Assembly (NCBI RefSeq): GCF_000315625.1
Contig: NW_005434518.1
Coordinates: forward strand, 89,151-124,898
Source: Guillardia theta CCMP2712
Lineage: Eukaryota > Protista > Cryptophyta
Reading direction: 5' to 3'
DNA length: 35,748 nucleotides
The notes beneath the pieces are model-generated. The model had not been told where the DNA came from and made no database searches. It saw nothing but the letters and a program-made list of their open reading frames with translations. The position numbers and the translations under genes were made by a program. Of this stretch, positions 1-35,748 are shown in pieces. Every line of letters begins with the position of its first letter. Positions within the stretch are counted from its first letter, which is position 1.

Positions 1-400
1 CTTTTTGTCTACCCTACCCCTTGCTTTCTAGCCTGTTATGCCCGGGAACTCAACCCCCACCCCCTCTTTGCTCTACTTACTCAGCACGTACTTCGAGGAC
101 CGCGGCATCCGGTAGGAAGCGAAGAAAGTTTCTTTACTACAAGTCACGGGATTGGACAATGCTTCCACCCCTACCTACACTCTAATGCAAAGACCGGTGT
201 AAATGAGTGTATTATCACGGGTAACTAGCAGAGAAACAAGTACCCCCACCCCGGACGACGTGATCAAGGCCCAGGCTTGCCAGCATTTTGTGTAGTATCG
301 CGTCTCCACCCCTGTCTCCTTGGAATCTTAGGACCCACCCTTGCGCTGTTATTTTGTACCTTCATGTTCCAGCGATAACCGACCCTGGCACCTCCTTTTC
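1..400. repeat. TACCC/CACCC-rich intergenic island (type A)
   Basis: Dense CTACCC/CCCACCC words and AAGTACCCCC at 238. The same vocabulary occurs at 4255-4560, 21060-22210 and 33005-33585. Confidence 0.55.
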
Positions 401-799
401 TCCTTTTCTTGATAACGGGAACACAACGCTTCTCACGTCCCAGTCTTGCGTCGTTTGATCACTAAATGTGTTTTTCATGAGATTGTAAACAGTATCTTTC
501 GAGATCTCCACGAGGACAAAAACTTTGTAAGCACCAACGTGGCGGATGTGCTACAAACTCTCGTACAGCCACGAAGTCGCTCTAAATTTGACTTTTAAAA
601 AAACTTGCATAAAAATGTTTTACAGGCGTTGCCAATCCTTGCGACCCAATAATATTGTTTTACTTCTGCCACAGAGGTCAACAATGATTTTACTTCTGGT
701 GTACTATAACACTTTTATTTTGCCGTGACCAACAGCTGGGCTCAAGTAGTAATCTCATGTAGTAAACATAAAATCCAATAACCGAAGAAACTGGGGGAC

Positions 800-1830
800 G
801 CCGATCGGATCAGAGTCACGGCCACCCTCTTGAGCCTCGGAGAATCTGACTCTGTGAGGCATTCGGGGCCCCGGTGCCGGACCGGCCGGGCCGGCCGGCG
901 CGGCCGGCCAGTGTCACTCCGTGGCACTGGTCAGTACGGACTCACTGTGAAACTTGAAACTTTCTGAGCGCCGGGGCCCGGCGACACACTGTCTGGGCCG
1001 TTTATTGCGCGGCCAGTGATTGAGAAGGTAACTTACCGTAGCCTGTAGTAGGCCGCTGATAGCCCTTCGCGGTATGGTCTGCCACCGTGCCCGTGGCACG
1101 GTACGACAGTGGTCAAGCCTAGCCTGAGGCTCGTCTACTCTCCTGCTGTCGGAGGCTCGTACTGATTTTTGACTTAACTTTGAGTAGTGAGATGATACTC
1201 CTGCCAGGCTGCCGATTCACGGTCCTCGTACTGATTTTTAACTTTGCCTGAGTCGAAAGAAAGCCTGGGATAGAAACGTTGAAAGGCCCAACTTAGCAAG
1301 GTCCTAGCCTTTATTCAGTGTGCCCGAAACTTCAACCGGCGGCGGCCACTCAGTGCCGCCGCTGAGTGCCGCAGTGCGCGGCCAGGCGGCACTGCCGCAG
1401 TGTCGGCGTTCACCGTGCACTGGGCCGCCGGAGTCCGATCATGCGGCTGATCCCGGAGTCCGATCGGCGAGGCCCGGCGGGCTGCCAGTGCCGGGCGGCC
1501 CGGAGTCCGAGACCGTCGGAGCCTCCGAAGTTTCTGCCCGGCGGCGACTGAGCTCCAGCGACTCGCGCGGCTGAGAACTCAGTGAGAGTCAGAGTACCTG
1601 CCGAGTGTCACGCCGGGTCGGCAGCCTCCGACCTGACACCCGGCCGCCCCGGGCGCCCGCCGCTCCTCACCGTGGCTGTCCGGCACTGCGGTGCCGGGCA
1701 CCCGCTCCGACGTCTCAGTGTCACGGTGGCAGCCTTTCAAAGTTTCTCAGTCCCTTCAGCTCAGTCCACTCAGTTCACTGCCACTGTTCTCCGATCGGAT
1801 CCACTCAGTGAGCTGGCAGCCTCTCAGCGG
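800..1830. repeat. GC-rich palindrome-dense block (type B)
   Basis: Built from CCGG/GGCC, CCGATCGG, GAGTC/GACTC, CTCAGT and GTCAC words. Shares CTTAACTTTGAGTA (1173-1186) with 23270-23283. Confidence 0.55.
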
Positions 1831-2362
1831 CATGATATGGCACTCCCGTGGAGAAGGCTCGAGTCCCGGGACACGGATCCGCCCTTATCTTCCCAAACGA
1901 TGGGCCTCTGCCCGGCTGTCTATCCTCTCCCTATCCTGCCTTTCCGAACCCCAGCCTTTCGTCTTTCTCTCCCCAGGGCCCGGCCAATACCCCAGCTCTC
2001 CCCCAGGCAACCGCTCTCCAGGCCCTGAGGATTCCAACCGTTGAACTCCCAATGCCCACAACCACACCCAAACCCCCGCACCCACCCCTTCTCCCTCCGA
2101 CCTCTCGCTGTCACATCCTCCTTTCGTTTGTCCCTTTTCTCTATCCGAATCTCTCCCTCCTCCTTCTCGCTTGACGGAATGCATCCCCCCAGGCTCGCCA
2201 TCGCCATTGACGCATCGCCCAAGGGCTCAACCATGTTGGGACGTGCCTGCGACGCTTGCATGCCCGATGCCAGCCCAACATCATCATATTACTCCAGAGG
2301 TCCTCCTGCGTACAACTAAAGTGTTTGGTCCGACCTGAACTCAAGGAACTGAAAGGCCCCAG

Positions 2363-3411
2363 TCATAGGATCACTTTCCTGATCGGGCGGACAGTTCCTG
2401 TCCGGCGATTTCTCTGAAACATCTCCTTGATGTTCTGCAGAAGCGTAAGCCCTCAAACCATTCGAAAGGAGGCACAGTCGCACAAATTCGTATTCGACGT
2501 GATTGCTGGCTGTGAACAAGCACACATCCTTGTTTTCCTGCTGGGCTTGTTCGATGGCCTCCTGGGGTCAAGAGGGAAAGTGTCAATCTTGTGAAGGATG
2601 GGGAGGGGAACAGCAACGCAACTCACACTCCCCTCTTCAGGAATATCCATCCAGCTGATGGAAACAACGCGTCAAAATCGAACGAGACTGTTGACGAGGG
2701 AAAGAGGACGGGGAGAGCAGGGGAGTGCTGAGATATTGCCAGTACCCATCGTCCCCTGCCAAGAACTGCCACTTTGTCTCCTGCGATCAGGTATCAGCAG
2801 GACGATGACGTCATCGGAGGTAGAAAGAAGCGTACGCTGTGATGATCGGCATCTGTCAGATCGACAACGACGTCTACATTCAAGTCCGGCAGCTGATCGA
2901 TGAACATGGAACTTAGCAGTCAGAACAAGGCATCCAAGCTTTCTCATCCGAGCACCACTTGCTTCATGTCTCCCTTGCAAATGCAGTCATAGAATCTTTC
3001 CAGGTATTCGACGGCCTTGCATGTCCCTTCCTTCTCCTTGAGCTCCAGGGCCTTATGTTTAATCTGCAGCAGCCGTCAGCCAGACTTTCATGGTTACTCT
3101 TGAGATCAACTTGTGGATAGTAATCGAACAAGCTCGGGAGTGTTCTCGTTTCTTCCCAACTCCTGAGGATCTCTTCAGCTCCACAAAAACATGCACAAAC
3201 TTTGGCATACGATTCGCCAGGAACAGTCGATTCGATGGTTTTTACAGATATCTTCTTGTTGTTCAGGAGTTGAAAGAGTTCCTTTAGAGACAAGATTTTC
3301 AGATCGTGTCAAGATTCGATGCATTCTCTGCACAAGACATAGATCCTCGACATGCCCTACCATCCCGCTGCGTCTAGAGCTCCACCCTCCTTTTCTCTTG
3401 CTGAATTCCAT
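2363..3411 (-). CDS. Small multi-exon WWE-domain protein
   Basis: Phase-consistent exons 3063-2959, 2892-2836, 2780-2746, 2654-2627, 2561-2484 and 2434-2363 with GT-AG introns give a C-terminus ...ETKWQFLAGDDGWMDIPEEGSEAIEQAQQENKDVCLFTASNHVEYEFNIKEMFQRNRRTGTVRPIRKVIL*. This matches the WWE pattern (W..W..E..Y..M.Q.N..TG..R.IR). The 5' exons and the start at 3411 are less certain. Confidence 0.8.
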
Positions 3412-3489
3412 TCACGCTATCCACCTCATTCCTTGACTCACCCTCGTGTTCATCTTAGGCCATCATTCTGCCACCACTTCCTCCATCTT

Positions 3490-4122
3490 TAATTCACTCC
3501 TTCCCTCCTGCACCACCTCTGTCCTCTCTCCTCTCCCTTTCTCCTCTCTCCTCTCTTCTCTTCCTCTCTCCTTTCTCCTGTCTCCTCTGGCTGTCTCCCC
3601 TCCTTGTCTCCTCTGTCCTCTGTCCTCTGTCCTCTTTCCTCTCTTCTCTTCCTCTCTGATCTCTGATCTCTGTCCTCTCTGCTCTCTGCTCTCTGTCCTC
3701 TCTGCTCTCTGCTCTGTCCTCTGTCCTCTGTCCTCTCTCTCCTCTTCCTTTCTCCTCTCCCTTTCTCCTCTCTCCTCTCTCCTCTCTCCTCTCTTCTCTC
3801 TCCTCTCTCCTCTTCCTCGCTCCTTTCTCCTGTCTCCTCTGGCTGTCTCCCCTCCTTGCCTCCTCTGTCCTCTTTCCTTTCTGCTCTCTCTCTCTGCTCT
3901 CTGCTCTCTGTCCTCTGTCCTCTGTCCTCTCTTCTCTCTCCTCTCGGAGGAGTCCTCCTCCTTTCTCCTGTCTCCTCTGGCTGTCTCCCCTCCTTGTCTC
4001 CTCTGTCCTATGTCCTCTGTCCTCTGTCCTCTGTCCTCTCTGCTATCTGCTCTCTTCTCTTCCTCTCTGCTCTCTGCTCTCTCCTCTGTCCTATGTCCTC
4101 TCTCTCTCTCTCTCCTCCTCAC
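3490..4122. repeat. CT-rich low-complexity tract with internal duplications
   Basis: CTCTGTC/CTCTGCT units. A 38-bp unit TCCTTTCTCCTGTCTCCTCTGGCTGTCTCCCCTCCTTG recurs at 3569, 3821 and 3959. Confidence 0.85.
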
Positions 4123-4164
4123 CTGCCATCGCACTTCGCCCACTTCGATCGACATGGTCAAACT

Positions 4165-4560
4165 AAGAAAGTATCCGGAAAAGTATCCGGAGAAGTATCC
4201 GCCAGTATCCGAGAAAACCGTTACATTGGTTCAAATGTTTCAACACAATGGCGACCATGGACCTAGGTAGGGTACTAGAAGTACCCGTGGTTTTTAAATC
4301 AAAAGTTCCTAAAAAGTACCCCCTCGTCTGAATTGGACTCCTTGGAGGGGTTAAAAAATACGTTACCATCCCCTTCGGAAAAACTCACTTTCGCTCAACG
4401 TTGAACGATTGGTCAAGACTTCTAAAAATAAACTATTGACATGTACTGAAACTTAAAAAAAGAAATCAATCACCCCACCCTCTGATATGAAATTACGTTT
4501 CATACATGAGGGGTCCTGATTTTCGTTCGTCCTATTTCAAAATTTGCCTTGTTTCCCGCC
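4165..4560. promoter_or_regulatory. Candidate bidirectional promoter island (type A) between the WWE and DnaJ genes
   Basis: AGTATCCG x4 (4170, 4182, 4194, 4204), AAGTACCC at 4279 and 4314, an AT-rich core, and divergent flanking genes. Confidence 0.4.
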
Positions 4561-4787
4561 ACCTCCTTACCCGCACTCTACTCCCTCCCTCTCCCCTCTT
4601 CCGCTCGCCCCCTCCTCCTCCTCCTTCCTATCCCTCTCCCCTGCTGCCCAATCTTCTTCTCGATACACCTCTTCATCATCAGGCATCAAGAGGCAGGAGC
4701 GCCACAGGTCCATGCGTAGAGAGCGGTTGGATTGTGTACTACTGTGCATTTGGGCGCATCGGATGTAAGTTCTAGGTGGGTGAGGCG

Positions 4788-7735
4788 ATGAAGTTGCGAG
4801 AAGAGATGAATGCGCAACGAAGACTAGTGCATCAGCTCGTCCTGGTCTTCTCTGGCGCTGTTATCTTCTTGTCTTTCTTGCCAGGAAACAGCGCTGGTGG
4901 TGTCCTGTGGGCCAGGGAAGCTGCAGGGACCAGACCGGATCTCCGCACGCTTCCTCTTCATGACGCCAAGTGTGTGGCTGCAGCATTTCGTCTCCGAGGA
5001 GGCGCTCCCAAGAAGAAGCCAAAGGCAGCGGCTGCAAAGAGTGTGAAGAAACAGGCTGCCGGTGATGCCATGGACGTGGCTGATCAAAGCATGTTGGCGA
5101 ATGATTCGAACAAGGGTGGAGGCAACCATGAGAAGCCGAGGATTGACACTTGCCCCGACACGCAGAACCTTGACAAGGATGAGACGGACTCACTCTACTC
5201 AAGCGACCTGCCGCTTCAGAACCACGATGTCGGCAAGACTGACGAGTCGTGGCTCACGCGATCGCAAGTTCCTTATGGCTTCTATAATATTCTCGGCCTG
5301 GATAGATCGGCAGGTGCTAAGGTAGCTGACAGTACTACCAATATCATGCCTTAACGCTCGATGAGCAGGAAATTCGTCAGGCTTACCGAAAGCTTGCTAT
5401 TCTTGCCCACCCCGATAGAAACCAGCACAATGTCGAAGAAGCAACTGCAAAGTTTCAAATCTTGCAAGTACTTTACACTGATGCACACGATCCTGGATAC
5501 CTGATATCTTGACAGAAAGCATACGAAGTTTTGTCAGACCCCAGCAAGAAGAGCTTGTATGATATTTCTGGTGAGACCGGAGGCTGTGCGACGTTTAAGT
5601 GTAATACAACTTGCAGGCCTTCTGGAAGAGGATACGACCGAGTTCGGCATGGGGATGGGAGACATGGCGTTCAACGATGTCGTCGAGTACTTCAGACAAC
5701 TTGAGAGGGTACTGAGATGCCCATCTGCGACCTTGCGAGCGCCGCTGAACGCGATGGGTCCAGGTTGTTTCGCAAGAGGACATAGTCTCGTTCGAGGAGG
5801 AGGTAAGTAGCTAAGACTGTTACAGTCCTACTCCCTTCATGATGCCGTCTACAGTATAGGGGCAATCCTCCGGAGAAGTCAGACTTGATTTCCTTTTACC
5901 ATCGTTTCAAGGTCATGCTGCCGGCTGTGATCGCAAGGTCGCTGAATGCTTCCCTCATACCATTCAGGGAGACTTGGCGGATGTCATTGCATACATACCA
6001 TATGCAGAGGATGATGACATGATGCGATTTCGTGCGATTCTCACTCGCGAGGTAGATCTAGACCTGTCTTGTAGACTGCACTTGTCGCAGAGTGATGCTG
6101 ATGTTCCTCCGACAGGTCCAAGAAAAGAACCTCCGTCCTTATGAAGCGTTCAACGCATGGAAGTTGGACGACCAGACCTTGAAGGTCCTCCGCTCATTTT
6201 TCTATTTGTTGTAACTGACTGACCTGCAAGAATACGCCTGAGCTGATGGTTCCCAAGAAGAGAATAACTACACAAGAAAACAACGCTAGCGTAAGTGACG
6301 TTGCTCACTACACAGCACAACTCCCTCAGTTCATGCTTCTGCAACAGTTTGAAGCACTGAGAGCAAAGATCCAAGACAACAGATCTAAGAGAGCGCAAGA
6401 CATAGTCGACAAGCTTCAAAAATATGCTCCAAATGCTGCCAAGTCACAGCCCAGCCTGGAGGCAGCTCGGGTACCCGGTCCCTCCCGTACTTGCCGGGTC
6501 TGACTTGCTGCCTCTCAGGGCTCTATAGACAACGCCATCTCCGACAGGCCGAAGCGACAGGCAGCTCTCCATCGCCCGCAGCAGGCATTGAGCTCTCCGA
6601 CTTGAGATTGACTCGTGACCCTCATACCTCCCAGCATGCTCCGGTCGTCCGAGCGGTCGCTCAGAAGTCGACGGCAAGACCTCAAAAGGCCCCCAAGCTC
6701 AAGTCTGAAGCTGCTGGCAAGCCGGCGGGGAAGAGAGGACGACCGCCGTCAACGAAACCAGCCGAGGTCGCCAATGCTGCCGCGAAGAAACCTGCCAAGA
6801 AGATTGGGGCGAAGAGCAAGACCAAGGCTGCGAGCGCCAAGAAGGACGAAGGGGTGATGAAAGGCGTTGAGAAGATCAAGAAGGCTGGAAAAGCCGGAGA
6901 AAAGGCCAAGGAGGCTCCTGCTAAGGAGAAGACATCCAAGGACAACAAGACGTCCAAGGCTTCTTCCGCCGTGAAGAAAGTTGGCACGAAGAAAACAGTC
7001 GAAGCCACTTCCAAAGCCAAGGTTGCAGGAAAGAAAGAGGCAGCAGCCAAGACAAAGAAAGCTTCCAAGGAGACTGGCAAGAAGAGCAAGACTGATGAGA
7101 ATGTGGATGTCAAGCCAGAAAAGAAGAAACAGGGAAGGCCCCCCAAGGCAGGAGCCAAGACCAGCGCCAAGGCGACCAACAAGTCGCAGCCCAAGGAGAA
7201 GAAAGCTGCTGCTGCTGTTGCTGCTCCTTCAGGCCAGGCGGCCAAGCAGAACCCGCCAGCCAGGAAAGCAGCGAGCGCAGCCGCGGGGAAGAAGTCTGAG
7301 ATGTGAGCTCGTGCCTTGCCGGGGACGTTTGACGTCACCTCACGCCTGGTGCTCCTGCAGCGTTACAGCTGGTTCAGCCGCCATGAGGGCCAAGGTGGAC
7401 AAGGACAGGGTGGTGGCGAAGGCGGCAAGGTCTGAGCATGCGCGACTTGCAAGGCTGGTCTCTGACATGCGACCCAGCGCTGCTAGGAGGCAGCTGGGCA
7501 AGAAGGTGATCCCTGTGGGGGGCTCGGCCAAGATCAGCGGAGGTCTGACTTGCCTCGTCCCTCTCCCGCATCGTCCAGTGACTGAGATGCAGTGAAGAAG
7601 CACTCCCGCAACCCTCTCAAGAAGAAGCTTGTCAAGAGGGTGAAGAACTTCCCTGTGCCCTCCCAGCCGACGGTCAGTGACTTTTGCCAGGCTGCCCAAG
7701 GCCGCCGGGCCCCTGGAGCGAAGCCCTCGGCCTGA
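4788..7735 (+). CDS. DNAJC9-like J-domain protein with N-terminal signal/transit-like leader and Lys/Ala-rich histone H1-like C-terminal tail
   Basis: The spliced J-domain reads FYNILGLDRSAGAK|EIRQAYRKLAILAHPDRNQHNVEEATAKFQILQ|KAYEVLSDPSKKSLYD (HPD intact). It continues into a DNAJC9-type segment VVSQEDIVSFEEE|YRGNPPEKSDLISFYHRFK|GDLADVIAYIPY. It can be spliced in frame into the K/A-rich exon (~6635-7302) with KRGRPP and KQGRPPK, then small basic exons to TGA 7733-7735. Confidence 0.8.
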
Positions 7736-8025
7736 TCTGGTCGAGCTGAATGCTCGTGGGCAGAGCTTGAGACGCTGATGTCTCTTGCACCCACAGTCAA
7801 GACTGTTTGTTTCAATATTTCTATGAGAAGGATATTAAGATGGTAATCATGAAGAATGTAACATGACATGCGTGCACTTGTGCTTGTAGCAATCCTTGTC
7901 TTCGTCGAACACACTGCGATGTTGTCGCGATTGAGCTGCTGCTGCCAGGCCAACGGCCTCGTGGATGGTGTTAGCCGTAGTTCGAACACCTTGAGCAGCC
8001 CGCAAATCCAGCGGGAAAGCGAACC

Positions 8026-8133
8026 GAGAACGATACCCAGGTTGTAGATGTAGAGCACGATACCCAGGTTGTAGATGTAGAGAATGATTCTCAGGTTGTA
8101 GATGTAGAGAACGATTCTCAGGTTGTAGATGCA
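8026..8133. repeat. 27-bp minisatellite x4
   Basis: GAG(A/C)A(C/T)GAT(AC/TC)(C/T)CAGGTTGTAGATG(T/C)A at 8026, 8053, 8080 and 8107. Confidence 0.9.
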
Positions 8134-8229
8134 GCAGCTCTACGTCTCGACCTTGGACTATGTGCGATGCGGCGGATGTACCTTCACCGTCAGCAGCGGA
8201 GGGAGCTGACGCGGCAAGGCTCCTGCAAG

Positions 8230-9060
8230 ACGGACCGTGTCTGGGACCTGCACTTGTTTGGGATCAAGTCATTGTCAGGGAAGGTGTTTGTGGGCATGAC
8301 GGCACTGACGATGCTCGACCTGTCAGAGAACGATCTGACGGAGATACCAGAAGGAGCTCTCGATACATCATGAGCAACAAGGTGTCTTCCCTCCCGTCAG
8401 GGATCTTCAACCGACTCACCAACCTGGGCTACCTGCTACTCTCATCGAACATGTTCGAGACCATGCAGGCAGGAACTCTTCGCCGATCTCACCACCCTCT
8501 TCGAAGCATCGCTCTACAGCAACAGACTTGCTAGCCTCCCGGACACACTCTTCGACGGTCTGAACTCATCTGCGAAGTGTCGATCTTGAGAGCAATGCCT
8601 TGAGAGGCAACTCTGCCAGCAGCTTCGTCAACCTTCCAGCTCTCAGACACCTCAATCTTGCGATAACAACATTCCCGCATCTCTTCTACAGCATTCGCAC
8701 TTTTTCCTACGCGCGTCCATGTAGTCATGCAGCAACCCCGTTACGTGTAACCGCGGTTGGCCGGCAAGGGTGCAGGCAGATCCCGGACTCCCGGCCTGTG
8801 CTGGGCCGTCGGGGAACGGCTTCCTGGCCAGCTGCAGCTGTGCGGTCGGGTACTACAGACAGAGGAAGAGGATCGGGTCTAGTGGGGGATCGTCGGCATG
8901 CACCAATGGATCACCCAGCCAGGTCTAGAAGCCGTACACCTCCATCCCAAGACACTTCCATCCCACTCAGTCTCAGGCTGTGCAGCATCCTTTATATCCC
9001 TTGCCATGCTTTCCCTCTGGGTACTACGGCAAGTGTGTGTTGGGTCACGCTGCTCTGACC
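8230..9060 (+). pseudogene. Degraded LRR + Cys-rich surface protein fragment
   Basis: Typical-class LRRs lie in shifting frames: GMTALTMLDLSENDLTEIPEGAL; SNKVSSLPSGIFNRLTNLGYLLLSSN; SNRLASLPDTLFDGL; FVNLPALRHLNL. Cys-rich remnants follow (CSCAVGYY, PSGYYGKC). Stops and frameshifts occur without convincing introns. Confidence 0.65.
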
Positions 9061-9451
9061 ATAGGAGGAGCTGCTAGCCGCTGGTTCTCGCCTCCTGCCC
9101 TCCTATCTTGTGCTACTCGTACTGTTACCGCACATGAAACTGCGAGTCGCTCGTCTAGTTCCTGCTGGAGGGAAAAAAAAACAGTTTTACAGTGTTTTAC
9201 AAATCAAGACGTTGATATTCCCCCGGGGACTACCAAGTTTTCCCCAAGTCCCTTGTACATAAAGGCATATTTTAAAAAGGGGCAAACCTGGTAGTGTTGA
9301 TTTTTTAAACAGTCTAAATAATTTTAGTAATCAGGATTGTGCTGTCAGTGTACGAGGCTTGTATAATTAAGTACTAGAATTTTCTCCATCACCGTACATC
9401 TTTCAGTATATTTTCTAGTACCAAACTTGTTTAAATTAGTTTTTCATTTAA

Positions 9452-9985
<534 letters not shown>

Positions 9986-10132
9986 TAGTAATAGTTTTCT
10001 TTGTATCAAATTTGGCTCAGTCAGAAACATTCACTGCTCATTCCATACTTGTGTCCTTCCTTTCTCTGTTCATCATTGACTTTGACGCTTGCATGAATGT
10101 GACTCTCGTTTTCTCACTTTGAGCCGCGCAGG

Positions 10133-11556
10133 ATGCTGAAGAGCAAGCTCGGAGGAATGTTTCAATCCGCCATGTCAGATGCAAAGAAAGCGAGTGCGGA
10201 AGGAGGGGAAGGAGGAGGAGGAGGAGACGGTTCCCTCAAGTCTCCGTCCTCCTTCATTCAGGGATCTGCGACGGCCATCAAGATCCTGATGGGAGAGGAC
10301 AAGGAAGGCAAGTCCTCCAGTCAGCTCCTGTCGAGGATGCACGGAGCTGAGATGGATCAGTTCGCGGGGACAGTGGTAAGGAGGGGGACGCTGAGGAGGA
10401 AGGATACTTTCAACCTGGTGAGCAGCAGTTTCACGGACGTGACGGTGGAGCTAAGGGAGAAGTTCCTGGTGGTGCTGGGGGGCGAGAAGGAGGAGGTGAA
10501 GGAGAGCTTCAACCTGCTGGACGTGGAGGTGGGGAAGTACGAGAAGAAGGGAGCAGTGGGTTTCACAGTCACTCAGAGGGAGCATGGGAGGCTGTCGATG
10601 ATGGCGAAGGAAGCGACGTTGTGCTGTGCGAGCGAGGAGGATAGAGATCAGTGGATCGAGGCGCTGAGGGATCTACACGAGAAGGCGAAGACGCATGCAG
10701 AGAACAACAGGTTGTGATGAGGAGAGGAAGGGAGGAGGAGGAGGATGGGGGGGGGTAGGGAGGAGGATGAAGAGGAGGAGGATGGGAAGGGGGGGGGAGG
10801 AGTGGAAGAGGAGGAGGAGTGGGAAGGGGGTGGGGAAGGGGGGGAGGGAGGGAGTTAGGTAGGGGAAAGGATATCTGATTCGACTAAATGGGGGGGGTGG
10901 ATGGACAAAAGTGANNNNNNNNNNNNNNNNNNNNNNNNNNNNNNNNNNNNNNNNNNNNNNNNNNNNNNNNNNNNNNNNNNNNNNNNNNNNNNNNNNNNNN
11001 NNNNNNNNNNNNNNTGCCTTCTTTCATCGCCGTAGGTTTCTCCGGCCTTCCCACAAGAAGGTGCCGCTTGGATTGATACTCTCTACAAGAGAGCATTTCT
11101 TGGCAGTTTATGAGGAATTAGGCAGCCTCTCCTCCCCGGGCGGACTCCCCTCATCCACATCCACCTATCGAGATTAGTAACAATCTTGAGGATATGTCAC
11201 AGACACATGAGAAGAGGAAGAGGAGGGTGTCCGAGGGGGAGGGAGGAGGGAGGAGGGAGGAGATTCTGACTTGGGAGTTTCCAGGATCATGTGCGAGAAA
11301 GCTGCGATGAGGGTGAAGGAGGAGGCAGAGGCCTTGAAGATGCGATTGGAGGAAGAGGCGAAGAAGCGGGAGATGGAGAACGCAGAGAAAAAGGAGAGAG
11401 AGGAGAAGGAGCAGAAAGAGCGGGAAGAGAAGGAGAGGGAGGAGAAGGAGGAGAAACAAGAGCTGGACGAAGAAAAGTCGGAAGAGGAGAAGGAGGACAA
11501 GGGAGACAATGACAATGTCAGTGATGCAGACAAGGCAAGCGATGAGGCCAAGACCG

Positions 11557-11617
<61 letters not shown>

Positions 11618-13357
11618 CATTCCAGCTGAAGACAAAAACGGAGGAGGAGACGACATCGGAGAAGTAGGGGATGGTGAAAGGAGGATTGAGCGGGAAGAAG
11701 ATGAAGCGATGCAGAAACATGGAGGAGACTGGAGGGAAGGGGAGGAACAGCAGGATCATCGATGGGACGTGGATCCAGAGATGAATCAAGATGGAGAAGT
11801 TGAGGAGGAGAACGTGGAAGAAGAAGGCGCACAGGAGGAGAAGGAGGCAGAGCAGCAGCAGCAGGAGGACGATGGAGAAGAAGAGATTTCGTTCAAGAGC
11901 GTGAGCGAAGGTCAAGACTCGCCTGCAGATGAGGTGAGCTATGGCTCCTCTCCCAGGCTTTCTTTCTCCTTCCTTCTCCCTCCCCTCTCCTCTCTCCTCT
12001 CTCTCCTCTCTCCTCTCTCTCCTCTCTCCTCTCTCCTCCCCTCCCTTCCCGTCCCCTCTCCTCCTCTCTCTTCGCTTCCCCTCTCCTCCTGTTCCTCTCC
12101 TCTCTCCTCTCTCCTCCAATCCCTTCCCGTCCCCTCTCCTCTTCTCTCTCCCCCTCTCCGTCTTCTTATCCCCTTCTTTCTCTCTTCGCTCTTCTCTCCT
12201 ACCCTCCCTTCTACATTTCCCTCCCTTCCCCTCCCCTCTCCGTCAGCTCCTCTGCTCCTCTCTTTCTTCCCCTTGCTCATATTTCCTTCATCCTCATTTT
12301 CCTGCTCCTTCAGAGTCTTGCAACTCTCCCAAGTTTGCCGTGCAAGTGCTCGAGTCCGGGCGAGGAGGAGGAGGTCATCCTTCAGCAGGAGAAGGACGAA
12401 CAAGAATCGCCCGTGCTGCTTGAGGCAAGCAACGAGGAGAAGAGAGTTTCCAACAAGGTTGATAATGAGGAAGAGCAGCAGCAGGAGCAGCAGGAGCAAG
12501 CGGTAGAGCATGTGCAGGAACAGCAGCAGAACCAGGAACCGGAACAGGAAAAGGAACAGGAACAGGAGGAAGAGGGCAGTGAAAGAGCTGCTGAAAGAGC
12601 TGCTGGGTCAGCCGAACTGAAAGAAGAGGAAGGAGCTCGCGATCAGTGGTCGACCGTAGGGTTGAAGGAAAGCGACGAGGTGAGACTGTTTCATGCCTCC
12701 CATCACAATCGCCCTCGTTTCATCTTACTCCTCCTTCTTCTCCTTCTCCCTCTCCTTACCCTCCTCCTCCTCCTCCTCCTCCACCTCCTCCACCTCCTCC
12801 TCTCCCCCTTACCCTCCTCGTCCTCTCCTCTCCCCCTTACCCTCCTCCTCCTCCTCCTCCTCCTCCTCCTCCTCCTCCTCCTCCTCTCCTCCTCCTCCTC
12901 CTCCTCCTCCTCCCCCTCCTCTTCCTCTCCCCCTTACCCTCCTCCTCCTCTCCCCCTCCTGCCTCCCCCCTTCCTCCCAAATCTTTCTTCTCTCCACTCC
13001 TCTCCTCTTTAGCCCTCACAATTCTCCTCAGAGTCTCGTTGACCTTCCAAGTCTCCCGTGCAAGTTGTCGAGCACAGCAGGAGAGGATGAGGAAGAGGAA
13101 GAGGACGAGGAGTCCAGGCAGGGCCGAGGGGAGGACGAGTCGTTCTGCCCATCGGCATGCGCAGCATCAGCACTGTATGAAGAAGATGTTGTGAGTTGAG
13201 AGAAATGTCAACAGTCGAGAAGGAAATGACCATGTCTGTTGTTTGCAGATCATGATCCCACAGCCATCTCATCATGGTAAGAACTTCTGCTGGAGCTAAA
13301 CGAAGAGATGAGATTGTTGAGCAGGTGAAGATGAGCACGGAGACATTCTTGGCAAAC

Positions 13358-13432
<75 letters not shown>

Positions 13433-15223
13433 GCAGGGAGGCTTGTCTATCTGCCTCACAGCAAGTATGCATGGAAGGAAATGAGCTGGTGATGGTCGGG
13501 GGTGAGACGTCGAAGAGCGAAGAAGAGCAGCGAGGAGATGAGGCGAAAGAAGCAGACGGGCTGGAAGGAGGAGAACACGAAGACAAGCAACCGAGACAGC
13601 AGGACGACGAGGAAGACAAGGAGGAGGAGAGAGAAGGGGAGCGAGAGGAGGACGATCGGCAAGGGCAGCAGCGGAACGAGCAACACCAGGACGGAGCTGA
13701 GGAGGAGGGAGGAGACGGAGATGAAGGGCGTGGAGGAGGCCAGTCAGAGGAAGGCAGACAAGGACGAGAGGGCGAGGAGCGAGATCAGAATCATTCTGAA
13801 CTGCAGACGAGCATGCAAGGAGCGCCGCATGAGCTCTCAGCTATCGCTATGAGCCCCATCCCCCGTCTCAGCTGCCCTTCCCCTGGCTACCTTCAGCTGG
13901 CGATGCGGGGGAACAACGTGGAAGAGTTTCAGATGGGGAGCGAGACTGGGATGGAGGAGAGAGGAGGTGGGAGGCGAGGAGAGGAGAAACAGGAGGAGGC
14001 TCGGCAGGTTGCAGGAGGAGGAGGAGGAGGAGGAGGACGTCACGACGAACAAGTCAAGATGGAAATGATAAGGAGAAGCCTGGTGGAGTTGCTGAAGGAC
14101 ATTCAGGAGATGCAAGATATAGTCAATGTGCAGCAACAGCCAACGATGGTTGTTGAAGAAGTGGAGCAAAGGGAGGAGAAGCAAGCTGATGATGATCGTC
14201 GAGTTGACACGTGAGTAGAGATGGACTTGTTTGAGAACTTGTCTCAGGCGTGTTGTGTCTTCTGACTAAGATGTTGTTCAGACATGCCCAGGGAGGTCAG
14301 GGGGTGAAGGTGAGATGAGAGTGAAAGAAGACAAGAATGAATGTTGATGTTTGGCTGCAGACATTCGCTGATGTCTCGTCGTCGGCTGCTCGCCATGCCA
14401 TCAACATTGTAAGGCTTCTTCTTGTTGGTTTCGATCCTCATGGCATGTCAGGTGAAGGAGGAGATCCAAAGGATCGAGAAGCTGATCAGGAAGCTGGTTG
14501 CGCTGAGAAAGAAAAGGGGGGGGGGAGGAGAGAAGGAGCAGGAAGAAGAGGAGGAGGAGAAGGAGAAGGGAAGGGAGGACGAGAAGAAGGGGAGTGGGGA
14601 GGAGCAGGAGGAGGAGGGTGGGGTCAACCAGCAAAGGGGAGCGGATGCAGCAGACAGGCATGCCAAGCATACCTTCGCAAATCTCAAGCTCCTTCCCTTC
14701 AACCCCCGGGTTATCGTCGCGCACGTGGGACAGGCGAAGCAGAACATGCTGCATGCTATCAAGGCTTCAGCGGGCGATGGAAATGCGCAGGAAGGGAAGG
14801 AGGAAGTGAGAGAAGCAATTCAGCCTGTGGCGAGGCAGGAGGAGAGCAAACAGATGGAATTCTCCGCCATGAGCTCTGACGCCGACCAACAGCAAGAGGA
14901 GGAGGCAGCAGTGGTGGTGGAGCAGGCAACAGCCGCCACAGCAGCAAGGGAGGAGGAGCAGGTGAAGGAGGAGGAGCAGGTGAAGGAGAAGGAACCCGTT
15001 GCTGCAGAAGAGTCAGAGGAGGAGGTGAGCGAAGGAGAGGAGAGGAGAGGAGAGGAGGGGAGATGAATGGAGGGGGGAGGAGGGAGGGGGGAGAAGGAGA
15101 CACTCGCGTTCAGCGAACTGACTTCAATCTTCTGTCTTGTCGCAGAAACGAGCGAAGGAGGAGGAAGACAAGATAGCTCGGGTGCTGCTGATGATGCAGC
15201 AGGAGGGTTGGATGCAGGATTGA
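10133..15223 (+). CDS. PH-domain protein with long Glu/Gln-rich, partly coiled-coil C-terminal region (multi-exon, spans a gap)
   Basis: Exon 1 encodes a PH-like fold (RRGTLRRK...GFTV...LCCASEEDRDQWIEALRD). Downstream phase-compatible acidic exons (~11285-11933, 12314-12679, 13032-13190, 13325-14211, 14452-15024, 15146-15223) end ...MMQQEGWMQD*. Continuity across the gap at 10915-11014 is inferred. Confidence 0.6.
10915..11014. other. Assembly gap (100 N)
   Basis: N run. Confidence 1.
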
Positions 15224-15496
15224 ACGCGCCCCTGGAATTTTCAACTTTTGCTCAGGGGTTTCGCTCCTGCTCTCAATCTGCGCATGTGAGCGTCTAACAT
15301 ACATATGAATGAAAGATGGATCATAACGGATCCTGTGTAGGAGATGTTGAAGAGCAAAGTTCGATCTGTTTGCAGAGATTTACTCTTTCTCTCACTCAAT
15401 CACTCTGTTTTACAGCTTTACAAGTAGAAGCACCGACGCACACAACAACATTCCCATCTGACACAGTTGCTATCTCAACCGCCAGCAATCACTTTC

Positions 15497-18102
15497 TCAT
15501 TCAACTTGCAGATTCTTGTCCGGACTTTTCGGAACCACCGTGCCCATGAACTCTCTTCTTCCTCAATTCCATCCCTCCACTCCTCCCATCCCTTCCCCTC
15601 GTGTTCATACAGCTTCCTTGCTCTCCGCCCTCCCTTCCTCCTCACCTCTGAACCTGTTGTCCCGGTCTCCTCCCTCCTCCCTCCTCCCTCCTCCCTCCTC
15701 CCTCCTCCCTCCTCCCTCCTCCCTCCTCCCTCCTCCCTCCCTTCTACTCCATAGTCTTCCTCACATGCTCCAGCGCAGCATTCTCCGTCTGCTGCCGCAC
15801 TAGGATGTCCAACGTCTCAACGAGAGGAGCGACGGTCGTGACGAACATCTTCTCGATATTCGATATCTTGCTGTCCATGTGCTTCTGCATCTTTCCGATC
15901 CTCCCCTGCAGTTCCTCGTACATCTCCCGCGCGTCCATCTCCGAGATTTCCCTCTTCTTCTTCTCCACGTGCTCCGCCAGGTCTTGCAGCGCACTGTCGT
16001 TGAGCCCGTGGAAGTGATGCTTGTTGTCAGCGTCTGAGGTTGCAGGGTGAGGGTCGACGCGGAGAGGAGCGGAGGAGCGGGAGGAGATGGAAGGAGAGGA
16101 GAGGAGAGGAGAGGAGGGGCGTGTGCGCGTATGGGGGAGGCAGAGGCAACAGGGGATGCAAGGGACAAAGGAGCTGGAGCTAGGATTCGGACAGGCAGGA
16201 GCTGCTGGCAGGAAGTGGGGATGGAAGGGAGACAGGGAGGGAAGGTTGACTGACCGACCGACACGTCCGTCTTGACCTTCTGCCCTCTGATCCACGCGAC
16301 CAGGTCGGAGGCGAGGGCAGCAGCTGGGGGGAAGGAGAAGCGCCAGCGGTCCTTGCGCTCCTGCATGACCTCCCTGTACGCATCCAGCAGGACTGCCACG
16401 AAGAACCTGACCATAATCAGCACCATCCAGACCTTGAAGGAGATGTAAAAGATCGGCCCCAGCAGCGGCCCGGCTGTCCTGAACTGATCGTACTTCATCC
16501 CCCCGAAGATGAAGCGGAAGCAGGAGGCAAGCGCGACCCCGAAGCTGCGCAGGTCGTGGATCTCCGTCCCGAAGGCCAGTAGGCCGACATGGGCGAAAGC
16601 GAGGAGGAGGAGGAAGCCGGACAGGCACAGGCCCAGCAGGGGCCCAGCAGCCCTCAGGAGGGTCTGAAGGATGACGCGGGCCCACGAGAGCTCGTTGAGA
16701 AACTTGAAGGAGCGGAACCAGAGGAACCAGGCGAAGACAGCGAGGAAGCCCTCCGCCACGTCATACCAGTAGACAGCGTCTGCTAGGTTGTAATAGATCC
16801 TGACGCTGGGGTCGAAGTTGAGCGCCTCGAACTTCATTGCTGCGACTGCACGGAAGACAATGATGAAGAAGACAAGGAGGTAAAGGAATAGGTCGTAGAT
16901 GTCCCAGGGAGACTGCCGAAGGTTGACGTCGAAGTTGCGGAAGAATAGGTATTTGTCCAGGGCATCCATGGCAATGAGGAGCAGGAGGGTCACTTCAAGC
17001 CCAAGAATGGTGAAATCTTGAGCTGAGTGATACCTGCGGTACGAGAACAGGGTTCAGCTCCTGTCTACTCCCCGCCCTCCTCTCTCCTGCCTTCACCTGA
17101 TGAGCTTCGCAGTCCTGACGCTGTACGAGGGGATCACGGCCCCGGAGGAAGGGAGTTCCAGTATCGCTTGCACCATCACGAACCGATTGAGAGGAGGGTT
17201 GTAGAGGAAAACCTCCACCAGCACCACCCTCGTCCTGTAGTCTATCCACCCCGTGCTCTCCAGGTCACCCAGGACGGCTTCAGCCAGCGTGATGCAGGGG
17301 ACGGTCTTGTTAGCAAGTGAGCAGTTGGCTCCCGGAAACTCTTGCGCGTACCCTCCCGATGTGTAGTACCTGAAGACGATCAGACAGACAAGGAGGAGAG
17401 CAGAAGGACAGTCACTTGGTCCCACTGCTGAACGAGGGCCAGGATGATGTGAAAGTGTAAGCCTTCGCCCACTCTGGCTCTGTGTAGAAGGGGCCGTAGC
17501 CCTGTTTGTCCTCGACCTTGGAGGAGTAGTCTGCCGCGCAGTCTACTATCTCCTTGGCTCCTACAAGTTCCAAGTCAGCTAACACCAACGATGGACCATC
17601 GGTGGCAACCTAGGAACTGCTGCGGGACTGTACAAGTCGCCCTTTGCACTCGCTTCTGTCGCATGCTCACAGTTCCCGCTATCAGGTTGTGCCCTGCTAC
17701 CAAGTTCTGATCCCCGACCTCCCACGGATCTCCCCTGAACCAGTCTTGCATGTAAATCGCGTGCATGAAAGGACCTTTCATCCAACTCCAGATGTCGGAG
17801 ACAACACTGATGTCAACAAACTTGGTGCCCGTGAACGAGGCGTTGAGATTGAACTGAGAATGGTCTTCCATGAGGAAGACAGATTGCATAGACCAAGACA
17901 GAGCCTCGTAGTTGGGGTCATCCGATGGGACCAGCGTGACAACACAGAATATGATGACGAAGACAACATGAGCGACAAGCTCTCTGCCTAACCTGCTGTT
18001 CTTGGCATGCTCCGTCAACGCCTTGAGCTTCTTCTTCACGATGGACTTGGAGCTCGTCGTAGCTCTTGATGCTGATCGCTTGCTGCTTGTGCCTTTATCC
18101 AT
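15497..18102 (-). CDS. Polycystin-2 / TRPP-like cation channel
   Basis: S1 (ELVAHVVFVIIFCVV), TOP-domain motifs (MRQKRV; YYTSGGY; WIDYRTRVVLVEVFLYNP), S2-S6 helices (WDIYD; FLWFRSFKFL; LLGPIFYISF...FFVAVLLDAY) and a C-terminal coiled coil. The 3' end is either 15744 or, via further small exons, about 15497. Confidence 0.85.
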
Positions 18103-19512
18103 CTCCTTCCCCTTTCCTTGTTCTCACCTGTTCAACTATCTTCTCTCCTCCTCTCCCTTGTTCAACTCTCGGATCTCTATCGCGGTGCCATACGGCGCCC
18201 AAAACTGGCCAGTTGATTGGCCGTTACAACTGAACCGTTACATCCATCAATCAGCGCCGCACTATGGCTGGGGGTGAGTTAGCCGCCTTGTCGGACTGAC
18301 AGCTGGGTCGAGCGGCTGTGTAAGGCTGTGCGGACCATGGGTGGGCTGGGCTCCCGCGATCAGGCTGGAGGATGGCGCCTGGGAGATCGTTCCAGGACAT
18401 GTCACAAGTCCCTCTCCTACCGTTGCAGTCACTGCTACCCCTGCGATGCAAGCTATGGCCATATACACATGCGAGAACTGCGGCGGATGTCCCTCCGCAA
18501 ATTTTCACCCTTCTCCACCAACATCTCCTGCATCTTTCAGTTCCAACCGACTGTCATACTCTCCACATGCAGGTTTCCCCTGTTCGCGCAAGTACACGTC
18601 TGCAACAGTCGCACAAACTCTGCCTGGCACTTCCTTGCAAAGGAGAAAAAATGTTTCTCCTTCTTGTACCAGGGCAGCGAGTTGATGCTATCTTCGCATC
18701 ATGGCAACTCTGTGCCAGGAACCCTTCCATCGAAGGAAATCGATCTTGAGACAGTATAGGCACAACTTCCATTTACTCTCGGAAGCAAGGTTGAGCTGCC
18801 TGTATTGTGAGATTTGAAGATGAAGCATATTGAGGTAAGCAGAATCCCTCGTGGTGGCTGCCAATAAAAAGCTGCAATCTGCACTTCTGATCAAAAGGAT
18901 GATGGGGAAAACATAAGTTGAGATGTTATCTGACGGAATGATATATACACAACTTGAAGTTCAACACATTAGCACCACTGCATCACAGAAAAAACTGCTT
19001 CGAACTGCAGTCAGTAACTTAACGTAGATCAGTGAAAGCATCCGTCCGTCCCTACCGAAGAGCGCATAATTATCAGTTCAGGAATATCTTTCATTCCCAT
19101 CAAATATATCTGCTCCAATCGCTGTCAGTAAAGCGAGCATTTTGCTCTGCTGCTCAGAGGAACAAGAACACGTTGGGGGTCTGGGTCACCATGTAGACGA
19201 GGCTAGGCACGTAGGGGGTTAGTAAAGGAGGTGTACGCTACTCGGTCGCATCGTCCTGCTGGAATAGAAAAGCTACTGAATGCTTGCTTGTCACCTGGCT
19301 GATCAGTGCATCCGCTCATGGTTTGAAGCGAACTCTTGCTATTTCACCTGCATGCGTTTCAACCGACAAATCGGTGGGGACAAAGAAATTTAAGATTCAG
19401 AACTGCTAACGTAGATTTGGTGAATGGAGGATCACGAAACTCTCACAACAACAGTATTTGCAAATCACTTCCATCACTTTATTGTTTATGTCGAGTTTCT
19501 ACACGTTGACGC

Positions 19513-21041
19513 TTAAGCCTTCCACCAGGGAGCAGTGCCAGTGCGGAAGTCAGTCTCAGTCCAGGAGGAGAGAACGACGGTTCCGTCCTGCTCGCCACGC
19601 TTGGCGAGGGCAAGGGAGAGGGGAGCGGGTCCACGGACAACCTGAGTTGATAAGTAAGAACCAAAAGAACATGAGCAAAACCGGACAGGAAGTGAAAGGT
19701 GGTATTGAGAAAGAAGAACGGATTCATCCGGCGGAAGCTCCTACCTTGCCGTTCTTGTCGTACTGGGATCCGTGGCAGGGGCAGCAGAACTTGTTGGCGG
19801 CCTTGTTCCAGGGAACAACGCATCCCAAGTGAGTGCAAACAGCGTTGACAGCGAAGTTCTCGAGAGCCTTGTCATCGTTGACGATGAGGTAGGTGGCATC
19901 ACCCTGTCGATGCTGTCAAACCGCCGAAACTCTGCAAATCCTTCCTCTTCTCTTCTCCTTACACTGCTCCTGACCTCCCTACCTTTAGTCCCGCCCGACC
20001 TCATCCTACTCCAATCTTTGCCCTCAACTCTCCTCCTCCCCACCTTGAGGCCCTGGACGAGGGAGCGATCTCCAGGTCCATGGGTCTTGAGCCAGTTCTC
20101 GATCTTAACGTCGTTGCCGAGGGCATCCTTGGCGACAGTGCCTGGTAGGAGAACAGCCGTCAGCCCTCAACCACCATCAAAGGTGCTCCGAAATGCTCAC
20201 CGCCACCGCCACCGCCAGCCTTGGCAGGGACGAGGTAGGAGATGAGAACAGCGGGGAGAACGAGGAGGGGGCCAGAGACGGATCCGAGGAGGAGAGCGTT
20301 CATGAGCTGGCGGCGGCCCATGTCGGGCACGAAGCCATCGCTAGCGCTCATCCTGATTCATGGTCAGCGGTGCGTATAGAGAATGCATCGTCTCTCACTT
20401 GGGGGCGACTCTGCTGGAAGTGCGAGGAGCAGAGCGAATGCGCATGGAGGCATCGGCCTTGGCGAGGCTGGCGGGACCAGCAACCTGCGCATGCAAGTCA
20501 GTTGCCCAAAAACCCCGACGAATAACTCGTCATCAAACTGAAATGGCTGTGAACAAGAAGCATGGGACGAGTGATATGACGTGGGAAATTGTGGAGAGTG
20601 TTGGAAATGGTGTGAGAAGCGATCGAGTAAGGAGGATGTTGAAGGAAAACACTTGGATCCTCTGACCCTCCACATTCTGCGACCCCGCCCTCGTGCCACC
20701 CCTCGACCTACCCATGCTCACTTGATAGTATCACAATACATGAAGCTAACACATCCTCCCTTCTCTCTTCGCATTGGATCCTCTTCTTCCATCATCCATG
20801 TTCCAATGCTCAGCTCCCTCCCCATCAGATCAAGCACACACCCCTCGACAAGTCTGGCCTCCTCGTCATCGAAATTGATATCCCCCTTCATCCCATCATA
20901 CTGAACCACAGCCTCTGAGGAGATCCTGACTCTGTCTCCTCACTGATGGAAGCGGGAGGAGGAAGAGGAGGAGCTTACAGGAGCGACGGAGAAAGCAGAA
21001 GCAGCGCCGACGAGGGCAGCAACAACGGTAGCTCTGAGCAT
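19513..21041 (-). CDS. petC: Cytochrome b6f Rieske iron-sulfur subunit, plastid-targeted precursor
   Basis: Six exons: [21 protein letters not shown] | transit peptide | [16 protein letters not shown] | AKDALGND...[10 protein letters not shown] | GDATYL...[26 protein letters not shown] | [12 protein letters not shown]...[14 protein letters not shown]. Both Rieske boxes are intact and the ASAF bipartite motif is present. Confidence 0.97.
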
Positions 21042-21059
21042 GACGACCTTCCGCCCTCC

Positions 21060-22210
21060 CCTCCCGCACCCTCCTTTAAACCCCCGGGGGGTGTTACCCC
21101 TACCCCCGGTCACCTCCATTTCAATACGGGTACTCCAATAGATTGTAGCTTACCTAAGACGGGGTCCTAGGGGAATAGTCTTACCTAGATTATCACCTAC
21201 CTCCCTCGTTGGGAACACCCACCCTTGTACGAGTGGGTTATGAAATCGTTATAGAACCCTGAAATTCTTACTGTACCGGTGCGATTGATATGAAACTACC
21301 CCACACTTTCTAAGGAGAGGACTTACACCCCACCCACTTGATTCCGAAAAAGGATGAAATACCCCCCGTCGTGGTTACCCAATGAGGCAGGGGTAGTGAA
21401 ATTCGCTGGATTGTGGGGGTAGTAAATGTCAGGGGGTGGGTACGACAATGCACGATGACCCACATGAGGGACGGAGGGTCACGTGCTGGTGACCAAGGGG
21501 GTCATATGTTTGTGTAGGGTAGGGTACTTTGATTACCAGAAAATCAGGGGGGTGGGTGGCAGGTCAATGTATGAGGGGGATGATAACAAATGGAGTTCAG
21601 GTGGGTGGGTACGGTACTTAGAGTGGAGTGCAAGGGGGTGGAGTGTAATCATGGGAGCTGACGAAGGGGTGGGGGTTGAGAAGGGCATGTATTGTAGGGG
21701 TGGGATGAAACTTCGCCACGAAATGAAGGGGGTGGTTCTCCTCCCAAACTTGTATCAAAACTACGAAACGATGAGGCCGGGTGGGATGACAATAATATTG
21801 TGGGTGGTAGGGTAGAGAAATTTAAAGGGGTGGGGTCATTGTGATAGACGGGAGACGGTGGGGTTAGCTTGAGATACGCATCTGAATTGAAGCAGAGGTG
21901 GGAGGGTGAGGGGTACTTCATTCGAGAAAACATATTTTTCAGCAAACCATTGGGGTGGGATAAAAATAAGTGTGGGTAGGGTGATGGATTTGATCAACAC
22001 AGTGTGAGAGCACTGGGGTAATTCTGGTCAATATGACGGGTACTTACCATTGCATGGGTCCTTGTACCCATGTTCCAGAGAAAGAGGTACCCCCAATCTC
22101 TTACTGACCGTACCCAAGCCTTGAACTACCCCTATGTCAATGCTACCCACCCCACCTACGCGTTGGTCCATGAAACGGCCTACCCCCACCCCGGCTACCA
22201 CTGCACTCTA
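21060..22210. repeat. Type A island (TACCC / GGGTA-rich) immediately upstream of petC
   Basis: C-rich 21060-21385, G-rich 21385-22020, C-rich 22085-22210. GGGTACTT occurs at 21522, 21911 and 22038. Confidence 0.55.
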
Positions 22211-22404
22211 CACGAAGCAGATGAGCGAGGCGGACCGGCGACCAGCTAGAGGTATAAAGCCGATTTGATAAATTGCATGGACGTCAGCCTTTTTGATAAA
22301 ATTTTGCTCCTGAATTTTGAAATATAAAGGTTAATATTTCAAAAATTACTTATTTTGACTCAAGGAACTTCCATTCAGTTTATTATTATGAGTCACTACA
22401 CGAA

Positions 22405-23380
22405 AGCCGCCCGGCCCGGGGCGGTTCAACGTGTTGGCCCGTACTGTCGGGTGACCGTGCTAGTGACGGTCAGCCCCCGCCTCCGCCGTCACTCAGTCAC
22501 TCAGCCTCCGTCACGGTGATCGGATGACGGTCCGATACGGTCGTCAGCGGCCGCCGCCGAGCTGGCAGTGACCGGCGTACTGGCACGCCGGTACCGTACG
22601 GTACGGGCCGGCGGCGGGAATCATGACCGCGGGCCCGCTGAGCCCGGCCGCGGCCAGGCTGGCAGGCCGCGGCCGCGGCGGCCGGCGGCCCGGCGGGGCC
22701 CGGGGGGCCCGGCCCGGCGGCCCCGCCGGGAGCCTGAGCAGCCCCCGGTCCGGCTGGACGGCAGTCACGGTCGGACCCGGCGCCGGGCCGCCCCCGGCGC
22801 GGCGGGCGGTCACCCGACCCGCGGAGTCCGGCGGCCCGGGCCGCGGGGCCCAGTCACTCCGAGCCCCGGGGCCCAGGGCCGAGTCCCGGATGCCACCGAT
22901 CAGCCGACCGTCCGCGAGGCGGGCCCTGCCACGTCGGACGGTCCGATCCGATCCAGCCTCCGAGGCTCCGACCCGTACGGTACTGAGGCTCGGATCGGAC
23001 TCCCGAGTCCCCGGACCGTACGGCCAGCGGCCTGGCAGTCCGATCGGCCCCGGGTCCGGCCGCGCCGCGCTCCGACCGGGCCGCGGCCTGAGCCGCTCTG
23101 CGGCTCAGGCTGGTCACCGCCCGGCGGCCACCGTCACGTGGCGCGGCTCACTGAGTCACGCGCCCGGCCCGGGGCCGCCGGGCCCCCCCGGGGGCCCGGG
23201 GGCCTTCACGGTGATTATAGCCGGACCGTGATCCGAGACCCCGGCGGTCACTAGTAGCCTAGTAGTGGTCTTAACTTTGAGTAAGGTCAGGGTGACACCG
23301 CCCGGCCGCGCGGCCAGGCGGCCGGCCCGGGGCCGGGCCCGGCACTGCGCAGGGTCGGACTCCGAGGGCCGACTCGTCAA
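22405..23380. repeat. GC-rich palindrome-dense block (type B)
   Basis: Same vocabulary as 800-1830. Perfect 14-bp palindrome GTACCGTACGGTAC at 22591-22604. Confidence 0.6.
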
Positions 23381-23732
23381 GCACAAGAAAGTCTATGTTG
23401 ATGGATAAGGCTCATCATGGGAGAGGGAGGGAACAAGAGAGACGAGAGGGGCAGAGGGAGGGAGGGAGGCAGGGAGGGAGGCAGGCAGGGAGGGAGGGAG
23501 GCAGGCAGGGAGGGAGGGAGGCAGGGAGGGAGGGAGGGAGGGAAGCAGGGAAGCAGGCAGCGGATTGGTAGGAGAAGGAATGAGCGAGTAGTGGGAATGA
23601 ATGAATGAGAGAAAGAGGGTGACCGTGTTCATTTGTGAGTGAACGAGCTTGCAGAAGAGCTCGGGAGCTGACATGTGAAGACGCGGGTGCGGGATAGAAG
23701 CGGGAAAGTTCACCGACAAGACGCCATCTGCC

Positions 23733-26700
23733 ATGTCTTCTTGGCTCTTGCTGTACATCATAGTCCTGGCCCTTGCCAGCAGCTCGACAGCCTACACCAT
23801 CTCAGATTGCAGTGCCTTGGTCTCCTTCTACCAGGCCATGACCGTCAACACCAAGTGGACCACCTCGACCGGCTGGGTGACGACGGATGACTGCTGCTCG
23901 TAACATCTGCGACCGTTGTAGGATCTGCTCTCCTTACCGAGCCTTCCTCCGCAGGTGGTATGGAGTCACGTGCTCGTACTCCACAAGGAATGGCACTGGG
24001 TTCGGCCCTTGGGTGTCTGCGTTGCAGCTGCCGAACAACCAGCTGTCAGGGTACCTCCCTTCCTCCTTCAGCCTCCTCTCTCGCCTTGAGCGCCTGGACC
24101 TCTCGCACAACAAGGTCAAGGGAGACATCTCAGTACTGCTGCAGATGAAGGTGCCACGTCATGGTGCTTGGGAGGGAGAGGCAGTGGGAGGGAGAGAAGG
24201 GAAGGGGGGTATGCGGGCGGGAGAGAAGGGAGGTGCCCGAGAGGGAGAGAAAGGAGGTAACTGGGGGGAGGGAAGGGAGGTACCTGGGAGGGAGGGCCAG
24301 TTGAAGGAGTTTTTTCAGGCATCTTCTGTGTGCATCGACACGGCAACGAGCCAGATACCCGACACCGTATTCGAGTCAGCCTGCAACTCCGACCTCAACT
24401 GCCTCGGGGGCGTGTGCAGGTGGGAAGAGGAGGTGCGGGGAGGAAGGAGACTGATAGCTCGGCAGTGTGGTGGGAGGGTTGAAGGAGATTCGGCTATCAG
24501 ATAACATGCTCAACGGGACTATTGGAGAGGAGATATCCAAGTGAAGGAGGAGGAGAGAGACGAGGCTGACGTGACACGTCCTGGCAGCTTGTTCAAGACT
24601 CTGACGATCTTGGACCTGAGCGCAAATGAGCTGACTGGGCCCATCCCCGCAATGGTCCTGACCTTTGTCCTGCTGGGTCGTCGGATGTGCTGACAGTCCC
24701 TGGTGACAGATCGGGACGCTGACGCAGCTAGTCGAGCTGAACCTCTACTACAACCAGCTCAGGTGAGCCCGCCCGAGTCTCGCTGTGTTGTGAGGTTGTC
24801 AAACTCCAGCGGGCCGATACCGGAGATGATTGGAATGCTGGTCAAGGTGAGTGAAGACGATTGAGGACGGAAGGATGGTGTCTATGTGAAGATATCGATG
24901 ATATAATGGAGAAGATATCGATGATATGATCAATGGAGTTTTTGATACGATGAGGGTACATGATAGATCATGAGATGAGAGGGAACTGCTATTAGCACGA
25001 AGATAACGACTCTCCTCAGTTGAAATACTTGAATGTCGCCTTCAACCTCCTCAACGGAACCCTCCCCTCCCAGGTTTGCTGCTCCTCCATGATACTCCGA
25101 TCCCTCTCCTCCCCTCTGTTCTCACCTTTCGCTCCCCTCTTTTCCTCTGCCTTCCCTCCTCTCTCCTCCTGGTCCCCCATCACACTTCCTCTACAGAATC
25201 TTCCCCCTGTCTGATCTTCTTCTGATCTCCATCATCCCATTTTCTCTTCCATTCCCAACCTCTCCTTTCCTCCTTCGCCTCTCCTTCTGCACTTTTCTCT
25301 GTCCTCCGTTCTCACTTCTTTGAAGATGGTCAACCTCCAGCGCCTTGAGCAGCTCGACCTCTCAGTCAACAGAGTGCGTGCCTCCCCTCCTCCTCTTCCT
25401 CCTCCTCCTCCTCCTCCTCCTCCTCCTCCTCCTCCTCCTCCTCCTCTTCCTCCTCTTCCTCCTCCTCCTCCTCCTCCTCCTCCTCCCTCGCCCCCGCCCT
25501 CTTCCCTCTCGAAGAAGTTTATCTCTTCCCGGATACTCTCAATCCTCTGCGCATTTGTACTCTTGTCTCGTGTCCTTCCCCATCCCTTTTCTCTCTTCTT
25601 CCTCCTCTCCCTCCTCCCTCCTCCTCCCTCGTCTCTCTCATCTCCCTCCTCTCCCTCTCTCCCATTCTTGACAGCATGCTTCAAGTTCGTCAACGGAATT
25701 CCTGTGGACATGGGCGTCCTCATTTTCNNNNNNNNNNNNNNNNNNNNNNNNNNNNNNNNNNNNNNNNNNNNNNNNNNNNNNNNNNNNNNNNNNNNNNNNN
25801 NNNNNNNNNNNNNNNNNNNNNNNNNNNCCTCCTCTCCTTGCACTACTCCCCTGTCCTTTCCTCTCCTCTCCTCTCCTCTCCTCTCCTCTCCTCTCCTCTC
25901 CTCTCCTCTCCTCCCCTCCCTCCCCTCTCCTCTCCTCCTCTCCTCTCCTCTCCTCTCCTCTCCTCCCTCCCTCCCTCCGCTCCCCTCTCCTCTCCTCTCC
26001 TCTCCTCTCGTCCCTCCCTCGCTCACTCCTCCATCTGCCCTCTCCTCCTCGCCTCTATCTCACTCTTGCAACTCTCGGGATCCTCATCGTGATACAGAAA
26101 CATCAGCCTGGACGACAAGGGCAACTGCAGTCAGGACGAGTACTCCATGTGGTACGTCATGGGACACAAGATGCCTTGCAACTCGGCAGTCAGGTATGCA
26201 GATGTCGTTTGCGAGGAAGAGAGGAGAGGCGAGGAGCGAGGAGAGAGGAGAGAGGAGTCTGGAGGGTAGCGGGCGGGGAGAGAGAGGGCAGAACAAAGAC
26301 TGACCAGCCTTCTGAGCAGCAACTCGCAGTGGTGGTGTAACGATTGCAGTGCCCCTTACCCCGCCAACCCCACGGTCGCCTCCTCCTCCTCCTCCTCCTC
26401 CTCCTCCTCCTTGCTCTGCGCTTGCCCGTTGAACCTGCTGCAGCTTCTCGCCTCCCCCATGTCTGACTGCCGCCCCAACCTCATCCCCGTCCCTCCTCCT
26501 CCCGGCCCGACCACTCAGATGAACGTCCCTGCCACGGTGAGCTCCTCCTCCTCCTCCTCCGCCTCCTCCTCCTCCTCCTTCACTTCCACTTCCACCTCGT
26601 TGTCCCCCTCCTCCTTCTCCTCCTCCTTCTCCTCCTCTCCAGCAGGGTCTCAGCTGCTTGACAAGGTGGAAGTCATCTCCTCTCCTGGCCCTTGCCTGCG

Positions 26701-27069
26701 CCTCGTCATCCTCAATCGATGCACTCGGCAAGAGACCATGTGAGAAACTGATCCCTTCCCTTCCTAGCCTCCCTCCTCCTTCCTCCTCTCCTTTCCCCCT
26801 CCACCTCCCTCTTCCTCTCTCCCTCTCTCCCTCTTCCTCTCCCTCTTCCTCTTCCTCTCCCTCTTCCTCTCTTCCTCTCTCTCTCCCTCTCCCTCTCCCT
26901 CTCCCACTCCCACTCTCCATGCTCTTCTCTTCACTACTCCACATCCATCACGTCTCATTTCCACTTACCCCATCCTTCCAACACGTCTTCACTTCCCGCT
27001 AGCTCGCTTCTCCTCCTCTCCGACCCCTCACAAGCTTTCTCTCGCGTCAGGTATGTGCGGATGTTGTAA
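23733..27069 (+). CDS. Secreted plant-type LRR protein (LRRNT_2 cap) with Cys-rich inserts
   Basis: Signal peptide MSSWLLLYIIVLALASSSTA, cap ALVSFY...W...DCCS|WYGVTC, and repeats of the LxxLxLxxNxLxGxIP type (LQLPNNQLSGYLP, LDLSANELTGPIP, LNLYYNQLSGPIP, LNVAFNLLNGTLP). A Cys/Pro-rich C-terminus follows the gap. The 3' end is tentative. Confidence 0.8.
25728..25827. other. Assembly gap (100 N)
   Basis: N run. Confidence 1.
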
Positions 27070-27239
27070 GAGCCGACAAGTTCCCGGGCGCCATCGTTGA
27101 ACCATTCTAACATGTCTATCCCGAGTAAACTCTCGCACGTTTCTCCTCCAGCCCCCCCCCCCTCCGCTTCTTGTTTCTTTCAGTGCTCAAGATTCAGTAG
27201 CCATTGGTAACGCCTACCTGAGTACCCCAAGTTGCACTT

Positions 27240-27490
27240 GAACAGTCGGACTGCTGTGACTCCCCCGCCCTGACTCCCGGAGTCCGGCGGCGGGGGCCCC
27301 CGCAGCCCCACGCCGCCTCAGCACGGACGGGCCGCGTCGCGTGCTCGGCAGCTCAGTCACTGCTGGGACTCGCCCGGCCGTGACTGCACGGCGGCGCTGG
27401 GACTCCCGGGAGCCCGGTAGTACTGAGCTGACCCCGGGCCCCGGGCCCCGGGCCCGGCCGGGCGATCATGCCGTCAGTGAGGTCACCTAT
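27240..27490. repeat. Short GC-rich type B block
   Basis: GACTCCCGGAGTCCGG, CTCAGTCAC and a (CCCCGGG)n run. Vocabulary is shared with the other type B blocks. Confidence 0.5.
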
Positions 27491-28273
27491 TGAAACCGTT
27501 CAAGTTTACTTGTGATCGTTGCGATTGTAACGGAAGATGACGCTTCGGAGTGCTTGTATCATGTCCTGCTGCTGTTGAGGAGGAAGCTCCTCCTCCTCCT
27601 CCTCCTCCTCCTCCTTCACCTCCTCCTCCTCCTCCTTCCACTCCTCCTTCCACTCCTCCTTCCACTCCTCCTTCCACTCCTCCTTCCCTTCCTCCTTCAC
27701 CTCCTCCTCCTCCTCCTCCTTCACCTCCTCCTCCTCCTCCTCCTCCTCCTCCTCCTCCCGTCTTAGTTTTCATCCTCCTTCTGATTACTCCTCCTTCACC
27801 GTCCCTCCCTTCCTCCCTCCCTCCTCGTCCTCCCTGACCACCCTCCCTCCTCGTCCTTCCTCGTCCTTCCTCTCCCTCCTCAACATCCGCATGCTCCTGC
27901 TCGTCGTCCTCGTGCTCCTCCTTAATTTTCTCAACATCTCTCCTCGCTCTTTTCTTCTTGTCATCCTCGTCTTCGACCTTGTCCCTTTTCACTCTCTGCT
28001 CCCCTCGCACTCCCCCTGACCATCGTCATCCTAACACATCTTGCAACATCATCCTTGCATTTCTTTCCCTCCCTCCTACCTCAACGGTTACTCTCATCCT
28101 TCCGCCCAGTTCCTTCGCATATCCCTCCCTCCTCCCATCATCCATGTCACTTCCTTTTTGTGCACTGGAGCTTGCAGACGAAGGATTGTTTCTCGTGCAT
28201 ACTCGCTTCTTGTCTCAGTCTGACACTTCTTGGTTCCCTTACAAGCCAGTCTGAAGCTCTAGAGTTCAGCTCT

Positions 28274-30505
28274 ATGGTTGCTGCGGAGTCAGCTTCCGAG
28301 CCCTCGAGGTGTTTGGTCCTTCCAGGTCCCCGTCCCGCTGAACTTGCGCAGGTTCTACAAGCACGCGGCATGGAGGATAGCGGTACATATCTTCCCTCCG
28401 GCCTTCCCTCCTCTCCCCTCTCTCGCCTTCCCCTCCCCCTGTTCCCTCTCCTCCCGTTCCCTCCCCTCTCTCTCCCTTCCTTGCTGCCTGCTCCAGTCAC
28501 TCTCAGTCGTCAGGCTGTGGCCTCTGCCTCCCTCGCCGTCGTCGCCTTCGTGGCTCTTACGTTCAGCTCCGGGCCGAGCGCAACGATGCTGGAGGCAGGG
28601 AGCGACACGGTCACTGACTCGAGCTCTAGCGGGCATCTGCTGGTAGGGTTGGTCCGGCAGGCTTCTAGCCCGGACTTGTTACACCTCCCCCATGTGACTG
28701 AGGCTGCAGCAAGCGCTTGAGAAGTCGATGGACGCCTCGATCGACAACCAAGTCAAGTCGTTTCTGTCTGGTCAGCCCCTCGCCCCTCCCTTCCTGCTCC
28801 TCTCCCCGCTTACACCGCCTCTACCCCCCCCTCCCCATCCTCTTCCCTCCTCCTCTCCCCCCGCATTCGCTCCCTGCACCCCCGCTCGGTGATCCTGTCT
28901 CGTTCCCTGTTGCAAGTGACTGACACGTCTCGGCAGAACCGAACAAGCTTTCTCCCCAAGATTGAAACCACAAACAGGTCTCTACCGGCTTTTCCCCTTG
29001 AGTCAGCAGCTCAGCCTTCTTGCAGACCCTCAAGCTTCTCAGACCCTCCGAGGATGTAGGAGGAGAAACCCGCAAGGTGACTGGAACATGCCTCCATGNN
29101 NNNNNNNNNNNNNNNNNNNNNNNNNNNNNNNNNNNNNNNNNNNNNNNNNNNNNNNNNNNNNNNNNNNNNNNNNNNNNNNNNNNNNNNNNNNNNNNNNNNN
29201 NNNNNNNNNNNNNNNNNNNNNNNNNNNNNNNNNNNNNNNNNNNNNNNNNNNNNNNNNNNNNNNNNNNNNNNNNNNNNNNNNNNNNNNNNNNNNNNNNNNN
29301 NNNNNNNNNNNNNNNNNNNNNNNNNNNNNNNNNNNNNNNNNNNNNNNNNNNNNNNNNNNNNNNNNNNNNNNNNNNNNNNNNNNNNNNNNNNNNNNNNNNN
29401 NNNNNNNNNNNNNNNNNNNNNNNNNNNNNNNNNNNNNNNNNNNNNNNNNNNNNNNNNNNNNNNNNNNNNNNNNNNNNNNNACCCCCCCCAACCCCCGCCC
29501 GCCTCATCTCCTCCGCCTCAGGGCTGCTGCCAAGGAGATGCGCGAGGCGACGATAGCCAAGCAGTACGCGATCCATGCGGAGGCAAGAGGAGGAGGCGAT
29601 GGAGGTGCCGAAGCTGACGACCCCGCAGGCTGTCGCGGACCAGCGAGCGAAAGAACTGGACGCGATGGTGCGACTCTCCTCCTCCTCCTCCTCCTCCTCC
29701 TCCTCGCTCATCGTCTGCTCCCTCCAGGTTGACTCGGACAGACACGCTGCCCTTCAGCGGGTCAAGGCGAAAGCCGCAGCTCTCGCTCGTCGTCCGACTG
29801 CTCGCGAGCAGGTCAGAGCAGTAGCGAGCTGCTTCTTCTGATCTTGACACAGGCAAAGTCTCCAGCTGAGACTCAGCACAAGGTAAGGGCGCTTGCTGGT
29901 GGGATAGTGGGCTGATCGGCCCCAGGTGGTGAAGGCGAAGGAGGCGGGAGGAGCGACAGGGGAGAGTGGGGCGAAGAAGCTGCAGGCGTATCTGCGGGAG
30001 GAGAAGGCGCTCAAGGAGAAGATCAAGCGAGCGGAGGAGGCAGCGGCGAAGAGAGACAAGGGCGAGGAGGGGACGGAGGCAGCGGGAAGAGGAAGAGGAG
30101 GAGCGGAGGGGACTGTCGTCTCTACTCTGGTCGTGCGGGAGGGTGCGAGGGCGATGAGAATGTGACGGGCCGGCAGGCGAAGACCCTGTACGCCAACAAG
30201 CAGACCATCGCCAAGGACGAGAAGATCGCCGCGATGCTCAGGAAGCAGCAGGTGAGTCTGCTGCCCTCAGCGTGACTCTCTCATGCCTCAAGGCAGGACT
30301 CCCTCCAGCAGGACATGCAGCGACTGAAGCGAAAGAACGACATGCTGGCGCAGCAGGTAGGACGAGACTCGAGACCCTCTCCCCTCCCATTGGCTGGCCC
30401 TCACCCTCCCCTAACTTTCTCCCCTGCCTCTCCCTCCCCTGATTGACTTTTCTGCCCCTCCCTCCGTTTGACTGACTCCTTTCATCGCAGAAACATTCCA
30501 GCTGA
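28274..30505 (+). CDS. Uncharacterised N-terminally anchored coiled-coil protein (multi-exon, spans a gap)
   Basis: M|VPVPLNLRRFYKHAAWRIA|AVASASLAVVAFVALTFSSGPSATMLEAG gives a basic stretch plus hydrophobic anchor. K/E/A-rich exons follow (LQAYLREEKALKEKIKRAEEAAAK; DSLQQDMQRLKRKNDMLAQQ|KHSS*). There is one apparent frameshift near 29575, close to the gap. Confidence 0.6.
29099..29480. other. Assembly gap
   Basis: N run. Confidence 1.
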
Positions 30506-30702
30506 TACTCCGGATATTTCTCGCGATGGGGGAGGTGGTGAGAACCCGCACTAGAGCCGGCCGGCTTGTACAAAAGGAGAGAAAACAAGGAAGAGTGTTA
30601 GTGGGAGTGAACCTCTCCATAATCGGCTTTCTTTCCTGTCTGTTTCACTCATGCCCCCTGTCTCATTCTACAACCCATTCGAGATTGGCTCTTCTAGCTC
30701 CC

Positions 30703-32954
30703 TTACAATGTTGGTACGAACCCGTCGATCTTGAGGATCATTCTCACCGCTTCTGTGGCAAGTTCCAGCGCGCTGGAGCTGACGAGGAGGGGCTGGACGA
30801 CATTCTCCTCCATCATGTTGCTGATGGTTCCCTTCCTGACGTTGATCCCTGCGTTCTTGTCGCCGTTCGCATGCATCAGCCGCAGGGTCGTGACGATGTT
30901 GATCGGGTTCAGACCAGCGTTCTCCGCCAGTGTTGCGGGGATGATCTCGAGGGCCTCGGCATAAGCCCGCACGCAGTAGCTCTCTGCTCCCCCGAGGGTC
31001 TTGGAGTACTCCATCAGTCTCTGTGAGACCTCCATCTCCGGGGCGCTGCCTCCCGGGATCATGAACTTCCTCTTCAACAAGCTTCTCACGACACAGAGCG
31101 CGTCGTGGATGGATCGCTCGTTCTCCTCCAGCACCAGCTTGTTCGATCCGCGGCAGAGGATGGAGACGGTCTTGCAGGGCTTTGGAACGCCAGTGATCTT
31201 AACGATCTTCCCGTCGCTCGTGCCGATCTCCTCGACAAGGTCGGCCTTTCCAAGTTTCTCAGGTCGAAGGGCGTCGGCGCTTGCGATGGGAACACACTGG
31301 AGAGTCCTGCAAATGAATTCGATCTCGTCCCTCTCGATATCCCGCACAAGCATAATCTTCAGCTTGGCGAGGAAGTGCAAGCCGAGGTCGGTGATAGCAT
31401 CACGAAGGATAGACTTCTGGAGGAGGACGACGTTGCAGCCGGTCTTGGCGATCTTCTTGCACAGGTCGGCAATGTATGTGCGCTCTTCCTTCAAGATACG
31501 ATCCATCTGCTGATAATCTGAAATCACCACTGAGTTCTCTATATCAGTCTTGGGCGGGGACAACTGGAACTGCAGAACCGCGATCTTTGCGTTCTGAACC
31601 CTCGTCGGCCCTCCTGCTCCCTTTGCTGCCTTCTGAGTGAAAACGATTCCATCAACCAACTCTGTATCATCAACAGTTCCTCCTAGTTTGCGCACAACCC
31701 TAATCATGTTCAAATCTGCATTGTTGTCCAGCGGATCTGCTATCTTCATGACCGCGTCCACGGCGAGAGGAGCGAGGAGGGAGGAGTTTTGAGACACCAC
31801 CTTTGAGGAGAGAGACGTATTGGTACACTTGATGAGAGATTCTCTGTCGTTGAAATCAACAGGGGTTCCCATTTCCTGCAGGATCTCTGTTGACTTCTTG
31901 CACGCGAGTTGAAAGGCGTCCGATATCTGGTTTGGATGAATCCCGCGGTTCAGCAGTCCGCTGCAGGCATTCAAGAGTCCTCCAGCCATGACCACAACGC
32001 TGGTTGTTCCATCACCAGCCTCAATATCTTGAGACTTTGACAACTCCACCATCTGCAGACAAATTCATCAGGAACAAATCACAGCCAATCGCCATTTTCC
32101 ACACAGCGTTCTCATTTTCAATTGCAAGCAAAAGAAAAAAACGAGACAGCATTTGAATAGAGAAGATTGTATAGTTGAGACGATCAAGAGGTCATATAAA
32201 CTCACCATCTTAGCTGTTGGGTGGGAAACCGACATCTGTCGGAGGATAGTTGCACCGTCGTTGGTGATGATCACCTCACCATCAGCAGTCTGGATCTGTG
32301 AACCCTCAAGACGTCAGTGAGAGCCAGCTAACACGTTGAACGATACCATCTTGTCCATTCCACGAGGACCAAGACTAGTTCGGACAGCATCCGCAATGGC
32401 TATCAAGACAGTCAGGCAAAATTTCTGGGTTTACTAATGCTTGCCTTTTGCGGACATGATGTTGGACTTGCGAACATCGTCCTGTTGGGACTTATTGTCG
32501 AACTGCTCCCCCTTGGACATCTATTGAGGCAAAAAGTTCACTACGGATCCATGTGATGCAAGAATCGAGCCGATGAGACGAAATAATATGAAAGGCAGGC
32601 TGGAACTAGTGCTGGTTGTTGAAGGAACCAAGTAAGGGAAGTGAAGGAGGAGGGGGCGATGGTGAACATGATCGTGTTGGGTCGTCATGAGGAGGAACTT
32701 AATGCCTGTGCTCCTCTGCTAAAGGATGATGAAAAATAGGAGCTCACAAGGCATGCCAGCAGAATTTGTTGAGGGTCTGACGGAGAGGGGATGATAGTTG
32801 AGCGACAAAAACTTGTTGACGATGATCGTGATGAAACAGGAGGTGGAGCAGACGAACAAGGGGGATGACGATGGGAAAGACGGCAGAGAACGGGGGGAGG
32901 AGCAAGCTCAGCCGCAGCTGCAGCTGCAGCTGCAGCTGCGGCAGAGCCTGACAT
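30703..32954 (-). CDS. CCT4: T-complex protein 1 subunit delta (cytosolic chaperonin CCT4)
   Basis: Motifs [41 protein letters not shown], plus delta-type [16 protein letters not shown] and [14 protein letters not shown]. The large exon is 30703-32052, with small exons up to 32520. A probable first exon MSGSAAAA...ELAPPP starts at 32954. Confidence 0.95.
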
Positions 32955-33004
32955 GGCGCAGGAAAAGGCGGGAAAGGATGTTTTGAGGAACGAGGAGAGG
33001 TGGA

Positions 33005-33585
33005 TCATGGGGGGTAGGGTACCAAATGTAGGGGTGAATTGCCGCAGGGTTGAAAAAAATAGGGGTACGAAATACGAAGTGGATCAAGTACCCCCATTTA
33101 TTCTGCAAGAAAATATCATGAAAGGGGTCCAAAAAGATGGATACCCTAATTTGAGGTGAGGGTGGTAAAATTTGACTGTTTATGGGGTAGGGTTATCAGT
33201 AGTGGAACGTGGGGTCATTTATCTTTTTTTTCTTGAATTTTAGTTAAGAATATTACAAATAGCTCAAGTAATTTTATTTTAATTTCAATAGCTTAAGTCA
33301 TTTTCTTGTCCAAACCGAGGCAGACTCTCACGACCCCTACCCTGCGACAGGTACCACACACCCCCATTTTATCACTATAAACTACCCCTCATGTACACCT
33401 AGTACCACCCCCACCATTCACAGTTTGTGCTTTCTATCACCTTTCCTCTCGAAGGACCCCACCCGTCTCCCAAACCACCCCACCCACCACTTAGGATCAA
33501 AGGAAATCCATTACACCCCGTAGAATTACTACAAAGACCCCCATAAAGTACCCCACCAATAGAGTTGATACACTACCCCTACCCT
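33005..33585. promoter_or_regulatory. Candidate bidirectional promoter island (type A) between CCT4 and HCF101-like gene
   Basis: G-rich left arm, AT-rich core (~33215-33310) and C-rich right arm. AAGTACCCC at 33086 and 33546. It fills almost the whole divergent intergenic space. Confidence 0.45.
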
Positions 33586-35748
33586 ATGTCGCTTGTCGCC
33601 CCCTTGCAAGCCTTCACTAGTATGCGCCCCATGCTGCGGTTTCGAAGCTTCCTAGCATCGCGCGCGACCTCCACAGCCTGCCTCTCCTCCTCCTCCTCCT
33701 CCTCCTCCTCCTCCTCCTCCTGTAAGGCTTCGACTCATCACTCCACTTCACCCTTGCTCCAGTCTTCTTCCACCACCACTCCGTCTACTTTTACCTTGTC
33801 TGGTCATGCCGGTGGCTCAGCTTTGAAACGGTCTGACTCCTCCTCCCGCCTCAAATGTCAACGAAAGTCTGTCCGTCCTTATGCATTCGGAATGAACATG
33901 GGCCTGCCGACCAACCTGTCGCACCCTGCTGCTCAACATGGCCGGCGTCAAGTTCCCTTGAGCGGCATGTGCCAACCCGCGAGGAGTTTGCACACAGGAG
34001 GGGAGCAAGAGCAGCAGGTTCTGGAGCAGCTGAAGAATGTGATAGACCCAGACCTCCATCAGGACATCGTCTCTCTGGGGTTCGTGCAGAATCTCACTAT
34101 CAGGGAGGGGTTGTTTCGTTCGACCTCGTCCTCACGACGCCTGCCTGTCCTGTGAAGGACAAGTTCAAGAAGGACTGCACGGACCTCATTAAGCAGCTGC
34201 CATGGGTGAAGGACGTGAAACTCACTCTGAGCTCTCAGCACAGGCCTGCAGGAGGCGGTCAGAAGGTGGAGAACTCCCAGACCGGCTTGAAGGACGTGAA
34301 GAGGATCATTGCCGTATCCAGCGCCAAGGGAGGGTCGGGAAGTCAACGGTAGCTGTCAATCTTGCCTTCAGCATCGCCAAGCTGGGCGGGAAGGTTGGGA
34401 TCTTCGATGCAGACATCTATGGCCCGAGCCTCCCTACCATGGTGGGCGTTGAGAACCCGCGGGTAGTCAGGTCGCAGACCAACGAGGAGAGGATCGCTCC
34501 GCTGCACTACCAGGACGTGAAGTTGATGTCCTATGGCTTCACGGCCAAGGCTCGAGGAGGACAGGCATCGATCATGCGAGGGCCCATGGTAGCGTCTACT
34601 GTCCACCAGCTGCTCGCGTTCACTGATTGGTGAGATCGGGGGCGATGGCGGTGAGGGATTGAGTGTGAGAGAAGGAAGCGGAAGGATAGAGGGAGCTAAT
34701 AGAGGCGAGAGAGAGAGGAAGGAGGAGAGAGGGAAAGGAAGGAGAAAACAAAAGGCAAGAGAGAAAGGAACAGTAGAGAGAGAAGCGAAGGAAAACAGGG
34801 AGGAGGAGCAAGGAGGAGAGCGACGAAGAAGGAGCAGAAGGAGGGAGGGAGGGAGGGAGGGAGGAGGAGGAGGAGGAGGAGGAGGAGGAGGATATCAACT
34901 ATCGATTACGTTGCTCGCTGTGTCAATGACTGACGGTCGCAGGGGCGAACTTGACTACCTCGTCCTTGACTTCCCTCCCGGAACCGGAGACATCCAACTC
35001 ACCATCTGCCAGGTTGACAGTAGTGACGCTATGGCGGCAACTTGGCTCCCTGACCTTGACTGTGCTGGCAGCAAGTGAACATCGACGGGGCTGTCATAGT
35101 GACGACTCCGCAGAAGGTGACGTCTGCTGTCCTGGCCGCCTGCCGCCCTGATCCCCCTCCTGCTTCAGCTCAGCTTCGTGGACGTTGTCCGGGGCATCGA
35201 GATGTTTGACACGTTGAACGTCCCCATAGGTGGAGGAACCCTGCTCAGTGTCAGCTGGGGAGTTTGACGTTTTTGTTTCCTCCCTGCCCAGTTGCGCTCG
35301 TGGAGAACATGTCCTACTTCGACTGCTCGTGCGGGACGAGACACTTCCCGTTCGGCGAAGGACACAGTCAGAAGGTGAGCGAGAGAGGAGGAGAGGGAGC
35401 TTGTGAAGGGGGAGGGGAGGGGAGGGGAGAGGGAGTCAAGGGGAAAGGAGGAAGGGGGAGAAGAAGCGAACGGGAAGTTTGAAGGAGGAAGGACAGGGGA
35501 GGTAGGGGGTGCGGGAGGGAGGGACGGAGGGACGGAGGGACGGAGGGGGGGGAGGGGAGGGGAGGGACGGAGGGAGTTGTGCAGCATGCATTACAAATAT
35601 GCTCAGAGGTGTGGAGGGATAAGATTTTCTCGCAGATCTCCGACCAGTATGGCACCCCTAGCGCCGTAGTGCTGCCGATCCACTCGTCATTGAGGTGACC
35701 TAATCCTCCTCCTCCTCCTCCTCCTCCTCCTCCTCCTCCTCCTCCTCC
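33586..35748 (+). CDS. HCF101: HCF101-like Mrp/NBP35-family Fe-S scaffold ATPase (DUF59 + P-loop) with mitochondrial-type presequence; 3' part outside window; two apparent frameshifts
   Basis: DUF59-type segment LKNVIDPDLHQDIVSLGFV...LTTPACP. ATPase motifs AVSSAKGG(V)GKST, DADIYGPSLP, MRGPM, W|GELDYLVLDFPPGTGDIQLT, VIVTTPQ and VENMSYF. The N-terminus is R/S-rich and acid-free. Single G apparently missing at ~34110 and ~34334. Confidence 0.85.

Follow-up and report, generated by a model that had tools for sequence, protein, structure and literature searches.

The C-terminus of ubiquitin, RLRGG, is the sequence at which deubiquitinases cut, and the periplastid compartment uses ubiquitin for protein import through SELMA. 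In ubiquitin precursors—polyubiquitin and the ubiquitin–ribosomal fusions—this tail stands directly N-terminal to the protein that is released, and in coronaviruses the papain-like protease PLpro, which is also a deubiquitinase, cuts the viral polyprotein at LXGG sites, a ubiquitin-tail motif that serves as a maturation site outside the ubiquitin fold. In cryptophytes and diatoms, proteins of the periplastid compartment carry a bipartite signal, described as a signal peptide followed by a transit-like part without an aromatic residue or Leu at position +1 (Gould et al. 2006 and Gruber et al. 2007, as represented in PMC6105332 and PMC12136025). A ubiquitin-derived element in the import machinery of red complex plastids is PUBL, the plastid ubiquitin-like protein needed for apicoplast import (PMC5487736), and a chromatin protein that is encoded in the host nucleus and made with a signal peptide and a non-aromatic transit-like leader is histone H2A, which was located at the nucleomorph by immunofluorescence (PMC5443833).

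The gene described here, from the cryptophyte Guillardia theta, encodes a J-protein that shares features with each of these systems. Its leader is like the periplastid-type signal in the signal-like N-terminus, the non-aromatic +1 position and the tolerated acidic residues of the spacer, but no end is defined for the signal as described, whereas the leader of the J-protein, like many other G. theta leaders, closes with xLRGG where the mature part begins. As in ubiquitin precursors, the tail directly precedes the protein that would be released, and the target compartment has a working ubiquitin system; the precursors carry a beta-grasp domain, whereas the J-protein leader has about 35 unrelated residues, and the tail alone would need to suffice. 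In contrast to the LXGG sites of PLpro, with which there is no evolutionary link, the motif belongs to an organelle import leader and not to a viral polyprotein, and in contrast to PUBL, which is a separate ubiquitin-like protein, it lies inside the leaders of the cargo. We estimate at roughly 0.6 the probability that the gene encodes a periplastid J-protein with a bipartite leader, an xLRGG processing site and a role on nucleomorph histones.

The window, the whole analysed stretch of 35,748 nucleotides, is part of an 87.1-Mb genome in 669 contigs. Positions 4788-7735 on its forward strand are a transcribed and spliced gene of 16 exons and 723 codons that ends with the stop codon TGA at 7733-7735 (Table 1). 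Its 15 introns were defined by aligning spliced RNA contigs, taken from three sequencing runs in as many studies, to 4300-7700 (3,401 letters); all splice sites are GT-AG except those of the intron at 6585-6634, which are GC-AG, and an apparent stop codon at 7304-7306 is removed by splicing. The RNA contigs start at 4553, 4593 and 4596, about 190-235 nucleotides upstream of the ATG at 4788, and as all three run from there across exon 1 into later exons, the leader is part of the mRNA. Because an in-frame TAG lies just upstream at 4773-4775, the ATG at 4788 is the first one in frame. Transcripts that start downstream of the leader, which would have spoken against the original prediction, were not seen, as three assembled transcripts span the leader; the sole run of raw reads comprises 14 reads, which is too thin to reveal minor alternative starts.

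Table 1. Positions of the gene features within the window, and leader ends of periplastid reference proteins of G. theta.
Feature	Positions	Strand	Basis
5' UTR, minimum extent	4553..4787	+	RNA contig starts; sequence
Short upstream ORF in 5' UTR	ATG 4713 to TAA 4766-4768	+	Sequence
Signal-peptide-like segment, residues 1-36: basic n-region, hydrophobic core 13-31, PGNSA	4788..4895	+	Translation, hydropathy, H. phi identity
Transit-peptide-like spacer, residues 37-72, ending FRLRGG	4896..5003	+	Translation, composition, H. phi alignment
FRLRGG leader-end motif, residues 67-72, ubiquitin-tail mimic, putative processing site after GG	4986..5003	+	Recurrence; H. phi HLRGG
PKKKPK, classical-NLS-like basic patch, prospective mature N-terminus	5007..5024	+	Translation; H. 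phi identity
J domain with HPD: exon 1 (to 5321), exon 2 (5369-5467), exon 3 (5516-5570)	5274..5570	+	Pfam, PDB, splice joints
DNAJC9-like middle region, exons 4-10	5617..6470	+	Weak HTH_DNAJC9 match, splice joints, frames
Exons 4-7	5617-5708, 5764-5802, 5855-5911, 5968-6051	+	Splice joints
Exons 8-10	6116-6184, 6231-6290, 6348-6470	+	Splice joints
Lys-rich tail with two AT-hook-like cores, exons 11-16	6519..7735	+	Splice joints, frames, composition
Exons 11-13	6519-6584, 6635-7302, 7361-7429	+	Splice joints
Exons 14-16 (TGA stop included)	7478-7542, 7593-7639, 7691-7735	+	Splice joints
EF-1alpha leader end MLRLRGG, then GKEKHH (canonical residue 2 onward)			PMC12136025
14-3-3 leader end ALRLRGG, then VDGED			PMC12136025
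RRM1 leader end PLRLRGG, then FRGDD			PMC12136025
Cyclophilin (CyP) leader end ALRLRGG, then GLPYRY			PMC12136025
Cdc48 leader end MRLRGG, then NVAM			PMC12136025
Starch synthase leader end MSLRGG, then AGSD			PMC12136025
Ubc8 leader end IPLRGG, then ANPTG			PMC12136025

The translation of 4788-5354 reads M-K-L-R-E-E-M-N-A-Q-R-R, LVHQLVLVFSGAVIFLSFL, PGNSAGG, a spacer of 30 residues, FRLRGG and APKKKPK, and thus places RLRGG at 4989-5003 with PKKKPK behind it, exactly as the original prediction had it. With a net charge of +2 in the n-region, a Kyte-Doolittle mean of 2.7 in the most hydrophobic 15-residue window (residues 17-31) and small residues at −3/−1, the N-terminus was called an ER signal peptide by a simple rule of hydropathy, charge and small residues rather than by SignalP. 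The small residues N-S-A or S-A-G permit a signal-peptidase cut after residue 36, 37 or 38, and the residue at +1 would then be G, G or V (G, S or S in Hanusia phi), in no case aromatic or Leu. The hydrophobic signal, whose core is identical in H. phi, and the lack of Phe at the likely +1 position were both part of the original prediction and are borne out, and together with the rest of the leader they support a bipartite leader of the non-Phe, periplastid type. The spacer contains six K/R and three D/E residues; acidic residues are typical of periplastid and not of stromal leaders (ASAFind 2.0, PMC12136025), and those of the spacer would fit the former rather than the latter. FRLRGG ends at residue 72, about 35 residues past the signal and where the conserved mature part begins, within the distance of 13-65 residues at which we count xLRGG as a leader end. 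A ubiquitin-like domain was considered and rejected: there is no beta-grasp before RLRGG, and exon 1, spacer included, matches no Pfam family at E ≤ 1. Because only this spacer of about 35 residues without a Pfam match separates signal and motif, RLRGG is here a mimic of the ubiquitin tail, and the protein is not a member of a ubiquitin-like family.

A search with exon 1 among 1.84 billion representatives returned an H. phi cluster and one spurious repeat protein only, and the H. phi protein was the only relative of exon 1 in these representatives and a 5.8-billion-sequence set; a look-up found no contig on record that encodes it. When the two proteins are aligned, they agree fully in the signal core and in PGN-AG and share about 23% of the 31 residues that precede the motif; identity restarts exactly at LRGG and continues through PKKKPKAAAA. 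The H. phi motif is HLRGG, with the first R of RLRGG replaced by H. The same pattern is found in a second, unrelated family, a ZNF598/Hel2-like open reading frame from the genome sample described below, in which RRLRGG is present in both cryptophytes behind diverged leaders (VRRLRGG followed by SVGEKG in G. theta, SRRLRGG followed by TDAETE in H. phi), and the non-cryptophyte homologues start at the RING finger, without a leader.

Genome-wide, the coding pattern [LF][RS][LF][RS]GG has 353 matches in G. theta, versus 193 for the reversed peptide. We then turned to a sample of 200 kb, in stretches of 10 kb around the first listed pattern matches, outside of which most minus-strand sites fell. 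In this small sample, the 11 RLRGG sites that were not cut by the end of a locus could be assessed, and in six of them a Met with a hydrophobic core behind it lies 35-55 residues before the motif, without a break in the reading frame; one more is similar but stays under the hydropathy threshold. None of 37 sites of 29 permutations of RLRGG has such an upstream signal (Fisher p = 4e-5), and the comparison, though small, is fair because the sites were picked by motif and not by upstream sequence. Within the window, 4989 is the only RLRGG site with such a signal. In one of the sampled loci, RLRGG is followed by GKEKHHCSIVVIGHVDSGKST, the same sequence as in the published periplastid EF-1alpha of G. 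theta, gt_84077.

The published sets of the ASAFind 2.0 supplements, including Appendix S3, which were searched for the motif and read, agree with this: xLRGG stands at the boundary of leader and mature part in 7 of 17 signal-bearing periplastid reference proteins of G. theta (Table 1), versus LRGG in one of 101 proteins of the cryptophyte plastid set, and this single case has G and not F at +1 (Fisher p = 3e-6; PMC12136025). The commonest form in G. theta, LRLRGG, is identical to the last six residues of ubiquitin. As the periplastid reference proteins hemE and iddi are without it, the motif is not obligatory. The Thalassiosira periplastid proteins sDer1-1, TrxH, sSec14 and both sCdc48 have a looser [LIAG]RGG at similar positions, which is suggestive only of a diatom counterpart. 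A single RLRGG is in itself unremarkable, but its association with signal-like N-termini in G. theta is far beyond chance, and the sample (6/11 vs 0/37) and the published sets (7/17 vs 1/101) led us to reject a chance match. The link to leader-bearing proteins on which the original prediction hinged was found in the 200-kb sample, and in the published sets the motif is commoner on periplastid than on plastid proteins; the view of a functional, ubiquitin-tail-like RLRGG that closes the leader gains support, at the level of sequence, from the recurrence at the boundary, the association with signals and the retention in H. phi.

We propose that the signal peptide (about residues 1-36) would carry the J-protein into the part of the ER lumen that surrounds the complex plastid, and that the non-aromatic spacer (about residues 37-72) would let SELMA pass it through the second membrane to reach the periplastid compartment. 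FRLRGG would be this gene's version of a leader-end motif, xLRGG and most often LRLRGG, that many periplastid-targeted proteins of G. theta share and that may occur as [LI]RGG on some periplastid proteins of diatoms. A periplastid protease that reads the ubiquitin tail would cut after GG and release a mature protein starting with APKKKPK, whose basic N-terminus and Lys-rich tail would direct it into the nucleomorph, where it could work together with periplastid Hsp70 on the nucleomorph histones H3-H4. Deubiquitinases usually also grip the globule of ubiquitin, which is absent from the J-protein leader. The periplastid ubiquitin gt_155024 is itself imported as a precursor, in which a ubiquitin-like domain ending LRVRGG is fused to ubiquitin ending LRLRGG-SY (PMC12136025), and therefore an activity that cuts after RGG must exist in this compartment. 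The only named periplastid deubiquitinase, ptDUP of diatoms, has no cryptophyte orthologue (bioRxiv 10.1101/2025.03.31.646294), and the absence of its clade from cryptophytes weakens ptDUP as a candidate for the leader protease. Among the N-terminome supplements of T. pseudonana, none of the expected post-GG peptides was found. In our view, xLRGG is probably an undescribed leader-end processing signal, and the cut after GG would be made by a deubiquitinase-like protease; the wider notion that cryptophyte and, with a looser motif, diatom periplastid and nucleomorph proteins are matured by a ubiquitin-tail-specific protease cutting after an LRLRGG mimic is more tentative, and we would rather doubt than assert it.

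The motif could instead be a sorting or retention signal that is recognised by a ubiquitin-binding factor of SELMA or of the periplastid compartment, such as one on the Cdc48-Ufd1-Npl4 side, and that marks residents and blocks their onward passage to the stroma, with the leader removed elsewhere or never. The distribution of the motif, which is found on non-Phe leaders and all but missing from stromal leaders of the Phe type, is that of a discriminating signal, and cleavage after GG is a step that we have so far inferred. Such a signal could sit anywhere in the spacer, whereas xLRGG keeps a set place, where the conserved mature part begins, as in EF-1alpha, Ubc8 and the ZNF598-like protein, and a boundary or cut site therefore fits better. 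Furthermore, the +1 residue rule already accounts for the discrimination experimentally, according to the cited literature. We consider a sorting signal unlikely.

It is also rather unlikely that the site is cut by an enzyme with no relation to deubiquitinases, be it a processing peptidase of the periplastid compartment or a protease directed to the basic residues of R-x-R-G-G, and that the likeness to ubiquitin is convergent or incidental. The missing ptDUP clade in cryptophytes, the lack of a ubiquitin fold upstream of the motif and the looser diatom version [LIAG]RGG would agree with such an enzyme, but the match of LRLRGG to six residues of the ubiquitin tail would then be incidental, and a ubiquitin system is at work in the compartment, where a ubiquitin precursor has to be processed.

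Domain searches were carried out exon by exon, and the 723-residue product was assembled from the splice joints. Exon 2, which includes the HPD motif, matches Pfam DnaJ above the cut-off (E = 3.3e-9), and J domains in the PDB were matched as well. HTH_DNAJC9 was matched by exon 7 alone, with 16.4 bits (E = 0.01) and thus below the cut-off of 27, and exon 7 has no match in the PDB. As these are exon-wise matches only, with E = 0.01 on one exon, the assignment to DNAJC9 is likely but weakly supported. The tail contains two AT-hook-like sites, KRGRPPS with the full R-G-R-P core and QGRPPK with a partial core, and the last 320 residues comprise 23% Lys. J domain, DNAJC9-like piece, AT-hooks and Lys-rich tail are in agreement with the chromatin-type protein that had been claimed. 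Human DNAJC9 is an Hsp70 co-chaperone for histones H3-H4; the J domain with HPD is common to both proteins, although the HTH_DNAJC9 match of the J-protein is weak, and unlike human DNAJC9 the J-protein has an N-terminal import leader, an acidic linker and the 320-residue Lys-rich AT-hook tail. PKKKPK conforms to the classical NLS consensus K-K/R-x-K/R and may, judged by its sequence, act as a nucleomorph import signal. The original prediction is in this way partly supported: leader type, RLRGG as leader-end motif and chromatin-type protein stand, while the cut after GG, the class of its protease and the nucleomorph NLS keep their conditional status.

The nucleomorph encodes H2B, H3 and H4, and an AT-hook J-protein behind a secretory signal in a cryptophyte makes sense chiefly as nucleomorph cargo; a nucleomorph destination and a function on histones would follow. 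A leader-bearing histone was not detected in the genome with Pfam Histone, which gave leaderless host histones only. Nor was a leaderless DNAJC9 paralogue found in the genome with exon 1, exon 7 and Pfam PF23302, searches that found the gene itself or nothing and that are insensitive with such short exons; the blank with PF23302 says little about paralogues, because PF23302 missed this gene too. Since the paralogue searches were insensitive, dual targeting of the J-protein is conceivable. That the motif arose by chance at this gene, with the N-terminus an ER signal or anchor or bypassed by downstream initiation in a protein of the host nucleus, would accord with the single DNAJC9-like gene detected in the genome, with two features that could give leaderless products, the short ORF of the 5' UTR (4713-4768) and a Met within the protein at residue 98, and with a raw-read run (14 reads) too thin to show alternative starts, but it is very improbable, as signal core, LRGG and PKKKPK are kept in H. 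phi, the leader lies within three assembled transcripts, the motif is strongly tied to signal-like N-termini, and the paralogue searches that found just one gene used short exons and were insensitive.

In the searchable full-text literature on the periplastid compartment and Guillardia, a body that is without Gould et al. 2006 and Curtis et al. 2012, we found no description of an LRGG leader-end motif, and the papers that define the periplastid signal mention the +1 rule only. The J-protein, as a chromatin protein with an NLS-like mature start, is a further case of a ubiquitin-tail ending on periplastid leaders that seems not to have been described before. Periplastid residents are at present recognised from sequence mainly by what they lack, Phe at +1, and a conserved ubiquitin-tail ending would mark the periplastid and nucleomorph proteome by a feature that is present. 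It also offers a testable direct link from the ubiquitin system of SELMA to leader removal, with LRGG-reactive probes as a handle for finding the protease. If our proposal is true, the SELMA ubiquitin machinery both drives translocation and sets the mature N-terminus, and xLRGG would represent a new class of targeting-peptide processing signal. The J-protein itself points to a host-encoded histone co-chaperone that is supplied to the nucleomorph, which bears on how the host controls this relict nucleus.

The stop codon of the long ORF (TGA, window 7304-7306) is skipped by splicing in the 3' part of the J-protein gene (window 7302-7735), where a GT-AG intron begins at 7303. Past this intron, four further short exons lengthen the protein by 75 basic residues up to its true stop at 7733-7735, and the J-protein therefore comprises 723 residues; the 271-aa ORF reading represents a truncated version of it. 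One intron of the gene, window 6585-6634, is of the GC-AG type (donor CAG|GCATTG) and is present in 3/3 transcript assemblies, and the remaining 14 are all GT-AG introns with a length of 46-64 nt.

In the 5' region, the short upstream ORF and the nearby CT-rich tract might modulate initiation at 4788. Tandem repeats flank the gene on both sides, and CT/GA-rich arrays similar to the upstream one are numerous across the window (e.g., 9551-9863, 11965-12196, and 25829-26056).

Features of the J-protein gene region (window positions) and of the genome elsewhere (C, contigs; L, loci sampled around matches to the motif pattern)
Feature	Position	Strand or location
CT-rich tandem array, large; built of CCTCTCT (7 nt), with higher-order periods of 138 and 252	3516-4120	just upstream of gene
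CT-rich tract	4540-4660	5' region
Upstream ORF, ATG to TAA, 18 codons	4713-4768	within 5' UTR
Tandem repeat, 27-nt unit, 3.9 copies, 92% matching	8026-8131	just downstream of gene
ZNF598/Hel2-like RING E3 (ribosome quality control type), single exon	L014:2564-3946 (C3)	+
Long low-complexity ORF, rich in Glu/Gln/Lys	L012:1962-3899 (C2)	-
17-mer sites	C8:1171620, C14:11657, C161:109967, C222:1396, C576:1391	

Elsewhere in the genome, RRLRGG closes the signal-like leader of a ZNF598/Hel2-like RING E3, a candidate periplastid ribosome-rescue factor whose leader ending is kept in Hanusia phi. The low-complexity ORF also opens with a signal-like segment and carries AAAKLRGG, after which comes GEGGHKSRRRKKGK, a further case of a basic patch behind the leader-end motif. 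XP_005839318.1, which has been placed among the cryptophyte plastid-targeted proteins (PMC12136025, Appendix S9), has G at +1 and ALRLRGG 13 residues further on; on these sequence features, it resembles a periplastid protein more than a stromal one.

The 17-mer TTGAGTCTTAGAGGTGG, which encodes L-S-L-R-G-G, is identical on five contigs, and this recurrence suggests a repeated gene or mobile element bearing the motif. If so, such an element would inflate the raw genome counts of the motif.

Follow-up and report, generated by a model that had tools for sequence, protein, structure and literature searches.

Does the K/A-rich, AT-hook-bearing sequence beside a J-protein frame of the cryptophyte Guillardia theta belong to that J protein, and where in the cell would such a protein work? 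The question came from a sequence-only reading of a 35,748-nt stretch of DNA (the window; contig NW_005434518.1, positions 89,151-124,898; all coordinates below are those of the window), which proposed a DNAJC9-like histone co-chaperone fused to an H1-like tail and, combined with a leader, possibly a host-encoded hybrid serving AT-rich nucleomorph chromatin.

One transcript runs from the leader into the tail

In three studies (X1, X2 and X5), RNA-like contigs covered positions 4593-7866 with one spliced transcript containing 15 introns, of which 14 are GT-AG and one is GC-AG, and the joined exons translated into an open frame of 723 aa (CDS 4788-7735; 16 exons; stop codon at 7733-7735). All 15 splice joints were present in the contigs of X1 and X2, and the first 13 in X5, whose contig stops sooner. 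The joints were identical across the three studies and at even depth, and the frame stayed open through every one of them. At the 5' end, two contigs took in the entire leader and reached about 195 nt into the 5' UTR, and one began at 4800, past the first ATG. The outer parts of the gene, all on the + strand, are:

4593-4787, +: 5' UTR, to the limit of the contigs (contig starts at 4593 and 4596)
4712-4768, +: 18-codon uORF inside the 5' UTR
4773-4775, +: in-frame stop upstream of the ATG at 4788
7303-7360, 7430-7477, 7543-7592 and 7640-7690, +: introns near the 3' end (contig joints)
7361-7429, 7478-7542, 7593-7639 and 7691-7735, +: exons 13-16, basic C-terminal end (joints, translation)
7736-7866, +: 3' UTR, to the contig ends (contigs stop at 7858 and 7866)

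This cryptophyte locus is a single nuclear gene, expressed and divided into 16 exons. That a J domain, a middle region of DNAJC9 type and a K/A-rich tail are fused in frame, as proposed, was borne out by one transcript, 15 joints and a 723-aa frame. The gene went beyond the initial proposal in starting at 4788, with a leader region of 162 aa, in its 16 exons, and in the intron at 7640-7690, which makes the C-terminus shorter. Two splice routes into the tail had been offered, with junction reads across 6470-6635 named beforehand as the check. Contigs of X1, X2 and X5 all span this interval into the K-rich exon; their joints contradicted and ruled out the first route (GT at 6478 to 6518) and agreed with the second, a GT-AG intron at 6471-6518 followed by a GC-AG intron at 6585-6634. 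The J domain (from about 5274), KRGRPP (6731-6748) and KQGRPPK (7127-7147) had also been placed correctly. From its translation, the 723-aa protein starts with a signal-peptide-like plus transit-peptide-like leader, continues with an HPD-bearing J domain and a helical region of DNAJC9 type, and finishes with a K/A-rich tail.

A J domain followed by a DNAJC9-type middle region

The chaperone module occupies exons 1 to 10:

5274-5570, +: J domain with HPD, made of the end of exon 1, exon 2 (5369-5467) and exon 3 (5516-5570) (PF00226)
5322-5368 and 5468-5515, +: J-domain introns (contig joints)
5617-5708, 5764-5802, 5855-5911, 5968-6051, 6116-6184 and 6231-6290, +: DNAJC9-type helical middle, exons 4-9 (PF23302, joints)
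6348-6470, +: exon 10, helix equivalent to alphaB of the DNAJC9 HBD (published contact residues, PMC8221569)

The J-domain family PF00226 matched exon 2 (profile 16-47, E 3.3e-9, 37.1 bits, above the 27.8 cut-off) and, abutting it, exon 3 (profile 48-63, E 0.001), with the HPD motif in the context AHPDRN. PF23302 (HTH_DNAJC9) was the sole family matched by exon 6 (profile 1-19, 12.5 bits) and by exon 7 (profile 20-45, 16.4 bits). These two matches were abutting and collinear; scored exon-wise, each piece alone was below the 27-bit cut-off and their simple sum was 28.9 bits. Exon 8 had no Pfam match in the exon-wise scan.

In human DNAJC9, alphaB contacts H3-H4 through L216, Q224, R227, F234, L235, M238 and Y242 (PMC8221569). 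Exon 10 carried the pattern F-x7-Q-x2-R-x6-IV-x2-L-x2-Y, in which the four "4A" positions were all kept or conservatively replaced, as judged by setting the motif against the published residue numbers rather than by an alignment score. Neither exon 7 nor exon 10 matched a PDB sequence with E up to 10, and a predicted complex in which exon 10 was paired with H3 (57-136) and H4 (20-103) of the host scored 0.30 against a mark of 0.34, which speaks neither for nor against binding.

Thus the abutting, collinear exon-wise Pfam matches and the alphaB contact pattern upheld the J domain and the DNAJC9-type middle of the sequence-only reading: the protein is of DNAJC9 type and a putative histone-handling Hsp70 co-chaperone. 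It shares with human DNAJC9 and fission-yeast Djc9 (PTHR44144; PF00226 + PF23302) the N-terminal HPD J domain, the HTH_DNAJC9 region and the alphaB H3-H4 contact pattern, and its expected role would likewise be bringing Hsp70 to H3-H4. On the other hand, it differs from them in four ways: i) it is 723 aa long, while they are about 260-290 aa; ii) its N-terminus is extended by 162 aa that include signal-peptide and transit-peptide-like stretches; iii) their short basic end is replaced by a K/A-rich tail with two GRP cores; iv) the alphaA acidic patch is poorly kept, and exon 10 has one residue less than human DNAJC9 before the Tyr.

The same architecture in Hanusia phi

Whether the fusion recurs in other cryptophytes had been raised as a check, and it does: exon 12, searched against 1.84 billion representatives, had one match only, a Hanusia phi record that holds both a leader-J piece (P0002) and an alphaB-linker-tail piece (P0001). 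In the latter, a single ORF spans the alphaB helix, the linker and the tail, with the end of exon 10 and the linker motif RPKRQA conserved. Tail identity between Guillardia and Hanusia was 55%, and both hooks were invariant (GKRGRPP; GRPPK). Since the record is largely unspliced, it shows gene architecture and not a mature mRNA; at that level, to judge from the two pieces, the architecture is the same in this related genus. Word searches with the Hanusia alphaB-linker-tail piece and with the Hanusia J region each matched only themselves, a word search with Guillardia exon 1 matched only the Hanusia leader-J piece, and two alignment-based metagenome scans returned no relatives.

A basic tail with two AT-hook-type cores

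The tail begins with a short linker exon and contains two GRP cores:

6519-6584, +: exon 11, 22-aa linker between introns 6471-6518 (GT-AG) and 6585-6634 (GC-AG) (joints, three runs)
6635-7302, +: exon 12, main K/A-rich basic tail (composition)
6731-6748, +: AT-hook 1 core KRGRPP, canonical RGRP (sequence; definition in PMC11354804)
7127-7147, +: AT-hook-like 2, KQGRPPK, a GRP core after KKK, without the first Arg (sequence)

Over its about 283-300 aa the tail was 25% K, 22% A and 7% D+E, with a net charge of +63 (+0.22 per residue), and is probably disordered. H1 tails have more K and fewer acidic residues. The two cores stand about 130 residues apart in the contexts GKRGRPPSTK and KKKQGRPPK, and both have the form by which AT-hooks are defined, a GRP core flanked by K/R and a proximal P (PMC11354804). 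At least two GRP cores arose in 0.2% of tail shuffles (p = 0.002), and both cores are invariant in Hanusia at 55% overall identity; the motifs therefore go beyond chance. The Pfam AT-hook model had no match, exon-wise or in 24-aa windows around each hook. The AT-hook claim stood in that two AT-hook-type GRP cores, of predicted DNA-binding type, are present, the first of them canonical.

The description as "H1-like" or a "linker-histone hybrid" survived only in part. The K/A-rich basic composition is indeed that of the H1 C-terminal domain, but a Pfam scan of tail exons 11-14 gave no family with E up to 10, so the tail is without the H15 winged-helix globular domain (PF00538); it also has no S/TPXK-type site, and exon 12 had no H1 sequence relatives among the 1.84 billion representatives. 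A search of the ESM Atlas for look-alikes of the tail gave no usable match. HMGA and other AT-hook proteins (PMC11354804) resemble the tail in having GRP cores with K/R and P flanks in a disordered basic context, with the first core here the canonical RGRP. Unlike them, the Guillardia protein has two cores only, the second without its first Arg, has no acidic C-terminal tail, and is fused to a chaperone module.

A probable periplastid-type leader conserved between two genera

The 162-aa region before the J domain contains four recognizable elements:

4788-4898, +: signal-peptide-like N-terminus, residues 1-37 (hydropathy peak 2.2; Hanusia phi conservation)
4899-5003, +: transit-peptide-like stretch, residues 38-72 (composition)
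5004-5057, +: NLS-like basic patch APKKKPKAAAAKSVKKQA (sequence; Hanusia conservation)
5163-5216, +: conserved acidic motif LDKDETDSLYSSDLP (83% identity to Hanusia, 15-residue core invariant)

We assessed the signal peptide, and where it would be cleaved, from hydropathy and composition and by eye. Residues 1-37 comprise a basic n-region, a hydrophobic core of 15-19 residues and a P/G/S/A c-region ending in AG or GG, while residues 38-72 are net positive and A/R/L/T-rich with RLRGG at the end. In the Hanusia phi leader-J piece, the LVFSGAVIFL core and LPGN.AG were invariant. Identity to Hanusia was 54% over the signal peptide (core 10/10), 23% over the transit-like part save LRGG, and 88% over RLRGG plus PKKKPKAAAA; thus the signal-peptide core and c-region are far better conserved between the two genera than the sequence that flanks them.

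Proteins bound for the periplastidal compartment (PPC) have, as the first residue after signal-peptide cleavage, one that is neither aromatic nor Leu (PMC3101018, PMC5443833). With cleavage predicted by eye (-3/-1 rule) after SAG or AGG, the +1 residue was G or V in Guillardia and S in Hanusia. A Leu and a Trp follow within 2-4 residues of the site in Guillardia (the Trp at 3-4), and the Hanusia leader has no aromatic residue or Leu near it. The C-terminus, GAKPSA, is no ER retention signal. By hydropathy and composition, and with its core conserved in Hanusia, the leader appears to be of the type expected of cryptophyte periplastid- and nucleomorph-targeted proteins. The leader claim thus held, now for a second genus, and the conserved leader suggests delivery to the nucleomorph.

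A candidate histone co-chaperone for the nucleomorph

The nucleomorph genome has a G+C content of 26.4% (PMC3514955). Nucleomorph genomes encode H3, H4 and few chromatin factors, with no linker histone; those of cryptophytes encode H2B, H3, H4, ASF1 and Hira (PMC4822330). Nucleomorph H2A, on the other hand, is encoded in the host nucleus, bears the same type of leader and was localised to the nucleomorph, so far the sole import shown in Guillardia (PMC5443833). We found no paper mentioning both DNAJC9 and the nucleomorph.

Our best explanation, which by sequence and analogy has as a whole an even chance of being right, is that the protein is an imported DNAJC9-type co-chaperone held on nucleomorph DNA by its AT-hook tail, with that tail acting as a basic, HMGA-like anchor and not as a linker histone proper. 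The leader would direct co-translational entry into the ER, and the non-aromatic +1 residue after the predicted cleavage would allow passage across the periplastid membrane into the periplastidal compartment, from where the basic tail, together with the conserved PKKKPK patch, would mediate import into the nucleomorph. There the middle domain would hold H3-H4 dimers in the manner of human DNAJC9 and fission-yeast Djc9, and the J domain would recruit the Hsp70 of the compartment for folding or release of histones. Retained by its AT-hook tail on DNA of 26% G+C, the co-chaperone would supply or rescue histones at the chromatin. In this scheme, the location in the nucleomorph and the binding to DNA and to histones are all predictions from the sequence.

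The same leader and tail can be read otherwise. If the gene encodes the host's own, possibly only, DNAJC9, then the protein would act in the host nucleus through an internal start (Met 95 or Met 102) or dual targeting, with the tail as a lineage-specific extension for nuclear import or retention, and we would merely be looking at a lineage-specific long DNAJC9. Protein searches of the Guillardia genome with exons 4, 7, 10 and 12 returned self matches only, exon 12 being single copy; the second, leaderless copy for which the sequence-only reading had suggested a check was thus not found in these exon-wise, low-sensitivity searches, and no other DNAJC9-like locus came up. Were there no other copy, the protein might be required in the host nucleus as well, for example via Met 95 or Met 102. 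The contig starting at 4800, after the first ATG, and the highly divergent N- and C-terminal regions reported for DNAJC9 orthologues (PMC11775587) fit this as well. However, a PF23302 profile scan of the Guillardia genome found nothing, this locus included, and because it was blind to this locus it says nothing on a second copy; DNAJC9 is dispensable in some eukaryotes (PMC11775587); two contigs carry the whole leader with its about 195 nt of 5' UTR; and the signal-peptide core and c-region are conserved far better than their flanks. We consider a host-nuclear DNAJC9 unlikely. Somewhat easier to entertain, although still doubtful, is a periplastid or nucleomorph co-chaperone of DNAJC9 type whose tail is generically basic and disordered, serving import, nucleolar-type retention, RNA binding or histone mimicry without AT preference or architectural role. 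It would account for the missing Pfam AT-hook match, the absent RGR arginine in the second core, the fast evolution of the tail (55% identity between sister genera) and the restriction of exon 12 relatives to Hanusia, and RNA can be bound by GRP cores that have basic patches at a distance, the extended AT-hook being an example (PMC11354804). It accounts less well for two GRP cores that stay invariant with their immediate flanks amid a drifting tail, that composition would seldom produce (p = 0.002), and of which the first is the canonical K-R-G-R-P-P.

An ER-lumenal or secretory J protein, or one of the plastid stroma whose basic tail would sit on plastid nucleoids, appears very unlikely. The N-terminus would direct the protein to the ER in any case, cleavage one residue later would put Leu at +1, the plastid type by the diatom rule (PMC3101018), and a Trp lies close behind the predicted site; yet the C-terminus lacks an ER retention signal, an H3-H4-binding module would have no substrate in the ER lumen or stroma, and the Hanusia leader has Ser with no aromatic residue or Leu near the site. 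Least credible of all is an artefact in which adjacent J-protein and K-rich genes were merged by read-through or contig chimerism. An unusual GC-AG intron does lie at the junction, and contigs spanning two genes are not by themselves proof of one transcript, but the same evenly covered joints in three studies, the 723-aa frame open across all of them and the Hanusia ORF running from the alphaB helix via the linker into the tail are hard to reconcile with it.

If the protein is indeed an imported, DNA-anchored co-chaperone, this leader-bearing, host-encoded DNAJC9, whose tail is of DNA-binding type, would offer a second handle on host-run nucleomorph chromatin, and a natural case of a histone co-chaperone tethered to DNA. 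A bolder version, in which the protein fills the role of chromatin organiser that is missing from the nucleomorph and its tail doubles as linker histone or HMGA on chromosomes of 26% G+C, strikes us as quite improbable; were it true, the host nucleus would directly control both the packaging and the histone supply of the enslaved nucleus.

Two known systems come closest to the imported co-chaperone. Nucleomorph H2A (PMC5443833) is likewise the product of a host-nuclear chromatin-protein gene, with a bipartite leader whose transit-like part has no aromatic +1 residue, as the cleavage site predicted by eye would also give for the Guillardia J protein; it is a histone localised by immunofluorescence, whereas the J protein is a putative co-chaperone known from sequence. 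The diatom periplastid proteins sDTC and sDPC (PMC3101018) are also nucleus-encoded J-domain co-chaperones with periplastid-type leaders and presumed periplastid Hsp70 partners, but their additional modules, TPR or PDI, serve protein folding and transport, where the Guillardia protein has a putative histone-binding module and a DNA-binding-type tail.

Transcript structure and in-frame fusion

The window is nuclear DNA of the intron-rich eukaryote Guillardia theta (assembly of 87.1 Mb, 669 contigs), and ~0.4-0.6 of sampled words from 4700-7900 were present in nine RNA-like runs versus 0.7-0.97 in DNA-like runs, as expected from exon-only contigs. Splice joints were read from contigs of four runs placed on 4500-8000. 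Identical intron skips were found in contigs from three studies (runs X1, X2 and X5), with all 15 joints present in X1 and X2 and the X5 contig stopping earlier, without the last two.

Introns of the J-protein gene (window coordinates, strand, intron, splice class, RNA contigs)
5322-5368, +, intron 1, GT-AG; X1, X2, X5
5468-5515, +, intron 2, GT-AG; X1, X2, X5
5571-5616, +, intron 3, GT-AG; X1, X2, X5
5709-5763, +, intron 4, GT-AG; X1, X2, X5
5803-5854, +, intron 5, GT-AG; X1, X2, X5
5912-5967, +, intron 6, GT-AG; X1, X2, X5
6052-6115, +, intron 7, GT-AG; X1, X2, X5
6185-6230, +, intron 8, GT-AG; X1, X2, X5
6291-6347, +, intron 9, GT-AG; X1, X2, X5
6471-6518, +, intron 10, GT-AG; X1, X2, X5
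6585-6634, +, intron 11, GC-AG, 50 nt (read after placing a 3-base ambiguity at the joint); X1, X2, X5
7303-7360, +, intron 12, GT-AG; X1, X2, X5
7430-7477, +, intron 13, GT-AG; X1, X2, X5
7543-7592, +, intron 14, GT-AG; X1, X2
7640-7690, +, intron 15, GT-AG; X1, X2

The joined exons form a single open frame of 723 codons (ATG 4788 to stop 7733), and an in-frame stop at 4773 precedes the ATG. Since RNA joints from three studies connect the exons into this one frame, the fusion of a J protein to a K-rich tail that the sequence-only reading had described is real, and its coordinates were exact: J-domain start near 5274, KRGRPP at 6731-6748, KQGRPPK at 7127-7147 and stop at 7733-7735. Of its two splice proposals for 6470-6635, a GT intron plus a GC-AG intron ending at 6634 agreed with the contigs (GT-AG 6471-6518 and GC-AG 6585-6634 in X1, X2 and X5), while a GT intron with donor 6478 was ruled out by the same joints. 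Its observation is confirmed and its interpretation partly supported.

Transcript contigs ended at 4593/4596 (5' side) and 7858/7866 (3' side), and the few raw stranded reads of RNA-like run X18 on the gene body had first mates that map to the minus strand, the pattern given by plus-strand RNA. X18 reads at 7542-7892 were oriented oppositely, suggesting that the transcript of a neighbouring convergent gene extends across the final exons and the 3' UTR. The 5' UTR holds an 18-codon uORF (4712-4768) ending 20 nt upstream of the main ATG. The gene is flanked by a 600-bp CT-rich microsatellite (5', 3516-4120) and a 27-bp tandem repeat (3', 8026-8131; 3.9 copies, 92% matching), and unrelated CCT-repeat contigs gave loose-end matches at 4611 and 7228.

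A DNAJC9-type core

Family and homology searches were run exon by exon, the joined 723-aa model serving for translation, composition and shuffling only. Exon 2 alone passed the Pfam DnaJ model (E 3.3e-9, 37.1 bits, profile positions 16-47), exon 3 carried the match onward (positions 48-63), and the J domain holds the HPD motif. HTH_DNAJC9 (PF23302) was the only family listed for exon 6 (positions 1-19, 12.5 bits, E 0.18) and for exon 7 (positions 20-45, 16.4 bits, E 0.01), the exon border falling exactly at profile position 19/20; scored as separate exons, the two give a simple sum of 28.9 bits versus the 27-bit cut-off. Because exon 7 already names one family out of 24,736, the expectation of a chance match of exon 6 to PF23302 would, by the definition of an E-value, be roughly 0.18/24,736. 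The Pfam search of exon 8 gave no family match.

In human DNAJC9, helix alphaB contacts H3-H4 through L216, I220, Q224, R227, F234, L235, M238 and Y242 (PMC8221569). Exon 10 carries the pattern F-x7-Q-x2-R-x6-I-V-x2-L-x2-Y; each of the four positions changed in the '4A' mutant, which no longer binds, is thus kept or conservatively replaced, with one residue fewer ahead of the Tyr. The J domain and DNAJC9-type middle proposed earlier both hold, and the product very probably belongs to the DNAJC9 family. As a lead, the whole region from the J domain through the exon 10 helix may align collinearly with the human protein.

Conservation in Hanusia phi

A full scan of 1.84 billion representative proteins with exon 12 matched a single protein, the Hanusia phi record P0001 (EP00960_P048040, '...AAC.5', 273 aa, 55% identical). 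The N-terminal 21 residues of P0001 correspond to the end of exon 10, its residues 25-36 to exon 11 and everything after them to exon 12, with GKRGRPP and GRPPK invariant. Exon 1 matched P0002 (EP00960_P048038, '...AAC.3', 236 aa), which holds the same leader and J-domain start. The Hanusia record is largely unspliced, because P0002 runs through introns 1 and 2 and P0001 terminates at a stop met by reading on into intron 12. At the site of intron 11 the Hanusia frame has 18 in-frame residues, which may be coding sequence or a retained intron that stays open; the two sequences are similar over their first six codons. Word searches with P0001 and P0002 returned no relative besides each query, and two metagenome scans gave no match. 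As gene architecture read from this largely unspliced record, one locus in this second genus repeats the Guillardia order: leader, J domain, alphaB helix, linker, hook-bearing tail. Judged by sequence, the gene is a new form of a known family: a DNAJC9 whose periplastid-type leader and long AT-hook tail are conserved between the two genera.

Leader and basic tail

Residues 1-37 comprise a basic n-region, a hydrophobic core of 15-19 residues (hydropathy 2.2) and a P/G/N/S/A/G c-region, with cleavage predicted after SAG or AGG (-3/-1 rule). Next is an A/R/L/T-rich stretch of net positive charge that ends in RLRGG; then come APKKKPKAAAAKSVKK and a variable acidic region. Identity to Hanusia is 54% in the signal peptide (core 10/10), 23% in the transit-like part, 88% over LRGG-PKKKPKAAAA (RLRGG + APKKKPKAAAA, 4989-5036) and 83% in the acidic motif LDKDETDSLYSSDLP (5163-5216; its 15-residue core invariant) between leader and J domain. 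The LRGG, at the very end of the leader, resembles a ubiquitin C-terminus and adjoins an NLS-like patch.

The tail (residues 441-723; 25% K, 22% A, 8% S, 8% G, 7% P) has a net charge of +63. The term 'H1-like' is limited to this K/A-rich composition, because Pfam found no family in exons 11-14, hence no H15 domain, and residues 441-723 contain no S/TPXK site. The ESM Atlas held no look-alike of the tail. An AT-hook, 10-15 residues long, is built around a GRP core that has K/R, and frequently P, on its flanks (PMC11354804). Of the two proposed hooks, GKRGRPPSTK is canonical, while KKKQGRPPK lacks the first Arg, and neither core matched the Pfam AT-hook model. 'HMGA-like basic anchor' fits the tail better.

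Proposed role and alternatives

Periplastid proteins of cryptophytes and diatoms are marked by a signal peptide and then a transit-like stretch that begins with neither an aromatic residue nor Leu (PMC3101018), and nucleus-encoded Guillardia nucleomorph H2A, with a leader of this type, localises to the nucleomorph (PMC5443833). By comparison, the predicted +1 residue is G or V in the Guillardia protein and S in Hanusia; Leu and Trp occur soon after the predicted site in Guillardia. On balance we favour, with some reserve, periplastid/nucleomorph targeting. A final location in the ER or stroma is quite improbable, and a model that merges two genes is more improbable still, the RNA joints running through one frame. 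Host-nuclear or dual use via an internal start is rather unlikely; in its favour, exon-wise searches, though weak, found only this locus and no second copy in the genome. A somewhat stronger contender, still doubtful, accepts the targeting and takes the tail as a generic basic region without AT preference: for it, the Pfam hook model is silent; against it, two GRP cores arose in just 0.2% of shuffled tails.

Under nucleomorph targeting, the protein would pass into the ER and on to the periplastid compartment, and enter the nucleomorph via the PKKKPK patch and basic tail; there the DNAJC9 module would bind H3-H4 dimers and recruit the compartment's Hsp70, which the nucleomorph encodes, and the hook-bearing tail would retain it on DNA of 26.4% G+C. 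That base composition is from PMC3514955, and a periplastidal Hsp70 is cited in PMC3101018. The mechanism fits the compartment's gene set, as the nucleomorph genome encodes H2B, H3, H4, ASF1 and Hira and no linker histone (PMC4822330). Since Djc9 and Asf1 compete for H3-H4 in fission yeast (PMC11775587), imported DNAJC9 could by analogy modulate ASF1-dependent histone supply in the nucleomorph. Our literature search found no paper linking DNAJC9 to nucleomorphs.

Elsewhere in the assembly, locus L011 (G000:C114:161008-161388) encodes a full-length histone fold of H3 type (PF00125, E 2e-42), which lies within an open frame of 945 aa; this frame may reflect a fusion to H3 or long read-through.
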